From Escherichia phage 236Ecol005PP: a stretch of DNA of 64,000 nucleotides. The notes under the pieces are model-generated. The model saw nothing but the letters and a program-made list of their open reading frames with translations. It ran no database searches and was not told the DNA's origin. This document shows positions 1 through 64,000 of the stretch, one piece after another (within the stretch, counting starts at the first letter, position 1; every line of letters starts with the position of its first letter). The position numbers were made by a program, and so were the translations under genes. The DNA is taken from sequence record PP434423.1, one strand, 5' to 3'.

Positions 1-1
1 C

Positions 2-478
<477 letters not shown>

Positions 479-506
479 TATTAAAGCATATTAAAGAGGA
501 TTAAAA

Positions 507-2486
507 ATGACTTTATTATCTCCGGGCATTGAGCTCAAAGAAACCACGGTTCAAAGCACCGTGGTTAATAACTCTACTGGTACAGCCGCTCTGGCCGGTA
601 AATTCCAGTGGGGTCCTGCTTTTCAAATTAAACAGGTTACAAATGAAGTAGATTTAGTTAATACTTTTGGTCAACCTACAGCTGAAACTGCTGACTATTT
701 TATGTCTGCAATGAATTTCTTGCAATACGGAAATGATTTGCGAGTTGTGCGTGCTGTCGATAGAGATACCGCTAAAAACTCATCTCCGATTGCCGGTAAT
801 ATTGAATACACTATTTCTACCCCAGGTAGTAACTACGCGGTTGGAGATAAAATCACGGTCAAATATGTTTCAGATGCTATTGAAACTGAAGGTAAAATTA
901 CTGAAGTAGACACAGATGGAAAAATTAAGAAAATTAATATTCCTACTGCAAAAATTATCGCTAAAGCTAAAGAAGTCGGTGAATATCCAGAATTAGGTTC
1001 TAACTGGACCGCGGAAATTTCTTCATCTTCCTCTGGTTTAGCTGCAGTAATAACTCTTGGAAAAATTATTACTGATTCTGGTATTTTATTAGCTGAAATT
1101 GAAAATGCTGAAGCTGCTATGACAGAGGTTGGCTTTCAAGCAAATCTCGAAAAATATGGAATTCCAGGAGTAGTAGCTCTTTATCCAGGCGAATTAGGCG
1201 ATAAAATTGAAATTGAAATCGTATCTAAAGCTGACTACGCAAAAGGGGCTTCTGCATTACTGCCAATTTATCCAGGCGGTGGTACTCGTGCATCTACTGC
1301 TAAAGCTGTGTTTGGATATGGACCACAAACTGATTCACAGTACGCTATTATAGTTCGTCGCAATGATGCTATTGTTCAAAGCGTTGTTCTTTCAACTAAG
1401 CGTGGTGAAAAAGATATTTACGATAGTAACATCTATATCGATGACTTTTTCGCAAAAGGTGGTTCAGAATATATTTTCGCAACTGCACAAAACTGGCCAG
1501 AAGGTTTCTCTGGAATTTTAACTTTGTCTGGCGGATTATCATCAAATGCTGAAGTAACAGCAGGAGATTTGATGGAAGCTTGGGACTTCTTTGCTGACCG
1601 CGAATCTGTTGATGTTCAGTTGTTTATTGCGGGTTCTTGCGCCGGCGAATCTTTAGAAACAGCATCTACTGTCCAAAAACACGTCGTTTCAATTGGTGAT
1701 GCTCGCCAAGATTGCTTAGTATTGTGCTCACCGCCGCGCGAAACTGTAGTTGGAATTCCTGTAACTCGTGCTGTCGATAACTTAGTCAATTGGAGAACTG
1801 CGACAGGTTCATATACTGATAATAACTTTAATATCAGTTCAACCTACGCAGCAATTGATGGTAACTACAAGTATCAGTATGACAAATATAATGATGTGAA
1901 TCGTTGGGTTCCATTAGCAGCTGATATTGCTGGTTTATGCGCGAGAACAGATAACGTTTCTCAGACTTGGATGTCTCCGGCTGGTTATAATCGTGGCCAG
2001 ATTCTTAATGTTATTAAACTTGCTATTGAAACTCGCCAGGCTCAGCGCGACCGTTTATACCAAGAAGCTATCAACCCGGTAACCGGTACAGGTGGTGATG
2101 GTTACGTATTGTATGGTGATAAAACAGCTACTTCTGTTCCTTCTCCATTTGATCGTATTAACGTTCGTCGTCTGTTTAATATGTTGAAAACGAATATCGG
2201 ACGTAGTTCAAAATATCGTTTGTTCGAATTAAACAACGCGTTTACCCGTTCATCATTCCGCACAGAAACTGCCCAGTACTTACAGGGAATTAAAGCTCTC
2301 GGTGGAATTTATGAATATCGTGTAGTTTGCGATACAACAAATAACACTCCGTCAGTAATTGATAGAAATGAGTTTGTTGCAACATTCTACATCCAACCGG
2401 CTAGAAGCATTAACTACATTACCTTGAACTTCGTAGCAACTGCTACTGGTGCAGATTTCGATGAGTTAACTGGTCTTGCAGGTTAA
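507..2486 (+). CDS. 18: contractile tail sheath protein
   Basis: 659-aa ORF, same length as T4 gp18 as recalled; position between 17 and 19. Confidence 0.9.
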   Translation: MTLLSPGIELKETTVQSTVVNNSTGTAALAGKFQWGPAFQIKQVTNEVDLVNTFGQPTAETADYFMSAMNFLQYGNDLRVVRAVDRDTAKNSSPIAGNIEYTISTPGSNYAVGDKITVKYVSDAIETEGKITEVDTDGKIKKINIPTAKIIAKAKEVGEYPELGSNWTAEISSSSSGLAAVITLGKIITDSGILLAEIENAEAAMTEVGFQANLEKYGIPGVVALYPGELGDKIEIEIVSKADYAKGASALLPIYPGGGTRASTAKAVFGYGPQTDSQYAIIVRRNDAIVQSVVLSTKRGEKDIYDSNIYIDDFFAKGGSEYIFATAQNWPEGFSGILTLSGGLSSNAEVTAGDLMEAWDFFADRESVDVQLFIAGSCAGESLETASTVQKHVVSIGDARQDCLVLCSPPRETVVGIPVTRAVDNLVNWRTATGSYTDNNFNISSTYAAIDGNYKYQYDKYNDVNRWVPLAADIAGLCARTDNVSQTWMSPAGYNRGQILNVIKLAIETRQAQRDRLYQEAINPVTGTGGDGYVLYGDKTATSVPSPFDRINVRRLFNMLKTNIGRSSKYRLFELNNAFTRSSFRTETAQYLQGIKALGGIYEYRVVCDTTNNTPSVIDRNEFVATFYIQPARSINYITLNFVATATGADFDELTGLAG

Positions 2487-2582
2487 TACAGTGCATTCTA
2501 AAGGCCTGTTTCGACAGGCCATATAAATACACTATATCCTTAATTCTTTAATTCTATATGCCCTAGGTTAAACATAGGGATA

Positions 2583-2590
2583 TATAAATA
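2583..2590 (+). promoter_or_regulatory. T4-type late promoter (TATAAATA) upstream of gene 19
   Basis: TATAAATA about 15 nt upstream of ATG; a second copy near 2522. Confidence 0.5.
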
Positions 2591-2604
2591 CTACAGAGGC
2601 TAAT

Positions 2605-3096
2605 ATGTTTGTAGATGATGTAACACGAGCGTTTGAATCTGGTGATTTTGCTCGACCTAACTTATTCCAAGTAGAAATTTCTTATCTTGGACAAAATTTT
2701 ACGTTTCAATGTAAAGCCACTGCTTTACCAGCTGGTATTGTAGAAAAAATTCCAGTCGGATTTATGAACCGTAAAATTAACGTAGCAGGCGATCGTACAT
2801 TCGATGACTGGACTGTTACAGTAATGAACGATGAGGCACATGATGCTCGCCAGAAGTTTGTTGATTGGCAAAGCATTGCTGCTGGGCAAGGGAACGAAAT
2901 TACTGGTGGAAAACCAGCAGAGTATAAAAAGAGTGCTGTTGTTCGTCAATATGCTCGTGACGCTAAAACTGTAACAAAAGAAGTCGAAATTAAAGGCCTG
3001 TGGCCTACTAACGTGGGTGAACTTCAATTAGATTGGGATTCAAACAATGAAATCCAAACCTTTGAAGTAACTCTCGCTCTCGATTATTGGGAATAA
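2605..3096 (+). CDS. 19: tail tube protein
   Basis: 163-aa ORF directly after sheath gene; T4 gp19 size and position. Confidence 0.9.
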   Translation: MFVDDVTRAFESGDFARPNLFQVEISYLGQNFTFQCKATALPAGIVEKIPVGFMNRKINVAGDRTFDDWTVTVMNDEAHDARQKFVDWQSIAAGQGNEITGGKPAEYKKSAVVRQYARDAKTVTKEVEIKGLWPTNVGELQLDWDSNNEIQTFEVTLALDYWE

Positions 3097-3128
3097 AATG
3101 AATGGGGAGAAATCCCCATCCTGCTTAA

Positions 3129-4753
<1,625 letters not shown>

Positions 4754-4754
<1 letters not shown>

Positions 4755-4969
4755 TGGAAGGTTTAATTGAAGCTATTAAATCAAACGACCTCGTAGCCGC
4801 TCGTAAATTATTTGCTGAAGCCATGGCTACAAGAACGATTGATTTAATTAAAGAAGAAAAAATCGCTATCGCTCGTAATTTCTTAATCGAAGGTGAAGAA
4901 CCTGAAGACGACGAAGACGAGGATGATGACGAAGACGACGAAGACGACGAAGACGAGGATGATGAATAA
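4754..4969 (+). CDS. 67: prohead core protein with acidic C-terminal tract
   Basis: 71-aa ORF, ATGA-coupled to gene 20 stop; C-terminal run of about 24 Asp/Glu residues. Confidence 0.7.
4897..4966 (+). repeat. GAC/GAA/GAT codon-level low-complexity tract encoding the poly-acidic tail
   Basis: Visible run gaagacgacgaagacgaggatgatgacgaagacgacgaagacgacgaagacgaggatgatgaa; creates spurious poly-Ser ORF on the opposite strand. Confidence 0.85.
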
Positions 4970-5394
4970 TGCTTCTGATCCCTGAAACTCATGAATTAGT
5001 TCTCGAGCATGTCGAAGCACTTATTCCTGAAGCACAGGGTCGCTTTGACGAATTGTCTTCTGCTTTAAATAAAGACGATATAAATACAATTGTCGAGAAT
5101 ATGCTTGATGATGAAACTGATTTAGCAGTTGCATTAGCTTCTATTAATGAAAATATGCCGTTAAATGAATTCATTGTTAAGCATGTTTCAGCTCGTGGTG
5201 AAATTACACGTACTAAAGACCGCAAAACACGCGAACGTAATGCATTTCAAACCACTGGGCTGTCTAAAGCAAAACGTAGACAAATTGCTCGCAAAGCTAC
5301 CAAAACGAAGATTGCCAATCCAGCAGGTCAATCTCGTGCTCAGCGTAAGCGTAAAAAAGCTCTTAAACGCCGTAAAGCATTAGGATTAAGCTAA
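4969..5394 (+). CDS. 68: prohead core protein, basic C-terminus
   Basis: 141-aa ORF overlapping stop of previous gene; position between 67 and 21. Confidence 0.7.
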
Positions 5395-6032
5395 TGAATG
5401 AACCCCAATTACTAATTGAAACTTGGGGTCAACCTGGCGAAATTATTGATGGTGTGCCAATGCTTGAATCCCACGATGGAAAAGACTTAGGTTTAAAGCC
5501 GGGTTTATACATCGAAGGAATATTCATGCAAGCGGAAGTCGTCAATAGAAATAAACGTCTTTATCCAAAACGCATATTAGAAAAAGCGGTAAAAGACTAT
5601 ATCAATGAGCAAGTTTTAACTAAACAAGCTCTCGGAGAATTAAATCATCCTCCACGCGCTAATGTTGACCCGATGCAAGCCGCTATCATTATAGAAGATA
5701 TGTGGTGGAAAGGAAATGACGTATACGGACGAGCTCGTGTTATTGAAGGTGACCACGGTCCTGGAGATAAATTAGCAGCTAATATTCGTGCCGGATGGAT
5801 TCCAGGAGTTTCTTCTCGTGGATTAGGTTCATTGACTGACACAAATAAAGGTTATCGTATCGTAAACGAAGGATTCAAATTAACTGTAGGTGTTGATGCA
5901 GTATGGGGTCCAAGTGCTCCAGATGCATGGGTAACTCCTAAGGAAATTACCGAATCACAGACGGCGGAAGCCGATACAAGTGCCGATGACGCCTATATGG
6001 CTCTCGCAGAGGCCATGAAAAAAGCGTTATAA
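5394..6032 (+). CDS. 21: prohead core protease
   Basis: 212-aa ORF, size and position of T4 gp21. Confidence 0.85.
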   Translation: MNEPQLLIETWGQPGEIIDGVPMLESHDGKDLGLKPGLYIEGIFMQAEVVNRNKRLYPKRILEKAVKDYINEQVLTKQALGELNHPPRANVDPMQAAIIIEDMWWKGNDVYGRARVIEGDHGPGDKLAANIRAGWIPGVSSRGLGSLTDTNKGYRIVNEGFKLTVGVDAVWGPSAPDAWVTPKEITESQTAEADTSADDAYMALAEAMKKAL

Positions 6033-6062
6033 ATATTATTATCTAAACAACAGGACTACAAA

Positions 6063-6872
6063 ATGCTTAAAGAACAACTGATTGCTGAAGCGCAAAAAAT
6101 TGATGCTTCCGTTGCTCTTGATAGTATTTTCGAATCAGTTAGTATTTCTCCGGAAGCAAAAGAAACTTTCGGCACTGTATTCGAAGCTACCGTCAAGCAG
6201 CACGCCGTTAAATTAGCTGAATCCCATATCGCTAAAATTGCTGAAAAAGCAGAAGAAGAAGTAGAAAAAAATAAAGAAGAAGCCGAAGAAAAAGCTGAGA
6301 AGAAAATCGCTGAGCAAGCTTCTAAATTCATCGACCATCTTGCGAAAGAATGGCTCGCTGAAAATAAATTAGCAGTTGATAAAGGCATCAAAGCCGAATT
6401 GTTTGAATCCATGCTTGGTGGATTAAAAGAGCTCTTTGTTGAACACAACGTTGTTGTTCCAGAAGAATCAGTTGATATTGTAGCTGAAATGGAAGAAGAG
6501 CTGCAAGAACATAAAGAAGAATCAGCTCGTCTGTTCGAAGAACTCAATATGCGCGACGCATATATCAATTATGTGCAGCGTGAAGTGGCATTGAGCGAAA
6601 GTACTAAAGATCTGACTGAGTCTCAAAAAGAAAAAGTCTCTGCTCTGGTCGAAGGTATGGATTATTCAGATGAATTCTCAAATAAATTGAGTGCCATCGT
6701 AGAAATGGTGAAGAAGTCTAATAAAGATGAAAGCACTATTACTGAGGGTATAAATACTCCTGATACTGAAGCAGCCGGACTGAATTTCGTCACTGAAGCT
6801 GTAGAAGATAAAGCTGCACCTGGTGCAGAAGATATTGTAAGTGTATATGCGAAAGTCGCATCTCGTTTCTAA
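6063..6872 (+). CDS. 22: prohead scaffolding core protein
   Basis: 269-aa highly charged, Glu/Lys/Ala-rich coiled-coil-like ORF immediately upstream of major capsid gene. Confidence 0.85.
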   Translation: MLKEQLIAEAQKIDASVALDSIFESVSISPEAKETFGTVFEATVKQHAVKLAESHIAKIAEKAEEEVEKNKEEAEEKAEKKIAEQASKFIDHLAKEWLAENKLAVDKGIKAELFESMLGGLKELFVEHNVVVPEESVDIVAEMEEELQEHKEESARLFEELNMRDAYINYVQREVALSESTKDLTESQKEKVSALVEGMDYSDEFSNKLSAIVEMVKKSNKDESTITEGINTPDTEAAGLNFVTEAVEDKAAPGAEDIVSVYAKVASRF

Positions 6873-6890
6873 TTTTAAAGGTTAACACAA

Positions 6891-8456
6891 ATGACTATCA
6901 AAACTAAAGCTGAACTTTTGAACAAATGGAAGCCATTACTGGAAGGTGAAGGTTTACCGGAAATTGCTAATAGCAAACAAGCGATTATCGCTAAAATCTT
7001 TGAAAACCAGGAAAAAGATTTCCAGACAGCTCCAGAGTACAAAGACGAAAAAATCGCTCAGGCGTTCGGTTCTTTCTTAACAGAAGCTGAAATCGGTGGT
7101 GACCACGGTTACAATGCTACTAACATCGCTGCAGGTCAGACTTCTGGCGCAGTAACTCAGATTGGCCCAGCTGTTATGGGTATGGTACGTCGTGCTATTC
7201 CTAACCTGATTGCTTTCGATATTTGCGGTGTTCAGCCGATGAACAGCCCGACTGGCCAGGTATTCGCACTGCGCGCAGTATACGGTAAAGACCCGGTCGC
7301 TTCCGGTGCTAAAGAAGCATTCCACCCAATGTATGGTCCAGATGCAATGTTCTCTGGTCAGGGTGCTGCTAAGAAATTCGCTGCTTTGAAAGCAAGTGAT
7401 ACTCTTGAAGTTGGAACTATTTACACCCACTTCTTCCAGGACACTGGTACTGTGTATCTGCAAGCTACAGAAGTTAAGCAAATTGATACTAGTGCAACTG
7501 ACGCAGCTAAATTAGATGCTGAAATTAAGAAACAAATGGAAGCTGGTGTACTGGTAGAAATCGCTGAAGGTATGGCTACTTCTGTCGCTGAACTTCAGGA
7601 AAGTTTCAACGGTTCTACCGATAACCCATGGAATGAAATGGGCTTCCGTATCGATAAACAAGTTATCGAAGCTAAATCTCGCCAGCTGAAAGCTGCTTAC
7701 TCTATCGAATTAGCACAAGACCTCCGCGCTGTTCACGGTATGGATGCTGATGCTGAACTGTCTGGTATTCTGGCTACAGAAATCATGCTGGAAATTAACC
7801 GTGAAGTTGTTGATTGGATTAACTACTCAGCTCAGGTTGGTAAATCTGGTATGACCCTGACTCCGGGTTCTAAAGCTGGTGTATTTGACTTCCAGGATCC
7901 GATTGATATTCGTGGTGCTCGCTGGGCGGGTGAATCCTTTAAAGCTCTGTTGTTCCAGATTGACAAAGAAGCAGTTGAAATTGCTCGTCAGACTGGTCGT
8001 GGTGAAGGTAACTTCATTATCGCTTCCCGTAACGTAGTTAACGTTCTGGCTTCAGTTGATACCGGCATTTCTTATGCTGCACAGGGTCTGGCTACCGGCT
8101 TTAACACTGATACTACCAAGTCAGTATTTGCTGGTGTTCTGGGTGGTAAATACCGTGTATATATCGACCAGTATGCTAAACAGGATTATTTCACTGTAGG
8201 TTATAAAGGTCCGAACGAAATGGATGCTGGTATTTACTATGCTCCATATGTAGCTCTGACTCCGCTGCGTGGTTCCGATCCGAAGAACTTCCAACCAGTA
8301 ATGGGATTCAAAACTCGTTACGGTATCGGTATCAACCCATTTGCAGAATCCGCTGCTCAGGCTCCGGCTTCTCGCATCCAGAGCGGTATGCCTTCTATTC
8401 TGAATAGCCTTGGTAAAAACGCTTACTTCCGCCGTGTATATGTTAAAGGTATCTAA
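6891..8456 (+). CDS. 23: major capsid protein
   Basis: 521-aa ORF whose N-terminus (MTIKTKAELLNKWKPLLEGEGLPEIANSKQAIIAKIFENQEKDF...) matches T4 gp23 as recalled. Confidence 0.95.
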   Translation: MTIKTKAELLNKWKPLLEGEGLPEIANSKQAIIAKIFENQEKDFQTAPEYKDEKIAQAFGSFLTEAEIGGDHGYNATNIAAGQTSGAVTQIGPAVMGMVRRAIPNLIAFDICGVQPMNSPTGQVFALRAVYGKDPVASGAKEAFHPMYGPDAMFSGQGAAKKFAALKASDTLEVGTIYTHFFQDTGTVYLQATEVKQIDTSATDAAKLDAEIKKQMEAGVLVEIAEGMATSVAELQESFNGSTDNPWNEMGFRIDKQVIEAKSRQLKAAYSIELAQDLRAVHGMDADAELSGILATEIMLEINREVVDWINYSAQVGKSGMTLTPGSKAGVFDFQDPIDIRGARWAGESFKALLFQIDKEAVEIARQTGRGEGNFIIASRNVVNVLASVDTGISYAAQGLATGFNTDTTKSVFAGVLGGKYRVYIDQYAKQDYFTVGYKGPNEMDAGIYYAPYVALTPLRGSDPKNFQPVMGFKTRYGIGINPFAESAAQAPASRIQSGMPSILNSLGKNAYFRRVYVKGI

Positions 8457-8471
8457 TCTTTGACGATTTAA

Positions 8472-8500
8472 GGGACCTTCGGGTCCCTTTAGTTGTTTTT
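8472..8500 (+). terminator. intrinsic terminator after gene 23
   Basis: GGGACC-TTCG-GGTCCC hairpin followed by T-rich run. Confidence 0.6.
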
Positions 8501-8504
8501 ATGG

Positions 8505-8512
8505 TATAAATA
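8505..8512 (+). promoter_or_regulatory. T4-type late promoter (TATAAATA) upstream of gene 24
   Basis: TATAAATA about 28 nt upstream of ATG. Confidence 0.5.
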
Positions 8513-8539
8513 AATCATATAAACTGAAAGGAAAGCGCA

Positions 8540-9823
8540 ATGGCTAAAATCAACGAACTTTTGCGCGAATCAACCACAACGAATAGCAACTCAATCGGTC
8601 GCCCAAATCTCGTTGCTTTGACTCGCGCTACCACTAAATTAATATATTCTGACATTGTAGCAACGCAAAGAACTAATCAACCTGTTGCTGCTTTTTATGG
8701 TATCAAATACCTTAACCCAGATAATGAATTTACATTTAAAACTGGTGCTACTTACGCTGGCGAAGCTGGGTACGTAGATCGAGAACAAATCACAGAATTA
8801 ACAGAAGAGTCTAAATTAACTCTCAATAAAGGCGATTTATTCAAATATAATAATATCGTTTATAAAGTATTAGAAGATACACCATTTGCTGATATTGAAG
8901 AAAGCGATTTAGAATTAGCTCTTCAGATTGCAATTGTTCTTTTAAAGGTTCGTCTATTTTCTGATGCTGCAGTAACAAGCAAATTTGAAAGCTCTGATAG
9001 CGAAATTGCGGATGCTAGATTCCAGATTAATAAATGGCAAACCGCAGTTAAATCTCGTAAACTTAAAACTGGCATTACGGTTGAATTAGCACAAGATTTA
9101 GAAGCAAATGGATTCGATGCTCCTAATTTCTTGGAAGATTTGCTTGCAACTGAAATGGCAGATGAAATCAATAAAGATATTCTGCAATCTTTGATTACAG
9201 TATCAAAACGCTATAAAGTTACAGGAATTACTGATAGTGGATTCATCGATTTGAGTTATGCATCTGCTCCTGAAGCAGGTCGTTCATTATACCGAATGGT
9301 ATGTGAAATGGTTTCGCATATCCAAAAAGAATCAACTTATACAGCAACGTTCTGTGTTGCTTCTGCTCGTGCCGCTGCGATTCTTGCTGCATCAGGTTGG
9401 TTAAAACATAAACCAGAAGATGACAAATATCTTTCACAAAATGCCTACGGGTTATTAGCTAATGGTTTACCGCTTTATTGCGATACTAACAGCCCATTAG
9501 ATTATGTAATCGTTGGTGTAGTAGAAAATATCGGTGAAAAAGAAATTGTTGGATCAATTTTCTATGCTCCGTATACAGAAGGTCTTGACTTAGATGACCC
9601 TGAACATGTAGGTGCATTTAAAGTTGTAGTTGATCCAGAAAGCTTACAACCATCTATCGGTTTATTGGTTAGATATGCTTTATCTGCAAATCCTTACACT
9701 GTAGCAAAAGATGAAAAAGAAGCAAGAATAATTGATGGTGGAGACATGGATAAAATGGCGGGTCGTTCAGATTTGTCTGTTTTATTAGGTGTTAAACTGC
9801 CAAAAATTATCGTTGATGAATAA
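8540..9823 (+). CDS. 24: capsid vertex protein (gp23 paralog)
   Basis: 427-aa ORF, T4 gp24 size and position. Confidence 0.9.
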   Translation: MAKINELLRESTTTNSNSIGRPNLVALTRATTKLIYSDIVATQRTNQPVAAFYGIKYLNPDNEFTFKTGATYAGEAGYVDREQITELTEESKLTLNKGDLFKYNNIVYKVLEDTPFADIEESDLELALQIAIVLLKVRLFSDAAVTSKFESSDSEIADARFQINKWQTAVKSRKLKTGITVELAQDLEANGFDAPNFLEDLLATEMADEINKDILQSLITVSKRYKVTGITDSGFIDLSYASAPEAGRSLYRMVCEMVSHIQKESTYTATFCVASARAAAILAASGWLKHKPEDDKYLSQNAYGLLANGLPLYCDTNSPLDYVIVGVVENIGEKEIVGSIFYAPYTEGLDLDDPEHVGAFKVVVDPESLQPSIGLLVRYALSANPYTVAKDEKEARIIDGGDMDKMAGRSDLSVLLGVKLPKIIVDE

Positions 9824-9826
9824 AAC

Positions 9827-9851
9827 AAAGGGACCGAAAGGTCCCTTTTTA
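9827..9851. terminator. bidirectional intrinsic terminator between converging genes 24 and rnlB
   Basis: AAAGGGACC-GAAA-GGTCCCTTTTT: stem flanked by A-run and T-run. Confidence 0.6.
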
Positions 9852-9852
9852 T

Positions 9853-10857
9853 TTAACTTACCAATTCAATCCAAGCCGGACGAAGTACATCTTGTACCAT
9901 TTTAACTAATTCCTTTTTAATCAAAGAAGGATTATCCGCTTGAGTTAGAGTAATACCTTCACGAGAAGTTTCTTCCAAAATATCTTGAACAGTTAGCCCC
10001 ATCACCTTTCCAAAATCCTTTGGACCAATTTCGCCAATTTTAGAAATAACGTTATTTACTCGGTTCAGTGTAACGTAGCAAGCTAAAATTCCCAGCAATT
10101 TATTATCAGCTTCTGACAGCTCAACTTTAGCTTTAATAGGCTTATCAGACTTTTTCTTTTCGCTAAATTTAGAGTTCTTGCATTTAATAGCTACACGATT
10201 GCCATTAGGCATCCAAGAAGGATAACAAGGTTTCAATACATATCCTTCAGCAGTAAATACTTCGCCTTTTGCTTCGGCATTCCAAACGCATTTATTTGCA
10301 TCAACTAATCCAGCATGGTCTACTGTAAAATTATAATCCTGGACGACAGAATCTAAATCATTTGGCAATTTAATAAGTTCTTCAAATTTACCACGACCCA
10401 AAAGTGGAGCCGTTTTAAATTTGAATGTATTACAGAATGATTCCATCATATAATCATCGACATAAGTCACATCACCACTTTCTGTAGTAACAATAATGTC
10501 AAATACATAAAAATCTTTATCACCATAATCGACATTCTTCTGAATGCCAGGTCCAGCGAATTCGCCAAAAACTTGATAAGATACAACTGCTGAAGTTTCC
10601 ATAATATCTTGCACTGCTTTAATGGAATCAGCGTAATTCTTTAAAATAATTTCATACCCAAAGAAATCTTCAGCAGGAAGAATCGGTCCAGTACGTTTAG
10701 CACAAGTTGCTTTATCGCGTTCAATAATCAGTGAGAAATTTGTGCCATGAATCTTTTCACGAGCTACCCATTCGCCGTCAGTCAATCCTAAACTGTAAAG
10801 TTTTTCAATGAATTTAGAATTGTAATGATTTTCAAGACTGCTATACTTTTTAAACAT
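9853..10857 (-). CDS. rnlB: RNA ligase 2
   Basis: 334-aa ORF with nucleotidyltransferase motif I (EKIHGTN) near N-terminus; position after gene 24 as in T4. Confidence 0.8.
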
Positions 10858-10866
10858 AATTAATCC

Positions 10867-11145
10867 TCAAAATGTAATTTCTAACCAATCACCATCACGC
10901 TGATCACTATTGACTTTAAAGCTAAATCCTTCTTTTCTCAGCCAATCACCAATTTCTTCAGTAATCAATTTATCGCGAGCGATACAATAATAACTAAAAT
11001 ATGTTTTACCTTGTTCAGCTGCTTTATTGGCAAGTTCCGAAAAATCTTTAATAAAACACTCTAGCTTAAACTGTTTACTTTTTAATGCTTTTTCGCGTAG
11101 TTGATTAGCAAAAGATTCATTTTCATAAAGATCATACTGTTCCAT
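10867..11145 (-). CDS. hypothetical protein (92 aa)
   Basis: ORF with plausible coupling to neighbours; no recognisable motif. Confidence 0.5.
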   Translation of the reverse strand: MEQYDLYENESFANQLREKALKSKQFKLECFIKDFSELANKAAEQGKTYFSYYCIARDKLITEEIGDWLRKEGFSFKVNSDQRDGDWLEITF

Positions 11146-11341
11146 TTTTCACCTTTTTATTGATATGTCTTTTTCTATAGACGACTTTTTCTCGAGTTTC
11201 AAATTTATTCTTAGCAGTCATAGCTCGAGCCCATAATACAGCCACTTCTTTCGCCTGTAAGTTCAATTCACGAGCAATTTCAATGAATGACTTTCCAGAC
11301 TCATGAAGAGTAAACACCACAACCTCAGTTCTCATAATCAA
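11132..11341 (-). CDS. hypothetical small protein, possible helix-turn-helix
   Basis: 69-aa ORF; segment SFIEIARELNLQAKEVAVLW resembles an HTH; weak. Confidence 0.4.
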   Translation of the reverse strand: MIMRTEVVVFTLHESGKSFIEIARELNLQAKEVAVLWARAMTAKNKFETREKVVYRKRHINKKVKNGTV

Positions 11342-11400
11342 TCCCGTATTATTTGGTTTGTGCCATTATATACATCAATCTCAAGATGTGTTTTGTATGC

Positions 11401-11432
11401 TTTAAAAACGAAGAAAGGGGCCGAAGCCCCAC
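11401..11432 (-). terminator. intrinsic terminator downstream of hoc
   Basis: GGGGC-CGAA-GCCCC hairpin with T-run on the - strand. Confidence 0.55.
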
Positions 11433-11434
11433 GA

Positions 11435-12565
11435 TTATGGATAAGTATAGATGATACCAGTTTCTAAAGCAGTTTTATGAATGATGTATCCATTACGTGA
11501 TTCTTGAACATCAACTTCTGGATAATCTTGAATCATCTTCTGAAGAGTGTAACGATGCAGGTAATATTTACTATCTGGGTCGTCAGTTTTCCAATCTTTA
11601 CCTTCTTCGGTCATTTTTTGGATTTCATCCATAACCCACCAACCGCACCAGATATAAGCTGAAGTACGGTGTGGAAGAGGATGAACATAAGGCAATTCAC
11701 CTTCTGGTTCCGGAGCAACTTTATCAGTCACTTGAACTTGACCTTCTGCTGTAATAGTTTTGCTATCATAATCAGTAGCAGTAACAGTAGCAGTAACTTC
11801 AATGGTTTGACTTCCAACAGATGAGGTATCAACGGTATATACATTAGTTGACCCTTCTACAGGAGAAGAATCTTTCTTCCATGAATAAGTAATTTGCGCT
11901 TCTTCTGGAGCATCAGTAACATTAGCAGTAAATGTAGCCGAAGCATCTTGTTGAACGTTAATAGAAGGAGGAGTCAATGTAACCTGTGGATTCATTGTCT
12001 TCTTATTAACCGTTAATGATACTTCATTAGAAGTAACGCTTAGTGCATCATAATCTGTCGCGGTTACTTGAGCTACACACTTGATTTTTTTAACTCCGCT
12101 TGTGGTAGGAGTGTAATTGAATGTAGCGCTAGTTGCTTCGTCCACAGGAGAATCATCTACATACCACTGATACGTAGCAGATGCTCCATCAGGTTGAGAA
12201 GCTAAGGCAGCAGTAAATTGAACTGGGGTTCCGATTACTCCAGCGTCAGGGCTATCAGGAGTTACTGCTAAGGTGGTCGTTTGTGTCTTATTTTTAACCG
12301 TGATAGTCGTAGTAATTTCTGCTGTTTCGGGACTACTATCGGCAACTTGATTTGTTGCAACAACTTTAATTGTTTTTGTTCCAGCAGGTCCTTTTAATAC
12401 ATAATTAAAAGTTGCTTCAGCTCCATCTTGTGGAACATTATCTACGCTCCAAGCATATGTAATAGGTCCATCTCCAGTTTGACCACTGGGTGTAGCAGTA
12501 AACTGCTGAGTCTGATCTATAACTCCAGTAGGTGTTTTAGGAGTTATATCAACTGTAAAAGCCAT
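11435..12565 (-). CDS. hoc: highly immunogenic outer capsid protein (Ig-like repeats)
   Basis: 376-aa ORF with repeated T/V/S-rich beta-strand-like modules; T4 Hoc size and position. Confidence 0.8.
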   Translation of the reverse strand: MAFTVDITPKTPTGVIDQTQQFTATPSGQTGDGPITYAWSVDNVPQDGAEATFNYVLKGPAGTKTIKVVATNQVADSSPETAEITTTITVKNKTQTTTLAVTPDSPDAGVIGTPVQFTAALASQPDGASATYQWYVDDSPVDEATSATFNYTPTTSGVKKIKCVAQVTATDYDALSVTSNEVSLTVNKKTMNPQVTLTPPSINVQQDASATFTANVTDAPEEAQITYSWKKDSSPVEGSTNVYTVDTSSVGSQTIEVTATVTATDYDSKTITAEGQVQVTDKVAPEPEGELPYVHPLPHRTSAYIWCGWWVMDEIQKMTEEGKDWKTDDPDSKYYLHRYTLQKMIQDYPEVDVQESRNGYIIHKTALETGIIYTYP

Positions 12566-12574
12566 AAGTTATCC

Positions 12575-13255
12575 TTATTTTAATGTTACGAAAGAAGAAT
12601 TGCGTGTTTCACGAATTAGAACTGATCCGTCGCGATTAATATAATAAATTAAGCTAAATAAAGTTTGGTGTGCCGACGCATGTTCAAAACTAGTTGGGTG
12701 AGATTTCCAATCCGGAGTTTCAGCTATCCATTGATAAATCCACCAAGGAACAGTGCAGAATCCTGGATTTTTTCCAATCAGCTGAAGATTCGGGCTAAAG
12801 TTTTCCGGAAGAGTAAATACAGACGGCTTTTCAGATTCAATAATCTCAGCTACAGCTTGCTCGAATTTTTCTTCAACAAAAGGAGTATCTTCAATCAAAA
12901 CATCGGTATTTTCGGGAATTTTATCCGTTTCGACTACTTCAATTTTAATGTCAGATTTAACCGGAGAATCAATCAGAAGTGCTGCTTCTGGATTGACTTC
13001 TTCATCGTCATATTTTAATCCCTCTGCGGCATCAGCAGCATTGATTAAGTCTTTAATAGATAACCCATCAGTCTCTGGCATAGGTTCACTAGCGAGCTTC
13101 TGGAGGGCTTCTTCAATATCAACAACGATATTATCAAAAGATTTATTCTTTTTGACCTTTATACCAAACTGTTCAGCGTATTCAGCTAATTTAGCTTTAG
13201 CTTCTTTATTATCATCAAGAGCCTTCAGCTCTGCAATATAATCTTTATCTATCAT
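12575..13255 (-). CDS. inh: inhibitor of prohead protease
   Basis: 226-aa ORF in the hoc-inh-segD-uvsW arrangement of T4. Confidence 0.7.
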   Translation of the reverse strand: MIDKDYIAELKALDDNKEAKAKLAEYAEQFGIKVKKNKSFDNIVVDIEEALQKLASEPMPETDGLSIKDLINAADAAEGLKYDDEEVNPEAALLIDSPVKSDIKIEVVETDKIPENTDVLIEDTPFVEEKFEQAVAEIIESEKPSVFTLPENFSPNLQLIGKNPGFCTVPWWIYQWIAETPDWKSHPTSFEHASAHQTLFSLIYYINRDGSVLIRETRNSSFVTLK

Positions 13256-13268
13256 AATATTTCCTCAG

Positions 13269-13276
13269 TATAAATA
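13269..13276 (+). promoter_or_regulatory. T4-type late promoter (TATAAATA) upstream of segD
   Basis: TATAAATA upstream of ATG. Confidence 0.45.
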
Positions 13277-13304
13277 TAGATATATTTATTACTCGGAAAA
13301 TAGT

Positions 13305-13922
13305 ATGTACCACTTTGTATATGAAACGACAAATCTAATAAATGGTAAAAAGTATATAGGAAAACACTCTACTGATGACTTGAATGATGGCTACCTTGGT
13401 TCCGGTAAAGCAATTCAGCAGGCTATAAAGAAATATGGTGAAAAGAATTTCTCTAGAACAATACTAAAAGAGTTTAAAACTTCCGAAGAAGCGTACATGT
13501 ATGAAGAAGAAATTATAACTCCTGAACTAATAAAAAGCAAAAATTATTATAATATGAAACCTGGTGGAATTGGTGGAATTGTTATGACTGCAGAGGTTAT
13601 AGCAAAGATGAAAGAATCTTCCGCTAAGAGATTTGAAAACTCACCGGGCACGGTATTAGGTACAACTTGTTACACCAATGGAACTAAAAATATTTTTATT
13701 AAACCTGGAGAACTTGTTCCAGAAGGATTTGTAAAAGGGATGGTTCATCTTAATAGAAAGTCCAGAAAAGGATGTAAAGTCAAACCGACTACCACAGGAA
13801 CTTTTTGGGTCAATAATGGAGCAATAAATAAATTAATACAACCAGACGGTATTATTCCCGACGGATTTATTAAAGGTCGTCTCATGAAAAGAGACTCTAA
13901 AGGCAAATTTAGTAAGGCATAA
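13305..13922 (+). CDS. segD: GIY-YIG homing endonuclease
   Basis: 205-aa ORF with N-terminal GIY-YIG signature (HFVYETTNLINGKKYIGKHS); free-standing between inh and uvsW as T4 segD. Confidence 0.75.
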   Translation: MYHFVYETTNLINGKKYIGKHSTDDLNDGYLGSGKAIQQAIKKYGEKNFSRTILKEFKTSEEAYMYEEEIITPELIKSKNYYNMKPGGIGGIVMTAEVIAKMKESSAKRFENSPGTVLGTTCYTNGTKNIFIKPGELVPEGFVKGMVHLNRKSRKGCKVKPTTTGTFWVNNGAINKLIQPDGIIPDGFIKGRLMKRDSKGKFSKA

Positions 13923-13924
13923 TT

Positions 13925-15433
13925 ATGGATATTAAAGTACATTTTCACGACTTCAGTCATGTACGCATCGATTGTGAAGAGAGCACGTTCCACGAATTAA
14001 GAGATTTCTTTTCGTTTGAGGCCGATGGATATAGGTTTAATCCTCGCTTCAGATATGGCAACTGGGATGGACGAATCCGTCTTTTAGATTATAATCGCCT
14101 TCTTCCATTTGGCTTAGTCGGGCAAATTAAAAAGTTCTGTGATAACTTTGGCTATAAAGCCTGGATTGACCCGCAGATTAACGAAAAAGAAGAATTATCA
14201 AGAAAAGATTTTGATGAATGGCTTTCTAAATTAGAAATCTATTCAGGAAATAAAAGAATTGAACCACACTGGTATCAAAAAGATGCAGTGTTCGAAGGAT
14301 TAGTTAATCGTCGTAGAATTCTTAATCTTCCAACATCCGCAGGTAAATCTTTAATTCAAGCTTTGCTTGCTCGATATTATTTGGAAAATTATGAAGGTAA
14401 AATTCTTATCATTGTTCCAACAACTGCTCTGACAACTCAGATGGCTGATGACTTTGTTGACTATCGTTTATTCAGTCATGCAATGATAAAGAAAATCGGT
14501 GGTGGAGCATCAAAAGATGATAAATATAAAAATGATGCACCGGTCGTTGTTGGTACATGGCAAACTGTAGTAAAACAACCGAAAGAATGGTTCTCACAGT
14601 TTGGAATGATGATGAATGATGAATGCCATCTTGCTACAGGAAAAAGTATTTCATCTATCATATCAGGTTTAAATAACTGCATGTTTAAATTTGGTTTGTC
14701 CGGTTCATTGCGTGATGGCAAAGCTAATATCATGCAGTATGTTGGAATGTTTGGTGAAATATTTAAGCCAGTAACGACTTCTAAATTAATGGAAGATGGA
14801 CAAGTAACTGAGTTAAAAATTAATAGTATTTTTCTTCGCTATCCCGATGAGTTCACTACTAAATTAAAGGGAAAAACTTACCAAGAAGAAATAAAAATTA
14901 TTACTGGGCTCAGTAAAAGAAATAAATGGATCGCTAAATTAGCTATTAAGCTTGCGCAAAAAGATGAAAACGCTTTTGTCATGTTTAAGCATGTATCACA
15001 TGGTAAAGCTATTTTCGATTTAATTAAAAATGAATACGATAAAGTTTATTACGTATCAGGGGAAGTTGATACCGAAACCCGCAATATAATGAAAACCTTA
15101 GCTGAAAACGGTAAAGGAATAATTATAGTAGCTAGTTATGGTGTATTTTCTACTGGTATTTCAGTTAAAAATCTGCATCACGTTGTTTTAGCGCACGGTG
15201 TTAAATCTAAAATTATTGTATTGCAAACAATAGGTCGCGTATTACGTAAGCATGGTTCTAAAACAATCGCAACGGTCTGGGACCTCATAGATGATTGTGG
15301 CGTCAAGCCAAAATCTGCTAATACGAAAAAGAAATATGTTCATTTGAACTATCTTTTAAAACACGGCATTGATCGTATTCAGCGCTACGCAGATGAAAAA
15401 TTTAATTACGTAATGAAAACAGTTAATTTATAA
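13925..15433 (+). CDS. uvsW: UvsW DNA/RNA helicase
   Basis: 502-aa ORF with Walker A-like LPTSAGKS and DECH box (MNDECHLATG). Confidence 0.9.
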   Translation: MDIKVHFHDFSHVRIDCEESTFHELRDFFSFEADGYRFNPRFRYGNWDGRIRLLDYNRLLPFGLVGQIKKFCDNFGYKAWIDPQINEKEELSRKDFDEWLSKLEIYSGNKRIEPHWYQKDAVFEGLVNRRRILNLPTSAGKSLIQALLARYYLENYEGKILIIVPTTALTTQMADDFVDYRLFSHAMIKKIGGGASKDDKYKNDAPVVVGTWQTVVKQPKEWFSQFGMMMNDECHLATGKSISSIISGLNNCMFKFGLSGSLRDGKANIMQYVGMFGEIFKPVTTSKLMEDGQVTELKINSIFLRYPDEFTTKLKGKTYQEEIKIITGLSKRNKWIAKLAIKLAQKDENAFVMFKHVSHGKAIFDLIKNEYDKVYYVSGEVDTETRNIMKTLAENGKGIIIVASYGVFSTGISVKNLHHVVLAHGVKSKIIVLQTIGRVLRKHGSKTIATVWDLIDDCGVKPKSANTKKKYVHLNYLLKHGIDRIQRYADEKFNYVMKTVNL

Positions 15434-15446
15434 GGGCTTCGGCCCT

Positions 15447-15689
15447 TTGGAGAAAAAGATGTTACTAGAATTTAAACAATTTCTTTATGAAGCTTCTATT
15501 GATGAATTTATGGGTAAAATTGCCTCTTGCCAAACATTAGAAGGTCTAGAAGAACTCGAAGCTTATTATAAGAAAAGAGTTAAAGAAACTGAATTAAAAG
15601 ATACTGATGACATCTCTGTGAGAGATGCTTTGGCAGGAAAAAGAGCTGAATTAGAAGATTCAGACGATGAAGTAGAAGAAAGCTTTTAA
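15447..15689 (+). CDS. uvsW.1: small acidic protein downstream of uvsW
   Basis: 80-aa ORF in T4 uvsW.1 position. Confidence 0.6.
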   Translation: MEKKMLLEFKQFLYEASIDEFMGKIASCQTLEGLEELEAYYKKRVKETELKDTDDISVRDALAGKRAELEDSDDEVEESF

Positions 15690-15744
15690 ATTAAAAAAGG
15701 CCCAACCAAAAAAGGAAGGGCCAAAACTATAGACTAAAGGTCAC

Positions 15745-15912
15745 ACTATAGCAAAAGTTGTGTTTCATTTAATTGTTCTTCCGAACTTTCTGAAACTGGT
15801 AGTTCTTTAATGTAATTATAGCAAGGCCCAGGATGTACAGGACCTTTGTCTGTTTCAACAACCAATGCAGAATCGATTGGAGTTTTACAGACAACACAAA
15901 TCTTATCTGACA
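15745..15912 (-). CDS. small Cys-containing ORF (about 55 aa), not in ORF track
   Basis: My own translation of the - strand: MSDKICVVCKTPIDSALVVETDKGPVHPGPCYNYIK...; CxxC plus distal Cys; coordinates approximate. Confidence 0.3.
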
Positions 15913-15941
15913 TGATTGTCTCCTCTAAATTATATATCTAT

Positions 15942-16166
15942 TTATATAACTCTCATATGCATATCAATGCCCATATCTTTAGAATAAAAATATTCATCAA
16001 GATATCCGGCAAATTTTCCTTTAATATAAAGTACATCTTCACCGCATGGGTGGTCGGCCAGGATACGAATATCCTGGCGCTTGAGATTATACTTTTTCAT
16101 TAAGAATTGAATTTCCGTTTCGAATTCTTCTTCATAATTAAAAGCATCATCAATGCTATATTTCAT
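15942..16166 (-). CDS. hypothetical protein (74 aa)
   Basis: ORF immediately upstream of and coupled to uvsY. Confidence 0.5.
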   Translation of the reverse strand: MKYSIDDAFNYEEEFETEIQFLMKKYNLKRQDIRILADHPCGEDVLYIKGKFAGYLDEYFYSKDMGIDMHMRVI

Positions 16167-16579
16167 TATTTTCCAGCCTCAAATGCTCGCATGTCTTGAA
16201 TATGCTTAATAGCAAATCCACGTGATTTAATAGCATCAAGAGCTCCGCTACAGAAATCCAGTAAAATTCCCCAATATTGTAATGAAGTATCAACTTTTAA
16301 AACATCCTTATCAGCTGATAGAACTGTCTTCATTTCTGATTTTTCATAACGATCCATACTAAATTCATCACCATCTCCTCGTCCCGAGTAGTAGTCTAAT
16401 TTAGCTTTAAGAGCAACTTTTTTCTGTGCGTCAATTCTAAGCATTTCCTTTTTAATACTTGAATGCTTATTAAGCCATTTACTATATAACATCACATTAT
16501 TAGCTGCTTCATACTGTAATTTAGTCGAATCTATAAACACATCTTTCTTCAATTCTTCTTGAAGATCTTCTAATTTCAT
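16166..16579 (-). CDS. uvsY: recombination mediator UvsY
   Basis: 137-aa ORF, T4 UvsY size and position. Confidence 0.85.
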   Translation of the reverse strand: MKLEDLQEELKKDVFIDSTKLQYEAANNVMLYSKWLNKHSSIKKEMLRIDAQKKVALKAKLDYYSGRGDGDEFSMDRYEKSEMKTVLSADKDVLKVDTSLQYWGILLDFCSGALDAIKSRGFAIKHIQDMRAFEAGK

Positions 16580-16617
16580 ATTGTTCTCTATTCAATTGTT
16601 ATTGGATGGACTTAGAT

Positions 16618-16648
16618 TCATTATACCACGTTTATACGTGAAGCATTA
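16618..16648 (-). promoter_or_regulatory. candidate MotA-dependent middle promoter for uvsY
   Basis: On - strand: aTGCTTCA (MotA-box-like) followed about 13 nt later by TATAAT; approximate coordinates. Confidence 0.4.
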
Positions 16649-17044
16649 TACTCTATTACTGGAAGCCAATTGCAGTTTTATCTGCTCAATATCATCAGGG
16701 TTATCGATGACCGAAAAGCGTATTTCTACTATCAGAGTATAATCATCATAAACCGGTATTACATTAACTGCTAATTTATCAATACGTGGCTCGTAGTTTC
16801 TTACTGCGCTTTCGATGTTACGCTCAACTGTATCAGCAGTAAGAGGAGTCATATTCTCAAAAAGCTGGTCAGATAAATCGCATCCAAATTCTGGGTCAAA
16901 AGGTCTCGACCCTTTTCTGGTTGTAATAATTCCTAAAAGGCTATTTTTAATTGACCTTAATCCAAGAGATCTAGAAACATCTTTGTCCCAATCCATTTTC
17001 ATTTCTGGGTCAATGTCAGAATAAAGCTTATTAATATTTGCCAT
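16646..17044 (-). CDS. 25: baseplate wedge protein
   Basis: 132-aa ORF, T4 gp25 size/position. Confidence 0.85.
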   Translation of the reverse strand: MANINKLYSDIDPEMKMDWDKDVSRSLGLRSIKNSLLGIITTRKGSRPFDPEFGCDLSDQLFENMTPLTADTVERNIESAVRNYEPRIDKLAVNVIPVYDDYTLIVEIRFSVIDNPDDIEQIKLQLASSNRV

Positions 17045-17670
17045 TACAATAGCTCAAAGAATTCTTTGAGTCCTCTTATTACATGAGCGTGAGTTTTTCC
17101 ACACTCTGGACACTTAATTGGAACAGCCAAATAAACAGTAGGCTTTAAAAGCATATCTTTTATAGCTACAATATCTGACTCTGTGATGATAGAATATAAA
17201 TCTTCCAGTTCCTTTTCATTTAAGTCTTCAACTGGAATGCTTTCCCCGTTAGCATGAATCGTTTCTATGCATGATACTATCATGTGGGCTATATTTTTAT
17301 CATCAAAAATTTTAGGGTAATGGAACTTAATTTTAATGTCACCCAGTGTATACCAGAGGTCTTCTGGTGCATCTATTTGTGTATGTAATAGATTTATATG
17401 GGTTGGTATTTCAGTTCCACAGGTGCACTTCCAGGAGTTTTCATGATTAACTTCTCCAAGAGAATGCGCCCATAAATGAATCAGCAGTAGTTCTGATTCT
17501 TGGCGGTTTAAATCTTTTGCATTTGTGCAGTCTTTGATTAGCTTTTTAACAATCTCTTCGACTGAACCGTTCTTTTTAGCAGTAATAAGTTCTAGATATT
17601 CTTTAAGAGTAAATGCGCGACAGTTGATTATTTTAGAACCAACTCTCACGTCAAATTTGTATTCATACAT
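17044..17670 (-). CDS. 26: baseplate hub protein
   Basis: 208-aa ORF, coupled to gene 25. Confidence 0.8.
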
Positions 17671-17689
17671 ATTTAGCTCCTTTATTTAT

Positions 17690-17706
17690 CATATTTATAA
17701 ATAGAA
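17690..17706. promoter_or_regulatory. divergent late promoters between genes 26 and 51
   Basis: Sequence tatttataaatag gives TATAAATA on both strands. Confidence 0.45.
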
Positions 17707-17720
17707 TAAAAGGAGCATCT

Positions 17721-18470
17721 ATGGCAAACATTATTCGTTGTAAATTACCAGATGGTGTTCATCGTTTTAAACCATTTACGGTAGAAGATTATCGAGATTT
17801 TTTGTTAGTTCGAAACGATATAGAACATCGGTCACCACAAGAACAAAAAGAAATAATTGCTGATTTAATTGCTGATTATTTTGGAGACTATCCGAAGACT
17901 TGGCAACCATTTATATTTTTGCAGGTATTTGTAGGGTCGATAGGTAAAACTAAAGTACCGGTCACATTTGTATGTCCAAAATGTAAAAAAGAAAAGACAG
18001 TTCCATTTGAAATATATCAAAAAGAATTAAAGGAACCTGTTTTTGATGTAGCTAATGTTAAAATTAAATTAAAGTTTCCTTCTGAGTTTTATGAAAATAA
18101 AGCAAAGATGATTACTGAAAATATTCATTCTGTTCAAGTAGATGAAACTTGGTATGATTGGAAGGAAATTAGCGAATCAAGTCAAATAGAACTCGTTGAC
18201 GCCATCGAGATAGAAACATTAGAAAAAATTCTCGATGCAATGAATCCTATTAATTTAACTCTACATATGTCATGCTGTAATAAGTATGTAAAAAAATACA
18301 CTGATATAGTAGATGTGTTTAAGCTATTAGTTAACCCAGATGAAATATTTACTTTTTATCAAATCAATCACACGCTCGTAAAAAGTAATTATAGCTTAAA
18401 TTCAATAATGAAAATGATTCCTGCCGAGCGCGGATTCGTATTAAAACTGATTGAGAAGGATAAACAATAA
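17721..18470 (+). CDS. 51: baseplate hub assembly protein
   Basis: 249-aa ORF, T4 gp51 size/position. Confidence 0.8.
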
Positions 18471-19645
18471 TGAGTATGTTGCAACGCCCAGGATATCCAA
18501 ATCTCAGCGTTAAATTATTTGATAGCTACGACGCTTGGAGTAATAATAGATTTGTTGAATTAGCTGCTACTATTACCACATTAACTATGCGGGATTCTCT
18601 TTATGGACGAAATGAAGGAATGCTGCAGTTTTATGATTCTAAAAACATCCATACAAAAATGGATGGAAATGAAATAATTCAGATTTCTGTAGCTAATGCA
18701 AATGATATTAATAATGTTAAAACACGAATTTATGGATGTAAGCATTTTTCAGTGTCAGTAGATTCAAAAGGCGATAACATCATTGCTATTGAATTGGGAA
18801 CTATTCATTCTATAGAAAATCTTAAATTTGGCAGACCGTTTTTCCCTGATGCAGGTGAATCTATAAAGGAAATGCTTGGCGTCATTTATCAAGACCGTAC
18901 GCTATTGACTCCAGCAATAAATGCTATAAATGCTTATGTTCCTGATATTCCGTGGACTAGTACATTTGAAAACTATTTGTCGTATGTCAGAGAAGTTGCT
19001 CTAGCTGTAGGAAGTGACAAATTTGTATTTGTGTGGCAAGACATCATGGGAGTTAACATGATGGACTATGATATGATGATAAATCAAGAACCATATCCAA
19101 TGATTGTCGGTGAGCCATCTTTAATAGGTCAATTCATCCAAGAATTAAAATATCCATTAGCATATGATTTCGTTTGGTTGACTAAATCGAATCCTCACAA
19201 ACGTGACCCAATGAAAAATGCTACTATCTATGCACATTCATTTTTGGATTCTTCATTGCCAATGATTACTACAGGAAAGGGCGAAAACTCTATTGTAGTG
19301 TCAAGATCAGGTGCTTATTCTGAAATGACTTATAGGAATGGGTATGAAGAAGCTATTCGTCTTCAAACTATGGCACAATACGATGGCTATGCTAAATGTT
19401 CTACTGTCGGTAATTTTAACTTGACACCTGGCGTTAAAATTATTTTTAACGATAGTAAAAACCAATTTAAAACAGAATTTTACGTTGATGAAGTCATCCA
19501 TGAATTATCAAATAATAATTCAGTAACTCATCTATATATGTTCACTAATGCAACGAAACTGGAAACAATAGACCCAGTTAAGGTTAAAAATGAATTTAAA
19601 TCTGATACTACCACTGAAGAAAGTAGTTCTTCCAATAAGCAATAA
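18470..19645 (+). CDS. 27: baseplate hub protein
   Basis: 391-aa ORF, T4 gp27 size/position. Confidence 0.85.
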
Positions 19646-20123
19646 AGAAGTTTCTATTCCTAAAATGGGTCTTAAACATTATAACATTTTAAAAGATGTT
19701 AAAGGTCCTGATGAAAATTTAAAACTTCTTATTGATTCTATTTGTCCGAATTTATCACCAGCAGAAGTTGATTTCGTTTCCATTCATTTATTGGAATTTA
19801 ATGGAAAGATTAAATCTCGTAAAGAAATAGATAGTTATACTTATGACATTAATGATGTTTATGTATGCCAAAGATTAGAATTTCAATACCAAGGAAATAC
19901 ATTTTATTTTAGACCGCCTGGAAAATTTGAACAATTTTTAACTGTGAGCGATATGTTATCCAAATGCTTGCTTAAGGTCAATGATGAAGTTAAAGAAATT
20001 AATTTTCTTGAGATGCCAGCATTCGTTTTAAAATGGGCAAATGATATTTTTACAACTTTAGCAATTCCTGGCCCTAATGGTCCAATAACCGGAATTGGCA
20101 ATATTATTGGATTATTTGAATGA
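19590..20123 (+). CDS. 28: baseplate hub distal subunit
   Basis: 177-aa ORF overlapping 3' end of gene 27 in another frame. Confidence 0.75.
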
Positions 20124-21892
20124 AAAAGCCACAAGAAATGCAAACGATGCGTAGAAAAGTTATTTCAGATAATAAACCAACACAGGAAGCGGCTAAATCC
20201 GCTTCTAACACTTTATCTGGACTTAACGATATATCTACGAAATTGGATGATGCTCAAGCTGCTTCTGAGTTAATTGCTCAAACTGTCGAAGAAAAATCGA
20301 ATGAAATAATTGGAGCAATTGACAACGTAGAAAGCGCAGTGAGTGATACTACCGCTGGTTCTGAGTTAATTGCTGAAACTGTTGAAATTGGCAATAATAT
20401 TAATAAAGAAATCGGTGAATCACTCGGGAGCAAATTAGATAAATTAACAAGTTTACTAGAGCAAAAAATTCAGACAGCCGGAATTCAACAAACAGGAACT
20501 AGTTTAGCTACGGTTGAAAGCGCTATTCCTGTTAAAGTTGTTGAGGACGATACAGCTGAATCTGTGGGTCCTTTATTACCGGCTCCTGAAGCAGTTAATA
20601 ATGATCCTGATGCTGATTTTTTCCCTACCCCTCAGCCAGTTGAACCCAAACAAGAATCACCAGAAGAAAAACAGAAAAAAGACGCATTTAACTTAAAATT
20701 ATCTCAAGCTTTAGATAAATTAACGAAGACTGTTGATTTTGGATTTAAGAAATCCATTTCAATTACTGATAAAATATCGAGCATGTTATTTAAGTATACT
20801 GTCAGTGCTGCTATTGAAGCTGCTAAAATGACTGCAATGATATTGGCTGTTGTTGTCGGAATAGATCTGTTGATGGTTCATTTCAAATATTGGTCAGATA
20901 AATTTTCGCAGGCTTGGGATTTGTTTAGTACAGACTTTACTAAATTCTCTAGCGAAACCGGAACATGGGGTCCTTTATTACAGAGCATCTTTGGTTCTAT
21001 TGATAAAATTAAGAAGCTGTGGGAAGCTGGAGATTGGGGCGGATTGACAGCAGCTATTGTAGAAGGGCTTGGAAAGGTTCTTTTTAATTTAGGAGAGCTT
21101 ATTCAACTTGGTATGGCTAAATTATCTGCGGCAATTCTTCGAGTCATTCCTGGTATGAAGGATACTGCTGATGAAGTAGAAGGAAGAGCACTAGAAAATT
21201 TCCAAAATACTACAAATGCTTCTCTTAACAAAGAAGACCAAGAAAAAGTTGCAAACTATCAATATAAAAGAATGAATGGAGAACTTGGTCCGATAGCAAA
21301 AGGACTCGACAAAATTGCGAACTGGAAAACTCGTGCATCTAACTGGATTCGTGGTGTTGATAATAAAGAAGCACTAACGACTGATGAAGAGAGAGCAGAG
21401 GAAGAAGAAAAATTAAAGCAACTTTCTCCGGAGGAAGCTAAAATTGCTTTAATGAAAGCTAATGAAGCTCGTGCTGCTATGAATCGTTTTGATGAATATG
21501 CTAATTCAGCTGATATGAGTAAAGACTCAACAGTTAAATCAGTTGAAGCTGCCTATGAAGACCTTAAAAAACGGATGGATGACCCGGATTTAAATAATTC
21601 ACCGGCAGTTAAAAAAGAACTTGCTGCTAGATTTTCTAAAATTGATGCTACTTATCAAGAGCTCAAGAAAAATCAGCCTAATGCCAAACCTCAAACTTCT
21701 GCTAAATCGCCAGAAGCAAAACAAGTCCAGGTAATAGAAAAGAACAAAGCGCAACAAGCTCCTGTTCAACAAGCATCTCCTTCGATCAATAATACTAATA
21801 ATGTTGTTAAGAAAAATACTGTCGTTCATAATATGACACCCGTAACGAGCACGACTGCTCCTGGTGTATTTGATGCGACTGGAGTTAATTAA
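20120..21892 (+). CDS. 29: tail tape-measure protein
   Basis: 590-aa ORF, T4 gp29 size/position. Confidence 0.85.
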   Translation: MKKPQEMQTMRRKVISDNKPTQEAAKSASNTLSGLNDISTKLDDAQAASELIAQTVEEKSNEIIGAIDNVESAVSDTTAGSELIAETVEIGNNINKEIGESLGSKLDKLTSLLEQKIQTAGIQQTGTSLATVESAIPVKVVEDDTAESVGPLLPAPEAVNNDPDADFFPTPQPVEPKQESPEEKQKKDAFNLKLSQALDKLTKTVDFGFKKSISITDKISSMLFKYTVSAAIEAAKMTAMILAVVVGIDLLMVHFKYWSDKFSQAWDLFSTDFTKFSSETGTWGPLLQSIFGSIDKIKKLWEAGDWGGLTAAIVEGLGKVLFNLGELIQLGMAKLSAAILRVIPGMKDTADEVEGRALENFQNTTNASLNKEDQEKVANYQYKRMNGELGPIAKGLDKIANWKTRASNWIRGVDNKEALTTDEERAEEEEKLKQLSPEEAKIALMKANEARAAMNRFDEYANSADMSKDSTVKSVEAAYEDLKKRMDDPDLNNSPAVKKELAARFSKIDATYQELKKNQPNAKPQTSAKSPEAKQVQVIEKNKAQQAPVQQASPSINNTNNVVKKNTVVHNMTPVTSTTAPGVFDATGVN

Positions 21893-21900
21893 GGAATAAT

Positions 21901-22995
21901 ATGGCAATTGTTAAAGAAATAACTGCTGATTTAATTAAAAAGTCCGGTGAGAAAATTTCAGCCGGACAGAGTACTAAATCAGAAGTAGCAACTAAAACAT
22001 ACACTGCCCAGTTTCCAACTGGGCGTGCTAGTGGTAATGACACTACAGGGGACTTCCAGGTAACAGATCTATATAAGAATGGATTATTATTTACTGCATA
22101 CAATATGTCATCTAGGGATTCTGGAAGTCTTAGATCGATGAGATCTAACTACTCTTCTTCATCTTCGAGTATTTTAAGTACAGCTAGAAACACTATTAGT
22201 AGTACAGTATCAAAACTATCAAATGGATTAATATCAAACAATAATTCAGGAACAATAAGTAAAGCTCCTGTGGCAAATATTCTTTTACCGAGATCTAAAT
22301 CTGATGTTGATACATCATCACATAGATTTAATGATGTTCAAGAAAGTCTTATCAGCAGAGGCGGAGGTACTGCTACTGGTGTGCTAAGTAATATTGCTTC
22401 AACTGCAGTGTTTGGGGCACTGGAAAGTATAACGCAAGGTATAATGGCTGATAATAATGAACAGATTTATACAACAGCCAGAAGTATGTATGGTGGTGCT
22501 GAGAATAGAACTAAAGTGTTTACATGGGATTTGACTCCACGTTCAACAGAAGATTTAATGGCTATTATTAATATCTATCAATATTTTAACTATTTTTCTT
22601 ATGGCGAAACAGGTAAATCTCAATACGCTGCTGAAATAAAGGGGTATTTGGATGATTGGTATCGTTCTACGTTAATTGAACCTTTATCTCCGGAAGACGC
22701 AGCTAAAAATAAAACACTATTTGAGAAAATGACAGCAAGTTTAACGAACGTTCTAGTAGTTTCAAACCCGACAGTTTGGATGGTGAAAAACTTTGGTGCA
22801 ACATCTAAGTTTGATGGAAAAACGGAAATATTTGGCCCATGTCAAATACAGAGCATTAGATTTGATAAAACGCCTAACGGTAACTTTAATGGATTAGCTA
22901 TTGCTCCAAACCTCTCTAGTACATTTACTCTTGAGATTACTATGAGAGAAATTATCACGTTAAACCGTGCTTCTTTATATGCGGGGACTTTTTAA
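21901..22995 (+). CDS. 48: baseplate tail tube cap
   Basis: 364-aa ORF, T4 gp48 size/position. Confidence 0.85.
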   Translation: MAIVKEITADLIKKSGEKISAGQSTKSEVATKTYTAQFPTGRASGNDTTGDFQVTDLYKNGLLFTAYNMSSRDSGSLRSMRSNYSSSSSSILSTARNTISSTVSKLSNGLISNNNSGTISKAPVANILLPRSKSDVDTSSHRFNDVQESLISRGGGTATGVLSNIASTAVFGALESITQGIMADNNEQIYTTARSMYGGAENRTKVFTWDLTPRSTEDLMAIINIYQYFNYFSYGETGKSQYAAEIKGYLDDWYRSTLIEPLSPEDAAKNKTLFEKMTASLTNVLVVSNPTVWMVKNFGATSKFDGKTEIFGPCQIQSIRFDKTPNGNFNGLAIAPNLSSTFTLEITMREIITLNRASLYAGTF

Positions 22996-23960
22996 TGTAT
23001 TCTTTAGAGGAATTTAATAATCAAGCAATAAACGCAGATTTCCAACGTAATAATATGTTTAGCTGCGTTTTTGCGACAACTCCATCAACTAAAAGCTCTT
23101 CGTTGATAAGTTCAATTAGCAACTTTTCTTATAATAACTTGGGCCTAAATTCAAATTGGTTAGGATTAACTCAAGGTGATATTAATCAGGGAATTACCAC
23201 GCTAATTACAGCTGGCACACAAAAACTAATAAGAAAATCAGGAGTCAGTAAATATCTCATTGGTGCCATGAGTCAACGTACTGTCCAGAGTTTATTAGGC
23301 TCATTTACAGTTGGTACATATTTAATTGACTTCTTTAACATGGCATATAACTCATCTGGATTGATGATATACTCTGTAAAAATGCCAGAGAATAGATTAT
23401 CCTATGAAACTGACTGGAACTATAATTCTCCTAATATTCGTATAACTGGGAGAGAATTAGACCCTTTGGTTATTTCATTTAGAATGGATTCAGAAGCTTG
23501 TAACTATCGTGCAATGCAAGACTGGGTTAACGCTGTTCAAGACCCAGTAACTGGATTGCGTGCTTTGCCACAAGATGTCGAGGCAGATATTCAGGTTAAT
23601 CTTCATTCTCGCAATGGATTGCCTCATACTGCGGTGATGTTCACCGGATGCATTCCAATATCAGTGAGCGCTCCTGAGCTATCATATGATGGAGATAACC
23701 AAATAACTACATTTGATGTTACTTTTGCGTACAGAGTGATGCAGGCTGGAGCAGTTGATAGGCAAGCTGCGCTTGAATGGCTTGAATCTGCTGCTATAAA
23801 TGGTATTCAAAGCGTTCTCGGAAATAGTGGAGGTGTTACTGGACTATCTAATTCGCTTTCACGACTTAGTAGATTAGGAGGAACTGCGGGAAGCATTTCA
23901 AACATTAATACTATGACGGGAATTGTCAACTCGCAAAGTAAAATATTAGGAGCAATATAA
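22995..23960 (+). CDS. 54: baseplate tail tube initiator
   Basis: 321-aa ORF coupled to gene 48. Confidence 0.85.
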   Translation: MYSLEEFNNQAINADFQRNNMFSCVFATTPSTKSSSLISSISNFSYNNLGLNSNWLGLTQGDINQGITTLITAGTQKLIRKSGVSKYLIGAMSQRTVQSLLGSFTVGTYLIDFFNMAYNSSGLMIYSVKMPENRLSYETDWNYNSPNIRITGRELDPLVISFRMDSEACNYRAMQDWVNAVQDPVTGLRALPQDVEADIQVNLHSRNGLPHTAVMFTGCIPISVSAPELSYDGDNQITTFDVTFAYRVMQAGAVDRQAALEWLESAAINGIQSVLGNSGGVTGLSNSLSRLSRLGGTAGSISNINTMTGIVNSQSKILGAI

Positions 23961-23964
23961 CAAT

Positions 23965-23995
23965 GGGGACCTTTCGGTCCCCATATTTTTATTTA
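23965..23995 (+). terminator. intrinsic terminator after gene 54
   Basis: GGGGACC-TTTC-GGTCCCC hairpin plus T-run. Confidence 0.6.
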
Positions 23996-24279
23996 CGGAA
24001 TGAAATAAAAGCAGCAACTGAAGCAACTAAACTGTCTTCAATATAAACTTCAATTTTTACCGGAGCTTCTGACTCAAATTTACCTGTTACTACACCTTGG
24101 AAAATACTTTCAGTCTGTTCTGGCTTTGAAAAATTTTCAGAAGGAAAAATTCCGAACTTTTTATCTGTTCCAAAAATTTTGATAAATTCATCATAAACTG
24201 CTTCATTAAAAGCATTATCAGCAGGAATAACGCCTTCAACTACAAGTTCTTGACCTAAAAAGCGCAAAGAAGATTTCAT
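23989..24279 (-). CDS. hypothetical protein (96 aa)
   Basis: ORF starting 8 nt downstream of the promoter/SD cassette at 24288-24340. Confidence 0.55.
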   Translation of the reverse strand: MKSSLRFLGQELVVEGVIPADNAFNEAVYDEFIKIFGTDKKFGIFPSENFSKPEQTESIFQGVVTGKFESEAPVKIEVYIEDSLVASVAAFISFRK

Positions 24280-24287
24280 TTTGTGTT

Positions 24288-24340
24288 CCTCATGTTATGT
24301 CAGTAAGATTACTATAACACAACATGAGGGACTTGTAAAC
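24288..24340 (-). promoter_or_regulatory. T4 early-promoter-like cassette (-35 GTTTAC, -10 TATAGT) inside an inverted repeat that contains the SD
   Basis: - strand reads GTTTACAAGTCCCTCATGTTGTGTTATAGTAATCTTACTGACATAACATGAGG; inverted repeat CCTCATGTT/AACATGAGG; second copy at 38143-38195. Confidence 0.55.
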
Positions 24341-24697
24341 TACATTTTGAACTTTTTAGTACGCGTAATAGGCATGCGTCGATTTTATACTGTTTCATTG
24401 TTTGAAGAGCAGTATCAAAAACAGCATTAATGACACCAATTGGATTTCCGCCCAAGTTTTTAAGCTTAACTAATGATAGTTTCTCATTAACACCTATCAT
24501 TACGATATGCATCATTTTATCGCCCGGCTTAACGTTTTATTCGTATCACCGCCAGAGGTGTATGTACAAAATCTAAATCCAGGAAGCACACTTTCTTCAC
24601 CGGCTTGAATAGCAAAAATTTGAGGTATTTTATGCTTAGGATTTAAGTTAACAACCGGCGCCGAAGCGCCGTCAAATAATTCTGTAATAAGTTCCAT
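24312..24697 (-). pseudogene. frameshifted paralog of the Alt N-terminal region
   Basis: Track ORFs 24512..24697 and 24312..24515 together align with Alt residues about 2-125 (MELITELFD...KIPQIF...GFRFCTYTSGGDTN / MMHIV...KQYKIDACLLRVLKS) in two frames. Confidence 0.65.
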
Positions 24698-24700
24698 GAT

Positions 24701-26752
24701 TTATCCTTGAACGAACTTGTAAGGCATGTTTGCAATATCTATGCAAGACGCAATAATTCCAAGAGATGATTCTGCTTTCTGTTTAACATTTGATGAAACA
24801 AACGATGCAAAGTCAACTCTATCTTCTATATCACCTGTCATTGTAACCAATTCACCAGTTTCCATTAAACGGTCACCGTCATAAATTACCGATTCGGTGA
24901 GTTCTTCTGTGGTCATAACTTCAGCTTGAATAAGCTTGTTGTTAGTTCTAACTGTTCCATCGTTGTAAGATGCATCAGTTATTTTATTAACTTTGACCAT
25001 TAATCCACGTGGCAAAATGACTTCCATTTCATTTGAAGGCGCTAAACTTCCACCGGGTAAAACAACATTGACTTTATCAGCCCCAGTAATAACCCATCCA
25101 ATTCCAACTAAATTATCGCTAGAATTTACAAGTCCTTCATCAGTTTTATCAATAGAAACACTTAAACGCTTTTCGTCTGGTAAAACACCCACAGATGAAT
25201 CAGTCATCCAAGTACCAAAAATATTTGGATATAATGATGTTGACACAAAGTTTCTAAAATAAAAAACTCGATTTTTTACCATTGCTTCGTATATTGAAGG
25301 TAACATTCGTTGTGAACGATACAAAGTAATACCTTTTGGTAATCGTTCACCATTTTTAAAGGCTGAATCTAAATTATCAATGGCTTGTTCTATTTCAGGT
25401 GCTGTTAAAATACTTGTACGCTCATCTGGATTATATAATCCCAAAAGAGCATTATTCATGTCTACATATCCTGAACCTACATATTCACGAATTCCGCGTT
25501 TTTGCGCTGGTGTGTATTTAGATGAATCTTTATTTTCGACTATAGGATGTAATGACCATCCAGCGGTAAGAGCATATCCACGTAATTCTCTTCGAATAAT
25601 CTTTGTTTTTATTGCATTCCAAGAATTTTGTACTAACTCATTTGCAGCATCTTGGTTTAAATGCGAATGTCTGTTAATATTTCTTTCAAACCAAGCACCT
25701 TTATATTTTTCTAAAGTATCATCGACGATAGAAGCAATAGTTTCTAAAGTTTTTATTGAAGTAATAGATTCTTTTCGTAATTTTTCTAAAGCTTTATTTT
25801 TTATTTCTGCATTAATAATGGATTCTTTATCTTCAGGAATTATAGAAGCTTCTCTGAATGCCATCCCAGCTGTAACACTGCTAAGAGCATTCTCTAATGC
25901 AAATCCTGAAGTAGAAATAACAGTTAATTCGTTAGCATCAGAAATTAAAGGCGCGTCGGCGGGTTTATTTAATTCTGCTGCTGAAGCCTCAAATTTTTGA
26001 AACATTGGTGTTTCAAATCTAGAAGATTCCAATGACTGACTTTGTGCAATTGCTCTACGGGAAATTTTAACTTTAACAATAACAGCTTGGTCAGAACGTT
26101 TATCATTTTCTTGCGCAATAGATGCAGCAATTGCCTCATTTTTAGTTACTTGAGCTCCAGTATCTTTATTGATATAAACATCACCGACCTTCGATTCAAC
26201 TTTAGTAAAGAGCTCGGTGCTAATTTCCGGAACTCCTGGAATGTCTTCTAGTGATACATTTTTGCGATGTATAAGAATATATGCATACTTTTTATCGTAA
26301 TCCCAGAGTTCCTTAAGAAGGACGTATCTGCCACCTGAACGACTGCGGATAAGTCTATCAGCAATAACTTGAATTTGTCGAGCTTGACCAGCAGTTTTAG
26401 ACTTAAGAATACGAAGCATGCAGGCATCAATTTTATACTGACGCATCGTTTGCATCGCAACAGTAAAAACTGAATTGATGTAATTAATTGGGCTTGGACC
26501 GAGACCTTTTAATTTAGCAATTGAACCTTTAGCAGTTAATGTAAAAGGAACGATGTGCATCATTTTATCGCCCATCTTTAAATCACGGTTAGTATCACCT
26601 CCAGATGTATAAGTACATAAACGAAAGCCTGGTTGTTCTATTGCGTCATCAACATGAACTGAAAAAATTTGTGGTATTTTCTTCTTTGGATACAAATTTG
26701 TAATCGGAAGAGTAGTATTTTCGTCAAATAATTCTGTAATAAGTTCCATCAT
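24701..26752 (-). CDS. alt: ADP-ribosyltransferase Alt
   Basis: 683-aa ORF in T4 alt position between gene 54 and DNA ligase. Confidence 0.8.
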   Translation of the reverse strand: MMELITELFDENTTLPITNLYPKKKIPQIFSVHVDDAIEQPGFRLCTYTSGGDTNRDLKMGDKMMHIVPFTLTAKGSIAKLKGLGPSPINYINSVFTVAMQTMRQYKIDACMLRILKSKTAGQARQIQVIADRLIRSRSGGRYVLLKELWDYDKKYAYILIHRKNVSLEDIPGVPEISTELFTKVESKVGDVYINKDTGAQVTKNEAIAASIAQENDKRSDQAVIVKVKISRRAIAQSQSLESSRFETPMFQKFEASAAELNKPADAPLISDANELTVISTSGFALENALSSVTAGMAFREASIIPEDKESIINAEIKNKALEKLRKESITSIKTLETIASIVDDTLEKYKGAWFERNINRHSHLNQDAANELVQNSWNAIKTKIIRRELRGYALTAGWSLHPIVENKDSSKYTPAQKRGIREYVGSGYVDMNNALLGLYNPDERTSILTAPEIEQAIDNLDSAFKNGERLPKGITLYRSQRMLPSIYEAMVKNRVFYFRNFVSTSLYPNIFGTWMTDSSVGVLPDEKRLSVSIDKTDEGLVNSSDNLVGIGWVITGADKVNVVLPGGSLAPSNEMEVILPRGLMVKVNKITDASYNDGTVRTNNKLIQAEVMTTEELTESVIYDGDRLMETGELVTMTGDIEDRVDFASFVSSNVKQKAESSLGIIASCIDIANMPYKFVQG

Positions 26753-26801
26753 ATCCTCTCTAGTGTTTATTCTATTTATAAAATTAAAGGCCCGAAGGCC
26801 T

Positions 26802-26990
26802 TTAATAATCTAATGGTAAGAGAGTACGATATATTTCAAACTTTGGCCCTTTTTCATAGGCATCAAATGTTTCTGAAAATTTATTATAAGCATATGCATC
26901 TACAAATTCGAGAATGATTTGTGATACAGAAGTAGAAACATCTCCACCTTCTTTTTGAGCAATGACAATTGTTTCTAAGTAAGCTTTCAT
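26802..26990 (-). CDS. hypothetical protein (62 aa)
   Basis: ORF coupled to stop of ligase gene. Confidence 0.45.
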   Translation of the reverse strand: MKAYLETIVIAQKEGGDVSTSVSQIILEFVDAYAYNKFSETFDAYEKGPKFEIYRTLLPLDY

Positions 26991-28450
26991 AGACCAGTTA
27001 CCTCATGAAAATCGCCAAATACATCCTCGAATGTATTAGCTTTAGTTTTATCTTCACGTAAACGAATCGCAATCGGAAGAAATAATTTAACGTAATCAGT
27101 GCGGCCATCAGATTTTAACCAACCATTGCATTCGCACTCTAGAATTTTTCCAATATAATAATTTTGGTTTTCCATAATGCGAGTACGGTCAAGTTCATGC
27201 GATTTTACACCGGCTTTATCTTTTAAGCCTGAACCAGCATTTACTTTAATTTTTCCACACTCTGACTCAAGAATAAATCCACCTGCTTTAGTAGGGTCTT
27301 TACGGTGAGGATAAATTCCTACAATTTTTAAATCAACATCAATTACTTCTTTAAATTTATAGAGATTTTTTGAACGAGCATTTTCCCATAATCCATCGAT
27401 ATTTTTGAGAATAATACCTTCAAGACCTTGGTCAATATACTTTTTATAAATTACCTTAGCTTCATCTAGGTTATTTACTACCTGGTTTTCAATTAAAATT
27501 ACTTTATCATAGCCTGATGTCATTTGTTCTAGTTTAGAAAAACGTACATCATATTTCAAACGAAATGCAGGAAGACCGTATATTTCTACCAACGGGACAT
27601 AATCCCAGACCTGAAACTTCATGCATTGAGCTTCTTTTTCAGAAATGGTTCCCTTTAAAGATTTATTGGCGATGCCATTAGATGCAGTACGTGATTCAGC
27701 TACTTCTGTGAAGTCTTTAACTTTGCTGTTTTCAGGATGAGCATCAAAAAGAAAATCTAGGCCTTCTGGCTCCTTTTTAACTTGCTCATGGTATACCAAT
27801 TCGCCATCAATTAACACACCTTCTGGATGAATCTGGCGGGCTTCAGCAGTCATTTTGATTAACTCTTCCTTAAGAAGATCTAATCCTAGATATTCATTAC
27901 CGGCTCGTGATAAAAGACGAACATCATCTAATTCATCACCTCGGACTTCAGCAAAACACCGAGCTCCATCTGCTTTTAACTGTGCAAAGGCTGGAAACTT
28001 AATATTCTTATTAATGCCTTTTTCATCATAAGAACTTGCCAGCATTTGAGGTTGTTCAGGAATTAAACCTGACCAAACTTTGTTTGCAATAGATACTGAA
28101 GCACCGCATTCAAGGTCTCGCATCATAACTCGACGCAAAACTTCAACATCATTCTTTTTACCATCAGTGATATATCCAGTCAATTCCTCAATTGCAGCAT
28201 TTCCAGTCAATTTCCGAGTAGCTAATGTGAATTCAATGAAGTCAAGCATATCGGTAAGAGTCAACATTCCAAAACTCTGGGTAGTAATACCAGGTTTAGG
28301 CCATTTCTTGATATAATACTGCAACCCACGAGAATAAGTCAGACGATATACTCGTTTAAGCAATTCATTATCTTTATTCTTTTCAAGAATTGCTTGCTTC
28401 TGCTTAGTTGAACCAATAGATGCTATTTCGTTCAGAATTTTAAGAATCAT
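26987..28450 (-). CDS. 30: ATP-dependent DNA ligase
   Basis: 487-aa ORF with ligase motif I (KADGARC); T4 gp30 length. Confidence 0.9.
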   Translation of the reverse strand: MILKILNEIASIGSTKQKQAILEKNKDNELLKRVYRLTYSRGLQYYIKKWPKPGITTQSFGMLTLTDMLDFIEFTLATRKLTGNAAIEELTGYITDGKKNDVEVLRRVMMRDLECGASVSIANKVWSGLIPEQPQMLASSYDEKGINKNIKFPAFAQLKADGARCFAEVRGDELDDVRLLSRAGNEYLGLDLLKEELIKMTAEARQIHPEGVLIDGELVYHEQVKKEPEGLDFLFDAHPENSKVKDFTEVAESRTASNGIANKSLKGTISEKEAQCMKFQVWDYVPLVEIYGLPAFRLKYDVRFSKLEQMTSGYDKVILIENQVVNNLDEAKVIYKKYIDQGLEGIILKNIDGLWENARSKNLYKFKEVIDVDLKIVGIYPHRKDPTKAGGFILESECGKIKVNAGSGLKDKAGVKSHELDRTRIMENQNYYIGKILECECNGWLKSDGRTDYVKLFLPIAIRLREDKTKANTFEDVFGDFHEVTGL

Positions 28451-28716
28451 TATTCATCCTTCAGAGTTTGGTTTACAGCTCTATTATAAATCAATTCATC
28501 ATTAAGCTCAGTCAAAGACTTATGATATGTGGTTCTAACTTTATTTCCTTGCATCCAGTGCTTGATATAAATGAAACCTTGCTCTACACATTTTTTAAAA
28601 ATTCGTTCGTCTTTTTGAGCTCGGAACTCTGGATTGCATCTAAAAAATTGATTTACGTGACCGTAATCACGTGTAGTATTACCTTCATTTTCATAAATAG
28701 TGTGAACAACAAACAT
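28450..28716 (-). CDS. hypothetical protein (88 aa)
   Basis: ORF coupled to neighbours. Confidence 0.5.
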   Translation of the reverse strand: MFVVHTIYENEGNTTRDYGHVNQFFRCNPEFRAQKDERIFKKCVEQGFIYIKHWMQGNKVRTTYHKSLTELNDELIYNRAVNQTLKDE

Positions 28717-29579
28717 TAGAATGCTCCTTGAAAAATATTATCACCACTAGTAAGTCTATTAAAATACCCTGCGTCGCCAGGCTTAATATAACTCCACGTG
28801 TGGAATGGATTCATATGATACGGGTGTGTATAATATGGATTATATGGATGTGTATAATATGGATGATATGGATTTAATCCAGGCGTTCTCCAGGTAGTGT
28901 TCCAAGGAAAAGAATCGTTTTTAACCATCTTCTCAATTACATCTTTTATAGCTTTTTCACTATCAAAACTTTCTTTATTTTCCTTTGGTGAAAAAAGCTT
29001 ATTCTCTACATCGTTCCATGTATAAACTCGCTGTGCAGTTTTTGGAATATTGTCACGCTCTCCTCGCGCCATCCAATAAACAGGAACATTTAATATTTCA
29101 TTCGCATGATCGCAATGGTGAGCAAGATCGTCAATATAACAAATTACGTTATATTTCTCTTTTGCCTTTTTGAATAACTCTTCTTTTGAAGAATCATGAC
29201 CACACATCATTACTTCTGAGAAGGCACCAGGAAAAAGAGCATTCAAATTAAATTGACGATTCAACAGAGCGTCAATAGAATCACCCAATGCTGTAACAGC
29301 TACAAAATTATAATCTTCTTTTAATTTGTTAATTACACACAGAGCATCTTTATACGGAGACAAGTAACGAATAAAATCTGAACGATTGTATTTTTCAATT
29401 AACTTGACGCCAAGTTCTTCATCACAATTAAATAGTTTACCTGGAGAAATAAATTTCTCATCTTGGATCATTTTTAAAATATGTTCTAACGGAAGATTAT
29501 ATTTCTGAGCAAAATAAGGAAGGCCTGATTGCCAGCTTAAACATACTCCATCAATATCAGTCAAAATAGTTGGCTTCAT
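28716..29579 (-). CDS. HAD-like hydrolase with Tyr/Pro/His-rich C-terminal repeats
   Basis: N-terminal LTDIDGV (DxDG) motif; C-terminal PYHPYYTHPYNPYYTHPYHMNPFH encoded by short direct DNA repeats around 28790-28880. Confidence 0.55.
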   Translation of the reverse strand: MKPTILTDIDGVCLSWQSGLPYFAQKYNLPLEHILKMIQDEKFISPGKLFNCDEELGVKLIEKYNRSDFIRYLSPYKDALCVINKLKEDYNFVAVTALGDSIDALLNRQFNLNALFPGAFSEVMMCGHDSSKEELFKKAKEKYNVICYIDDLAHHCDHANEILNVPVYWMARGERDNIPKTAQRVYTWNDVENKLFSPKENKESFDSEKAIKDVIEKMVKNDSFPWNTTWRTPGLNPYHPYYTHPYNPYYTHPYHMNPFHTWSYIKPGDAGYFNRLTSGDNIFQGAF

Positions 29580-30040
29580 AGAGAGTCTCTTAATAGGTTT
29601 AACACATCAATAAATTCAGCTTCGGTTAGTATTGTATCATCTTTTGTTAGACCACTAGCCATGCTGTGCTTCAAAACTTTTCCTTTCGAGGCTTGTAATG
29701 CATCGCGAAAGCCCTTGTTTTGGAACGCTGCTTCAAAATATGCATTTGTGTATAATTCTTTCCACGCCGGAGAGTATCTTGAAAACGGAACTCCAAGCCA
29801 AAAGAGGGTCCCACGGTCCTGAGCTCTAGCATAAGACCTTCCAGCTTGTTGGGCGGCAAGCCCGGATAACCCAAATATACGACGCTGTTGTTCAACATTT
29901 TTCACCTTGCATCCTTGGAGGAATCCTTCGAGACCTCCAAATTGAATACCATCCATAACGAAAGGCCATTGGGCGAAATTACTTAATGCGCATGATGGCC
30001 ATCTAAAATTGCTTCTTATCTCTAACTCAGACATTTTCAA
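29576..30040 (-). CDS. hypothetical protein (154 aa)
   Basis: ORF coupled to neighbours. Confidence 0.5.
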   Translation of the reverse strand: MKMSELEIRSNFRWPSCALSNFAQWPFVMDGIQFGGLEGFLQGCKVKNVEQQRRIFGLSGLAAQQAGRSYARAQDRGTLFWLGVPFSRYSPAWKELYTNAYFEAAFQNKGFRDALQASKGKVLKHSMASGLTKDDTILTEAEFIDVLNLLRDSL

Positions 30041-30233
30041 TACTTATAATTTCAACATCAGCCCAATGACCATAGCAAGGAAGACGAAATTCAACTGGCC
30101 AGTTAGGGTCCTTTTCTAATATAATAGACTGAACTTGTGGCTCTTCATGTTCATCGGTATACGGACCTTTATACGTTACTTTATATGTGACCTTAATGTA
30201 CTGAATTCCAAAAATCTTATTAATTATATTCAT
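30027..30233 (-). CDS. hypothetical protein (68 aa)
   Basis: ORF in compact early operon. Confidence 0.4.
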   Translation of the reverse strand: MNIINKIFGIQYIKVTYKVTYKGPYTDEHEEPQVQSIILEKDPNWPVEFRLPCYGHWADVEIISIENV

Positions 30234-30427
30234 ATTAATTCCTTTAATCCATAGATAGGAGATAATTCATCACCCATACGAAGGTCTTCATTTCCATCTA
30301 CCCAGGAAACAATATAAGCCTCTTTTATTTGAATACCACTCCATTTAAATGGAGGTAGAACCTTAGAAATTAATCCAGGTATACCAACTCCCTTTAATTC
30401 AACAGTTTGACCCGAAAAGAATTTCAT
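30230..30427 (-). CDS. hypothetical protein (65 aa)
   Basis: ORF in compact early operon. Confidence 0.4.
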   Translation of the reverse strand: MKFFSGQTVELKGVGIPGLISKVLPPFKWSGIQIKEAYIVSWVDGNEDLRMGDELSPIYGLKELI

Positions 30428-30714
30428 TAGAACCTCATCTGAAAACCATGCGATTTAACATTACCGCCGCCAATATCAGAAATGTTAATTTCGCGCGCAA
30501 TTGAAGGGTCAATGTCAATTTCACGATTGAGTTTAGTGATAGCTAAAGTATCGCGTCCATTTACAGTACGGAACTCTAAAGGGCAGACTACATTAACGTA
30601 GTTTTTAATCGATTCACTGATAGGTTGCAAATGAGCAGGAAGGTCTTTAGGTGCCTTAGAGAAAACCACTTCACAGAAATTTTTGCGGGTATCAAAATAA
30701 GTAGTCATAAACAT
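30427..30714 (-). CDS. hypothetical protein (95 aa)
   Basis: ORF in compact early operon. Confidence 0.45.
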   Translation of the reverse strand: MFMTTYFDTRKNFCEVVFSKAPKDLPAHLQPISESIKNYVNVVCPLEFRTVNGRDTLAITKLNREIDIDPSIAREINISDIGGGNVKSHGFQMRF

Positions 30715-30755
30715 AGTATTTTCCTCAGTAAGGGGCCGAAGCCCCTCATTTTATT

Positions 30756-31121
30756 TTAAATATCAAATTCGTTAAGAACTACATCAAAGATCGCTTCAAG
30801 ATGCTCAGGTTTAGCTCTGTTACTCAGAATATGACGAATCCAAGTTTTAACCAGAAGCTTACGATTGACGCCATTCCAGCAAGGATGAGTCCCTAAATCA
30901 CGTTGACGGAAATCATCATCTAATGCGATTTTAAAAGAAGAACCTTCTTTCGTGATTGAAACCGTGATGCCATTTTCAAATCGCATATAAACGTAATTAG
31001 GAGTCATATACTGTTCAATTTCGCATACTGATCCATTTTGATGTTTCCAAAGGCAGATAGTATCAATAGAACCTGCAATACCGTTAGAAACATATTTACG
31101 TTCAAAGTTGATGTAGTTCAT
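30756..31121 (-). CDS. hypothetical protein (121 aa)
   Basis: ORF in compact early operon. Confidence 0.45.
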   Translation of the reverse strand: MNYINFERKYVSNGIAGSIDTICLWKHQNGSVCEIEQYMTPNYVYMRFENGITVSITKEGSSFKIALDDDFRQRDLGTHPCWNGVNRKLLVKTWIRHILSNRAKPEHLEAIFDVVLNEFDI

Positions 31122-31189
31122 TTTTATTCTCCGAGATGTTTAATTGCGGTACAGGTATATAATATCATATCCTGTACCAAAGTAAACAA

Positions 31190-31522
31190 TTATTTTACTA
31201 CTTTCCATTGCTGCATGTCAAGTTTACCAACTTTTTTCATCTTCTCAATTAAGCGTTCGACACGTTGGCGAGCTGTAACATAATACCATTCACCCAATTC
31301 ATTTTGTTCAATTTTTCCAACGATTACTGTATTCAATTCATAAATCCAACCAGTAAAGAAATTATGAACTTGAATTGTAAAGGTGAAATCTGTTCCCATA
31401 CCTTCTGTTGTTTCTACTTCAATAATATCACCTTCAACTGCCATTAAGAACCACATAGTTTCATCATATTTACCATTGAAGCATTTAATTTTAACTGTAG
31501 CGTTCAGATTAATCGTTTTCAT
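31190..31522 (-). CDS. hypothetical protein (110 aa)
   Basis: ORF in compact early operon. Confidence 0.45.
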   Translation of the reverse strand: MKTINLNATVKIKCFNGKYDETMWFLMAVEGDIIEVETTEGMGTDFTFTIQVHNFFTGWIYELNTVIVGKIEQNELGEWYYVTARQRVERLIEKMKKVGKLDMQQWKVVK

Positions 31523-31597
31523 TTTATTCTCCTTTGTTTGTGTAAGATAATACTATTACAAAGGAACCATACTGTAAACAACTTTGTGCAATCTTTG

Positions 31598-31628
31598 GAA
31601 AATAAAAAAGGACTCCCGAAGGAGTCCT
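31598..31628 (-). terminator. intrinsic terminator after the 72-aa basic-protein ORF
   Basis: AGGACTCC-CGAA-GGAGTCCT hairpin followed by T-run on the - strand. Confidence 0.55.
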
Positions 31629-31632
31629 CAAC

Positions 31633-31851
31633 TTATGCTTTCTGCTTACCAAAACGAGAAGCATCATCTCGAAGAACCGCACGTGCTCGGCGCATGATCT
31701 TCTCAACAGTTTGATTGATACGAGAGTTCGACCCACGCTTGTAACCAGCGCGTTTAGAATCACCAACTTTCTTTTCAACTGCTTTCTTTGCTTTAGCTTG
31801 TTTTGCCATTATAAATTCTCTTTTAAATGAAAATGCAGGACTTATTGGCAT
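31633..31851 (-). CDS. small basic protein (72 aa; true start may be internal Met)
   Basis: Lys/Arg-rich ORF (MAKQAKAKKAVEKK...). Confidence 0.45.
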   Translation of the reverse strand: MPISPAFSFKREFIMAKQAKAKKAVEKKVGDSKRAGYKRGSNSRINQTVEKIMRRARAVLRDDASRFGKQKA

Positions 31852-32205
31852 TGCCTGCGCAAGCCCTCAAGGGGAACATAGGTTTTGGATATTTAACGAC
31901 AGGATAACCATAAACCCGTCATCATACCTTATAGCTCTTATCTGTTGCACACCGTTAGCTTAAAGGTTCCGGGTCCGATTTCTCGAGGATAAGATATATA
32001 CTGATGGATATATAGGCCTTGAGGCGTACTCCCGATTGGCCATCACCTCGGGGTAGCATGCACTTGCCGCTATAAGAATAACATTCAAGAGGTACACCGT
32101 AAAACTGCCGGGGTCTTAAAACTATAATGATTCGCAAATCATTAATCAGACAGTTCGACGGCTCCTCGATTTTAGCTCACACTAAGGCAGTGACTCTCCA
32201 ATAAA
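31852..32205. other. GC-enriched non-coding island with long-range complementarity (candidate structured RNA or intron/mobile remnant)
   Basis: About 350 bp without credible ORF, visibly higher GC than flanks; complementary segments CCTCAAGG (near 31866) and CCTTGAGG (near 32028); GGCC...GGCC palindromic ends. Confidence 0.4.
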
Positions 32206-32454
32206 TTACTTCAGTGTTACCACAAAGTGACGAACTGCTTTTCGTGCGGCAGAAGCCAGAGGCTTAGCATACTTAAGTTCATCTTTTTCCTGGAGCTCAG
32301 CGGCTAATGCAGTTTGAGCAGGATTCAGATGTTTGAAATAACGCAGGATTTCAAGAGCTTCGGCTTCAACATCAATAGATGCGCCATAGTTTTCGTGACC
32401 ATTATTCCATGCGTTTCGTTGCAGTTCAAGAGCGTGTTGTAATTGTTTAATCAT
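32206..32454 (-). CDS. rIII: lysis-inhibition accessory protein rIII
   Basis: 82-aa ORF, size and position of T4 rIII. Confidence 0.7.
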   Translation of the reverse strand: MIKQLQHALELQRNAWNNGHENYGASIDVEAEALEILRYFKHLNPAQTALAAELQEKDELKYAKPLASAARKAVRHFVVTLK

Positions 32455-32601
32455 TTAAAAATTCTCGTTAGAGATTAAAACTCGGTAGTCACGTTCTTCT
32501 GAATTTCATCTTCTTTCGACAGATCTCTCAGTTGTAGACTACCACATAGAATTGTTCGGTTAACTTATTATTCCGACACCCAATTCATATTATTATTTAT
32601 A

Positions 32602-32937
32602 TCACTTATAAAGACACGGAATAGCTTTATAGTGACAGGTAACAAATTTTTGTTTAATTTCTTTTGGCTGCTTAAGACCCAGAGCTACAAAAGGATGAGG
32701 AACATTTCGAATTTGACCAACTGGAAGAGAAGTCAAATCACCAACTTCGCAGAAACCTTCAGGAACATCAGGACCAACAGAGTGAACTACACACAGTTCA
32801 GGAACTTCACCTTGGACACGTTTACCGATAATAAGTCCTGATTCTGTAACTTCTTCATCGCCGGCTTGTGCAGGTTCAGAAACTAAAATAACATATTCAC
32901 CGACAGCACGAATTGGTAGCTGTTGTACTTCAGACAT
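32602..32937 (-). CDS. 31: co-chaperonin (GroES homolog) for capsid folding
   Basis: 111-aa ORF, T4 gp31 size/position. Confidence 0.8.
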
Positions 32938-32993
32938 CGTTTTTCCTTTTTGTTAACAGATGAATTAATAATAACAAATAATTCTTAAAGCAT

Positions 32994-33302
32994 TTATTTA
33001 CCAATAAATTGAAGCAAATGCTCAACTTTCATACCATTAACGGAAATCAATTTGTCAATAGAAAAACCTCGCCATGCACCTAGTTCAACATCAAATACTG
33101 GAATCATATCAGTAGATTCTTTCCGAGTAGATTCAGTCAATTTACCGGTTTGCATGGTTGGCATAAAGTCAGCATCACGAGTGCCTTTCATAGTACGAAT
33201 AGTACCATCAGACTTTTCAAAAACCACGTTTGAAATACCCATGGACAATTTAGTTTTCAAAATTTCACGAATTGCTACTTTCTGTTCAGTTGTCAGTTTC
33301 AT
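32994..33302 (-). CDS. hypothetical protein (102 aa)
   Basis: ORF between gene 31 and cd. Confidence 0.5.
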   Translation of the reverse strand: MKLTTEQKVAIREILKTKLSMGISNVVFEKSDGTIRTMKGTRDADFMPTMQTGKLTESTRKESTDMIPVFDVELGAWRGFSIDKLISVNGMKVEHLLQFIGK

Positions 33303-33539
33303 TTATTTACCTATCACAGTTTTAATATGAGTTGTTCCACGTTCTTTAAGAGTGGAAAGCAATTTTTGGCATTTTTCTAAATCAGATTTCCAACTATACG
33401 GTCTATCAATACAAACCCAGTTTGACTTATAATACTGCTTCCATTTAGAGAAAAAATATTTCTTATACTCTACAGCAAATGAAATGTTCTCGTTGGAATA
33501 AGAACTAATTGCTGTGAGTTGTACCAAACGAAATTTCAT
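33303..33539 (-). CDS. hypothetical protein (78 aa)
   Basis: ORF coupled to cd. Confidence 0.45.
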   Translation of the reverse strand: MKFRLVQLTAISSYSNENISFAVEYKKYFFSKWKQYYKSNWVCIDRPYSWKSDLEKCQKLLSTLKERGTTHIKTVIGK

Positions 33540-34120
33540 TATTCACCACAGAATTCGTTGATATTTTCCCAGTTTAACTTATTCAAGTTTTTCTTAGGAA
33601 CATTAAACACTTCAATACCTGCATTTCGCAGAATATCATCCCAGCCAGGTTTATTTTTATCGTATGTTTCGCAATAAACTAGCTTTTTAATACCAGATTG
33701 AGCTATCGCTTTTGCACAATCCGGACAAGGAGAAAGTGTTACATACATAGTAGCACCTTCAATTGAAGAACCGTTTCGTGCAGCAAACAAAATCGCATTT
33801 AGTTCAGCATGAATTTCATTTTTAGACGACCATTCAGAGTGAGCGCTACGGTGTTCTTTCGCCAAGACAAAGCGATCAGTTGAACCAAACGATACACATT
33901 CAGGCTTATGACCTTGAATGATAGTATGTTTAGGCTTATTCAGCAACCAGCCTTGTTCAGCAGCATAATCACAGCAATTCACACCACCTGCTGGAGAACC
34001 GTTATATCCGGTAGAAATAATACGTCCATTCTTTTCAATTACTGCTCCTACCTTCCAGGAGCAACATTTGGATTCTTGTGATACTAAATATGCAATTTGA
34101 AGTACTGTACTCGCTTTCAT
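33539..34120 (-). CDS. cd: dCMP deaminase
   Basis: 193-aa ORF with zinc deaminase motifs HAELNAI and PCPDCAKAI. Confidence 0.9.
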   Translation of the reverse strand: MKASTVLQIAYLVSQESKCCSWKVGAVIEKNGRIISTGYNGSPAGGVNCCDYAAEQGWLLNKPKHTIIQGHKPECVSFGSTDRFVLAKEHRSAHSEWSSKNEIHAELNAILFAARNGSSIEGATMYVTLSPCPDCAKAIAQSGIKKLVYCETYDKNKPGWDDILRNAGIEVFNVPKKNLNKLNWENINEFCGE

Positions 34121-34455
34121 TTCATAATCACCAGATAAGCAGATTTAGCAGTTTCAACACGATAAATTTCGTGACGAAGTTTAGTTATACTTTTAATAAC
34201 AGAACTAATTATATTCTGCCCATCTTTAAAGCGGTTTTTCTTATCAATAAAAATTGCACCAGCCATCTTTTTGTGAAGCTCAACTGGATACTTCGTCACA
34301 ATAATAGCATCATACACAGAAGGATGAATACTATTCACTAGAGTATCATTCATTAAAGTTATTCTAATGAACTGTGCTGTTTCAGAATCAAGCGCTCTAT
34401 GATCGCCAGTATCATTTTCAAGACAATTATCAATTATATCAGTTAAATTCATCAT
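34117..34455 (-). CDS. hypothetical protein (112 aa)
   Basis: ORF coupled to cd. Confidence 0.45.
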   Translation of the reverse strand: MMNLTDIIDNCLENDTGDHRALDSETAQFIRITLMNDTLVNSIHPSVYDAIIVTKYPVELHKKMAGAIFIDKKNRFKDGQNIISSVIKSITKLRHEIYRVETAKSAYLVIMK

Positions 34456-34688
34456 AGTACGCCATACACCCTTTGTGCTTCAACTAATCCATCAAAATCC
34501 AGTTTGAGATGTGTTATTTGGTCACCATCACTTGGATTCACAATTACTAATACTGAACGAGGAGTTTCGGTAATAACACGAACCGATGTTTCAGGAAATC
34601 GTTCAGAAACTTTATTTACCAATTCCTGAGCAAATAGTTTAACTTTTTCTTGGAATTCTTTAACAGTAATTGGTTTTTCACTTAGCAT
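34452..34688 (-). CDS. hypothetical protein (78 aa)
   Basis: ORF in early operon. Confidence 0.45.
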   Translation of the reverse strand: MLSEKPITVKEFQEKVKLFAQELVNKVSERFPETSVRVITETPRSVLVIVNPSDGDQITHLKLDFDGLVEAQRVYGVL

Positions 34689-34750
34689 TTCAATTTCCTC
34701 ATTTGTTTTGGTAAAGCTATAATATCACAACTCTACCGTAAAGTAAACTG

Positions 34751-35026
34751 TTAAATTGCCTTGAATTCTGATGTCTGTGATTCAAAGCGAATATCGCCTT
34801 TGATGACTAGCTCAGCACCAAGACCGAATACGACAATGATATGTGCGGAACCTGGATACAGCGTAATGGCAATAGAATCAACCTGGTCTGGAAGCAAAGT
34901 ATTCAATACATGAGTCACTTGAGCATGAATTCGAAGCTCGGCTGCGTTATCAAGCTTTTCAAACATATTATTAGCAATAATTTGGCTAAACACTACTTCT
35001 ACGATTTTAGAATAAGTTGGAAACAT
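34751..35026 (-). CDS. hypothetical protein (91 aa)
   Basis: ORF in early operon. Confidence 0.45.
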   Translation of the reverse strand: MFPTYSKIVEVVFSQIIANNMFEKLDNAAELRIHAQVTHVLNTLLPDQVDSIAITLYPGSAHIIVVFGLGAELVIKGDIRFESQTSEFKAI

Positions 35027-35028
35027 AT

Positions 35029-35229
35029 TTACCTCACATAATTTTCTTCAAGCCAATCAATAACATCCAACGCATTATCAAAAGTTGAACCATCTACTTT
35101 ATCTTCTGTTTCATAATCAAGAACATCTAAGCCTACTCTTCCATCAACAATAGGCCATAAACAAAATAGATATTTCTTTTCTTTTTCAATTTTATCACAA
35201 AGTCGATAAATCTTTTCTATGTTATTCAT
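35029..35229 (-). CDS. hypothetical protein (66 aa)
   Basis: ORF in early operon. Confidence 0.4.
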   Translation of the reverse strand: MNNIEKIYRLCDKIEKEKKYLFCLWPIVDGRVGLDVLDYETEDKVDGSTFDNALDVIDWLEENYVR

Positions 35230-35418
35230 AAGTTTTCCATGGTAAAGGCAGTTTAGTTTTCTTTACTGTTAGTTCAACATCAGGATTCTTTTCTCTTAAT
35301 TTAAGGCATTCCTCCCAAGCTCTGATTTCACTAGTGAATATACAAAATTGCCCATTACTAGTACCAACTAAACCACTATTTACAATAACAATAGCCCAAG
35401 TTTCATGATGCCACGCCA

Positions 35419-35419
<1 letters not shown>
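35222..35419 (-). CDS. hypothetical protein (65 aa)
   Basis: ORF coupled to pseT. Confidence 0.4.
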
Positions 35420-36763
<1,344 letters not shown>

Positions 36764-36767
<4 letters not shown>

Positions 36768-37000
36768 TTATTTTTCTCAACTAATGATTGAATATAATCA
36801 TGCAGGTCTTTAGATGCTTTACCCCACTTATTTTGATATTCATTTTTAAGATTAGCACGTGATTGAGCTAATAAAACATCATTGGTTGGAGGTAAAGATT
36901 CTAATCGTTGAATCTGGCGTCCATAAATCATTGCAGCCATCTCGGATTCATAAATCAATCCTTTGAGATGTTCAAATTGATGCCATGAAATCATTTGCAT
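36764..37000 (-). CDS. hypothetical protein (78 aa)
   Basis: ORF in early operon. Confidence 0.45.
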
Positions 37001-37290
37001 TTATCCTCTTTTAACTCTTGGCGATAATAACATATCATAGTTTTTTGGTCATGTACATATCGTTTTACATCATTAAGCCAAATACGAAATTCCTGGGAAT
37101 CTTCGAATGGCATACCGACCCAAGCTTTACCATCAATAACTTTAACTTGCCAGGATAGTTTAGCTTCATCATATGACTTTATTTGCACGGGCCAATTAGG
37201 ATGAACTGTTTCTTTCTTTACTTCTAAAGGCTTTGTCGAACAACCAACTAGAAGACCAATAGATAATATTACTGCTGATAGTTTAATCAT
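36991..37290 (-). CDS. predicted lipoprotein (99 aa)
   Basis: N-terminal signal peptide MIKLSAVILSIGLLVGC with lipobox LVGC. Confidence 0.55.
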   Translation of the reverse strand: MIKLSAVILSIGLLVGCSTKPLEVKKETVHPNWPVQIKSYDEAKLSWQVKVIDGKAWVGMPFEDSQEFRIWLNDVKRYVHDQKTMICYYRQELKEDKCK

Positions 37291-37640
37291 TTAGAAAGGT
37301 CCTGGATGTCTTCTGCGAACTTGTTGAAGGAGTTGTTGATTTGTTTTTCAACCAATCCTGGCTTATGAGCCACCACATCCGCCTTCTTTGCGTCTTTGCG
37401 CAGTTTTTCATTTTCACGCTCAATAGCAGCAATTGCCTCACGATTTTTATTATTCATCGCATCAATATAATTATACTGAATTCGCAAATTATTTAATGCT
37501 AAAGCGTTTTCATTGGCCGTTTTTGTAATTTCTACAACAGACGTTTCTAATCTTTCAATTTTACTTTTTAAAATTAAAGAAGTTCCGCCCAATGCAATTA
37601 CAATTAATAGCAAGCCTGCTGTCGTATTACTTAATTGCAT
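37287..37640 (-). CDS. membrane-anchored coiled-coil protein (117 aa)
   Basis: Hydrophobic N-terminal segment AGLLLIVIALGGTSLIL followed by charged heptad-like sequence. Confidence 0.5.
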   Translation of the reverse strand: MQLSNTTAGLLLIVIALGGTSLILKSKIERLETSVVEITKTANENALALNNLRIQYNYIDAMNNKNREAIAAIERENEKLRKDAKKADVVAHKPGLVEKQINNSFNKFAEDIQDLSK

Positions 37641-38137
37641 AAAGTTTTAATAACCTCTATAATATCGTCTTGAGAAAGACCGTTAATTAAAATATGATGT
37701 TCAGCCGGAGATTTAGAAATTTTAAAGCATGCCTCAACATCTTCTGCCATATCTGATGCGCTACGATTTGGATTACTAATTCCAAGACGATGTTTTCCCG
37801 TCAAAGGATTAACGATGATATAGCATTTACAGTTATTAATATGAACATTAGGTTGAGTCTGATTAATGAACACATCACAATCATATTTCGCAAGCTGATT
37901 TTCTAAAAAGACTTTCATCTCCTCAACTGCATCAGGAAGCATATCACGGGCTTGCTCAAGACGACGATTTCGATATTCTTTAATGGTCGTTTTCCGCTTG
38001 ACTTGCTTAGCTAAATCTTTCTTAAGATCGGTGATATATCCAACTCGACGATTTCCTTTAAACACAGAAATCCCATCTGTAGTATCACCGTATGCTTCAA
38101 CGACCATTTCAGTAGTAATAAGCTGTAAATCCATCAT
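37631..38137 (-). CDS. alc: possible Alc (host transcription shutoff) homolog
   Basis: 168-aa ORF in the position and with the size of T4 alc (167 aa as recalled); sequence identity not verified. Confidence 0.45.
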   Translation of the reverse strand: MMDLQLITTEMVVEAYGDTTDGISVFKGNRRVGYITDLKKDLAKQVKRKTTIKEYRNRRLEQARDMLPDAVEEMKVFLENQLAKYDCDVFINQTQPNVHINNCKCYIIVNPLTGKHRLGISNPNRSASDMAEDVEACFKISKSPAEHHILINGLSQDDIIEVIKTLCN

Positions 38138-38142
38138 AAAGT

Positions 38143-38195
38143 CCTCATGTTATGTCAGTAAGACTACTGTAACACAACACGAGGGACTTGTAAAC
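38143..38195 (-). promoter_or_regulatory. second copy of the early-promoter/inverted-repeat cassette
   Basis: - strand GTTTACAAGTCCCTCGTGTTGTGTTACAGTAGTCTTACTGACATAACATGAGG ending 6 nt before the start codon; about 90 percent identical to 24288-24340. Confidence 0.55.
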
Positions 38196-38198
38196 AGC

Positions 38199-39786
<1,588 letters not shown>

Positions 39787-39787
39787 A

Positions 39788-39810
39788 ATAAAATGGGCCC
39801 TTGCGGCCCA
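39788..39810 (-). terminator. hairpin between nrdB and denA (possible partial terminator)
   Basis: TGGGCC-CTTGC-GGCCCA stem with short T-run on - strand. Confidence 0.35.
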
Positions 39811-39814
39811 CTCC

Positions 39815-40984
39815 TTAAAAATATTTTTTAAAACTCATCATAACTTTATCATCAACATCATTATCAATCTGTGCTACAAGGTAAGATGAAAGTTCTACTT
39901 CTTGTGGCGCGGATTGAACATTATCAGAATTAAGATATTCACGAATCCAAGGATATGGATGTTTAACCGGAGCATCAGTAATTGGGCATGGAAGACCACA
40001 CTGTTTCATACGAGATACAGTTAAGTAATCAATAAAGCTCCACATGCTATTTGTATTTAATCCAGGAACATCGCCATCTTTAAATAAATGAACTGCCCAA
40101 TCTTTTTCTTGGCGGTTAACTTCCATGAAAATATCAACTGCTTCTTGTTCACACTCTTGAGCAATTTTAACCCATTCATCGCCATCAGTACCGGATTGAA
40201 GTTGACGAATAATATATTGAGTGCCTTTAAGGTGAAGCTGCTCATCACGAGCAATGAACTTCATAATCTTGGCATTACCTTCCATGATTTCCATGTTTTT
40301 GTGGAAGTTAAATGTACAGGCGAAAGATACATAAAAACGAATAGCTTCCAATGCGTTGATTACATGAAGGCAAAGATAAAGAGATTTCATTAGTGCTCGT
40401 TTAGTGCATTCAACAACTTTGCCTAGCTCTTCTTTACGAAATCCTTCTGATAAAATTCCTTCATAATCTTCAACCGCATTCTGATATTCACGAGTCTTAA
40501 CTAGAACATCATCGTAATAGCGACCAATGGACTCGGCACGTTTCATGATAGCTTTATCTAATACAATCTCATCAAACACTTTTGACGGATCAGTATAAAG
40601 ATTTCGCATAATATGAGTGTATGAACGGCTGTGAATAGTTTCACTAAAAGTCCATGTAGCAACCCATGTATCAAGGCTTGGGTCTGAAATTAATGACATA
40701 AGTACAGCAGACGGTGCACGACCCTGAATGCTATCTAGAAGTGATTGATACTTCAGGTTATTAGTAAAAATATCTTGCTGATACTGAGGAAGCTTGTTAA
40801 ATTGTGCAGCATCCATCATCAAGTTTACTTCTTCCGGACGCCAGAAAAATGACAACTGCTTTTCGGTTAAATCTTCAAAAACTTTATGGCGTTGAATATC
40901 ATAACGCGCAATACCAAGACCTGAACCGAAGAACATAGGTTCTTTTAAAACATCAACTGGATTTGTATTAAAAACTGTAGACAT
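39815..40984 (-). CDS. nrdB: ribonucleotide reductase small (beta) subunit, uninterrupted
   Basis: 389-aa continuous ORF; no intron. Confidence 0.9.
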   Translation of the reverse strand: MSTVFNTNPVDVLKEPMFFGSGLGIARYDIQRHKVFEDLTEKQLSFFWRPEEVNLMMDAAQFNKLPQYQQDIFTNNLKYQSLLDSIQGRAPSAVLMSLISDPSLDTWVATWTFSETIHSRSYTHIMRNLYTDPSKVFDEIVLDKAIMKRAESIGRYYDDVLVKTREYQNAVEDYEGILSEGFRKEELGKVVECTKRALMKSLYLCLHVINALEAIRFYVSFACTFNFHKNMEIMEGNAKIMKFIARDEQLHLKGTQYIIRQLQSGTDGDEWVKIAQECEQEAVDIFMEVNRQEKDWAVHLFKDGDVPGLNTNSMWSFIDYLTVSRMKQCGLPCPITDAPVKHPYPWIREYLNSDNVQSAPQEVELSSYLVAQIDNDVDDKVMMSFKKYF

Positions 40985-41019
40985 ATTATTCTCGCTTATT
41001 ATAGGTTTAAATTATTTAA

Positions 41020-41811
41020 TCACATATTGTGTATAAGCACTTCAGTCTGAAATGATGCACCTTTCTTTTGCTTCCTATACATGGTTTCAAAATATTCAAT
41101 TTTGAAATTATTAGAAAGGGCCCAATCTTTTAAAATATAATTATTAATATCGTCTGATAGATTATTAGTGATAATAAATTTAGACTTCGATTGTTTAATT
41201 TTGTCTAATAATTCTAATTCATCCTTTTCTTCCCAGCCTGAATATTTAAATTTAGTAGAAAGATATGGCGGGTCAATGAATAAATTTTTGTTTTCAAAAT
41301 CCAAATCTCTGAATGATTTATTACTAAATGTAAATCTGTGTTGTCTATTTTTAAATTCAGAAAATTTATCCTGCTGAGACTTATTAAAAGAAGTTCTGGA
41401 ATACTTGGCTCTATTGGCGAAAGCCGCGTTATAATTCCCATTACTAGAAAATCGGATTAACGAACTGAATGAAAATAAATGTAGAACATAAAGATATAGT
41501 CCGTTTTTGGTTTTATCGTATTCTTTTGACAGATTATAAAAAGGTGCTGAATCTTTGTCATTCAAATTAAAGTCTTCAATAATTTGAACTATATCATTAA
41601 TTGAAGATGATTTCATCTTATTATACATATCTATAAGAGGAGTATTAATATCATTACATATAACATCTCTCTGACAATTCATAGAAAATCCAAGACCACC
41701 ACAAAAAGCATCCAAAACAGGCTTATCGTCAAAGCGGTTTGAAAATTGTCTAATAAATGGCATATACTTATGTTTTGCACCTGGATATGTTATGGCAGGT
41801 AGGTCTTTCAT
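41020..41811 (-). CDS. Dam-family N6-adenine DNA methyltransferase
   Basis: 263-aa ORF with N-terminal YPGAK, motif I DAFCGGLG and motif IV FIDPPY in the order typical of alpha-class Dam enzymes. Confidence 0.7.
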   Translation of the reverse strand: MKDLPAITYPGAKHKYMPFIRQFSNRFDDKPVLDAFCGGLGFSMNCQRDVICNDINTPLIDMYNKMKSSSINDIVQIIEDFNLNDKDSAPFYNLSKEYDKTKNGLYLYVLHLFSFSSLIRFSSNGNYNAAFANRAKYSRTSFNKSQQDKFSEFKNRQHRFTFSNKSFRDLDFENKNLFIDPPYLSTKFKYSGWEEKDELELLDKIKQSKSKFIITNNLSDDINNYILKDWALSNNFKIEYFETMYRKQKKGASFQTEVLIHNM

Positions 41812-41854
41812 TTTATTTCTCGTTGTTAGTGACTCGTCCGTGAGTCAAATTATA

Positions 41855-42844
41855 TCATAATTTACAGGATGAACAATCTTCAGCTTTTGGAGTTTCTATT
41901 TCGTAATCATCAGTACCGGAACCATCACGAGTATTATGATAATAGAAGTTTTTAATGCCATAATACCATCCATATAGCATGTCATCAATCATTATTGACA
42001 TTGGAACCTTTCCTTTTGGAAAAATCTGCGGGTCATAATATGTATTCGCTGAAGCTGATTGACATACCCATTTAAGCATAATAGCTACCTGCGTAAGATA
42101 AGGTTTATTACCTTTCTTAGCTAATTTCCACGTATAATCATATAGGTCTATGTTATGTTCAATATTGGGCACGACTTGATTAAAGGAACCCTCTTTTGAT
42201 TCTTTAACAGAGACTGGTCCACGTGGAGGCTCGATACCATTAGTACTGTTAGAAACTTGGGAAGATGACTCACATGGCATAAGTGCTGATAATGTGCTAT
42301 TACGGATGCCAAAGAGCTTAAGGTCTTCCCGCAGCGCCGACCAGTCACAAACGTATTTTGGAGCTGCGATTTGGTCAATCTTTTTATTGTACCAGTCGAT
42401 AGGTAATTCGCCTCGAGACCAACGAGTGTCTGAATAATATTCGCAAGGTCCTTTTTCTTTGGCGAGCTTAATGGATGCTTTAATGAGTCCATACTGTAAT
42501 CTCTCAAATAGTTCATGTGTTAAATCGTTAGCATCTTCATAAGAAGCAAAGTTACTTGCCAGCCAAGCTGCATAGTTAGTAACACCTACACCAAGATTTC
42601 GACGCTTTTTAGCTTTTTCTGCTTCAGGAACTGGATATCCTTGGTAATCCAAAAGATTATCAAGAGCACGAACTTGGACTTCTGCTAATTCATTAATTTT
42701 ATCTTGGTCTTGCCAATCGAAGTTATCCAACACAAATGCGCTAAGGGTACAAAGCCCCACTTCTCCCTTGTTTTCAATAACTTCTATTGTAGTATACTCA
42801 TCATCTTCGTAAAATTCATCTACAAATTCATAATCAATATTCAT
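41855..42844 (-). CDS. nrdA: ribonucleotide reductase large subunit, C-terminal fragment
   Basis: 329-aa ORF; acidic 22-aa leader then GEVGLCTLSAF, ...LSALMPCESSSQVSNSTNGIEPPRG..., C-terminal CSSCKL typical of class Ia NrdA. Confidence 0.85.
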   Translation of the reverse strand: MNIDYEFVDEFYEDDEYTTIEVIENKGEVGLCTLSAFVLDNFDWQDQDKINELAEVQVRALDNLLDYQGYPVPEAEKAKKRRNLGVGVTNYAAWLASNFASYEDANDLTHELFERLQYGLIKASIKLAKEKGPCEYYSDTRWSRGELPIDWYNKKIDQIAAPKYVCDWSALREDLKLFGIRNSTLSALMPCESSSQVSNSTNGIEPPRGPVSVKESKEGSFNQVVPNIEHNIDLYDYTWKLAKKGNKPYLTQVAIMLKWVCQSASANTYYDPQIFPKGKVPMSIMIDDMLYGWYYGIKNFYYHNTRDGSGTDDYEIETPKAEDCSSCKL

Positions 42845-43544
42845 TTAATTCTTCTACCTTTTTTCTAGTAATTCCTAAAGCTTTAGATGCTCGATGTATT
42901 GATTGATATTCTATACCGTTTATTTTTACAGCAATTAAGTTATGGGGTTTTAATCCCTTTGGATGAGGTTTACTGACGAAAACTAAATTATCAAGCTCTG
43001 AAATCTTATCCAATTTCTTACACTTAAATCCTTTGTGATGCGCCCGTTTACCTTTACAAACGGCTGACATCGCAGATGGATTTAAATTATGCTCTTTACA
43101 AAATTCGTTAAGACCTCGATGAATTTCCTCATGACCATCTGGAAATGTAAACACCCAAGACGTTTGAAGTCGAGATTTAACTTCTGGAGACATAGGAATA
43201 CCTTTGTTCCAGGCCGGTTTGCCTTTATTATTTTCAGATACAGAAATAGCCAATTTTCTTCTAAGCCACCCATGTCGTTTATTGGTGTTCTTTCGTTCAA
43301 TATTATCTTCAGAATAAACACACATCATATTAGCGGCAAATATCAATTTATGATTATCTGGATATATCTTTACTAATAATTGATGAGCTATGTAATGCTC
43401 TTCTGGTGTCAAATCTACCAGGTTTTCCTTTGTATCAGAACCACCAATACACAGAGGTATAATATGATGTGATTCGGTATAGCAATCTAATTTTCTGTTC
43501 TTAGCTTTAGAAATAAGGTTATTGTAAATTTTAGAATAATCCAT
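42834..43544 (-). CDS. HNH homing endonuclease inserted within nrdA
   Basis: 236-aa ORF with HNH motif (HHIIPLCIGGSDTKENLVDLTPEEHYIAH) and C-terminal HTH-like segment; AGAGGA SD upstream; 3' end overlaps start of nrdA C-fragment. Confidence 0.8.
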   Translation of the reverse strand: MDYSKIYNNLISKAKNRKLDCYTESHHIIPLCIGGSDTKENLVDLTPEEHYIAHQLLVKIYPDNHKLIFAANMMCVYSEDNIERKNTNKRHGWLRRKLAISVSENNKGKPAWNKGIPMSPEVKSRLQTSWVFTFPDGHEEIHRGLNEFCKEHNLNPSAMSAVCKGKRAHHKGFKCKKLDKISELDNLVFVSKPHPKGLKPHNLIAVKINGIEYQSIHRASKALGITRKKVEELNEY

Positions 43545-43589
43545 AACTTTTCCTCTTGTTATGGATTATTTATTAACGGTCTGTGTACT
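42834..43589 (-). mobile_element. free-standing homing-endonuclease insertion splitting nrdA
   Basis: HNH ORF plus 45-nt leader lies exactly between the two nrdA pieces; too little non-ORF sequence for a group I intron core. Confidence 0.65.
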
Positions 43590-45023
43590 TTATTTGCTTT
43601 GAATTATACCGCCAGGATTAGCTTCATAAAACTTAGCTACATCCGACTTCTTAATTTTAATTAAACGGGTTTGTTGACTATTCACATCATTTGTTGGAAT
43701 AGCAATTTCACAACACAAGTTACTCTGACGAATAGGTGCTTTTTCACGAATAAATGGAGTATAGTTATTCGTATTATCAATGAACTGCACATAAATCCTT
43801 GCTGTTCCTGAGCGTTCAGTCATTAGCAATTCAAACAGTTCACGGGCTTTAATACGCTTTTTACGAATATTAGGGTCTTTTTCTGCGGCTTCATATAATT
43901 CACGGAAACGGTCTTGGTCTTTAAAATAAGAATAATAAAGCTCACCACCCATTTCATGTGGACTGAACAAAGTAATGTAGTCGTTCTTTCCAAAACGTTC
44001 CATCATCAAATCATTCAGCTGGACGCCATAATCCATATGACGGATACGGTTTTCTTCTACACCTTTGTTATTTTTCAAAACGAGAAGATTTTCAACTTCC
44101 AAATGCCAAATAGGATAATAAGCAGTAGCAGCGCCGCCACGAATTCCACCCTGTGAGCATGATTTAACAGCAGTCTGAAAATGTTTCCAAAAAGGAATAA
44201 CACCAGTATGGCGTACTTCACCTGTACCAATCTTAGAACCTTCGGCACGAATCATACCAACGTTAATACCAATTCCAGCGCGTTTGGAGATATATTCAAC
44301 AATTGAAGCGGAAACCTTATTGATAGACTTCAGCGAATCACCTGCCTCAATAACAACACATGAACTAAACTGTCGAGTCGGAGTACGACAGCCAGCCATA
44401 ATAGGAGTTGGCAATGAAATCTGTCGAGTAGATACTGCTTCATAAAAACGAATAACGTGTTTTAGTCTATCAACAGGTTCATCTTGATGCAATGCCATTC
44501 CAATAGTCATAAATGCAAACTGCGGAGTTTCATAAATTTGACCAGTGGTTTTATCTTTAACTAGATATTTTTCTTTTAATTGCATCGCCCCGGAATAAGT
44601 AAATTCCATATCCCGCTCATGCTTAATTTTTGATTCTAAAAATGTAATTTCTTCTGCTGAATATTTTGACAGCAGTTCAGGGTCATATTTACCTTCATTT
44701 ACACAGTAAGAAATATGGTCAATAAATGAACGTGGTTCATATTGTCCGTAAACATGCTTACGAAGAGCAAACATTAAACAGCGTGCAGCTACATATTGAT
44801 AATCAGGCTCTTCAACTGAAATAGAATTCGCAGCAGCCTTAATTACAATGGTTTGAATGTCATCAGTGGTCATTCCATCACGGAGATATGATTTAATATT
44901 TTCATATAATTCATAAGGATCTACAGATGTTCCTTCAGCTGCCCAAGATAAAACTTTAATAATTTTTTGCGGGTCAAAGCTCTGAGAAACACCACTACTT
45001 TTGATAACATTAATTAATTGCAT
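43590..45023 (-). CDS. nrdA: ribonucleotide reductase large subunit, N-terminal fragment
   Basis: 477-aa ORF with ATP-cone-like N-terminus and active-site motif SNLCCEIAIPT, then a 29-aa Lys-rich non-homologous tail and stop. Confidence 0.85.
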   Translation of the reverse strand: MQLINVIKSSGVSQSFDPQKIIKVLSWAAEGTSVDPYELYENIKSYLRDGMTTDDIQTIVIKAAANSISVEEPDYQYVAARCLMFALRKHVYGQYEPRSFIDHISYCVNEGKYDPELLSKYSAEEITFLESKIKHERDMEFTYSGAMQLKEKYLVKDKTTGQIYETPQFAFMTIGMALHQDEPVDRLKHVIRFYEAVSTRQISLPTPIMAGCRTPTRQFSSCVVIEAGDSLKSINKVSASIVEYISKRAGIGINVGMIRAEGSKIGTGEVRHTGVIPFWKHFQTAVKSCSQGGIRGGAATAYYPIWHLEVENLLVLKNNKGVEENRIRHMDYGVQLNDLMMERFGKNDYITLFSPHEMGGELYYSYFKDQDRFRELYEAAEKDPNIRKKRIKARELFELLMTERSGTARIYVQFIDNTNNYTPFIREKAPIRQSNLCCEIAIPTNDVNSQQTRLIKIKKSDVAKFYEANPGGIIQSK

Positions 45024-45340
45024 AAGTCCTCAACTTGAAAATCGTCTTTAAACAATCGGTTAACTATATGAGCTATTATATCACCATGACACGGCTTTGG
45101 TTTACATGTGCATCCTAGCCTCATTCCACGTAAAGGCTCTAAATGTGCTTTAGTTATTTCTCCGGATTTAATTCGACGTATAAAATCTTTTTTGAATAAT
45201 TCAATGGCAGCCTCCCGGCTGCCAGCATCTTTACCGACGTAATTTCCCCAAAATGTACCGCGGTGAATATTAACATCAAAGTCGGATTTATATTTATTCA
45301 CTACCTGGCATAGACGGCCCGCGCGGTAATAGTTCGTCAT
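45014..45340 (-). CDS. hypothetical Cys-rich protein (108 aa)
   Basis: ORF containing [12 protein letters not shown] segment. Confidence 0.45.
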
Positions 45341-45557
45341 ATTGTTTTTCCGTTAAAACAGTAATATCATAATAACAATCTGAAGAAGTTTTAACTGTAG
45401 AAATTTTATTATCAAAATACTCACGAGTCATTTTATGAGTATAATATTTTTTGCCATAAATGATAATAGGCTGTTCTGGTCCTGGAACTTCTAACTCGCT
45501 TGGATTAGGAAGTGTAAAAAGAACGACACCAGAAGTATCTTTAAATCGTAAAATCAT
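45294..45557 (-). CDS. hypothetical protein (87 aa)
   Basis: ORF downstream of td. Confidence 0.4.
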
Positions 45558-45580
45558 ATATCCTCACAATTAATAATTAA

Positions 45581-45892
45581 TTACACCGCCATTTTTCCTT
45601 TAATAGGAGGGTGTGATTCGTAACCTTTAAGAACGAAATCTTTAGGCCTGAGTTTAAGAGTGTATTCCAATTGTTCTTTAGTAGAAAGATAGCGGAATTT
45701 ATAAGGCAATCCGCCTATTACCAGTTCACAAAGCTCTTTAGGTTCACGACGTAAAATTTCTTTACATTGTTCTACGTGATTCATATAGATATGAGTATTA
45801 CCACCAGAAAATATCAAATCTCCTGGAATAAGATTACACATCTTAGCTACAATATGAACTAACGCAGCATATGATGCAATATTAAATGGAAG
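45581..45892 (-). CDS. td: thymidylate synthase, exon 2
   Basis: Encodes LPFNIASYAALV... (TS C-terminal domain); track ORF start ATG is the last three intron nucleotides. Confidence 0.85.
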   Translation of the reverse strand, partial: LPFNIASYAALVHIVAKMCNLIPGDLIFSGGNTHIYMNHVEQCKEILRREPKELCELVIGGLPYKFRYLSTKEQLEYTLKLRPKDFVLKGYESHPPIKGKMAV

Positions 45893-46146
45893 CATTATGT
45901 TCAGATAAGGTCGTTAATCTTATCCCGGAATTATATCCAGCTGCATGTCACCATACAGATCAGACTATATCTCCATCTTGATGAAGCAAGATGTCTATCG
46001 TTTCGAGTCACTTGACCCTACTCCCCAAAGGGATAGTCGTTAGGCATTTAGTTCAAAAGAACATTTAGCACGGGATTGTCTACTAGAGAGGTTCCCCGTT
46101 TAGATAGATTACAAGTATAAGTCACCTTATACTCAGGCCTCAATTA
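45893..46146 (-). other. group I self-splicing intron in td, ORF-less (about 254 nt)
   Basis: Exon 1 ends ...GTT TTC TTG GGT then TAATTGAGGCCTGAGTATAAGGTGACTTATACTTG...; intron ends ...CTGAACATAATG; both ends match the T4 td intron as recalled; no ORF inside. Confidence 0.8.
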
Positions 46147-46695
46147 ACCCAAGAAAACATCTACACTTCTTTGGTACCATTGTAAATCAAGATAACCATT
46201 ACGCACATTAAACTGATAGAACATATGACAGGGCGGTAATGCCATTTGATTGATTTCAGCTGGATTCCATGCTGAAACGATTTGACGTCGATCAGTTGGT
46301 AATTTTTTAATACGATCAATAGTTTCAACTAATTGATCCACACCACCGAAATCACGCCATTGTTTACCGTATATAGGACCAAGTTCACCACTATGATATC
46401 CTAGGTCTTTAGCCTGGTTTTCATAGTTATCGTCCCAAATAGTTTTACCTTGAATAAGACTACCATGAGTGCGAAGACGTAAATCATTAACATTGGTAGA
46501 ACCGGAAATAAACCATAGAAGCTCAGCAATGCAAGCTTTCCAAGCGAGCTTCTTAGTCGTTACTGCAGGAAAACCTTTAGTTAAATCCCAACGTAATTTA
46601 GTACCGAACAAAGCAATTGTTCCTGTGCCTGTTCGGTCATCGGTTTCATAGCCATTTTCAAAAATGTCTTTAATTAAATCTTGGTATTGTTTCAT
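46147..46695 (-). CDS. td: thymidylate synthase, exon 1
   Basis: 183 codons ending ...PPCHMFYQF...QRSVDVFLG (TS active-site Cys region). Confidence 0.85.
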
Positions 46696-46774
46696 TTAGT
46701 ACCTTATATAAATTATAATACATTTTATGAAGCTAAATAATCAATACGGTTTAGCATCAAATTTTCTTTCGATT

Positions 46775-47101
46775 TCAGGAGTGAAATATATTTTCTTTAC
46801 CACGTTTGGAAAAGCGACCAATAATATGATAATTATTCTCATCAAACGTGATATTGCCAATATCCATAGCTTTCAACCAAATATCGATATTTCTGTCAAG
46901 CTTTATATCAAAATTCCAATACGGAGAACTATTACCGAAAATACTGCAAGCGGATTCAGTGAAACAACTGCTATAAATCTTGTCTTTAGGAACTACTAAT
47001 TGATAGACGCCTTTAATAAACTGAGGACCCTGCCATTTTGGCTGTTTCGCGTCTTTTTCTAATAGAATAGGATAATAATTAAAGTTCATATTTTCCGCCA
47101 T
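46775..47101 (-). CDS. hypothetical protein (108 aa)
   Basis: ORF between frd and td. Confidence 0.45.
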   Translation of the reverse strand: MAENMNFNYYPILLEKDAKQPKWQGPQFIKGVYQLVVPKDKIYSSCFTESACSIFGNSSPYWNFDIKLDRNIDIWLKAMDIGNITFDENNYHIIGRFSKRGKENIFHS

Positions 47102-47109
47102 GCGTTATT

Positions 47110-47700
<591 letters not shown>

Positions 47701-47943
47701 TCAAACAGACTTTTTCACAATTTTCCAATCAGCTTTAAACTGTTCAACGCCAGAGTGGTAAATCCAAAATCCTGCGCTTTCTCCATCTTCATAAAGAGGG
47801 CATCCATCGCATTCATCTTCCCATCCCATATCACGTAAAAGATGTTCAGCTTTTTCAACAAGTTCAGAATCTTTACCAATGATATTAAAATACCATTTAC
47901 CTCTAACTTCTGAATCTTTAATGCTCTGGCGTTGTAATCTCAT
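47701..47943 (-). CDS. hypothetical protein (80 aa)
   Basis: ORF upstream of frd. Confidence 0.4.
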   Translation of the reverse strand: MRLQRQSIKDSEVRGKWYFNIIGKDSELVEKAEHLLRDMGWEDECDGCPLYEDGESAGFWIYHSGVEQFKADWKIVKKSV

Positions 47944-47997
47944 TTTATTCTCCTTAGTTGATAGGGTAATAGTATCACACTACTACCCTTCTGTAAA

Positions 47998-48363
47998 CTA
48001 CTTTTTGAAAGTTTTTCGCAAAAGTTCAATGATTTCATCTACATTGTTTTCGTCTACAATGCAGTGAATTTTTGTTACGCCAGAAACCTTGTCTTTGACT
48101 TCATCTTCTTCAGAAGTCGGTTCTTTATACTCGCGGAAACAATGAAATTCGTCTTCGCAGACGTTGAAGTAAAAATGCTTTCCATTTGCGCATTCAATGT
48201 GTTTTATTAATCTAAATCCATCAACAGAGAAAGCTTCTTTAACTTCAAACCATCCGCCATTTTCTTGAATAATTTTAACTATTGATGAATTAGAACGTGG
48301 GCGATAATTAATAAATGTATTAATAAGTCTTGGAACAAGCTCATACTTTTTGCCGATATACAT
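47998..48363 (-). CDS. hypothetical protein (121 aa)
   Basis: ORF between gene 32 and frd. Confidence 0.45.
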   Translation of the reverse strand: MYIGKKYELVPRLINTFINYRPRSNSSIVKIIQENGGWFEVKEAFSVDGFRLIKHIECANGKHFYFNVCEDEFHCFREYKEPTSEEDEVKDKVSGVTKIHCIVDENNVDEIIELLRKTFKK

Positions 48364-48407
48364 TGAGTTTTCCTCATTTTAATAGGGGCTTGATAGCCCC
48401 TTGATAA

Positions 48408-48659
48408 TTACTGCTCAATAAATCCTGTGTAAAATTCTACATCTTCAGCATCCATACCATCACAATATTCATCAACCATAAATTGTTTAAGACGATTTAA
48501 AGGACCTTCAATAACAACTGAAACATTGCAGTTAGGATCATTTAGTGCGCTTGTAATACGGAGTTCAGGATAACGATTACGAATAATTTCTTCAATATAT
48601 TCAAAATCAACAACATCAATATCAATTTTAGCCATGTTATTTTCCTCTTTAATCATCAT
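48408..48659 (-). CDS. hypothetical acidic protein (83 aa)
   Basis: ORF between gene 32 and frd. Confidence 0.4.
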
Positions 48660-48724
48660 CAGCAGTATTGCCGATAGTTGTATAGTACCATAGTCCTTGT
48701 TGTGTGTAAACTGTTTTGTGAAAA

Positions 48725-48761
48725 AATTTTTGAAATAAAAAAGGGGACCTCTAGGGTCCCC
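48725..48761 (-). terminator. intrinsic terminator after gene 32
   Basis: GGGGACC-CTCTA-GGGTCCCC hairpin followed by T-run on - strand. Confidence 0.6.
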
Positions 48762-48783
48762 AATTAATTAGTAATATAATCTA

Positions 48784-49692
48784 TTAAAGGTCATTCAAAA
48801 GGTCATCCAGGTCCGTGTCATCAGCACTAGATGAACTGCCAGAGCTTGAGCTCATAAAATCATCTTCAGTTTTTGTTTTGAAGTCATCAACATTGAATGC
48901 ATCCAAATCATCAGCAACTTTATCGGCTTTCTTAGCAGCAGTTGCTGCGGCACCACCCATAGCAGCAGTTCCCATAACTTGACTGAACTTAGTGCTCAGT
49001 TCTTCAAACGATTTGAATTTATCTTTAGAAGTCATTTCAGAAAGGTCAACCATTTGTTCGAACAGTTCTTTCTGGAAAGATTCATCATCAATGTTTGGAA
49101 TCGCAGATTGATTCAGGAATTTAGATTCGTCGTAGTTACTAAAACCAGAAACTTGTTTAACTTTCAGTACAAAGTTAGCACCTTCCCACGGACAAGTTAC
49201 ATCAACCGGAGTTTCACCCATTTCAACATCAACTGCAATCATTGCATTGATTTTATCCCAGATTTTCTTACCGAAACGATATTTAAATACTTTACCTTCA
49301 TTTTCTGGAGCAGCTGGGTCTTTTACTACAAGAATGTTAGCCCAGTAAGAAATTTTACGTTTAACAAGACCGTACTCTTTATTGTCAGTATTATACAAAT
49401 CATTTTTACTGATGTATTGACATACTGGACAAGAATCGTAATCACCGTGGGTAGATGAACATGTTTCAATATACCATTTACCATTTTTCTTGAAACCGTG
49501 ATTTACAAGAATTGCGAATGGTGCTTGTTCATCATTTTTAGACGGAAGAAAACGAATTACTGCTTGACCGTTACCCGCATTGTCGAGTTTCAGTTTCCAC
49601 TCGCCTTTATCTTCAGAAGAAAAACCACCTTTATTTCCAGCCAGTTTAGCCATTTGTGCAGCGAGTTCAGCAGTAGATTTACGTTTAAACAT
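48784..49692 (-). CDS. 32: single-stranded DNA-binding protein
   Basis: 302-aa ORF; N-terminus [17 protein letters not shown]... and acidic Ser/Asp-rich C-terminus match T4 gp32 as recalled. Confidence 0.95.
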
Positions 49693-49791
49693 TTTTATTT
49701 CCTTTTTAATTTAATTAACAGTTGGTGCTATGACGATGTATGACCTCATAGCTGGTCAGTGAGATAATTATAATCTATTTATAATAAGCAA

Positions 49792-50445
49792 TTAATACTT
49801 GCAAGATTTCACAGTTTCAATGAAAACACTTTTAGCTTTCTGTGAATCAATATTTAAAATTTTTCTATAAGCCTTTAACTTTATAGAATAATTATTCCAG
49901 ACTAAATTATCAGTCTGTTCATCATGTTTATCAATTATATTTAAAAACGAATCAAGCAAGATAAACGTCTCAAACGAAATTATATTCGATTGAAGCAGTT
50001 TAAAAATATAACTTGATTGAACTTTTGGATTATACTCAAAGATTTCTTTAAAAGCAGAAACTTCAACTTTTTTACTAAAATAATAAATGTTGCGAATATC
50101 TTCTTCAAACTTAAATTTAATTTGCTTTAAGCGTCCGATATATTCACGATAAAACACAAGTGCATCAGCGTCAGAGATGTCACCAATCCAAGCATCTTGG
50201 TTAGCAACAAGATTGCTTATAAAGATTAAAGCAAGTTCCTTTAATTTATATTTTTCTGATAACTTCTGGAAAAAATACTTATCCCTTCGCTTTTGATAAG
50301 CGGCATCAGACACCCGCATGCACCAATTATACTTAATTACATCATACTTTCCATTCATATGTTGTTTTATCATTAAGTATAATTTATAAACTGATTTACC
50401 ATCAATGTATCTTTCACCACCAGCAGGCATGCGGAGTTTAATCAT
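49792..50445 (-). CDS. 59: helicase loader
   Basis: 217-aa ORF, T4 gp59 size and position. Confidence 0.8.
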   Translation of the reverse strand: MIKLRMPAGGERYIDGKSVYKLYLMIKQHMNGKYDVIKYNWCMRVSDAAYQKRRDKYFFQKLSEKYKLKELALIFISNLVANQDAWIGDISDADALVFYREYIGRLKQIKFKFEEDIRNIYYFSKKVEVSAFKEIFEYNPKVQSSYIFKLLQSNIISFETFILLDSFLNIIDKHDEQTDNLVWNNYSIKLKAYRKILNIDSQKAKSVFIETVKSCKY

Positions 50446-50789
50446 AGTAGAAAATCTAATGTATTAGTTTTTTCACAACGAACAACAGAAGGACGTAAAA
50501 GATTTTCGTCGATAGCTTCTGACTGAATTTTTTCAATTATACCCGAAGGAATAAATTTAGCAAATTGAGTTTCAGGAATAGAATTTTCTTCCAAGAATGC
50601 TGTTGTAGCTTCAAGATAACTCATTCCAAACTCTTCTACCATTTTTTCAATAATAAATCCATTTTCTTGGCGGTCAAGAAGCTTTGCTATTTCATCCTTT
50701 TCTTTCTTAATTGAAAGTTCTTTTTCTGAAAGACCGGTCTCATCGACCGGACGAATATCATTTAGAGAAAACTGTGTCATAAAGTTCAA
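50442..50789 (-). CDS. 33: late transcription co-activator
   Basis: ORF in T4 gene 33 position; true start may be an internal Met. Confidence 0.65.
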   Translation of the reverse strand: MNFMTQFSLNDIRPVDETGLSEKELSIKKEKDEIAKLLDRQENGFIIEKMVEEFGMSYLEATTAFLEENSIPETQFAKFIPSGIIEKIQSEAIDENLLRPSVVRCEKTNTLDFLL

Positions 50790-51027
50790 CTACCTCTTCG
50801 GTTTCAGCTTCAAACACATCACGGTTATCTTTATGATACAAAGCTAAAAGACGATTAAACATCTTACCATCAACGCCAAGTTCATCTTTGGCACGAATTC
50901 GAATGTCTTTAATCAATTCATTATAACCGGAAATTTTCAGTTTATGATCAGATGCTTCTTTGATAAATTTAGCTAAGTCTTCGCCATGGATAGCTTCATC
51001 AAATTCAACCATTTCTTTTTTAGCCAT
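50758..51027 (-). CDS. dsbA: dsDNA-binding protein
   Basis: 89-aa ORF, T4 DsbA size/position. Confidence 0.65.
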   Translation of the reverse strand: MAKKEMVEFDEAIHGEDLAKFIKEASDHKLKISGYNELIKDIRIRAKDELGVDGKMFNRLLALYHKDNRDVFEAETEEVVELYDTVFSK

Positions 51028-51035
51028 TATTCACC

Positions 51036-51953
51036 TCAAAATTCATTAATGCTATTAGTTAATTTAGAAAGACCCGCTTTTACAAAATATGAATAAATTT
51101 TGCCACGCGGTGGTAATTTATATGAATTATAGTAATTCACAATGTTTGAAGCAATATTATCAGGAATATAATCAAAATCAATTAGAACTAAATTTTCTTT
51201 GTATCGATTATATTCAGATTCGGTGAGAAGCACCTTAGCTTGCTCACGGTCATTAGCAATAGCTTCAACAATAGAGGTTTTCATTGAAGGAGTTCGTTCA
51301 CCTTCAACTCTGGTAAACCAAAAATCAGATCGTACTTTAACTGAAGCAACGTTATCCTTTTTGTCGCCTTTAAGGATTTTAGTCATACAGTCAATTTCAG
51401 CAGAACCGCTTTTAATTTTAACCCATTTCTTATGCATCGGTGACCATTGCTTAACATTTGGGTATTTGTGAAGTTGAGTAAAGTCACCATCCGACGAAAT
51501 GATTAAAATCTTATGTCCTTCTAAAGAGAACTTTTTAACAAGAACAGCAATATGGTCATCTGCTTCATACTTATCAATATCCATAACGATGTATGGCATA
51601 TAAGTTTTCAATTCATCTATAACTTTATGACTGGATTCAAAATAACCTTCCCAATCCCAAGTAGATTCTTCTCGTGCTTTTCCACGGTTTTTCTTATAAT
51701 AATAAGCAAAATCACGACGCCAGTATCCAGATTTCGCGTTATCAATACACAATACAATTTTAGTGTATCCAAGAGTTTTTGCTTTTTTGACATTAAACTT
51801 AATTGAGTTCAATATCAAATGACGAACCATTGATAAATTAATTTTTTCTTTATCTGGGAAGTTTACCAAAGCAGTTGAAAGCGCAATTTGACTAAAGTCA
51901 ATTAAGCAGATTCCTTCTTTGTAATCTTCATCCAGCATCATTTCTAAATCCAT
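51036..51953 (-). CDS. rnh: RNase H (5'-3' exonuclease)
   Basis: T4 RNase H N-terminus as recalled begins at internal Met (MDLEMMLDEDYKEGICLIDFSQIALS...); track ORF extends 5 codons upstream. Confidence 0.8.
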   Translation of the reverse strand: MDLEMMLDEDYKEGICLIDFSQIALSTALVNFPDKEKINLSMVRHLILNSIKFNVKKAKTLGYTKIVLCIDNAKSGYWRRDFAYYYKKNRGKAREESTWDWEGYFESSHKVIDELKTYMPYIVMDIDKYEADDHIAVLVKKFSLEGHKILIISSDGDFTQLHKYPNVKQWSPMHKKWVKIKSGSAEIDCMTKILKGDKKDNVASVKVRSDFWFTRVEGERTPSMKTSIVEAIANDREQAKVLLTESEYNRYKENLVLIDFDYIPDNIASNIVNYYNSYKLPPRGKIYSYFVKAGLSKLTNSINEF

Positions 51954-52015
51954 ATGAACCTCGTTCAATTAGTGAGATTTCTATTATATACCATCCAAAT
52001 CTTAAAGTAAACAAG

Positions 52016-52023
52016 TATAAATA
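52016..52023 (+). promoter_or_regulatory. T4-type late promoter (TATAAATA) upstream of gene 34
   Basis: TATAAATA about 35 nt upstream of ATG. Confidence 0.5.
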
Positions 52024-52057
52024 CTTATTATTGAAAACACAATAGGAGCCCGGGAGA

Positions 52058-55000
52058 ATGGCCGAGATTAAAAGAAAGTTCAGAGCAGAAGATGGTCTGG
52101 ACGCAGGTGGCGATAAAATAATCAACGTAGCTTTAGCTGATCGTACCGTAGGAACTGACGGTGTTAACGTTGATTACTTAATTCAAGAAAACACAGTTCA
52201 ACAATACGATCCAACTCGTGGATATTTAAAAGATTTTGTAATCATTTATGATAACCGCTTTTGGGCTGCTATAAATGATATTCCAAAACCGGCAGGAGCT
52301 TTTAATAGCGGACGCTGGAGAGCATTACGTACTGATGCTAACTGGATCACAGTTTCATCTGGTTCATATCAATTAAAATCCGGTGAAGCGATTTCGGTTA
52401 ACACTGCAGCCGGTAATGATATTACATTTACTTTACCATCTTCCCCAATTGACGGTGACACTATCGTTCTCCAAGATATTGGAGGAAAACCTGGAGTTAA
52501 TCAAGTTTTAATTGTAGCTCCAGTGCAAAGTATTGTAAACTTTAGAGGTGAACAGGTACGTTCAGTACTAATGACTCATCCAAAATCACAGATAGTTTTA
52601 ATTTTTAGTAATCGTCTGTGGCAAATGTATGTTGCTGATTATAGTAGAGAAGCTATAGTTGTAACACCAGCGAATACTTATCAAGCGCAATCCAACGATT
52701 TTATCGTGCGTAGATTTACTTCTGCTGCACCAATTAATGTTAAACTTCCAAGATTTGCTAATCATGGCGATATTATTAATTTCGTCGATTTAGATAAACT
52801 AAATCCGCTTTATCATACAATTGTTACTACATACGATGAAACGACTTCAATACAAGAAGTTGGAACTCATTCCATTGAAGGCCGTACAACGATTGACGGT
52901 TTCTTGATGTTTGATGATAATGAGAAATTGTGGAGATGGTTTGACGGGGATAGTAAAGCGCGTTTACGCATTATAACGACTAATTCTAATATTCGTCCAA
53001 ATGAAGAAGTTATGGTATTTGGTGCGAATAACGGAACAGCTCAGACAATTGAACTTCAGCTTCCTACTGATATCTCTGTTGGTGATACTGTTAAAATTTC
53101 CATGAATTACATGAGAAAAGGACAAACAGTTAAAATCAAAGCTGCCGGTGAAGATAAAATTGCTTCTTCAGTTCAATTGCTGCAATTCCCAAAACGTTCA
53201 GAATATCCGCCTGAAACTAAATGGGTAACTGTTCAAGAATTAGTTTTTAATGGTGAAACTAATTATGTTCCAGTTTTACAACTTGCTTATATAGAAGATT
53301 CTGATGGAAAATACTGGGTTGTACAGCAAAACGTTCCAACTGTAGAAAGAGTAGATTCTTTAAATGATTCTACTAGAGCAAGATTAGGCGTAATTGCTTT
53401 AGCTACACAAGCTCAAGCTAATGTTGATTTAGAAAATTCTCCACAAAAAGAATTAGCAATTACTCCAGAAACGTTAGCTAATCGTACTGCTACTGAAACT
53501 CGTAGAGGTATCGCAAGAATAGCAACTACTGCTCAAGTGAATCAGAACACCACATTCTCTTTTGCTGATGATCTTATCATTACTCCTAAAAAGCTGAATG
53601 AAAGAACTGCTACAGAAACTCGCAGAGGTGTTGCTGAAATTGCTACGCAGCAAGAAACTAATACAGGTACTGATGATACTACAATCATCACTCCTAAAAA
53701 GCTTCAAGCTCGTCAGGGTTCTGAATCATTATCTGGTATTGTAACTTTTGTATCTACTGCAGGTGCTACTCCAGCTTCTAGCCGTGAATTAAATGGTACG
53801 AATGTTTATAATAAAAACACTAATAATTTAGTTGTTTCACCTAAAGCTTTGGATCAGTATAAAGCTACTCCAACACAGCAAGGTGCAGTAATTTTAGCAG
53901 TTGAAAGTGAAGTAATTGCTGGACAAAGTCAGCAAGGATGGGCAAATGCGGTTGTAACACCAGAAACGTTACATAAAAAGACATCAACTGATGGAAGAAT
54001 TGGTTTAATTGAAATTGCTACGCAAAGCGAAGTTAATACAGGAACTGATTATACTCGTGCAGTCACTCCTAAAACTTTAAATGACCGTAGAGCAACTGAA
54101 AGTTTAAGTGGTATAGCTGAAATTGCTACACAAGTTGAATTCGACGCAGGCGTCGACGATACTCGTATCTCTACACCATTAAAAATTAAAACCAGATTTA
54201 ATAGTACTGATCGTACTTCTGTTGTTGCTCTATCTGGATTAGTTGAATCAGGAACTCTCTGGGACCATTATACCCTTAATATTCTTGAAGCAAATGAGAC
54301 ACAGCGTGGTACACTTCGTGTAGCTACACAAGTTGAAGCTGCTGCAGGAACATTAGATAATGTTTTAATAACTCCTAAAAAGCTTTTAGGTACTAAATCT
54401 ACCGAATCGCAAGAAGGTGTTATTAAAGTTGCGACTCAGTCTGAAACTGTAACTGGAACGTCAGCAAATACTGCTGTATCTCCAAAAAATTTAAAATGGA
54501 TTGCGCAGAGTGAACCTACTTGGGCAGCTACTACTGCGATAAGAGGCTTTGTTAAAACTTCATCTGGTTCAATTACATTCGTTGGTAATGACACAGTTGG
54601 TTCTACACAGAACTTAGAGCTATACGAGAAAAATAGCTATGCAGTATCACCATATGAATTAAACCGCGTATTAGCAAATTATTTGCCGTTAAAAGCAAAA
54701 GCCGCTGACACAAATTTATTGGATGGTCTAGATTCATCCCAGTTCATTCGTAGGGATATTGCACAGACGGTTAATGGTTCACTAACCTTAACCCAACAAA
54801 CGAATCTGAGTGCCCCTCTTGTATCATCTAGTACTGCTACGTTTGGTGGATCAGTTTCGGCAAATAGTACATTAACTATTTCTAATACTGGAACGGCAAC
54901 TCGTCTGATTTTTGAGAAAGGACCTCAGACTGGAACTAACCCAGTACAGACGATGACTATCAGAGTTTGGGGAAATCAGTTTGGTGGCGGTTCAGATACA

Positions 55001-55927
55001 ACACGTTCTACTGTATTTGAAGTTGGTGATGAAACTTCTAATCACTTTTATTCTCAACGTAATAAAGCTGGGAATATAACGTTTAGTATCAATGGTACTG
55101 TGATGCCGATAAACGTTAATGCTTCGGGTTCTTTGAACGCGGGCGGCGTTGCAACATTTGGTAGTTCAGTTACTGCTAATGGTGAATTCATCAGCAAGTC
55201 TGCAAATGCCTTTAGAGCTATTAATGGTAATTACGGATTCTTTATTCGCAATGATGGCACTAATACCTATTTTTTGCTCACTGCATCTGGTGATCAGACT
55301 GGCGGATTTAATGGATTACGTCCTTTAGCTATTAACAATCAGTCCGGTCAAGTAACGATTGGTGAAAGCTTAATCATTGCCAAAGGTGCTACTATAAATT
55401 CAGGTGGTTTGACTGTTAACTCGAGAATTCGTTCTCAAGGCACTAAAACATCTAATTTATATACTCGTGCACCAACATCTGATACTGTAGGATTCTGGTC
55501 AATCGATGTTAATGATTCAGCTACTTATAACCAGTTCCCAGGTTATTTTAAAATGGTTGAAAAAACTAATGAAGTGACTGGACTTCCATACTTAGAACGC
55601 GGAGAAGAGGTTAAATCTCCTGGTACATTGACTCAGTTTGGTAACACACTTGATTCGCTTTACCAAGATTGGATTACTTATCCAACGACTCCAGAAGCAC
55701 GTACCACTCGCTGGACACGCACATGGCAGAAAACCAAAAACTCCTGGTCAAGTTTTGTTCAGGTATTTGACGGAGGTAACCCTCCTCAACCATCTGATAT
55801 TGGTGCTTTACCATCTGATAATGCTACAATGGGGAATCTTACTATTCGTGATTTCTTACGAATTGGTAATGTTCGCATTATTCCTGACCCAGTGAATAAA
55901 ACGGTTAAATTTGAATGGGTTGAATAA
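52058..55927 (+). CDS. 34: long tail fiber proximal subunit
   Basis: 1289-aa ORF with repeated TPKKL.../ATQ-type fiber repeats; T4 gp34 length. Confidence 0.9.
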   Translation: MAEIKRKFRAEDGLDAGGDKIINVALADRTVGTDGVNVDYLIQENTVQQYDPTRGYLKDFVIIYDNRFWAAINDIPKPAGAFNSGRWRALRTDANWITVSSGSYQLKSGEAISVNTAAGNDITFTLPSSPIDGDTIVLQDIGGKPGVNQVLIVAPVQSIVNFRGEQVRSVLMTHPKSQIVLIFSNRLWQMYVADYSREAIVVTPANTYQAQSNDFIVRRFTSAAPINVKLPRFANHGDIINFVDLDKLNPLYHTIVTTYDETTSIQEVGTHSIEGRTTIDGFLMFDDNEKLWRWFDGDSKARLRIITTNSNIRPNEEVMVFGANNGTAQTIELQLPTDISVGDTVKISMNYMRKGQTVKIKAAGEDKIASSVQLLQFPKRSEYPPETKWVTVQELVFNGETNYVPVLQLAYIEDSDGKYWVVQQNVPTVERVDSLNDSTRARLGVIALATQAQANVDLENSPQKELAITPETLANRTATETRRGIARIATTAQVNQNTTFSFADDLIITPKKLNERTATETRRGVAEIATQQETNTGTDDTTIITPKKLQARQGSESLSGIVTFVSTAGATPASSRELNGTNVYNKNTNNLVVSPKALDQYKATPTQQGAVILAVESEVIAGQSQQGWANAVVTPETLHKKTSTDGRIGLIEIATQSEVNTGTDYTRAVTPKTLNDRRATESLSGIAEIATQVEFDAGVDDTRISTPLKIKTRFNSTDRTSVVALSGLVESGTLWDHYTLNILEANETQRGTLRVATQVEAAAGTLDNVLITPKKLLGTKSTESQEGVIKVATQSETVTGTSANTAVSPKNLKWIAQSEPTWAATTAIRGFVKTSSGSITFVGNDTVGSTQNLELYEKNSYAVSPYELNRVLANYLPLKAKAADTNLLDGLDSSQFIRRDIAQTVNGSLTLTQQTNLSAPLVSSSTATFGGSVSANSTLTISNTGTATRLIFEKGPQTGTNPVQTMTIRVWGNQFGGGSDTTRSTVFEVGDETSNHFYSQRNKAGNITFSINGTVMPINVNASGSLNAGGVATFGSSVTANGEFISKSANAFRAINGNYGFFIRNDGTNTYFLLTASGDQTGGFNGLRPLAINNQSGQVTIGESLIIAKGATINSGGLTVNSRIRSQGTKTSNLYTRAPTSDTVGFWSIDVNDSATYNQFPGYFKMVEKTNEVTGLPYLERGEEVKSPGTLTQFGNTLDSLYQDWITYPTTPEARTTRWTRTWQKTKNSWSSFVQVFDGGNPPQPSDIGALPSDNATMGNLTIRDFLRIGNVRIIPDPVNKTVKFEWVE

Positions 55928-55935
55928 GAGGTATT

Positions 55936-57051
55936 ATGGAAAAATTTATGGCAGAGTTTGGACAAGGATATGTCCAAACGCCATTTTTATCGGAAAGTAA
56001 TTCAGTAAGATACAAAATAAGTATAGCGGGTTCTTGCCCGCTTTCTACTGCAGGACCATACGTTAAATTTCAGGATAATCCTGTCGGAAATCAAACATTT
56101 AGCGCCGGTCTTCATTTAAGAGTTTTTGACCCTTCTACAGGAGCATTAGTTGATAGTAAGTCATATGCTTTTTCGACTTCAGATGATACTACATCAGCTG
56201 CTTTTGTTAGTTTCATGAATTCTTTGACGAATAATAGACTTGTTGCTATATTAACTAACGGAAAAGTTAATTTTCCTCCTGAAGTAGTATCTTGGATAAG
56301 AACCGCAGGAACGTCTGCTTTTCCATCTGATTCTATATTGTCAAGATTCGACGTATCATATGCTGCTTTTTACACTTCTTCTAAAAGAGCTATTGCATTA
56401 GAGCATGTTAAATTAAGTAATAGAAAAAGCACAGATGATTATCAAACTATTTTAGATGTTGTATTTGACAGTTTAGAAGACGTTGGAGCTACAGGATTTC
56501 CTAAAAGAACATACGAAAGCGTTGAGCAATTTATGTCGGCAGTTGGTGGAACTAATAACGAAATTGCGCGATTACCAACTTCAGCTGCTATAAGTAAACT
56601 CTCTGATTATAATTTAATTCCTGGCGATGTGCTTTATCTTAAAGCTCAATTATATGCTGATGCTGATTTACTTGCGCTTGGAACTACAAATATATCTATC
56701 CGTTTTTATAATGCATCTAACGGATATATTTCCTCGACACAAGCTGAGTTTACCGGACAAGCTGGGTCTTGGGAATTAAAGGAAGATTATGTAGTTGTTC
56801 CAGAAAATGCTGTGGGATTTACGATATATGCACAAAGAACTGCACAAGCCGGTCAAGGTGGTATGAGGAATTTAAGCTTTTCTGAAGTGTCAAGAAATGG
56901 AGGTATTTCGAAACCTGCTGAATTTGGCGTCAACGGCATTCGTGTTAATTATATCTGTGAATCTGCTTCACCTCCGGATATAATGGTACTTCCTACGCAA
57001 GCATCGTCTAAAACTGGTAAAGTGTTTGGGCAAGAATTTAGAGAAGTATAA
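55936..57051 (+). CDS. 35: long tail fiber hinge connector
   Basis: 371-aa ORF following gene 34. Confidence 0.8.
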   Translation: MEKFMAEFGQGYVQTPFLSESNSVRYKISIAGSCPLSTAGPYVKFQDNPVGNQTFSAGLHLRVFDPSTGALVDSKSYAFSTSDDTTSAAFVSFMNSLTNNRLVAILTNGKVNFPPEVVSWIRTAGTSAFPSDSILSRFDVSYAAFYTSSKRAIALEHVKLSNRKSTDDYQTILDVVFDSLEDVGATGFPKRTYESVEQFMSAVGGTNNEIARLPTSAAISKLSDYNLIPGDVLYLKAQLYADADLLALGTTNISIRFYNASNGYISSTQAEFTGQAGSWELKEDYVVVPENAVGFTIYAQRTAQAGQGGMRNLSFSEVSRNGGISKPAEFGVNGIRVNYICESASPPDIMVLPTQASSKTGKVFGQEFREV

Positions 57052-57054
57052 ATT

Positions 57055-57080
57055 GAGGGAGCCTTCGGGTTCCCTTTTTC
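57055..57080 (+). terminator. intrinsic terminator after gene 35
   Basis: GGGAGCC-TTCG-GGTTCCC hairpin plus T-run. Confidence 0.5.
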
Positions 57081-57082
57081 TT

Positions 57083-57090
57083 TATAAATA
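57083..57090 (+). promoter_or_regulatory. T4-type late promoter (TATAAATA) upstream of gene 36
   Basis: TATAAATA about 25 nt upstream of ATG. Confidence 0.5.
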
Positions 57091-57113
57091 CTATTAAAAT
57101 AAAGGGGCATACA

Positions 57114-57776
57114 ATGGCTGATTTAAAAGTAGGTTCAACAACTGGAGGCTCTGTCATTTGGCATCAAGGAAATTTTCCATTGAATCCAGCCGGTGACGAT
57201 GTACTCTATAAATCATTTAAAATATATTCAGAATATAATAAACCACAAGCTGCAGATAACGATTTCGTTTCTAAAGCTAATGGTGGTACTTACGCCGCGA
57301 CCGTTCGATTTAATGGAGGAGTACATGTTCCTACTATAGGTAGTAGTCAACAGTGTGGTGTTTATCCAGGTAACGGTGATGCAGCTACTTTTGCTATGGC
57401 AAATATTGACATCGTTTCGTGGAATGGTATTGGTTTTAAATCATCACAAGGTTCAGCAGACCGAACTGTTGTTGTTAACACTCGTACTGGTGATATCAGC
57501 ACTAAGGGTGGTATTTATGCAACTGGACCCGTCCGTTCTAACGTTACGGCTCCAGTTGCAGCAAATGACCTTACTAGAAAGGACTATGTTGATGGAGCAA
57601 TAAATACTGTTACGGCAAATGCGAACTCTAGAGTGTTACGATCTGGCGACACTATGACGGGTAACTTAACCGCACCAAACTTTTTCTCGCAGAATCCTGC
57701 ATCTCAACCTTCACACGTTCCACGATTTGACCAAATCGTAATTAAGGATTCTGTTCAAGATTTCGGCTATTATTAA
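57114..57776 (+). CDS. 36: long tail fiber distal connector
   Basis: 220-aa ORF, T4 gp36 size/position. Confidence 0.8.
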
Positions 57777-57784
57777 GAGGACTT

Positions 57785-60700
57785 ATGGCTACTTTAAAAC
57801 AAATACAATTTAAAAGAAGCAAAACCGCAGGTGCACGTCCTGCTGCTTCAGTATTAGCCGAAGGTGAATTGGCTATAAACTTAAAAGATAGAACAATTTT
57901 TACTAAAGACGATTCAGGAAATATCATTGATCTAGGTATTGCTAAAGGCGGTCAAATTGATGGAAATGTGACTATTGATGGAACTTTACGCGTCAATGGA
58001 CCAATAAACAACTTTGGAAATTTTTCTACAAGTGGTACTATCACGGCAAGTAATATTGTTTCTGCTACAGTATTCAGATCAACATCCGGTTCATTTTATA
58101 CAAGAGCAATAAATGATACAGCAAATGCCCATCTTTGGTTTGAAAATACAAATGGATCAGAGAGAGGTGTTTTATATTCAAAACCACAGTCTGAAAATGA
58201 AGGCGTAATTACAATGCGTGTTCGCCAAGGAACCGCAGCAGGGGCTCAAAATTCAGAATTTCATTTCATTTCTACTGATGGCGGTATCTTCCAGGCACGC
58301 AAATTAACTGCTTTAACTTCTATTAGTACACCAACTATTAGTGTTAATTTAATTAATCATGATTCTAAAGCCTTTGGACAATATGATTCACAATCTTTGG
58401 TCAACTATGTTTATCCTGGAACCGGTGAAACAAACGGTATAAACTATCTTCGTAAAGTTCGCGCTAAAGCTGCCGGAACCATGTGGCACGAAATCTGTAC
58501 AGCTCAGACCGGCCAAGCAGATGAAATGTCTTGGTGGACAGGTAATACTCCATCATCTAAACAATATGGCATTCGTAATGACGGACGAATGGCAGGCCGT
58601 AATAGCCTTGCATTAGGTACATTCACTACGGGTTTCCCGTCTAGTGATTATGGTAACGTCGGTGTAATGGGCGATAAGTATCTTGTTCTCGGTGACACTG
58701 TAACCGGTCTGAAATATATTAAGCAAGGTGTTTATGATTTAGTTGGTGGAGGTTATTCCGTTGCATCTATTACCCCGGATAGTTTCCGTAGTACTCGTAA
58801 AGCAATATTTGGACGCTCAGAAGACCAAGGTGCAACATGGATTATGCCTGGAACCAACGCTGCGGCTTTATCGGTTCAAACACAAGCTGATGAAAACACT
58901 GCTGGAGACGGCCAGACACATATTGGCTATAACTCAGGCGGTAAAATGAACCACTATTTCCGTGGTAAAGGCAAAACTAATATTAATACTCAAGAAGGCA
59001 TGGAAGTTAACCCGGGTATTCTTAAACTAGTAACCGGTGCTAACAGTATTAGCTTTAACGCTGCAACAGGTAATATTGATTCTACATTAGCTTTTCGTCT
59101 TAATAAAGGTATAATTATTGATGGACCTGATAATCAGGGATTCCAATTTAATGCTCCGACGGCTGTAGATGGTACTAGAAGCATATACTGGAATAGTGGC
59201 ACTCGCGCAGGTCAAAACAAAAACCCTGTTACAGTTAAAGTGTGGGGTAATTCATTTAACGCATCTGGTGATCGTAGTCGTGAAACCGTTTTTGAAGTAG
59301 CTGATGGGCAAGGTTACCATTTTTATTCTCAACGCGTAGCTCCTGCACCTGGTTCGACTGTCGGGCCTATTCAACTCCGAGTTAATGGTGGTTTATTAAC
59401 TTCAGGTAGTATTGTTACTTCTGGTTCTATTACAACCGAATCAAGCTTAGTTGCAAATAATGGATTGTCTGTAAATGGACAAGCTAAATTTGGCGGAACA
59501 GCAAACGCACTAAGAATTTGGAACGCTGAATATGGTGCTATTTTCCGTCGTTCGGAAAGTAACTTTTATATTATTCCAACCAATCAAAATGAAGGCGAAA
59601 GCGGAGACATTCACAGCTCTTTGAGACCTGTGAGAATAGGATTAAACGATGGCATGGTTGGGTTAGGAAGAGATTCTTTTATAGTAGATCAAAATAATGC
59701 TTTAACTACTATAAACAGTAACTCTCGCATTAATGCCAACTTTAGAATGCAATTAGGACAAAACGCTTATATAGATATTGAAGCTTCTGACGGCATTCGT
59801 CCAGCAGGGTGTGGTTCATTTGCATCCCAGAATGACGTAAACGTCAGAGCTCCAATTTATATGAATATAGAGCGTACTGCTACTTCTGAATATATTCCTA
59901 TTGTTAAACAGCGTTATGTGCAAGGTGATAGCACTTATTCTATTGGGACATTAATTAATCAAGGAGATTTCCGTGTTCATTATCACCAGGGAACTAGCAC
60001 CAATGGCGTAGATTTGAGTTGGGAATTCCGTCGCACAGGCGATTTCCGCGCGGCAGGTAAAATTATTGCCGGTGCTGCTACTCTTGGCACTGATGGTAAT
60101 ATCACGGGCGGTTCAGGAAACTTTGCTAACTTGAATACAACTTTAAACCGTAAAGTGAATTCTGGTTTTATTACTTATGGAGCAACTGCAGGTTGGTACA
60201 AGTTTGCAACAGTAACAATGCCTCAAGCTACATCAACCGTTTCAATTACAGTCACTGGCGGAAATGGATTTAATTCTGGATCATTTAATCAGTGCGCAAT
60301 TTCTGAAATTGTTCTTCGTACAGGAAACAATAATCCTAAAGGATTAAATGCTGTTCTATATAGAAGAGGACTAAATTCATTTAGAGATATTGCTTGGGTT
60401 AATACATCTGGTGATACATATGACATTTATGTTAATATGGGAACATATGCTAATCAGTTGATATTTAACTATAGTTCTGTTGATAACGCTACAGTTCAAA
60501 TTATTGGCGCATTCAGTTCAGCCCAAAATCCTGTTGATGCATTGCCAGGAACATATATTAAAGGTCAGGTAGCAGATGTATTAACTAACTTAGTTGATTC
60601 TGGAAAAACGAAACGTTTTGTTGCTGAATCTGAAATAGCTGTTAATAATCAAACTGGATTACGTATTACGAGTAATGGTGATAAATCTGGTTCAAATTCA

Positions 60701-61708
60701 GTATTATTCAGAAATGACGGTGGAAGTTTCTATATTTTACTGACCGACAAAAACTCTTCAGACGGCGATAATAAAGCAACTGAAGGTGATTGGAATGGAA
60801 AACGACCGTTTTCAATTGATATGACTGCTGGTACTGTTCGTCTTGGCGAAAATACTTCTTTTAGTAAAGATGTTACTATTGATGGAAACATTAATTCACG
60901 AGTTAAAGTTGTCGGACAGTGGAATGTTAGCTTTTCTGATATTTCAGATGTGACTCGTGACCGTTCTGCATTTTTAGTGAATACGGGTGCTATAACAGCT
61001 ACAAGCCAATCTTATTATCCATTGTTTTCTGGGTATAGTTATTTGAAAGATACTGGATATTGTCAATCATTTGAATTTGGATGGTTAGGTGTTTCTGGTA
61101 CTTGGCGTCAAGGCATTATTCGCATGCGTGGTGACAGTACATCAGGGCAACAGGCTCGTTGGACTTTTGATATGGACGGAACATTTTATGCTCCTATACT
61201 ATCATGCGGATCTGCGAGAGCATTCGGTGTCAATACATCAAATGGTCTCGGTGGAAACAGTATAACATTTGGTGATAGCGATACTGGTATTAAGCAAAAT
61301 GGCGATGGATTATTAGACATATATGCGAACAACGTACAAGTATTCCGTTTCCAAAATGGCGATTTGTACTCATATAAAAATATAAATGCTCCAAACGTTT
61401 ATATTCGTTCTGATATTCGTTTAAAATCCAACTTTAAACCTATCGAAAACGCACTTGATAAAGTTGAAAAACTTAACGGTGTCATTTACGATAAAGCTGA
61501 ATACATCGGTGGAGAGGCAATTGAAACTGAAGCGGGTATTGTGGCTCAAACTTTACAAGACGTTTTACCAGAAGCTGTCCGTGAAACAGAAGACAGTAAG
61601 GGTAATAAAATACTCACTGTTTCTTCTCAAGCCCAGATTGCTCTTCTGGTTGAAGCTGTGAAAACACTTTCTGCTCGTGTAAAAGAACTTGAATCTAAAC
61701 TTATGTAA
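57785..61708 (+). CDS. 37: long tail fiber distal subunit, T2-type with C-terminal chaperone-like domain
   Basis: 1307-aa ORF (longer than T4 gp37, 1026 aa as recalled); C-terminal about 110 aa (...[26 protein letters not shown]...LESKLM) resembles self-cleaving intramolecular chaperone domains. Confidence 0.85.
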
Positions 61709-61709
61709 A

Positions 61710-61738
61710 AGAGGGCTTCGGCCCTCTAAGGATTTTTA
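61710..61738 (+). terminator. hairpin/terminator between genes 37 and 38
   Basis: AGAGGGC-TTCG-GCCCTCT hairpin followed by T-rich run; gene 38 ATG follows immediately. Confidence 0.5.
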
Positions 61739-62521
61739 ATGGCAATTGTAGGTGTTCCTGGCTGGATTGGCGAATCTGCCGTGAATGAAACTGGACAACG
61801 TTGGATGGATGCTGCGATGAAAGCAGTTCGTGTTTCAGTTCCCGGTTGGATGAGCTCAATGGCTGGACAATCTAAAGAAATACATTACAGCATTGGTGCT
61901 AGCAATTCTTATAATAAAGACACACTAATAAATTGGATAAAAGCTCAAGGAAGTACTCCTGTTGTTATTACAATTACAGGCAATATCGTTTCTCACTCTA
62001 CCGGCGTTCCGTGTCTGGATTTCCCTAGTTCGTTGACCAACGCATATGTTACGTTGATCATTAACTCCGGTGTGACTGTCTATGGACGCGGTGGCAATGG
62101 TGGTAGTAACGCTGGTGGTGGCGCTGGTGGTAACGCAATTAATAATGGCATCGGTACACGCTTGCGTATTACGAATAATGGTGCAATCGCTGGAGGTGGT
62201 GGCGGTGGTGGCGGCGGTAACTACGGTAGACTATCATTTGGTGGTGGTGGTGGTCGCCCATTCGGTGCTGGCGGGTCTTCCAATCATATGAGTTCCGGTG
62301 CAACCGCTGGCTCCATTTCCGCTCCAGGTAAAGGATCTGCTGGTGAGGGGTCTCTTCATGTATATAAAGGCGGGAATGGCGGTGAAGTTGGCTCTGCTGG
62401 AGGAAGATGTAATATTCAAGGGAACGGTACAGAATATAACGGCGGCGCAGCAGGTAAAGCTGTTACTGGTAATGCTCCAACTTGGACTAAAGTTGGTACA
62501 ATATATGGTTCAAGAGTATAA
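61739..62521 (+). CDS. 38: T2-type tail fiber adhesin with glycine-rich motifs
   Basis: 260-aa ORF with multiple Gly runs (GRGGNGGSNAGGGAGGNA, GGGGGGGGGNYGRLSFGGGGGRPFGAGGS, GGNGGEVGSAGGR) typical of T2/K3-type gp38. Confidence 0.8.
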   Translation: MAIVGVPGWIGESAVNETGQRWMDAAMKAVRVSVPGWMSSMAGQSKEIHYSIGASNSYNKDTLINWIKAQGSTPVVITITGNIVSHSTGVPCLDFPSSLTNAYVTLIINSGVTVYGRGGNGGSNAGGGAGGNAINNGIGTRLRITNNGAIAGGGGGGGGGNYGRLSFGGGGGRPFGAGGSSNHMSSGATAGSISAPGKGSAGEGSLHVYKGGNGGEVGSAGGRCNIQGNGTEYNGGAAGKAVTGNAPTWTKVGTIYGSRV

Positions 62522-62552
62522 TTTTGAATAAATATCCTTAAAAGGAGGGTCT

Positions 62553-63209
62553 ATGGCAGCACCTAGAATATCATTTTCGCCCTCTGATATTCTGTTTGGT
62601 GTTCTAGATCGCTTGTTCAAAGATAACGCTACCGGGAATGTTCTTGCTTCCCGGGTAGCTGTCGTAATTCTTTTGTTTATAATGGCGATTGTTTGGTATA
62701 GGGGAGATAGTTTCTTTGAGTACTATAAGCAATCAAAGTATGAAACATACAGTGAAATTATTGAAAAGGAAAGAAATGCACGCTTTGAATCTGTCGCCCT
62801 GGAACAACTCCAGATAGTTCATATATCATCTGAGGCAGACTTTAGTGCGGTGTATTCTTTCCGCCCTAAAAACTTAAACTATTTTGTTGATATTATAGCA
62901 TATGAAGGAAGACTACCTTCAACAATAACCGAAAAATCACTTGGAGGATATCCTGTTGATAAAACTATGGATGAATATACAGTTCATTTAAATGGACGTC
63001 ATTATTATTCCAACTCAAAATTTGCTTTTTTACCGACTAAAAAGCCTACTCCCGAAATAAATTACATGTACAGTTGTCCATATTTTAATTTGGATAACAT
63101 CTATGCTGGAACAATAACCATGTACTGGTATAGAAATGATCATATAAGTAATGACCGCCTTGAATCAATATGTTCTCAGGCGGCCAGAATATTAGGAAGG
63201 GCTAAATAA
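62553..63209 (+). CDS. t: holin
   Basis: 218-aa ORF with single N-proximal TMD (VAVVILLFIMAIVWY) and large C-terminal domain; T4 T size/position. Confidence 0.85.
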   Translation: MAAPRISFSPSDILFGVLDRLFKDNATGNVLASRVAVVILLFIMAIVWYRGDSFFEYYKQSKYETYSEIIEKERNARFESVALEQLQIVHISSEADFSAVYSFRPKNLNYFVDIIAYEGRLPSTITEKSLGGYPVDKTMDEYTVHLNGRHYYSNSKFAFLPTKKPTPEINYMYSCPYFNLDNIYAGTITMYWYRNDHISNDRLESICSQAARILGRAK

Positions 63210-63482
63210 TTATTTGTTTGTATACATCTCTAGATATCGATATACACCCTCAAAACCCTCGTTGAATTCGTCGATGAGGGTTTTCTTATTTTCTTGGGTT
63301 AATTCAGAAACAATTTTACGGAATGAATTCTGATTCAACTTTCTACCTTCATGCGTTACTCCAATCTCATTCAGAAATGCGATAAAATTAACACGATTCT
63401 CAACAATATCTTCTCTGGAAAATTTAATCAAAATAGATGCAACAGTAATAATTTCACGAACTGTATCAATGTTTTTATTCAT
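63210..63482 (-). CDS. asiA: anti-sigma-70 factor
   Basis: 90-aa ORF MNKNIDTVREIITVASILIKFSRED... matches T4 AsiA as recalled. Confidence 0.85.
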   Translation of the reverse strand: MNKNIDTVREIITVASILIKFSREDIVENRVNFIAFLNEIGVTHEGRKLNQNSFRKIVSELTQENKKTLIDEFNEGFEGVYRYLEMYTNK

Positions 63483-63643
63483 TAACTACACCACTCAATT
63501 AGTTGACTTTATTATAATATCATCAGACGCTTGATTTGTAAACTGGTCTGTGTTATTTTCTTCAAAAATTTTTTCTACGAATTCCTTGAACGACTCACGT
63601 TCCTGAGCTACATTATGCTCGATTACCTTTTCAAGATTATGAC

Positions 63644-63922
63644 TCATTCGAAATAATCTTCAATTTCGTAATCATGGACATAAATCATTATAGTTTTTAA
63701 TACATCATCAATACTTTTTCCTGGAGCTGGAATTACGTAAAAATATCCTGCTTTTGAGAGGTCTTTATAAGTTCCAACCAAGAAATCATTATTCTCAAGA
63801 TGTAGTTCTTCAACTAATTCATCGACAATTGAGTGGTATAAATTTGGTAGAAACTTATATAGCTTTTCTAGAATGTCAATTTTGATTGTATATTGAACCA
63901 CAGATTGAGAATCAATAATCAT
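63644..63922 (-). CDS. arn: possible anti-restriction nuclease Arn
   Basis: 92-aa acidic ORF in the expected position next to asiA; identity not verified. Confidence 0.45.
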   Translation of the reverse strand: MIIDSQSVVQYTIKIDILEKLYKFLPNLYHSIVDELVEELHLENNDFLVGTYKDLSKAGYFYVIPAPGKSIDDVLKTIMIYVHDYEIEDYFE

Positions 63923-64000
63923 AGACCTTCCCCTTATGTTTCTGTTTGCGATTAGATTCTTTAAACGCTTTCTTCTTATCTTTATGAACAGAAGCTTTAT

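What the first reader, a model, noticed from the sequence alone, without database searches (positions are those of the whole stretch)
24288..24340. Repeated ~53-bp early-promoter/inverted-repeat cassette (copy 1 of 2)
On the - strand the element reads GTTTAC-N17/18-TATAGT followed by an SD, and it is embedded in the inverted repeat CCTCATGTT...AACATGAGG. Transcripts starting at this promoter would expose the SD, while read-through from upstream would fold the SD (GAGG) into the stem. A second copy, about 90 percent identical, is at 38143-38195, so two unrelated ORFs share the same regulatory cassette.
Basis: partly seen in the sequence, partly recalled or inferred. Interest (0 to 1): 0.5.

Follow-up and report, generated by a model that had tools for sequence, protein, structure and literature searches.

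The report
Early promoter built inside SD-masking hairpin
Two near-identical 54-bp cassettes in this T4-type phage put a strong early promoter inside an RNA hairpin that hides the ribosome-binding site, so the downstream genes (alc and alt.-3) are probably translated only from their own early transcripts; this is an early-promoter version of a trick already known for T4 late genes.

Summary
The window is a Tequatrovirus (phage T4 relative). The two cassettes (24287-24340 and 38142-38195, minus strand) are 51/54 identical. One lies upstream of alt.-3, the other upstream of alc. T4 and 499 related genomes carry exactly these two copies.

Each cassette reads TTTACA-N17-TA(T/C)AGT with a TGn motif, then a leader and the Shine-Dalgarno (SD) sequence GAGG.

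The hairpin is stronger than reported: about 18 bp, -23 to -26 kcal/mol. Its 5' arm sits in the promoter spacer and its 3' arm ends in the SD. Opening the ribosome site costs about 18 kcal/mol in read-through RNA, but 2-3.5 kcal/mol in RNA started at the cassette promoter.

Upstream of alc, six other genera keep the same layout with different stem sequences (10 of 14 pairs compensatory).

Across promoter hairpins, helix mismatches are G.U 20:1 over A.C. The selected structure is therefore sense-strand RNA, which only read-through transcripts can form.

The alt.-3 copy is a Tequatrovirus-specific acquisition.

The cassette fits the published PeSL cassettes and works like the T4 e/soc/49/I-TevI hairpins, with an early rather than a late promoter. 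Translation control remains inferred. Interest is moderate.

The parts
24287..24340 (-). Cassette copy 1 (from the -35 box to the SD), between alt.-2 and alt.-3
24334..24339 (-). -35 hexamer TTTACA of copy 1 (part of GTTTAC)
24311..24316 (-). -10 hexamer TATAGT of copy 1, preceded by TGT (extended -10). The alt.-2 stop codon TAG (24314-24312) lies inside it.
24310..24329 (-). 5' arm of the hairpin in copy 1. It covers the spacer and the -10 box, so it is absent from RNA started at this promoter.
24288..24305 (-). 3' arm of the hairpin in copy 1, ending in the SD GAGG (24291-24288). The predicted start site is about 24304.
23989..24279 (-). alt.-3 ORF (DUF5498), the gene served by copy 1
24312..24515 (-). 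alt.-2 ORF, a decayed duplicate of Alt residues 64-118. Its last 10 codons and its stop codon lie inside copy 1.
38142..38195 (-). Cassette copy 2, between rnlA (gene 63) and alc
38189..38194 (-). -35 hexamer TTTACA of copy 2
38166..38171 (-). -10 hexamer TACAGT of copy 2 (TATAGT in T4). The T-to-C change adds one C-G pair to the inner stem.
38165..38189 (-). 5' arm of the hairpin in copy 2
38139..38160 (-). 3' arm of the hairpin in copy 2, containing the SD GAGG (38146-38143). The predicted start site is about 38159.
37631..38137 (-). alc ORF (PF17527), the gene served by copy 2. T4 annotates the second ATG (38134 here) as the start.
38199..39323 (-). rnlA (gene 63), a source of read-through RNA into copy 2. 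Its stop codon ends 3 nt before GTTTAC.
26773..26780 (-). Late-promoter motif TATAAATA, 20 nt upstream of the alt start codon. It is a likely source of late read-through RNA into copy 1.
   Evidence: alt is a late gene in T4
23963..23984 (.). Bidirectional terminator-like hairpin after alt.-3. It marks the end of the transcription unit.

Best explanation
Each cassette is a T4-type sigma-70 early promoter built inside an RNA hairpin.

RNA polymerase arriving from upstream transcribes both arms. For copy 1 this RNA comes from the late alt promoter. For copy 2 it comes from the middle promoters of nrdA, nrdB and the nrdB intron, passing through denA and rnlA. The resulting roughly 18-bp helix buries the SD GAGG, so alt.-3 or alc is poorly translated from these long mRNAs.

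RNA polymerase that initiates at the cassette's own promoter starts about 7 nt after the -10 box. That point lies downstream of the 5' arm, so the leader is unstructured and is translated freely.

The net effect is that Alc and Alt.-3 are made only while the early promoters fire, in the first minutes of infection, whatever read-through occurs later.

- **Shown here:** the sequence, the geometry, the thermodynamics, the covariation and the sense-strand RNA signature.
- **Taken from the literature:** the early expression class of both genes and the existence of upstream middle and late promoters.
- **Inferred:** the exact start site and the translational block.

The alc copy keeps an ancestral design. 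The alt.-3 copy was acquired in the Tequatrovirus ancestor, probably by recombination bounded by the shared GTTTACA and CATGAGGA motifs.
For: - **Repeat.** The 54-nt repeat is 51/54 identical, with none expected by chance.
- **Distribution.** There are 997 places in 499 Tequatrovirus records, about two per genome, and T4 is among them.
- **Promoter.** The match to the T4 early-promoter consensus is found only on the early strand.
- **Hairpin strength.** dG is -23.4 to -28.6 kcal/mol with z-scores of -4.5 to -5.3. The leader of own-promoter RNA folds at 0 to -1.8 kcal/mol.
- **SD accessibility.** The probability that the SD is unpaired is at most 0.008 in read-through RNA. Opening the ribosome-binding region costs 18.3 and 18.5 kcal/mol there, against 2.3 and 3.5 kcal/mol in own-promoter RNA.
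- **Conservation across genera.** Upstream of alc, the same architecture occurs in Gelderlandvirus, Karamvirus, Jiaodavirus, Dhakavirus, Bragavirus and Winklervirus, each with a different stem sequence.
- **Covariation.** On a stem-anchored alignment, 90.8% of cells are paired and 10 of 14 pairs have changes on both sides. There are 26 such cells against 8.9 +/- 2.3 in shuffles (0 of 500 shuffles reach it). Slid controls give 37-49% paired.
- **RNA signature.** Non-Watson-Crick juxtapositions inside promoter hairpins are 20 G.U to 1 A.C, as expected for a sense-strand RNA structure.
- **Large loops.** Loops of 15-21 nt are tolerated so that the 3' arm reaches the SD. This suggests that the SD is the target.
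- **T4 expression data.** alt.-3 and alc are early in RNA and protein. alt is late, alt.-1 and alt.-2 are middle, and rnlA is early-RNA/late-protein.
- **Sources of read-through.** There is a late-promoter motif upstream of alt. Middle promoters lie upstream of rnlA (PMC2988021). No terminator-like site lies between them and the cassettes.
- **Precedent.** T4 genes e, soc, 49 and I-TevI use the same principle; the block is 100-fold for e (PMC3014915).
Against: - No transcription start, RNA structure or translation measurement exists for these two sites in anything I could read.
- At the alc site, Providencia phage PSTCR6 has a hairpin that leaves the SD free. A Mosigvirus-like phage has only a small hairpin inside the spacer. 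SD masking is therefore common but not universal.
- In T4, about as many early promoters carry hairpins that do not reach the SD. The primary selected role of promoter hairpins could be something else.
- In copy 1, ribosomes translating alt.-2 run through the 5' arm and stop inside the helix. That would open it, if alt.-2 is translated at all.
- The -10 box of copy 2 in this phage (TACAGT) has two mismatches to the consensus.
Confidence: 0.6

Rival explanations
1. This is the published PeSL reading. The stem-loop is mainly a transcription terminator or attenuator that insulates the downstream early unit from upstream transcription. The conserved cassette also serves as a site for homologous recombination that shuffles genes. 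Overlap with the SD would be incidental.
For: - PeSLs are defined as an early promoter plus a stem-loop plus an SD. One RB49 stem-loop reduced downstream lacZ as strongly as rrnB T1 (PMC2839356).
- PeSLs are also reported for the PST/T4 pair (PMC4122927).
- Copy 1 adjoins a Tequatrovirus-specific rearrangement, alt.-1/alt.-2.
- Many T4 promoter hairpins do not touch the SD.
- Cassettes are multi-copy in other genera.
Against: - No U-tract follows either hairpin, and the terminator scan does not flag them.
- The stems are AU- and GU-rich, unlike the polyG/polyC stems tested in RB49.
- Large loops are tolerated so that the 3' arm reaches the SD in seven genera.
- Recombination between the two copies would delete essential genes (30 and 31).
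Confidence: 0.17
2. This is a translational-coupling device. On long mRNAs the hairpin opens only when a ribosome finishes the upstream ORF (alt.-2 or rnlA). Downstream translation is then tied to upstream translation rather than switched off.
For: - The alt.-2 stop codon lies inside the helix of copy 1.
- The rnlA stop codon ends 3 nt before GTTTAC, about 10 nt before the 5' arm.
- The same spacing is seen in other genera.
Against: - Alt.-2 protein was not detected in T4 proteomics, and it is a decayed duplicate.
- For rnlA, a terminating ribosome would reach only the base of the stem.
- alc and alt.-3 are early in protein, whereas gp63 protein is late. That pattern is the opposite of coupling.
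Confidence: 0.1
3. The hairpin is an RNA stability or processing element. It would form a protective 3' end for upstream mRNAs after processing, or a nuclease site that separates the two units.
For: It is a sense-strand RNA hairpin placed at the junction between two genes. T4 mRNA decay is heavily regulated (PMC3014915).
Against: - At 14+4 bp the helix is short for RNase III.
- No GGAG RegB site is present; the SD here is GAGG.
- This reading does not explain why the 3' arm consistently ends in the SD.
Confidence: 0.06
4. The feature acts at the DNA level. The inverted repeat would be a cruciform or a protein-binding site that modulates or shuts off the early promoter.
For: - The repeat spans the -10 box.
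- The mechanism of early-promoter shut-off is described as not understood (PMC3014915).
Against: - Mismatches in the helices are 20 G.U to 1 A.C, an asymmetry that DNA pairing would not produce.
- Stem sequences differ between genera, so no conserved operator sequence exists.
Confidence: 0.04

Closest known systems
PeSL (promoter-early stem-loop) cassettes of T4-like phages (Arbiol et al. 2010, PMC2839356; Comeau et al. 2014, PMC4122927)
   Same: - Both are repeated intergenic modules of roughly 50-100 bp made of a sigma-70-type early promoter, a stem-loop, an SD and a start codon.
- A stem-loop overlapping the -10 box is one of the described subclasses.
- PeSLs are reported for the PST/T4 pair with the consensus TTTACW-N17-TAYWAT, which both copies here match closely (the fifth base of the -10 hexamer is G, not A).
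   Different: - The papers treat the stem-loop as a terminator or attenuator and as a recombination site. Translation is not discussed.
- For PST/T4 the stem-loops are described as lying just upstream of the promoter. Here the helix encloses the -10 box and the start site and ends in the SD.
- The two copies lie 13.9 kb apart across essential genes, so they are not a shuffling pair.
T4 e (lysozyme), soc, 49 and I-TevI translation-initiation hairpins bypassed by an internal late promoter (reviewed in PMC3014915 and PMC2988022)
   Same: - A helix sequesters the SD in transcripts coming from upstream.
- A promoter placed within or after the 5' arm yields transcripts that lack that arm and are translated.
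   Different: - The internal promoter here is an early sigma-70 promoter, not a gp55 late promoter.
- The temporal logic is therefore reversed: expression is confined to the first minutes instead of being delayed to late times.
- The element is duplicated almost exactly at two loci.
T4 early promoters (UP/-35/TGn/-10 'uber' promoters; PMC2988021)
   Same: The cassette has GTTTAC at -35, a 17-nt spacer counted from TTTACA, TGn and TAnnnT at -10. It lies on the early strand and the downstream genes are early.
   Different: Identity between the two copies extends through the whole spacer and the transcribed leader up to the SD. That is far beyond what a promoter consensus requires.

Membership tests
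PeSL cassette | Sigma-70-like early promoter (-35 box, about 17-nt spacer, -10 box) | tested here: met
   TTTACA-N17-TATAGT in copy 1 and TTTACA-N17-TACAGT in copy 2, both with TGn. The downstream genes are early in T4. Promoter activity itself was not measured.
PeSL cassette | Stable stem-loop within or next to the promoter | tested here: met
   dG is -23.4 to -28.6 kcal/mol with z-scores of -4.5 to -5.3. The helix overlaps the spacer and the -10 box.
PeSL cassette | SD and start codon at the 3' end of the motif | tested here: met
   The SD GAGG lies 8 nt (alt.-3) or 5 nt (alc) before the ATG.
PeSL cassette | Repeated in the genome, often next to indels or variable genes | tested here: met
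   There are two near-identical copies per genome. Copy 1 adjoins the Tequatrovirus-specific alt.-1/alt.-2 insertion. T4 has 38 related promoter cassettes.
PeSL cassette | AT-rich tract upstream of the -35 box | tested here: inconclusive
   The 20 nt upstream of copy 1 are about 75% A+T. For copy 2 the figure is about 55%, with the A/T-rich tract further upstream.
PeSL cassette | Stem-loop terminates or attenuates upstream transcription | not testable with these tools
   There is no U-tract and no hit in the terminator scan. A reporter or in vitro assay is needed.
Promoter-bypassed SD-sequestering hairpin (T4 e/soc/49/I-TevI type) | SD and/or AUG paired in a stable helix in long transcripts | tested here: met
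   The probability that the SD is unpaired is at most 0.008, and the opening cost is about 18 kcal/mol. The helix is supported by covariation.
Promoter-bypassed SD-sequestering hairpin (T4 e/soc/49/I-TevI type) | Internal promoter whose start site lies downstream of the 5' arm | tested here: inconclusive
   The geometry fits: the 5' arm covers the spacer and the -10 box, and the predicted +1 is 7 nt after the -10 box. No mapped 5' end is available.
Promoter-bypassed SD-sequestering hairpin (T4 e/soc/49/I-TevI type) | Internal promoter is a T4 late promoter (TATAAATA) | tested here: not met
   There is no TATAAATA in either cassette. The promoter is of the early sigma-70 type.
Promoter-bypassed SD-sequestering hairpin (T4 e/soc/49/I-TevI type) | Read-through transcripts from upstream exist | tested here: inconclusive
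   A late-promoter motif lies upstream of alt, published middle promoters lie upstream of rnlA, and no terminator-like site intervenes. No RNA data were examined directly.
Promoter-bypassed SD-sequestering hairpin (T4 e/soc/49/I-TevI type) | Translation measurably lower from long than from short transcripts | not testable with these tools
   Only thermodynamic estimates are available.

The most novel reading that the evidence does not exclude
Promoter-embedded, sense-strand RNA hairpins may be a genome-wide design principle of T4-type early promoters.

In T4, 11 of 38 early-promoter matches carry an uninterrupted stem of at least 12 bp that joins the spacer to the transcribed leader. Only 0.7% of random windows do.

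In about seven or eight of the promoters the helix masks the SD. These serve alc, alt.-3, regB, 30.8, motB.2, nrdC.8, ndd.4 and perhaps mobD.5.

This would gate translation by transcript origin, so that a set of immediate-early proteins can be made only from their own promoters. It would contribute to the rapid decline in synthesis of many early proteins once the early promoters shut off, whatever middle or late read-through follows. It would also assign a translational function to elements that the PeSL papers describe only as terminators and recombination sites.
Probability: 0.35. Interest if true: 0.6.

Novelty: new variant of a known kind. Interest (0 to 1): 0.4.

Why it matters
Alc is the T4 factor that stops host transcription, and its timing matters. 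A promoter placed inside its own SD-masking hairpin would confine Alc synthesis to the first minutes without any trans-acting factor. That reverses the logic known for T4 lysozyme.

The same design recurs at several other T4 early genes, including regB. It may therefore be a general and largely overlooked layer of early-gene control in the best-studied phage.

It is also a compact part for synthetic biology: one gene with two transcript origins and two translation states. If the effect on translation proves small, the element remains an ordinary PeSL-type promoter cassette.

Tried and rejected
- **IMG/VR scan.** A scan for the 15-mer GTTTACAAGTCCCTC gave 62 stretches of DNA. Only nine loci (11 with the two reference loci in the script output), all upstream of alt.-3 or alc in T4-like contigs, carried the element. 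The rest were chance matches. It revealed no third context.
- **Sequence-based alignment.** MAFFT plus RNAalifold on the raw promoter regions put the stems out of register and found only 6 weak pairs. I replaced this with per-sequence folds and with a stem-anchored alignment scored with slide and shuffle controls. Dhakavirus had to be left out of that alignment because MAFFT gapped it.
- **First statistic for the T4-wide test.** Counting spacer-to-downstream pairs in the minimum-free-energy folds did not discriminate, because the background was 36% at 10 or more pairs. I replaced it with uninterrupted stem length.
- **Rfam.** No family covers the cassette.
- **Literature.** I found no genome-wide mapping of T4 transcription start sites. 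Miller et al. 2003 and Desplats et al. 2002 are not held. I therefore cannot exclude that the older T4 literature (Liebig and Ruger 1989; Wilkens and Ruger 1994) already noted these hairpins.
- **Ongoing gene conversion between the two copies.** I considered this and see no need for it. Both sites share one consensus across the genus, with only private substitutions. That fits a single duplication followed by normal conservation.
- **Intrinsic terminator, RegB site and DNA cruciform.** I considered and rejected all three, for the reasons given under the rival explanations.

Full report
**Identity of the window.** The region around the finding is 99.9% identical to Escherichia phage Pu-Krd-SF4 and 95-99% identical to hundreds of Tequatrovirus genomes. 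Early genes run on the minus strand.
- Copy 1 lies between alt.-2 (24312-24515) and alt.-3 (23989-24279).
- Copy 2 lies between rnlA, also called gene 63 (38199-39323), and alc (37631-38137).
- Pfam confirms Alt.-3 as DUF5498 and Alc as PF17527, so the two downstream ORFs are unrelated.

**Check of the observation.** The two copies are 24287-24340 and 38142-38195 on the minus strand. They are 51/54 identical, and no match occurred in 100 shuffles. Similarity starts exactly at GTTTAC and stops at GAGGA; the flanks are unrelated.

The promoter reads TTTACA-N17-TATAGT in copy 1 and TTTACA-N17-TACAGT in copy 2, each with TGn before the -10 box. All ten GTTTAC-N16-18-TANNNT matches in the window are on the early strand, against 2.6 expected.

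The full helix has 14 pairs plus 4 more after a 2-nt bulge. Its free energy (dG) is -23.4 kcal/mol for copy 1 and -25.8 to -28.6 for copy 2, with z-scores of -4.5 to -5.3. The stop codon of alt.-2 lies inside the -10 box of copy 1.

**Distribution.** A blastn search of the 54-mer against 50,697 phage records finds 997 places in 499 records. That is about two per genome. All are at least 90% identical and all are T4-like phages by organism name. T4 itself has both copies, 53/54 identical to each other. An IMG/VR scan found only these two contexts.

**Geometry and energetics.** Positions below are counted from the G of GTTTAC.
- The 5' arm covers positions 12-31, which are the spacer and the -10 box.
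- The 3' arm covers positions 36-53 and ends in the Shine-Dalgarno (SD) sequence GAGG at positions 50-53.
- A start site 7 nt after the -10 box falls at about position 37. RNA made from the cassette's own promoter therefore lacks the 5' arm.
- In read-through RNA the SD is unpaired with probability at most 0.008. Opening the stretch from SD-3 to AUG+5 costs 18.3 kcal/mol (copy 1) and 18.5 kcal/mol (copy 2).
- In own-promoter RNA the same opening costs 2.3 and 3.5 kcal/mol.

**Sources of read-through RNA.** A late-promoter motif TATAAATA lies 20 nt upstream of the alt start codon, and alt is a late gene in T4. Published middle promoters (PnrdA, PnrdB, PI-TevIII) lie upstream of denA and rnlA. 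No terminator-like site lies between these promoters and the cassettes, and neither hairpin is followed by a U-tract.

**Expression in T4.** In the supplement of PMC9697503, alt.-3 and alc are early in both RNA and protein. alt is late. alt.-1 and alt.-2 are middle in RNA and were not detected as protein. rnlA is early in RNA and late in protein. The expression class therefore changes across each cassette, as expected if it contains an active early promoter.

**Comparative evidence at alc.** Gelderlandvirus, Karamvirus, Jiaodavirus, Dhakavirus, Bragavirus and Winklervirus all have the same layout upstream of alc: GTTTAC, a 5' arm in the spacer, TAnnnT, then a 3' arm ending in GGAG or GAGG.
- The stem sequences differ between genera.
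- dG ranges from -17 to -25 kcal/mol and z-scores from -2.2 to -5.2.
- Own-promoter leaders fold at only 0 to -2.5 kcal/mol.
- Stem positions 13-17 cycle through CG, GC, AU and UA.
- On a stem-anchored alignment, 90.8% of cells pair and 10 of 14 pairs have changes on both sides. There are 26 such cells against 8.9 +/- 2.3 in shuffles (0 of 500 reach it). Slid controls give 37-49% paired. This alignment was built around the structure, so the slide control is the fairer comparison.
- There are exceptions. Providencia phage PSTCR6 has a hairpin that leaves the SD free. A Mosigvirus-like phage has only a small hairpin inside the spacer. VR7 has an extra ORF between rnlA and alc.

**Origin of the alt.-3 copy.** In Karamvirus, Gaprivervirus, Dhakavirus, Mosigvirus and Marfavirus, alt is followed directly by alt.-3. 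The promoter there has only a 4-6-bp hairpin inside the spacer and does not mask the SD.

Tequatroviruses instead carry alt.-1 and alt.-2, a decayed duplicate of Alt residues 2-118. Its homology to Alt ends about 10 nt before the cassette. The alt.-3 copy is therefore derived and the alc copy keeps the ancestral design.

The alt.-3 leaders of other genera already contain ACATGAGGA. The transferred tract is thus bounded by pre-existing GTTTACA and CATGAGGA similarity. That is how PeSL-mediated exchange is described (PMC2839356).

**Wider context in T4.** T4 has 38 matches to GTTTAC-N18-TAnnnT on the early strand. Of these, 11 have an uninterrupted stem of at least 12 bp joining the spacer to downstream sequence, against 0.7% of random windows.
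- In one class the helix reaches the SD: alc, alt.-3, regB, 30.8, motB.2, nrdC.8 and ndd.4.
- In another class the helix spans only the -10 box.
- Inside these helices, non-Watson-Crick juxtapositions are 20 G.U to 1 A.C. This points to an RNA structure on the sense strand. Because the 5' arm lies upstream of the start site, only read-through transcripts can form it.

**Comparison with what is known.** The cassette meets the descriptive definition of a PeSL. Those papers interpret the stem-loop as a terminator or attenuator and as a recombination site, and they do not mention translation.

Mechanistically, the closest precedent is the SD-sequestering hairpin of T4 e, soc, 49 and I-TevI, which is bypassed by an internal late promoter. 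Here the internal promoter is an early one, which reverses the temporal outcome. The 2010 T4 reviews I could read do not list alc, alt.-3 or regB among such cases.

**Verdict.** The translational effect and the start site remain inferred.

I rate this a new variant of a known kind, of moderate interest. The general principle is known and the element sits in T4 itself. The early-promoter version, its cross-genus covariation and its recurrence across T4 early genes appear under-described and are easy to test.

Noticed in passing
window 35760-36042 (within the pseT ORF, 35419-36468, minus strand): There is a perfect in-frame 141-nt tandem duplication. It lengthens polynucleotide kinase/phosphatase to 349 aa (301 aa in T4) and doubles a 47-residue segment that includes the DVDGT phosphatase motif. 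It could be real or an assembly artefact.
   Followed up: partly
window 31550-31579 (minus strand) and downstream leader: A third early promoter in the window has the same design. The spacer segment TTCCTTTGT pairs with ACAAAGGAG, the SD of the downstream gene (the 30.8 homologue). dG is -14.4 kcal/mol.
   Followed up: partly
window 47998, 34748 and 31187 (minus strand): Three early promoters have stems of about 11-15 bp that enclose the -10 box but leave the SD free. These are a second class of promoter-embedded hairpin whose function is unclear.
   Followed up: partly
L081, T4 coordinate about 20612 (upstream of dmd), and L082, T4 coordinate about 57990 (upstream of mobD.2): T4 carries another pair of near-identical early promoter-hairpin cassettes: GTTTACAAGCTGACAAGACTATGGTATAGTAGTCTTGTCGG and GTTTACAAGTTGACAAGATTATGGTATAGTAATCTTGTCAAC.
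   Followed up: no
L071-L075, about positions 440-500 (upstream of alt.-3 in five other genera); also T4 2458, 50973 and 167086: These early promoters have a 4-6-bp hairpin entirely inside the -35/-10 spacer, with an AAGGA-type loop. The stems change in a compensatory way between genera (GCAC/GTGC, CCACA/TGTGG, ACACAT/ATGTGT). The function is unknown.
   Followed up: no
window 24312-24697 (minus strand): alt.-1 and alt.-2 are a decayed duplicate of Alt residues 2-58 and 64-118 (about 61-62% identity). The duplicate is absent from the five other genera checked, where alt.-3 directly follows alt.
   Followed up: yes
window 45941-46156 (minus strand): There is a group I intron (Rfam RF00028, 72.7 bits). 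It is probably the td or nrdB intron of T4-type phages.
   Followed up: no
window 4886-4965: A 9-nt periodic GAAGACGAC-type repeat encodes an acidic Glu/Asp-rich tract.
   Followed up: no
(Dhakavirus and Karamvirus records): The alc cassette of Dhakavirus matches 3-4 places per genome, and Karamvirus records show 2 places each in the Gelderlandvirus alc-cassette search. Duplication of this kind of cassette therefore seems to recur.
   Followed up: no

Follow-up and report, generated by a model that had tools for sequence, protein, structure and literature searches.

Two short open reading frames beside alt in a T4-type phage: very probably a decaying remnant of a second, tandem Alt-like ADP-ribosyltransferase gene

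The 64,000-nucleotide stretch of Escherichia phage 236Ecol005PP analyzed here (sequence record PP434423.1; hereafter the window) carries two short open reading frames directly downstream of the gene for the Alt ADP-ribosyltransferase. The two frames differ in register, and together they resemble the beginning of Alt. The questions raised by this locus are where the pair came from, and whether the peptides that it could encode still serve the phage.

The window belongs to a T4-type phage (Tequatrovirus). The DNA around the two open reading frames is 99.8% identical to that of Pu-Krd-SF3/SF4 and ~98% identical to that of T4. The order of genes on the minus strand is DNA ligase, alt.1, alt, alt.-1, alt.-2, and alt.-3, followed by the convergent baseplate genes 54 and 48. 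This order is the one annotated in T4, where alt.-1 and alt.-2 immediately follow alt and precede alt.-3 and gene 54. The first open reading frame, alt.-1 (24512..24697, minus strand), encodes 61 amino acids and includes the peptide IPQIFAIQAGEESVLPGFR. The second, alt.-2 (24312..24515, minus strand), encodes 67 amino acids and includes the peptide NLGGNPIGVINAVFDTALQTMK. The two are in different frames with an ATGA overlap, and these coordinates agree with those given in an earlier, sequence-only reading of the locus. Full-length profile matches were obtained for alt.-1 with phrog_23015 (E 1.7e-46 over 1-61/61) and for alt.-2 with phrog_15247 (E 8e-49 over 1-67/67). A Shine-Dalgarno sequence, AAGGA, is found 6 bases before the ATG of alt.-1, and the encoded N-terminus, MELITELFD, is the same as the first 9 residues of Alt. 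The pair is T4 genes alt.-1 (T4p199, P39495) and alt.-2 (T4p198, P39494). The locus, the lengths of 61 and 67 amino acids, and the frameshift and deletion junction described below are all shared with T4, and the ~98% DNA identity leaves few substitutions. The feature is thus real, ordinary, and previously annotated.

Previously, alt.-1 and alt.-2 were described in the T4 RefSeq note as an apparent duplicate of the initial portion of alt that has a stop codon and a new start inside, and they were listed by Nolan et al. 2006 (PMC1524935) as paralogous duplications of alt. The corresponding copy in the fPS-2 record is labeled "putative pseudogene", and the RB32 record carries the note "apparent insertion in alt.-2; similar to alt". 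The fPS-2 and RB32 annotations are independent of the present analysis and compatible with the reading of the pair as a remnant.

The neighboring alt gene (24701..26752, minus strand) is an intact 683-aa open reading frame for the Alt ADP-ribosyltransferase, and it is the paralog that the pair resembles. Alt consists of an N-terminal module of ~238 aa and an ADP-ribosyltransferase (ART) domain at residues 375-615 (PF03496, E 1.3e-33). The alt gene of the window is a mosaic relative to that of EC121. Identity is 93% over the first 866 nt and ~80% over the last third, and a central portion of ~410 nt (25523-25934, minus strand) has no blastn match in the EC121 alt. The Alt proteins are 683 aa in the window and 697 aa in EC121. 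On the other side of the pair, alt.-3 (23989..24279, minus strand; 96 aa, DUF5498) is present in genomes that carry the remnant and in those that carry the full-length gene described below. A perfect hairpin with a 9-bp stem, 6 G-C pairs, and T-runs on both strands is found at 23963-23984 between the convergent alt.-3 and gene 54. It has the look of a bidirectional terminator, and a terminator is annotated in R5505, fPS-2, and Lutter.

The similarity to Alt was measured in three ways. The unsplit form of alt.-1/alt.-2 aligns with residues 2-118 of the window Alt with 72 identities in 117 positions (62%, E 1e-48). In PHROG 802 (Alt-like ART), alt.-1 matches profile positions 2-59 (E 7.7e-19) and alt.-2 matches positions 64-120 (E 8.5e-20). 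The DNA from 24351 to 24697 is 66.3% identical to the 5' end of alt, against 48.2 +/- 1.4% for shuffled sequences. The sequence-only reading had proposed a paralog of the N-terminal region of Alt that is frameshifted and has decayed, and this proposal is correct. The similarity had been said to extend over Alt residues ~2-125. It holds for residues 2-118 and stops there; the 7 C-terminal residues of alt.-1 and the 12 C-terminal residues of alt.-2 bear no resemblance to Alt. The match to PHROG 802 covers positions 2-120 of 674 only. No match to Pfam was obtained for alt.-1, alt.-2, or the fused form, whereas Alt itself matches PF03496 at 375-615. Compared with T4 Alt (gpAlt, the head-packaged RNA polymerase ADP-ribosyltransferase), to whose residues 2-118 the pair is 62% identical, MELITELFD included, the pair has no ART domain, half of the N-terminal module only, and a broken frame. 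It is the remnant of a paralog and not an Alt.

The relatives of the window reveal what this paralog is. A megablast search of 50,697 phage records with the 386-base stretch found matches in 491 genomes, from which 60 were sampled at even spacing. Of these 60, 48 match positions 1-347 of the query only (a 348-base span), and this span falls under one long coding sequence for an Alt-like ADP-ribosyltransferase. An intact second Alt-like ADP-ribosyltransferase of the 685-aa type occupies the same position in ~400 of 492 Tequatrovirus records. The long and short states were counted from BLAST span lengths in the phage collection. The word-indexed protein searches were too sparse for this purpose (3 matches with the 128-aa fused form and 5 with the 238-aa module). 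In EC121, RB5, and R5505 the gene is 2,058 nt long (685 aa) and is located between alt and alt.-3. The EC121 copy is at 5001-7058 of the fetched locus (L008), and the same gene is present in loci L009, L010, and L024-L029. The start of the long gene was also confirmed in T2, RB32, phiD1, G4507, JB75, and Sf24. Full-length examples include EC121 YP_010067877.1, RB32 "alt.-2" ABI95018.1, T2 XYW65519.1, and Sf24 gp47.

The second paralog is co-linear with Alt, with 41% identity over 683 aa and ~70% identity over the first 238 residues, and it has its own ART region. Its middle portion and ART region are divergent from those of Alt. The first 348 nt of the full-length gene are orthologous to the remnant (93-97% identity), and position, start context, and the site of an A-run are also shared. 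The two differ in that the full-length gene encodes 685 aa, with the full ~238-aa module and the ART domain, an in-frame A5, and no lesions, whereas the window is without codons 117-680. In the literature searched, no study was found of the function, targets, or packaging of the second enzyme.

The missing codons are accounted for by a single deletion. In the EC121 locus, copies of the 9-base direct repeat CTAAAAAGT are found at 5340-5348 and 7039-7047. When the window is compared with EC121 by BLAST, the match to the paralog continues up to locus position 5348 and resumes at 7039, with 9 query bases shared between the two segments. Both breakpoints are CTAAAAAGT, of which a single copy survives in the window at 24351..24359 (minus strand), and 1,699 bp are missing, a length that is not a multiple of 3. 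Only 116 of the ~238 residues of the N-terminal module are left. After the junction, the last 11 coding bases of the paralog, its stop codon, and the downstream spacer are read out of frame as SKCSLQVPHVVL. The former TAG stop of the full-length paralog is still visible at 24340..24342 (minus strand), where it is read through out of frame by alt.-2. Codons 1-55 of alt.-2 correspond to paralog residues 62-116, starting from a conserved internal Met-Met, and its last 12 codons, SKCSLQVPHVVL, come from reading out of frame across the junction and into the alt.-3 promoter.

At least 80% of a junction-spanning query was covered in 90 of the 492 records, so that roughly one genome in five carries the deletion. 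Those sampled among the remaining records match no further than the junction and fall under one long Alt-like coding sequence. The junction string itself is present in the window and in 18 retrieved remnant loci. These 18 loci represent 16 distinct phages, since two of the IMG/VR contigs are included twice. In AV121, which can also be aligned across this junction, one base differs immediately after the searched string. The local partial duplication of the 5' region of alt suggested by the sequence-only reading is thus replaced by a 1,699-bp deletion within a complete tandem alt paralog that is intact in ~400 of the 492 records. This corrected history is the only addition made here to what had been annotated.

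The split into two frames has a separate cause. Codons 1-54 of alt.-1 are the ancestral N-terminus of the second paralog (MELITELFDG...GGDTNK), and its last 7 codons (TLSRAIK) and TGA stop are out of frame after a lesion in an A-run. This run is A4 in the window (AATAAAACG, 24535..24538, minus strand) and A5 (AATAAAAACG) in the intact paralogs and unsplit remnants. In SYGD1 the deletion is present and the remnant is a single 128-codon open reading frame that differs from the window by one homopolymer base (AATAAAAACG versus AATAAAACG); N2 is an exact BLAST match to SYGD1. The loss of one A is therefore what splits the 128-codon remnant into alt.-1 and alt.-2, and the frame change occurs at 24535-24538, ~20 bases upstream of the junction near 24512 that had been proposed before. 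At 24507..24518 (minus strand), the sequence AAAATGATGCAT encodes conserved Lys-Met-Met-His residues that are also found in alt itself. After the upstream frameshift, alt.-1 ends at the TGA in this sequence, and alt.-2 starts at its ATG. No separate mutation is needed for the ATGA overlap, because the TGA and ATG are already inside the conserved AAA-ATG-ATG codons. The overlap is a by-product of one base deletion and not an evolved coupling signal. Pattern scans of IMG/VR provided two A4 loci and two A5 loci; the latter were considered as unsplit remnants and rejected, since both are full-length genes.

The decay of the remnant was followed in an alignment of 18 remnants, picked for diversity and not at random, with 11 intact genes. 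Codon 6 is changed from GAA to TAA, a stop, in 11 of the 18 remnants. A5 is shortened to A4 in 13, and T5 is shortened to T4 near codon 93 in three (PD112, IME537, and CE1). None of these changes appears in the 11 intact genes. The A5 is in frame in all 11 intact genes and in 5/18 remnants, and an unbroken 128-codon open reading frame is found in two remnants (SYGD1 and AV121), a category that does not apply to the intact genes. Among the best 60 of the 90 junction-spanning records, the span is 272 bases in 4, 271 in 50, and 270 in 6. The 1,699-bp deletion, the A5 to A4 change, the codon-6 stop, and the T5 to T4 change occur in varying combinations, and recombination among T-even phages blurs the number of independent events behind them.

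The ratio of nonsynonymous to synonymous private variants is 10:5 for the remnants and 1:13 for the intact genes (Fisher p = 0.0017). The corresponding pN/pS values of 0.56 and 0.02 are approximate, being simple counts scaled by sites and not derived from a phylogenetic model. By these counts, the N-terminus of the intact gene is strongly constrained, and the constraint on the remnant is relaxed. The value for the remnants is based on 15 variants and is compatible with 1 or with mild constraint. The locus thus combines an intact ortholog at the same position in close relatives, disabling lesions of which several are independent, and relaxed constraint, as is expected of a pseudogene.

Structure prediction bears on whether the surviving stump could be a whole domain. 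An exhaustive HMMER search with Alt residues 1-238 provided 70 cluster representatives, of which ~60 are proteins of 600-710 aa in which the whole 1-238 stretch is matched at the N-terminus as one unit of ~235 aa. The N-terminal module was modeled with AlphaFold2 (54-sequence alignment) as one confident alpha/beta unit with a mean pLDDT of 88 and a pTM of 0.83. Residue 116 lies in the middle of the predicted fold, right after the strand at 109-115, and the next two helices and four strands are absent from the remnant. The A-run split falls between the predicted strands at 39-46 and 63-71. According to this model the remnant, with residues 1-116 of a complete module of ~235-240 aa, is half of a single predicted fold.

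Other similarities of the Alt N-terminal module (residues 1-240, window 26030-26749) were also recorded. In BFVD, weaker structural matches (TM ~0.4-0.5, E 1e-4 to 1e-7) are found in other large phage proteins, at their N-terminal ends; the annotations of these proteins include deaminase, ParB/sulfiredoxin, Zeta toxin, and acetyltransferase domains. These model-based matches hint at a shared head-delivery module with swappable effectors. The similarity to structures in the PDB is marginal and GNAT-like. No match to local Pfam-A was obtained for the Alt N-terminal region, and a precomputed Pfam label, PF26846.1, is attached to this region in database matches (P0001, P0004-P0007).

The results described above make it very probable that alt.-1/alt.-2 is a nonfunctional remnant, still decaying, of a tandemly arranged second gene for an Alt-like ADP-ribosyltransferase. 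The ancestor carried alt, the 685-aa alt paralog, and alt.-3, an arrangement that most Tequatroviruses, T2 and RB32 included, have kept. The 1,699-bp deletion between the copies of CTAAAAAGT then removed codons 117-680 of the paralog, so that the distal half of the N-terminal module was lost together with the entire ART domain. What remained was an open reading frame of 128 codons, the final 12 of which run out of frame through the alt.-3 promoter. One A was subsequently lost from A5 in the lineage that includes T4 and the window, such that the new frame meets the TGA in AAA-ATG-ATG and the Met codons reopen the old frame. With this stop and restart, two overlapping open reading frames are called by gene finders as alt.-1 and alt.-2. 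Other disabling lesions are present in sister lineages. The stretch is probably still transcribed, given its location between alt and alt.-3, and the peptides, if made, would have no selected function. The DNA of the remnant would persist because it is young and because its 3' end holds the alt.-3 promoter.

This promoter is represented by a sigma-70-type promoter-like site at 24311..24339 (minus strand), inside the tail of alt.-2 and upstream of alt.-3. It consists of TTTACA, a 17-base spacer, and a TG-extended TATAGT, with 10 of 12 matches. It is the best sigma-70-like site on this strand, and a promoter is annotated at the same place in Lutter. The right-hand end of the deletion is 11 bases before the -35 hexamer, which is a plausible reason for the retention of the right end of the stump. 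A late-promoter motif, TATAAATA, is found upstream of alt at 26773..26780 (minus strand), and no such motif is found between alt and the remnant. The remnant should therefore be cotranscribed with alt. In a T4 time-course omics study (PMC9697503 Table S2), alt.-3 is early in RNA and protein. The alt.-1 and alt.-2 RNAs are detected and classed as "middle", and neither protein is detected (Class_P = NA). The latter is weak evidence, since small proteins are easily missed by mass spectrometry.

Transcription of the region, the good Shine-Dalgarno sequence of alt.-1, and the fact that both frames are open in the window and in T4 count against a mere remnant. These same observations are what favor the alternative of a function for at least one of the two small proteins. 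Alt.-1, for instance, shares MELITELFD with Alt and retains the N-terminal propeptide of Alt, and it might enter the prohead core or compete with Alt for packaging or for processing by the gp21 protease. A small N-terminal peptide is removed from gpAlt by gp21, and the localization of core proteins is described as unresolved (PMC9958956). Capsid-targeting sequences of the IPII/IPIII type are N-terminal stretches of ~10 aa by which proteins are directed to the prohead core. According to the same review (PMC9958956), the defined capsid-targeting sequence is common to IPII and IPIII and is not found in other core proteins. RNA from the region is present during T4 infection. Against this alternative, the codon-6 stop interrupts alt.-1 in 11 of the 18 remnant carriers and alt.-2 is also truncated in three. 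Constraint is relaxed, only half of one predicted fold is encoded, and the proteins are undetected in T4 proteomics. Functional peptides are unlikely on this evidence. The earlier suggestion that a surviving fragment might still be packaged is likewise weakened by the codon-6 stop, the relaxed selection, and the proteomic nondetection.

It is rather less probable still that the stump has a role of another kind. If translated late, from the transcript of alt, Alt.-1 could become part of the prohead core, or it could titrate the factor that recruits or processes Alt, and so tune the amount of packaged Alt. Alternatively, the 348 nt could serve as a homology arm through which a second alt cassette is regained by recombination during coinfection.

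The origin of the locus has also been read in the opposite direction from the deletion proposed here. In this alternative, only the first part of alt was duplicated locally, and the long gene found elsewhere is a later insertion into the short one. The duplication is stated in the T4 RefSeq note, and the polarity is implied by the "apparent insertion in alt.-2" of the RB32 note. The long form, however, is homologous to, and co-linear with, the whole of Alt (41% identity over 683 aa), encodes an ART domain of its own, and is under strong purifying selection. The tail of the short form consists of the last 11 coding bases and the stop codon of the long gene, out of frame, and breakpoints in a 9-base direct repeat are a signature of deletion. 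The long form is also the majority state across named Tequatrovirus species. This alternative is highly improbable in view of these features. The present comparison differs from the T4 record on two points. The record describes a duplication of the first part of alt, whereas a deletion remnant of a complete paralog is found here; and the stop and start that the record regards as newly introduced are both inherent in the conserved Lys-Met-Met codons.

The locus was also searched for signals that would join the two frames during expression. The frames can be rejoined only within 24 bases, from the TAA that opens the alt.-2 frame to the TGA that closes alt.-1, and the only sequence among these bases that would permit re-pairing is the A AAA T beside the stop codon. 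No X XXY YYZ heptamer is found at the frame change (GAATAAAACG). The 83 nt of downstream RNA have a predicted folding energy of -15.5 kcal/mol (z = -1.0), and 33 of 200 shuffled sequences fold as well, so that the stability of this RNA is unremarkable. Programmed -1 ribosomal frameshifting or slippage at the A-run, which would yield one 128-aa product and which the sequence-only reading had offered as an option, is scarcely credible: the two frames are together co-linear with Alt and the ATA AAA TGA at the end of alt.-1 would let tRNA-Lys slip back by one base onto A AAA, after which reading would proceed into ATG ATG, but the 4-base A-run has no slippery heptamer and is too short for efficient transcriptional slippage, the downstream structure is ordinary, the split is not conserved given the in-frame A5 of all intact genes and some remnants, the codon-6 stops, and the second frameshifts, and the fused product would be a truncated half-domain anyway.

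The reading of alt.-1/alt.-2 as a deletion remnant matters mostly for annotation. The note in the T4 reference record should be changed to describe what a deletion has left of a second, full-length alt-type gene. Stubs of 61, 67, or 92 aa are labeled "ADP-ribosyltransferase" or "RNA polymerase-ADP-ribosyltransferase" in HMD-9 (L003), F26 (L030), ELT1 (L011), and SG1 (L012). Such labels are misleading because no catalytic domain is present. In HMD-9, alt.-3 is labeled "tail length tape-measure protein". Partial proteins deposited under Enterococcus faecalis (P0006 and P0008) and Escherichia coli (P0007) are 99-100% identical to the N-terminus of the T4-type Alt, and the Enterococcus deposits are most likely T4-like phage DNA contaminating a bacterial assembly.

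For the biology of the family, the comparison places T4, the model phage, in the minority state at this locus. Two distinct enzymes of the Alt type are encoded, if not also injected, by most of its relatives.

What the first reader, a model, noticed from the sequence alone, without database searches (positions are those of the whole stretch)
31852..32205. Unexplained ~350-bp GC-enriched non-coding island between rIII and the upstream basic-protein ORF
The interval has no convincing ORF (only a 60-aa low-complexity frame), visibly higher GC than the AT-rich flanks, and long-range complementary segments (CCTCAAGG near 31866 with CCTTGAGG near 32028; GGCC...GGCC palindromes; CCGGGG/CCCCGG-type pairs). 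Such composition in a T-even early region suggests a structured RNA (sRNA, ribozyme, degenerate intron core or endonuclease-less mobile remnant). I could not assign it to any family by eye; one stretch weakly resembles group I J8/7-P7 elements (GATAAGATATATACTGATGG), but that may be coincidence.
Basis: seen in the sequence. Interest (0 to 1): 0.55.

Follow-up and report, generated by a model that had tools for sequence, protein, structure and literature searches.

The report
New structured RNA beside phage rIII
The gap between the rIII and 30.9 genes of this T4-like phage does not code for protein; it holds a chain of conserved folded RNA modules, and the central one is an intricate 149-nt RNA domain that matches no described RNA family and that phage T4 itself lacks.

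Summary
The interval is real and non-coding. On the minus strand, which is the sense strand of the flanking genes, it carries a chain of conserved RNA structures.

**The core.** The centre (window 32076-31928, 149 nt) is a discrete RNA domain.
- An 8-bp helix closes it. Eight helices sit around a four-way and a three-way junction, with a GNRA loop and a 6-bp loop-loop pairing.
- On a structure-blind alignment of 26 distinct homologues, 97.7% of cells pair and 24 of 47 pairs show compensatory double changes. No shuffle of 500 reached this, and slid controls paired 30-42%.
- It is 93-96% identical between phage genera whose flanking genes are 68-89% identical.
- About 400 T4-like phages of Enterobacterales carry it, directly downstream of rIII in every locus I inspected. 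The one exception is Yersinia phage JC221, where it lies after the uvsY operon.
- T4 lacks it through a clean indel.

**What it does not match.** Nothing matched among Rfam 15 families, tRNAs, introns or ORFs. No paper in the searched library prints its sequence.

**Flanking modules.** A branched hairpin (X) and a pseudoknot (B) are also conserved, and T4 has both.

The "structured RNA" idea is right. The group I intron resemblance is wrong, and the "GC island" contrast is overstated.

**Function.** It is unknown. I favour an autonomous accessory RNA module carried in the rIII 3'UTR/intercistronic transcript. A riboswitch, a ribozyme and a self-assembling RNA remain open.

The parts
31928..32076 (-). 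Core RNA domain A (149 nt). It is closed by helix P1 (32069-32076 with 31928-31935). It contains P1b GGC/GCC, P2a/P2b, P3, P4, P5 with a GNRA loop, and P6, arranged around a four-way and a three-way junction.
   Evidence: Model R1 gives one hit in the window, 31923-32082 (-), 188.7 bits, E 4e-41. On MAFFT alignment A3, 97.7% of cells pair and 24 of 47 pairs show double changes, 0/500 shuffles. On the model-fitted alignment A4, 99.3% pair and 24 of 41 show double changes. The single-sequence centroid fold reproduces the same helices.
32040..32045 (-). L2 half of the 6-bp loop-loop (kissing) pairing, UGAUGG
   Evidence: The whole 6-nt L3 loop is complementary to L2 in all 9 loop combinations, in 5 sequence versions: UGAUGG, CGAUGG, CUAUGG, CAAUGA and UGUAUU. 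Three of the six pairs change on both sides in A3 (helix 4).
32002..32007 (-). L3 half of the kissing pairing, CCAUCA (loop of hairpin P3)
31943..31974 (-). P6 (ACCCG / CGGuGU) with its 15-nt loop, plus junction GCAACA. This is the most invariant stretch of the family (ACCCGGA...GCUAACGGUGUGCAACAG).
   Evidence: It is invariant in all distinct homologues but Cronus. The single Cronus change, A:U to U:A, is compensatory.
32085..32168 (-). Module X2: branched hairpin of about 84 nt, upstream of the core in RNA sense. T4 has it too.
   Evidence: RNAalifold on 14 distinct sequences gives 25 pairs, 6 of them with compensatory double changes, and G:U pairs that are valid only on this strand.
32177..32193 (-). 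Module X1: small hairpin UCAC-UGCCUUAGU-GUGA with a conserved loop
   Evidence: A:U changes to G:C in L011, L017 and JC221 (UCGC...GCGA). Seen directly in the sequences; not tested formally.
31878..31920 (-). Module B: H-type pseudoknot. Stem 1 is GACGGG/CCUGUC; stem 2 pairs GGUU in loop 1 with AACC downstream; the linker CGUUAAAUAU is conserved. It is present in T4 and in every genus examined, either upstream or downstream of the core.
   Evidence: On alignment A5 (24 distinct sequences), 80% of cells pair against 38-55% in slid controls, and the covariation score is 0.29 against at most 0.145. Stem 1 pairs show UA/AU/GC and CG/GC/UA.
31864..31874 (-). Small hairpin CCCC-UUGA-GGG.
   Evidence: The CCC...GGG ends are conserved while the loop varies (UUGA, UUUGA, UCGA, UUAG, UUCGA).
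31825..31857 (-). Weak terminator-like hairpin GCAGG...CCUGC followed by AUUUUCAUUU, just before the 30.9 ribosome-binding site
   Evidence: Read directly from the sequence. The consensus scan does not call it, and the fold is no better than shuffles. This part is weak.
31633..31809 (-). Gene 30.9 (58-aa basic protein, function unknown), downstream neighbour
   Evidence: 100% identical to T4 gp30.9. PHROG 1427, function unknown. No Pfam, NCBIfam or PDB match.
32206..32454 (-). Gene rIII (lysis inhibition accessory protein), upstream neighbour. The RNA modules lie in its 3' untranslated region.

Best explanation
**Shown.** The interval encodes, on the gene-sense (minus) strand, a chain of independently folding RNA modules that are co-transcribed with rIII.
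- The central module (window 32076-31928) is a 149-nt domain of a previously undescribed RNA family.
- A terminal helix closes it. It has a four-way junction, a nested three-way junction, a GNRA hairpin, a purine-rich internal loop and a 6-bp loop-loop pairing.
- Its junction nucleotides are almost invariant.
- It is under much stronger constraint than the neighbouring protein genes.

**Inferred.**
- It works as a self-contained folded RNA, and its conserved junctions form a specific binding or active site.
- It is carried in the 3' untranslated/intercistronic part of the gp31-rIII transcript, and it may be released from that transcript by processing.
- It is an accessory function. Lineages such as T4 have lost it as a precise unit, without any change to rIII or 30.9.
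- I think it most likely acts through a partner, either a protein or a small ligand, or through another copy of itself via the kissing loops. I think a direct switch on 30.9 expression is less likely.
For: **Structure.** Compensatory changes occur in 24 of 47 pairs on a structure-blind alignment. 97.7% of cells pair, no shuffle of 500 reached this, and slid controls pair 30-42%. RNAalifold gives the same picture, as does the model-fitted alignment. The kissing loop is kept in five sequence versions.

**Strand.**
- G:U pairs and the GNRA loops (GAAA, GUAA; one lineage has UAAA) are valid only on the minus strand.
- All neighbouring genes are on that strand.

**Constraint.** The core is 93-96% identical between genera, against 68-89% for rIII, gp31 and 30.9.

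**Autonomy.**
- A covarying P1 helix closes the domain.
- The T4 allele lacks exactly P1-to-P1 plus a few bases.
- Modules A and B occur in either order in different genera.
- In phage JC221 a divergent copy (114 bits) sits in a roughly 750-nt non-coding tail of the uvsY operon. That tail ends in a terminator, and the next genes point the opposite way.

**Accessory.** T4 gp30.9 is 100% identical to the window's protein although T4 has no core. Model R1 finds no copy in T4-type loci.

**Non-coding.** There are stops in all six frames in every homologue.

**Unclassified.** Rfam 15 has no match at gathering score or at E<=10. ARAGORN finds nothing. No paper prints the sequence.
Against: - There is no expression, end-mapping or binding data, so 'processed' and 'partner-binding' are inference only.
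- In every inspected locus except JC221 (about 400 records hold the core) the element lies upstream of 30.9. A cis role on 30.9 therefore cannot be dismissed.
- 7-8 of 8 complementarity persists between the core's J2 and a downstream hairpin. That pairing would compete with P1b/P2a, as in a switch.
- Sequence diversity is modest. There are about 9 loop types and many near-identical genomes, so the covariation rests on a limited number of independent events.
- The high identity between genera could partly reflect recent horizontal transfer rather than constraint.
- Folding energy is not exceptional (z = -1.4).
Confidence: 0.55

Rival explanations
1. Cis-regulatory leader or riboswitch for gene 30.9. 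The core would be an aptamer for a metabolite or signalling molecule. Ligand binding would decide between the core fold and an alternative pairing of J2 (CCUCAAGG) with the downstream CCUUGAGG. That choice would control read-through of the terminator-like hairpin or access to the 30.9 ribosome-binding site.
For: - The architecture resembles an aptamer: closed by P1, multi-helix junction, invariant junction bases, kissing loops.
- It lies upstream of 30.9 in all inspected genera.
- 7-8 of 8 J2/downstream complementarity persists at +8 to +64 nt.
- A hairpin and an RBS follow.
Against: - The segment between P1 and the 30.9 start varies. Module B, and in other genera a 60-nt insert, sit between them, so P1 is not coupled to a fixed platform.
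- Changes in J2 or its presumed partner are never compensated, and five lineages lack the partner.
- The JC221 copy is followed by no co-oriented gene.
- T4 expresses an identical 30.9 without the element.
- The family was never seen upstream of any other gene or in bacteria.
Confidence: 0.15
2. A new self-cleaving (or otherwise catalytic) RNA that processes the gp31-rIII-30.9 polycistronic transcript at a defined site.
For: - The position is intercistronic.
- The fold complexity and invariant unpaired nucleotides are typical of catalytic cores.
- From general knowledge rather than a test here: self-cleaving ribozymes are frequent in phage genomes.
Against: It resembles no known ribozyme class in Rfam 15 at E<=10. 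Nothing in the sequence identifies a cleavage site. This could not be tested with the tools available.
Confidence: 0.1
3. A passive stabiliser or processing barrier. The compact folds would protect the 3' end of rIII/gp31 mRNA from exonucleases, or mark an RNase III/E site, with no specific partner.
For: - In Moonvirus and Karamvirus it begins about 10-20 nt after the rIII stop codon.
- It lies in a 3' tail in JC221 too.
- A weak terminator-like hairpin follows.
Against: A simple hairpin would be enough for protection. This idea does not explain 93-96% identity across genera, invariant junction and loop bases, a covarying kissing loop, or the four-way junction.
Confidence: 0.1
4. A DNA-level element (origin, recombination or endonuclease target, mobile insertion) or merely unconstrained spacer conserved by recent descent.
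For: - Presence and absence are polymorphic, with clean boundaries relative to T4.
- Modules are shuffled between genera.
- The region lies in a hyperplastic part of T4-type genomes, described in PMC2839356 and PMC4122927 (papers I did not read on this point).
Against: - Compensatory changes keep the pairing, and the G:U pairs are strand-specific.
- The core is far more conserved than the adjacent coding DNA.
- There are no terminal repeats or target duplication at the indel.
- The PeSL paper I checked does not mention rIII or 30.9.
Confidence: 0.05

Closest known systems
Riboswitch aptamer domains with a closing P1 and L2-L3 kissing loops (purine and lysine riboswitches)
   Same: - Size class of 100-180 nt.
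- The domain is closed by a covarying P1.
- Helices radiate from a junction with near-invariant unpaired bases.
- A covarying loop-loop pairing joins two neighbouring hairpins.
- A long arm is interrupted by an internal loop. In the lysine riboswitch such a loop bends the arm to allow the kissing contact (from established knowledge of those structures).
   Different: - No sequence or model match.
- The helix number and topology differ: a four-way junction plus a nested three-way junction.
- No fixed expression platform follows P1.
- One copy has no downstream gene.
- No ligand is known.
Orphan complex-fold RNAs associated with phages and prophages (ROOL, GOLLD; cryo-EM in bioRxiv 10.1101/2024.12.08.627333) and phi29 pRNA
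   Same: - Phage-borne, highly structured and non-coding, with function unknown or not regulatory in the classical sense.
- Loop-loop complementarity could be intermolecular and drive self-assembly, as in pRNA rings and ROOL/GOLLD cages.
   Different: - Much smaller than ROOL or GOLLD.
- No Rfam match.
- Restricted to Tevenvirinae of Enterobacterales.
- Whether the kissing pairing is within or between molecules is not known.
- T4-type packaging needs no pRNA (established knowledge).
T4 stable RNAs species 1 and 2 (rnaC, rnaD)
   Same: T-even phage-encoded RNAs of 120-140 nt, of unknown function, cut out of a longer transcript.
   Different: They lie at another locus (the tRNA cluster). Their sequence is unrelated, and model R1 with filters off scores at most 5.5 bits there.
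Group I intron core
   Same: A phage-borne structured RNA. The same window holds a real one in td.
   Different: The Intron_gpI model gives no hit at E<=10 on either strand, against 72.7 bits for the td intron. The resemblance was on the antisense strand. There are no exons, since the element lies between genes.

Membership tests
Any Rfam 15 family (4227 covariance models) | Score at or above the family's gathering threshold, or at least a consistent sub-threshold hit | tested here: not met
   The gathering scan of the window gives only Intron_gpI at 45941-46156. Evalue scans of 31500-32600 and 31915-32095 give nothing in the core except one chance hit (sobemo_FSE, E 5.1). Cronus and JC221 loci also give nothing at the element.
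Group I intron | Conserved P3-P7 core recognised by RF00028, with flanking exons of a split gene | tested here: not met
   No RF00028 hit at E<=10. The element lies between complete genes rIII and 30.9.
tRNA / tmRNA | Cloverleaf or tmRNA detected by ARAGORN | tested here: not met
   0 genes in the window.
Protein-coding gene (intact or frameshifted) | A reading frame kept open across homologues, or a family hit | tested here: not met
   At least one stop in each of six frames in all 35 homologues. The 60-aa frame has no PHROG hit. Substitutions follow base pairing, not codons.
Riboswitch | Aptamer whose P1 or adjacent strand competes with a conserved expression platform directly upstream of the regulated gene | tested here: inconclusive
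   An aptamer-like fold is present. A possible competing pairing exists, but its changes are uncompensated and five lineages lack it. The spacing and the intervening modules vary. The JC221 copy has no downstream gene.
Riboswitch | Specific ligand binding | not testable with these tools
   Needs in-line probing, ITC or reporter assays.
Self-cleaving ribozyme (known classes) | Match to the hammerhead, twister, twister-sister, pistol, hatchet, hairpin, HDV-like, glmS or VS models | tested here: not met
   None were listed at E<=10.
Self-cleaving ribozyme (new class) | Site-specific self-scission in vitro | not testable with these tools
   Needs transcription and cleavage assays.
RNase P RNA-like module | Significant sequence or structure similarity to rnpB | tested here: not met
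   It shares GUGCAACAGA, GAUGGCC, ACCCGGA and CAAGGCC with E. coli rnpB. The segments are in a different order, and the similarity is not significant: shared 7-mers P=0.04, local alignment P=0.09 against shuffles. There is no RNaseP hit in Rfam scans.
T4 rnaC / rnaD | Homology to T4 species 1 or 2 RNA | tested here: not met
   R1 with filters off scores at most 5.5 bits over the T4 tRNA region.
PeSL promoter-terminator cassette of T4-type phages | Early promoter plus stem-loop terminator of about 50-70 bp at module borders | tested here: not met
   No promoter-like site in the gap on the sense strand. The element is 149 nt with eight helices. The PeSL paper does not mention rIII or 30.9.
Conserved structured RNA (generic criterion) | Base pairs maintained by compensatory substitutions beyond the controls | tested here: met

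The most novel reading that the evidence does not exclude
The core is the founding member of a new functional RNA class in T-even-type phages. It could be a new self-cleaving or otherwise catalytic RNA. It could be an aptamer for a host or immune signalling molecule. It could be an RNA that assembles into a homo-oligomer through its covarying L2:L3 kissing loops. In any of these cases it would serve phage takeover or counter-defence.
Probability: 0.25. Interest if true: 0.88.

Novelty: categorically new. Interest (0 to 1): 0.7.

Why it matters
T-even phages are among the best-studied genetic systems, yet this RNA seems to have escaped notice. The likely reason is that T4 itself lacks it, and automated annotation covers it with spurious "hypothetical protein" calls or leaves it blank.

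Several of its properties are those that in the past marked riboswitches, ribozymes and RNP scaffolds:
- eight covarying helices and a conserved loop-loop contact in a 149-nt domain;
- junction bases invariant across at least eight phage genera;
- conservation well above that of the neighbouring proteins.

The natural presence/absence polymorphism makes it directly testable. A precise T4-like deletion allele already exists in nature, so isogenic phages with and without the element can be compared.

The finding also shows that the whole rIII-30.9 gap, including in T4, is a string of structured RNA modules rather than spacer.

One caveat on novelty: catalogues of unnamed phage RNA candidates (for example PMC10690425) could not be searched, so it may already sit unremarked in such a list.

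Tried and rejected
- **Group I intron or degenerate intron.** No RF00028 signal, and the resemblance was on the wrong strand.
- **Any Rfam family, tRNA or tmRNA.** None matched.
- **Small protein or frameshifted gene.** Stops in all frames in all homologues; no PHROG hit.
- **Homology to T4 rnaC/rnaD.** None.
- **RNase P-like module.** The lead came from memory of GUGCAACAGA in M1 RNA. The shared k-mers are real but not significant and in a different order. The UGCAA stretch cannot be a T-loop because its U is in a covarying Watson-Crick pair.
- **Presence outside T4-like phages.**
  - The scan of 185,579 bacterial genomes gave one chance hit, at a Vibrio terminator.
  - The metagenome scan gave only T4-like contigs plus two chance hits in GC-rich coding DNA.
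  - A looser three-block scan of IMG/VR gave 19 extra loci. Model R1 confirmed only Cronus among them.
- **Second copy in the window.** None.
- **Link between the core and the 30.9 protein sequence.** None; T4 gp30.9 is identical.
- **Function of 30.9.** Pfam, NCBIfam, PDB and PHROGs gave nothing.
- **Promoter inside the gap.** No sigma-70-like site on the sense strand. T4 middle and late motifs were looked for by eye only.
- **Literature.** Searches on rIII/30.9, T4-like structured RNAs, PeSL cassettes, gp30.9 and the sequence itself found no description.
- **Larger records.** The two unusually long records (288 kb and 249 kb) were checked for a different context. The synteny is the same: cd-31-rIII-RNA-30.9.
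Full report
**Setting**

The window is a T4-type (Tequatrovirus-like) phage genome segment. Around the finding all genes lie on the minus strand: gp31 (32602-32937), rIII (32206-32454), gene 30.9 (31633-31809; its real start is the ATG at 31809, not the upstream ATG at 31851) and 30.8 (31190-31522). The finding (31852-32205) therefore falls in the 396-bp gap between the rIII stop codon and the 30.9 start codon. Any RNA made from it in the sense of the genes is the reverse complement of the window sequence.

**Checking the observation**

The interval has no credible ORF.
- The only frame of 60 aa starts with TTG and has no PHROG match.
- In 35 homologous copies, each of the six frames carries at least one stop.

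GC content is 44.6%, against 36.3% for the window as a whole. That is the 97th percentile of same-size windows. But rIII (42.6%) and 30.9 (44.1%) are nearly as GC-rich, so "an island in AT-rich flanks" overstates the contrast.

One such repeat in 400 bp is about what chance gives.

Single-sequence folding is not striking. The z-score is -2.2 on the minus strand, -0.15 on the plus strand, and -1.4 for the core alone.

Rfam 15 finds nothing in the gap on either strand, at gathering score or at E<=10. ARAGORN finds no tRNA.

**Comparison with other phages**

BLAST against 50,697 phage records gave three results.
- 995 records match parts of the gap.
- Only 179 cover it fully.
- A central stretch (query 84-218) is about 95% identical even in Klebsiella, Edwardsiella, Enterobacter and Citrobacter phages of other genera.

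In all loci I inspected the stretch lies between rIII and 30.9. These were Moonvirus Merlin, Karamvirus EnA02, Kanagawavirus PEi26 and Kosakonia 305, Klebsiella Roth04, Roskildevirus Cronus, Salmonella Jbel and two long records.

T4 itself has a 244-bp gap. Against the window it lacks 152 nt as a clean indel...CCUCUUGAAUGU|GA|AUGAUGACGGG..., while keeping the sequences on both sides.

About 400 records hold the core: Klebsiella 158, Escherichia 129, then Enterobacter, Shigella, Yersinia, Citrobacter, Salmonella, Serratia, Erwinia, Raoultella and others.

The core is 93-96% identical between the window and four other genera. Over the same pairs rIII, gp31 and 30.9 are 68-89% identical at the nucleotide level.

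**Structure of the core**

I collected 35 distinct copies from IMG/VR, metagenomes and GenBank. I then aligned 26 distinct ones with MAFFT, which does not use structure (A3). RNAalifold and inspection gave the following model, in window coordinates on the minus strand:

| Element | Sequence or position | Note |
|---|---|---|
| P1 | CUUAUAGC 32076-32069 with GCUAUAAG 31935-31928 | closes the domain |
| P1b | GGC/GCC | |
| Internal loop | AAGUGCAU / CUCAAG | |
| P2a | GCUAC/GUAcGC | |
| P2b | CCCGA/UCGGG | carries the 12-nt loop L2 |
| P3 | UAUAUAU/GUAUAUA | carries the 6-nt loop L3 |
| P4 | UCUUAUC/GAUAAGA | |
| P5 | UCGA-GAAA-UCGG | GNRA-type loop |
| P6 | ACCCG/CGGuGU | 15-nt loop |
| Junction | GCAACA | leads back to P4 |

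P1, P1b-P2, P3 and P4 meet with no linker nucleotides, forming a perfect four-way junction. P4, P5 and P6 form a three-way junction.

Counted on A3 with the loop-loop pairing included:
- 97.7% of 1207 cells form standard pairs.
- 24 of 47 pairs have changes on both sides.
- The covariation score is 0.248, against 0.103 in shuffles, with 0 of 500 shuffles reaching it.
- Sliding the 3' partners by 1-3 columns drops pairing to 30-42% and double changes to 3-9 pairs.

A covariance model built from this alignment (R1) realigned all 35 copies. On that alignment 99.3% of cells pair and 24 of 41 nested pairs are compensatory. The alignment is fitted to the model, so it leans towards it.

The centroid fold of the window sequence alone gives the same helices.

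The loop-loop pairing is the most telling detail. The whole 6-nt L3 is complementary to L2 in every copy, in five different sequence versions: UGAUGG:CCAUCA, CGAUGG:CCAUCG, CUAUGG:CCAUAG, CAAUGA:UCAUUG and UGUAUU:AAUACA.

The single change in the otherwise invariant P6 occurs in Cronus and is compensated, A:U to U:A.

G:U pairs (for instance the U:G closing P3 in 31 of 35 copies) and the GNRA loops fit only the minus-strand RNA.

**The rest of the gap is structured too**

*Upstream of the core in RNA sense*
- A small hairpin X1 (32193-32177) has a conserved loop.
- An 84-nt branched hairpin X2 (32168-32085) has 25 pairs. Six of them carry compensatory changes despite low diversity.

*Downstream of the core*
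- Module B (about 31920-31878) is an H-type pseudoknot. Its first stem covaries well and its second stem changes sequence between lineages (GGUU:AACC, GUAGU:ACUAC, GUGAG:CUCAC, GUUGGUU:AACCAAC).
- On a structure-blind alignment B pairs in 80% of cells against 38-55% for slid controls.
- After B come a small CCC..GGG hairpin (31874-31864) and a weak terminator-like hairpin with a U-rich tail (31857-31825), just before the 30.9 ribosome-binding site. The consensus scan does not call that hairpin, and its energy is unremarkable.

T4 has X1, X2 and B. B is present in every genus examined, but it lies upstream of the core in Klebsiella, Edwardsiella and Serratia phages and downstream of it in Escherichia, Citrobacter and Enterobacter phages. 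The modules are therefore independent units that have been shuffled.

**Distribution and exceptions**

- The family was not found in one genome each of 185,579 bacterial and archaeal species. The single pattern hit was a chance match at a Vibrio terminator.
- A metagenome scan returned only T4-like contigs and two chance hits.
- A looser three-block pattern over IMG/VR returned 19 further loci. R1 confirmed only the Cronus genome among them.
- The window has one copy.
- T4-type rIII loci without the core give no R1 hit.

The only copy at a different place is in Yersinia phage JC221 (R1 114 bits).
- It lies in a roughly 750-nt non-coding stretch after the uvsY operon.
- It is followed by X1-like, CCC..GGG and B-like modules and a strong intrinsic terminator.
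- Beyond the terminator the genes point the other way.

**What it is not**

- It is not a group I intron. RF00028 gives no signal at E<=10, though it scores the window's td intron at 72.7 bits.
- It is not related to T4 stable RNAs rnaC and rnaD.
- It is not RNase P-like. Four of its most conserved words (GUGCAACAGA, GAUGGCC, ACCCGGA, CAAGGCC) do occur in E. coli rnpB. However, they are in a different order, and the similarity is within the range of shuffled controls (P 0.04-0.09).
- It is not a PeSL cassette.
- Gene 30.9 gives no functional clue. Its protein is identical in T4, which lacks the core.

**How it most likely works**

*Shown*
- It is a discrete, strongly constrained, multi-junction RNA fold on the sense strand.
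- It lies inside the transcript that carries rIII.
- It can be present or absent as a precise unit.

*Inferred*
- The domain closes on itself, moves relative to its neighbours, is dispensable for an unchanged 30.9, and in JC221 sits in a 3' tail with no gene to regulate. I therefore think it is an autonomous accessory RNA module rather than a leader of 30.9.
- Its invariant junction nucleotides suggest a specific pocket for a protein or small ligand, or an active site.
- The P1b-P2 arm has about 13 pairs plus an internal loop, roughly twice the length of the 7-bp P3. A kissing contact within one molecule therefore needs a sharp bend at the internal loop, as in the lysine riboswitch. Otherwise the contact is between molecules, as in phi29 pRNA or the ROOL/GOLLD assemblies. 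I cannot decide between these two.

*Rivals*

| Rival | Confidence | Main points |
|---|---|---|
| Riboswitch for 30.9 | 0.15 | For: 7-8 of 8 complementarity between J2 and the downstream hairpin persists and would compete with P1b/P2a. Against: changes are uncompensated, five lineages lack the partner, spacing varies, and JC221 has no gene to regulate. |
| New self-cleaving RNA | 0.10 | Untestable with these tools. |
| Passive 3'-end stabiliser | 0.10 | Does not explain the invariant junctions or the kissing loop. |
| DNA-level element or drift | 0.05 | Contradicted by strand-specific compensatory changes. |

**Novelty**

None of the 4227 Rfam 15 models matches. No paper in the searchable library prints the sequence or discusses an RNA between rIII and 30.9. 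The large catalogue of unnamed phage RNA candidates (PMC10690425) has no searchable supplement here, so an anonymous prior listing cannot be excluded.

As an RNA family I rate it as not belonging to any known kind. Its functional class is open.

I score interest at 0.70. The structure is unusually well supported and unusually complex for a phage intergenic element, it sits in a classic model system, and it comes with a natural deletion allele that makes it testable. There is no functional evidence yet, and the taxonomic range is narrow.

Noticed in passing
window 45896-46143 (minus); Rfam hit 45941-46156: A short, ORF-less group I intron (RF00028, 72.7 bits) splits the thymidylate synthase gene td. 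Exon 1 is 46144-46695 and exon 2 is 45581-45895. There is no homing endonuclease ORF, unlike the I-TevI-bearing td intron of T4.
   Followed up: partly
L004 (T4 NC_000866 130541-130784); window 32085-32193 and 31878-31920: T4 itself carries conserved structured modules in its rIII-30.9 gap: X1 hairpin, X2 branched hairpin and B pseudoknot. The T4 record annotates none of them. B is present in every Tevenvirinae genus examined.
   Followed up: partly
L085 (Yersinia phage JC221 MN508817) about 600-1335: A roughly 750-nt non-coding stretch after the uvsY operon holds a divergent copy of the core (787-953) plus X1-like, CCC..GGG and B-like modules, and ends in a strong terminator. The record annotates two small ORFs over it (699-875 minus, 1176-1295 plus) that are probably spurious.
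   Followed up: partly
L005, L006 and L008, between the CCC..GGG hairpin and the 30.9 start (e.g. L006 about 1117-1190, minus): Non-Tequatrovirus genera carry a further insert of about 60 nt closed by GGGAGC...GCUCCC, with two GAAA-type loops. It is followed by a conserved hairpin (UCUCC-AAAAU-GGAAGA) that would sequester the 30.9 ribosome-binding site.
   Followed up: no
window 31608-31629 (minus): A strong intrinsic terminator (GAGGACUCC-UUCG-GGAGUCCUU + U tract) lies right after 30.9. The sub-threshold Rfam hits Atu_C8 and Phe_leader at 31594-31677 are just this terminator.
   Followed up: yes
L002 (Pinarejo), L006 (Roth04) and other GenBank records: Automated annotation places one or two 'hypothetical protein' CDS across the RNA core in many phage records. 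No reading frame is conserved there, so these calls are very likely false.
   Followed up: yes
window 31928-32076 vs E. coli rnpB (L088 217-593): Four of the most conserved words of the core (GUGCAACAGA, GAUGGCC, ACCCGGA, CAAGGCC) also occur in E. coli RNase P RNA, in a different order. The similarity is statistically borderline (P 0.04-0.09) and I treated it as chance.
   Followed up: yes

What the first reader, a model, noticed from the sequence alone, without database searches (positions are those of the whole stretch)
38143..38195. Second copy of the promoter/inverted-repeat cassette, 6 nt upstream of the alc-like ORF
It has the same -35 GTTTAC and SD-containing stem, with a few substitutions (TACAGT at -10; one stem mismatch, AACACGAGG). 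Its position right at a start codon 14 kb from copy 1 suggests either duplication of a promoter module or recombination-mediated shuffling between early genes.
Basis: seen in the sequence. Interest (0 to 1): 0.45.

Follow-up and report, generated by a model that had tools for sequence, protein, structure and literature searches.

The report
Duplicated early promoter–hairpin cassette before alc
A 54-base control module of a T4-like phage, made of an early promoter whose spacer can pair with the ribosome-binding site, sits almost unchanged in front of two unrelated early genes (alc and alt.-3); it probably lets each gene be translated only from its own promoter's transcript, a known T4 design seen here with an early rather than a late promoter.

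Summary
Window 38142-38195 (minus strand, upstream of alc) and 24287-24340 (upstream of alt.-3) are one 54-nt unit, 51/54 identical. It runs exactly from the -35 GTTTAC to the end of the Shine-Dalgarno sequence (SD), and the flanks are unrelated. All 498 full-length Tequatrovirus records carry exactly two copies.

The 5' arm lies in the -35/-10 spacer and the 3' arm covers the SD. Read-through RNA therefore folds (-25.7 kcal/mol, z -5.2) and buries the SD, while the promoter's own transcript lacks the 5' arm and stays open.

At alc this architecture holds in seven genera with different, compensating stem sequences: 86/87 cells paired, and 9/10 columns show double changes. In seven other lineages examined, alt.-3 has an ordinary early promoter with a free SD. 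The alt.-3 copy therefore looks like an alc-type cassette transplanted in the Tequatrovirus ancestor.

No U-tract follows the stem, so it is not an intrinsic terminator.

It resembles the T4 e/soc/49/I-TevI hairpins and PeSL cassettes, but the embedded promoter is early. The function is inferred, not shown. Interest is modest.

The parts
38142..38195 (-). Copy 2 of the 54-nt repeat unit, upstream of alc. It runs from the -35 hexamer to the end of GAGGA.
   Evidence: the repeat finder family D6; alignments
38190..38195 (-). -35 element GTTTAC (T4 early-promoter type)
   Evidence: Sequence; consensus scan gives TTTACA-17-TACAGT with TG; annotated as a predicted early promoter in OL960580 and LR215724
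38172..38189 (-). 5' arm of the long hairpin (AAGUCCCUCGUGUUGUGU), lying entirely within the -35/-10 spacer and therefore absent from the promoter's own transcript
   Evidence: Minimum-free-energy folds
38166..38171 (-). -10 hexamer TACAGT (TATAGT in T4). The C at 38169 turns a U.G pair of the inner stem into C-G.
38156..38169 (-). Apical stem-loop CAGUA-GUCU-UACUG. The predicted transcription start (A near 38159) lies inside it; that start is inferred from the usual ~7-nt distance from the -10.
   Evidence: Fold; the start position is an inference, not mapped
38139..38155 (-). 3' arm (ACAUAACAUGAGGACUU), containing the SD GAGG at 38143-38146; all four SD bases are paired in the read-through fold
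37631..38137 (-). alc ORF (Pfam ALC, E 4e-91). Tandem ATG ATG at 38137-38132; T4 annotates the second.
38199..39359 (-). rnlA (RNA ligase 1), the source of read-through transcripts. Its stop codon TAA (38199-38201) lies 3 nt before GTTTAC.
24287..24340 (-). Copy 1 of the 54-nt unit, upstream of alt.-3: -35 at 24335-24340, -10 TATAGT at 24311-24316, SD GAGG at 24288-24291
23989..24279 (-). alt.-3 ORF (DUF5498)
24312..24515 (-). alt.-2 relic ORF. Its reading frame runs through the 5' arm of copy 1 and stops inside the -10 (TTA TAG).

Best explanation
The element is a compact early-gene expression cassette. It contains a sigma-70-dependent T4-type early promoter (GTTTAC, then a TG-extended -10), a short leader and the Shine-Dalgarno sequence (SD). 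The promoter spacer is complementary to the SD region. RNA polymerase starting at this promoter begins about 7 nt after the -10. Its transcript therefore lacks the 5' arm, has an unstructured ~23-nt leader and is translated. RNA that enters from upstream (rnlA for alc; alt or its paralogue for alt.-3) contains both arms and folds into a ~20-bp hairpin that buries the SD. On those longer delayed-early, middle or late transcripts the gene is translationally silent. The cassette thus insulates alc, and in Tequatrovirus also alt.-3, from read-through. It ties translation to the short period when early promoters fire. This is the mirror image of the late-only gates of T4 genes e, soc, 49 and I-TevI. 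The alc hairpin is ancestral in Tevenvirinae. The near-identical alt.-3 copy arose when an alc-type cassette replaced the resident alt.-3 promoter in the Tequatrovirus ancestor, probably by recombination between loosely related early-promoter cassettes. Occasional later exchange between the copies is possible. Shown: the repeat, the geometry, the thermodynamics, the covariation and the phylogenetic distribution. Inferred: the transcription start, the existence of read-through RNA, the effect on translation and the direction of transfer.
For: 1. Geometry. The 5' arm lies in the spacer and the 3' arm covers the SD.
2. Thermodynamics. The read-through folds are -28.6 kcal/mol (75-nt segment, z -5.15; the 66-nt segment gives -25.7) for alc and -23.4 (z -4.3) for alt.-3. 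RNA starting after the -10 folds at only -1.8 and -2.2, no better than shuffles.
3. Conservation at alc. The same architecture holds in Gelderland-, Karam-, Jiaoda-, Braga-, Dhaka- and Winklervirus with different stem sequences, with z -2.5 to -5.6.
4. Covariation. A structure-anchored count over 7 genera gives 86/87 core cells paired and 9/10 columns with compensatory double changes. Register shifts give 34-40 paired cells out of 69-87 and 1-4 such columns.
5. Variation within Tequatrovirus. In 31 copies from about 18 genomes or contigs, stem substitutions are mostly pair-preserving transitions. These are p16 G/A, p27 T/C with p40 G/A (UG, CG and UA occur, never CA), p44 T>C, p46 A>G, p42 C>T and p15 C>T. 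The other variants lie in the loop, and minimum free energy stays between -21 and -26 kcal/mol.
6. Strand. In Tequatrovirus the sense strand folds better than the antisense because of G.U pairs.
7. Not a terminator. No U-tract follows the stem in either copy or in any genus.
8. The known T4 precedent for this logic is described in PMC3014915 and PMC2988022.
9. Transfer. alt.-3 promoters in seven other lineages leave the SD free. The alc/alt.-3 pair is an outlier only in Tequatrovirus: 52/56 against a next-best 41 and a median of 34. In NHEP11, AS6 and KPN6 the corresponding pairs score 42-46 against medians of 38-41.
Against: No transcript 5' ends, read-through RNA, structure probing or translation data were available, so the function is an inference.

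One Mosigvirus-like phage (NHEP11) has the alc promoter without an SD hairpin (z -0.6). A Providencia phage has a hairpin that spans the -10 but not the SD. The device is therefore dispensable.

No obvious reason is known why Alc must not be made late.

The covariation count used an alignment anchored on each sequence's own helix, which inflates the paired fraction.

In T4 and in this window the decayed alt.-2 ORF reads through the 5' arm of the alt.-3 copy. If alt.-2 is translated, ribosomes would open that hairpin.

The key T4 reviews (Miller 2003; Liebig and Rueger 1989) could not be read, so prior description cannot be excluded.
Confidence: 0.6

Rival explanations
1. The element is a PeSL-type cassette. 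Its stem-loop mainly terminates or attenuates transcription arriving from upstream, and it serves as a recombination point for modular shuffling, as proposed for RB49/phi1, PST and nt-1.
For: PeSLs are early promoter + stem-loop + SD/ATG units repeated in T4-like genomes, with stem-loops often between or overlapping the -35 and -10. Six of nine window early promoters have promoter-spanning hairpins with z <= -2.1. The two copies are direct repeats long enough for T4 recombination. Several identical variant states occur at both loci in different genomes.
Against: No U-tract follows the stem in either copy or in the six other genera. Both sites are syntenic across genera rather than lying next to indels. 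The cassette is never found before any other gene in 499 records. Excision between the copies would delete essential genes 30 and 31. The SD is always part of the 3' arm at alc, which a terminator role does not require.
Confidence: 0.15
2. The hairpin is an RNA processing or stability element. It would be an RNase III/E site or a 3'-end protective stem for rnlA and alt mRNA after cleavage, and SD sequestration would be incidental.
For: The Tequatrovirus stem reaches about 22 bp. It lies immediately after the upstream stop codon. Related promoter-spanning hairpins elsewhere do not include the SD.
Against: In other genera the contiguous stem is only 9-15 bp, which is short for RNase III. The 3' arm includes the SD in all seven genera, although the rest of the arm varies freely.
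Confidence: 0.1
3. The hairpin is a translational-coupling device. It keeps the downstream SD closed unless ribosomes finishing the upstream ORF melt it, so that alc or alt.-3 is made in proportion to the upstream protein on polycistronic RNA.
For: Upstream stop codons sit 0-4 nt before GTTTAC in all genera. In T4 and this window the alt.-2 relic frame runs through the 5' arm of the alt.-3 copy.
Against: At alc the first paired base is 12 nt past the start of the stop codon, at or beyond the reach of a terminating ribosome (established ribosome footprint geometry). At most the outer 1-3 pairs of 9-22 would open. A dedicated promoter inside the hairpin is unnecessary for coupling.
Confidence: 0.1
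4. The near-identity reflects a DNA-level function: a shared protein-binding site or a cruciform that co-regulates the two promoters.
For: The identity covers the whole promoter, spacer included, and no fixed difference separates the two loci.
Against: Across genera the spacer sequence is not conserved but covaries with the SD arm. Loops of 20-27 nt make cruciform extrusion unlikely. G.U pairs favour RNA of the sense strand. No candidate factor is known.
Confidence: 0.05

Closest known systems
T4 RBS-sequestering hairpins with an embedded promoter (genes e, soc, 49, I-TevI/II/III, segB; Aeh1 mobE)
   Same: The SD and/or AUG is buried in a helix that forms only on transcripts started far upstream. 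A promoter placed within or next to the 5' arm makes a shorter, open, translatable RNA (PMC3014915, PMC2988022).
   Different: In those cases the embedded promoter is a late promoter and the gate is 'late only'. PMC2988022 states that all known cases are late genes. Here the embedded promoter is an early sigma-70-type promoter whose -35/-10 spacer is itself the 5' arm, so the predicted gate is 'early only'. Here the effect on translation is untested.
PeSL (promoter-early stem-loop) cassettes of RB49/phi1, PST/T4 and nt-1/KVP40
   Same: They are compact repeated units of early promoter + stem-loop + SD/ATG lying right after the upstream stop codon. In RB49 the stem-loops are often between or overlapping the -35 and -10.
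   Different: PeSL stems are local, are described as terminators or attenuators, and cluster at indels in hyperplastic regions. For PST/T4 they are described as lying upstream of the promoter. Here the stem spans the whole promoter and pairs with the SD, lacks a U-tract, and sits at two syntenically stable sites.
Conserved early-promoter/stem-loop motifs at the T-even internal-protein (IP) loci (Repoila et al. 1994, as summarised in PMC2839356)
   Same: They are T4-type early promoter units with AT-rich stem-loops repeated before different genes, and are thought to mediate module exchange.
   Different: They are associated with highly variable gene content. The original paper could not be read, so the sequence relationship was not tested.
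Read-through insulation by anti-SD-like CT-rich motifs inside bacterial sigma-54 promoters (bioRxiv 10.1101/086108)
   Same: A sequence inside a promoter lowers expression of the downstream gene only when it is transcribed by read-through (abstract). That it does so by pairing with the SD is my recollection of that preprint, not stated in the retrieved text.
   Different: It involves a different promoter class and organisms, and short motifs rather than a 10-22-bp covarying helix. Only the abstract was seen.

Membership tests
T4-type early promoter | -35 GTTTAC, a 17-nt spacer (counted from TTTACA) and a -10 TAnnnT | tested here: met
   GTTTAC at 38195-38190; TTTACA-17-TACAGT scores 9/12. Copy 1 has TATAGT and scores 10/12.
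T4-type early promoter | Extended -10 (TGn) | tested here: met
   'TG_before_second = yes' for both copies.
T4-type early promoter | A-rich UP-like region upstream of the -35 | tested here: inconclusive
   The alt.-3 copy has ACTAAAAAGTTCAAAATGTA. The alc copy is preceded by the rnlA coding sequence CCCAGAAGGATACTAAGCT, which is not A-rich.
T4-type early promoter | Initiation by unmodified host RNA polymerase in the first minutes of infection | not testable with these tools
   Only in-silico promoter annotations exist, in OL960580 and LR215724. The T4 reference records carry no promoter feature here.
Promoter-embedded RBS-sequestering hairpin (T4 e/soc/49/I-TevI type) | SD and/or start codon paired in a stable helix on long transcripts | tested here: met
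   All four SD bases are paired. Folds are -28.6 and -23.4 kcal/mol with z -5.15 and -4.3. The helix covaries in 7 genera.
Promoter-embedded RBS-sequestering hairpin (T4 e/soc/49/I-TevI type) | A nearby promoter yields a transcript lacking the 5' arm | tested here: met
   The 5' arm (38172-38189) lies upstream of the -10. RNA from 38162 onward folds at -1.8 kcal/mol, no better than shuffles. The start site itself is inferred.
Promoter-embedded RBS-sequestering hairpin (T4 e/soc/49/I-TevI type) | The embedded promoter is a late promoter and the gene is late | tested here: not met
   The promoter is of the early GTTTAC type. The published examples are all late genes (PMC2988022).
Promoter-embedded RBS-sequestering hairpin (T4 e/soc/49/I-TevI type) | Demonstrated reduction of translation on long transcripts | not testable with these tools
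   Needs reporter fusions or ribosome profiling.
PeSL cassette | Early promoter + stem-loop + SD/ATG in one short intergenic unit directly after the upstream stop codon | tested here: met
   definition.
PeSL cassette | The stem-loop acts as a terminator or attenuator | tested here: inconclusive
   No terminator-like site and no U-tract were found. Attenuation without a U-tract cannot be excluded in silico.
PeSL cassette | Preferential location in hyperplastic regions and association with indels or replacements | tested here: not met
   The rnlA-alc and alt-alt.-3-gene 54 junctions are syntenic across genera. There are exactly two copies in each of the 498 full-length records.
Intrinsic (Rho-independent) terminator | GC-rich stem followed by a U-tract | tested here: not met
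   Zero terminator-like hits on the minus strand at either cassette. The tails are CUUUAUGAUG and ACACAAAAUG.
Rfam RNA families | Match to a curated covariance model | tested here: not met
   Only Intron_gpI at 45941-46156 reached the gathering score in the window.

The most novel reading that the evidence does not exclude
Promoter-spacer/SD hairpins are a conserved 'early-only' translational gate of Tevenvirinae. They restrict Alc, and in Tequatrovirus Alt.-3, to transcripts from their own immediate-early promoter. Whole promoter-leader-SD modules can be transplanted between unrelated early genes by ectopic recombination and then kept alike by gene conversion. Regulatory logic would thus move as a unit, independently of genes.
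Probability: 0.35. Interest if true: 0.5.

Novelty: new member of a known kind. Interest (0 to 1): 0.35.

Why it matters
If the inferred mechanism holds, it extends a classic T4 regulatory device to immediate-early genes. That device is an RBS hidden in read-through RNA and exposed in the transcript of an embedded promoter. Until now it has been documented only for late genes. The extension would explain how a gene inside a long polycistronic region can be limited to the first minutes of infection.

It also gives a clean, dated example of a regulatory module, rather than a gene, being copied between loci in a phage lineage.

It identifies a 54-bp direct repeat that could drive 14-kb deletions or duplications in engineered T4-like therapeutic phages.

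Practically, anyone re-engineering alc or alt.-3, the gene whose mutants escape the CmdTAC defence (PMC11618068), should know that spacer changes may alter translation as well as promoter strength.

Tried and rejected
- **Chance or generic early-promoter similarity.** Rejected by the pairwise matrix and the shuffle-controlled pattern searches.
- **More copies or half-copies in the window.** None found.
- **Copies before other genes or in other phages.** blastn of the 60-nt cassette against 50,697 phage records gave only Tequatrovirus, two places per full-length genome. The IMG/VR and metagenome scans gave only T4-like contigs plus two chance hits, L004 and L006.
- **Intrinsic terminator.** No U-tract.
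- **Rfam family.** None.
- **MAFFT + RNAalifold on the cross-genus set.** It mis-aligned the 3' arms and gave a weak consensus. I replaced it with an explicit structure-anchored count with register-shift controls.
- **A genus-specific alc/alt.-3 twin in other genera.** The Jiaodavirus 'second place' proved to be the alt.-3 promoter, which shares only the -10/leader/SD consensus and lacks the 5' arm. The pair is not an outlier in NHEP11, AS6 or KPN6.
- **Concerted evolution.** Five variant states (A16, A32, A33, T34, A40) occur at both loci in different genomes. With strong constraint on which sites may vary, parallel mutation cannot be excluded, so this is left as suggestive.
- **Literature.** Miller et al. 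2003 (PMC150520) and Repoila et al. 1994 (PMC395341) are not held. The PST PeSL supplement is not held. Hinton 2010, the DksA paper and the T4 omics paper say nothing about the alc promoter. The T4 GenBank and RefSeq records carry no promoter feature at either site.

Full report
**Context.** The window is a Tequatrovirus (T4-like) genome segment, 95-99% identical over 2.5 kb to about 500 phage records. Early genes lie on the minus strand. The finding sits in the 61-nt gap between rnlA (38199-39359) and alc (37631-38137; Pfam ALC, E 4e-91).

**Observation.** Read on the minus strand, the region is TAA(rnlA stop)-GCT-GTTTAC-AAGTCCCTCGTGTTGTGT-TACAGT-AGTCTTACTGACATAACATGAGGA-CTTT-ATGATG. The 'stem mismatch' is a G.U pair in the sense RNA.

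The other copy is at 24287-24340, directly upstream of alt.-3 (23989-24279; DUF5498). The repeat finder independently reports two copies of exactly 54 nt, 94% identical and 13,855 bp apart. Identity starts at the G of GTTTAC and ends at the A after GAGG, and both flanks are unrelated. In T4 itself the two copies differ at one position.

**More than promoter consensus?** Yes.
- Among ten GTTTAC-type promoters on this strand, the alc/alt.-3 pair shares 51/54 positions. All other pairs average 23.7 (sd 4.5, max 36).
- In the 25 nt downstream of the -10 the pair shares 24 positions, against a maximum of 16 for other pairs.
- In the 17-nt spacer the pair shares 16 positions, against a maximum of 10.

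**Distribution.**
- blastn of the 60-nt cassette against 50,697 phage records finds 499 records and 997 places. That is two per full-length genome; one 13-kb partial record has one. All are Tequatrovirus or its unclassified relatives.
- The IMG/VR and metagenome scans add only T4-like contigs.
- The cassette never precedes any other gene.

**Anatomy and folding.** The 5' arm (38172-38189) is the -35/-10 spacer. The 3' arm (38139-38155) includes the SD (38143-38146). A small apical stem-loop contains the -10 and the expected start site.
- RNA containing both arms folds to -28.6 kcal/mol (75-nt segment, z -5.15; the 66-nt segment gives -25.7) for alc and -23.4 (z -4.3) for alt.-3.
- RNA beginning after the -10 folds to -1.8 and -2.2 kcal/mol, no better than shuffles.
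- No U-tract follows the stem, and no terminator-like site is detected on this strand.
- No Rfam family matches.

**Comparative evidence at alc.** Alc homologues occur in more than 1,100 phage records. In Gelderland-, Karam-, Jiaoda-, Braga-, Dhaka- and Winklervirus the rnlA-alc gap has the same layout. GTTTAC is followed within 1-2 nt by a 5' arm, then a -10, then a 3' arm containing the SD, then ATG.

The arm sequences differ and compensate. Examples are AUCUCCGUUUAGUU/AACUAAACGGAGAU, AUCCUCAUCAG/CUGAUGAGGAU and AACCUCUCAUUUU/AAAAUGAGAGGUU. Their z-scores are -2.5 to -5.6.

In a structure-anchored alignment, 86/87 cells of the ten core pairs are standard pairs, and nine of ten columns show double (compensatory) changes. 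Sliding the 3' partner by 1-3 columns gives 34-40 paired cells out of 69-87 and 1-4 such columns. The anchoring favours the structure, so the paired fraction is an upper bound. The variety of pair types at fixed positions relative to the -35 and the SD is still the key point.

There are exceptions.
- A Mosigvirus-like phage (NHEP11) keeps the promoter but has only a short spacer-internal hairpin (z -0.6).
- A Providencia phage has a hairpin that spans the -10 but not the SD.
- Acinetobacter, Aeromonas and Nanhuvirus phages show nothing comparable.
- VR7 has an extra ORF inserted between rnlA and alc.

**Comparative evidence at alt.-3.** In Gapriver-, Dhaka-, Marfa-, Moon-, Karam- and Jiaodavirus, and in a Mosigvirus-like phage, alt.-3 is preceded by a GTTTAC promoter. 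It carries a short spacer-internal hairpin of the CACnnGGAnGTG type and leaves the SD free.

Within NHEP11, AS6 and KPN6 the alc/alt.-3 cassette pair is no more alike than other early cassettes: 42-46 of 56 against medians of 38-41. In the window the pair scores 52, against a next-best 41 and a median of 34.

The simplest history is that the SD-sequestering cassette is ancestral at alc. A copy then replaced the alt.-3 promoter in the Tequatrovirus ancestor.

**Variation within Tequatrovirus.** I examined 31 copies from about 18 genomes or contigs.
- Stem substitutions are mostly pair-preserving transitions. They are p16 G/A (G.U or A-U), p27 T/C with p40 G/A (UG, CG and UA occur, never CA), p44 T>C, p46 A>G, p42 C>T and p15 C>T.
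- Three substitutions touch the outermost part of the 5' arm (p8, p10, p12).
- The remaining variants are in the loop. Minimum free energy stays between -21 and -26 kcal/mol.
- No fixed difference separates the two loci, and five variant states occur at both loci in different genomes. This suggests exchange between the copies, but parallel mutation at the few tolerated sites would also explain it.
- In Tequatrovirus the sense strand folds 6-9 kcal/mol better than the antisense at alc because of G.U pairs. In other genera the two strands are about equal.

**Mechanism.** The best-supported reading is translational insulation from read-through. Only the promoter's own short transcript exposes the SD. 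Transcripts entering from rnlA, or from alt and its paralogue, hide it.

The logic matches T4 genes e, soc, 49, I-TevI and segB, where a late promoter sits in the 5' arm (PMC3014915, PMC2988022). The latter review notes that all known cases are late genes. Here the embedded promoter is early, so the predicted outcome is restriction of translation to the early-promoter phase.

The element also fits the broad description of PeSL cassettes (PMC2839356, PMC4122927). However, it lacks their terminator signature and their association with indels. Six of nine early promoters in the window have promoter-spanning hairpins, and one more (-35 at 31579) also pairs with its SD. The alc cassette therefore belongs to a wider class.

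**Rivals.** The alternatives are a terminator/recombination module, a processing or stability element, a translational-coupling device and a DNA-level site. They are weighed in the dedicated fields. None explains as well why the SD is always part of the 3' arm and the spacer always supplies the 5' arm.

**Limits.**
- No experimental data on starts, read-through or translation were accessible.
- The main T4 genome review and the early-promoter catalogue could not be read, so prior description cannot be excluded.
- The T4 reference records carry no promoter feature at either site. Two newer phage records annotate predicted early promoters there.

**Verdict.** The feature is real and precisely bounded, and the hairpin is evolutionarily supported. 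It is a new member of a known T4 design principle, with early rather than late polarity, and was duplicated as a module within Tequatrovirus. Interest is modest (0.35).

Noticed in passing
window 35757-36038 (within ORF 35419-36468, minus strand): A 99% identical (near-perfect) in-frame tandem duplication of 141 nt lies inside the polynucleotide kinase/phosphatase gene pseT. It gives 349 aa instead of about 301. The repeated 47 aa include the phosphatase DVDGT motif. It could be real or an assembly artefact.
   Followed up: partly
window 24312-24697 (minus strand); L013 29876-31933; L031, L032, L034: The alt.-1/alt.-2 ORFs are the decayed remains of a second alt (ADP-ribosyltransferase) paralogue. 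That paralogue is full-length in fPS-65, PE37, TB37 and ph0021. A 31-nt repeat (24670-24700 and 26722-26752) marks the duplicated gene start.
   Followed up: partly
window, -35 hexamers at 31187, 47998, 34748 and 31579 (minus strand): Other early promoters also have hairpins whose 5' arm lies in the spacer and whose 3' arm lies in the leader (z -5.2, -3.0, -2.7 and -2.1). At 31579 (gene 30.8 homologue) the 3' arm is the SD AAGGAG. Similar SD-pairing cassettes occur in Karamvirus AS6 (L030, -35 at 20973).
   Followed up: partly
L023-L028 at about 230-300; L022 27079-27141: The alt.-3 promoters of other genera share a short hairpin wholly inside the -35/-10 spacer (CACnnGGAnGTG type). The same motif is at the alc promoter of NHEP11. 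Its function is unknown.
   Followed up: no
window 45941-46156 (minus strand): A group I intron (Rfam Intron_gpI, 72.7 bits), presumably the td intron. The nrdB ORF at 39815-40984 appears uninterrupted, unlike in T4.
   Followed up: no
window 23963-23984: A GC-rich palindrome (ATGGGGACC...GGTCCCCAT) lies between convergent gene 54 and alt.-3. It scores as a terminator on both strands.
   Followed up: no
L016 389-703 (phage VR7): Gaprivervirus VR7 has an extra 77-aa ORF between rnlA and alc. It is preceded by a terminator-like stem and by its own SD-sequestering hairpin GGUUCCAUCA/UGAUGAGGACC.
   Followed up: no
window 23989-24279 (alt.-3): Alt.-3 (DUF5498) is the gene whose C-terminal extension mutants let T4 escape the CmdTAC defence system (PMC11618068). 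Its expression control may therefore matter for counter-defence.
   Followed up: partly
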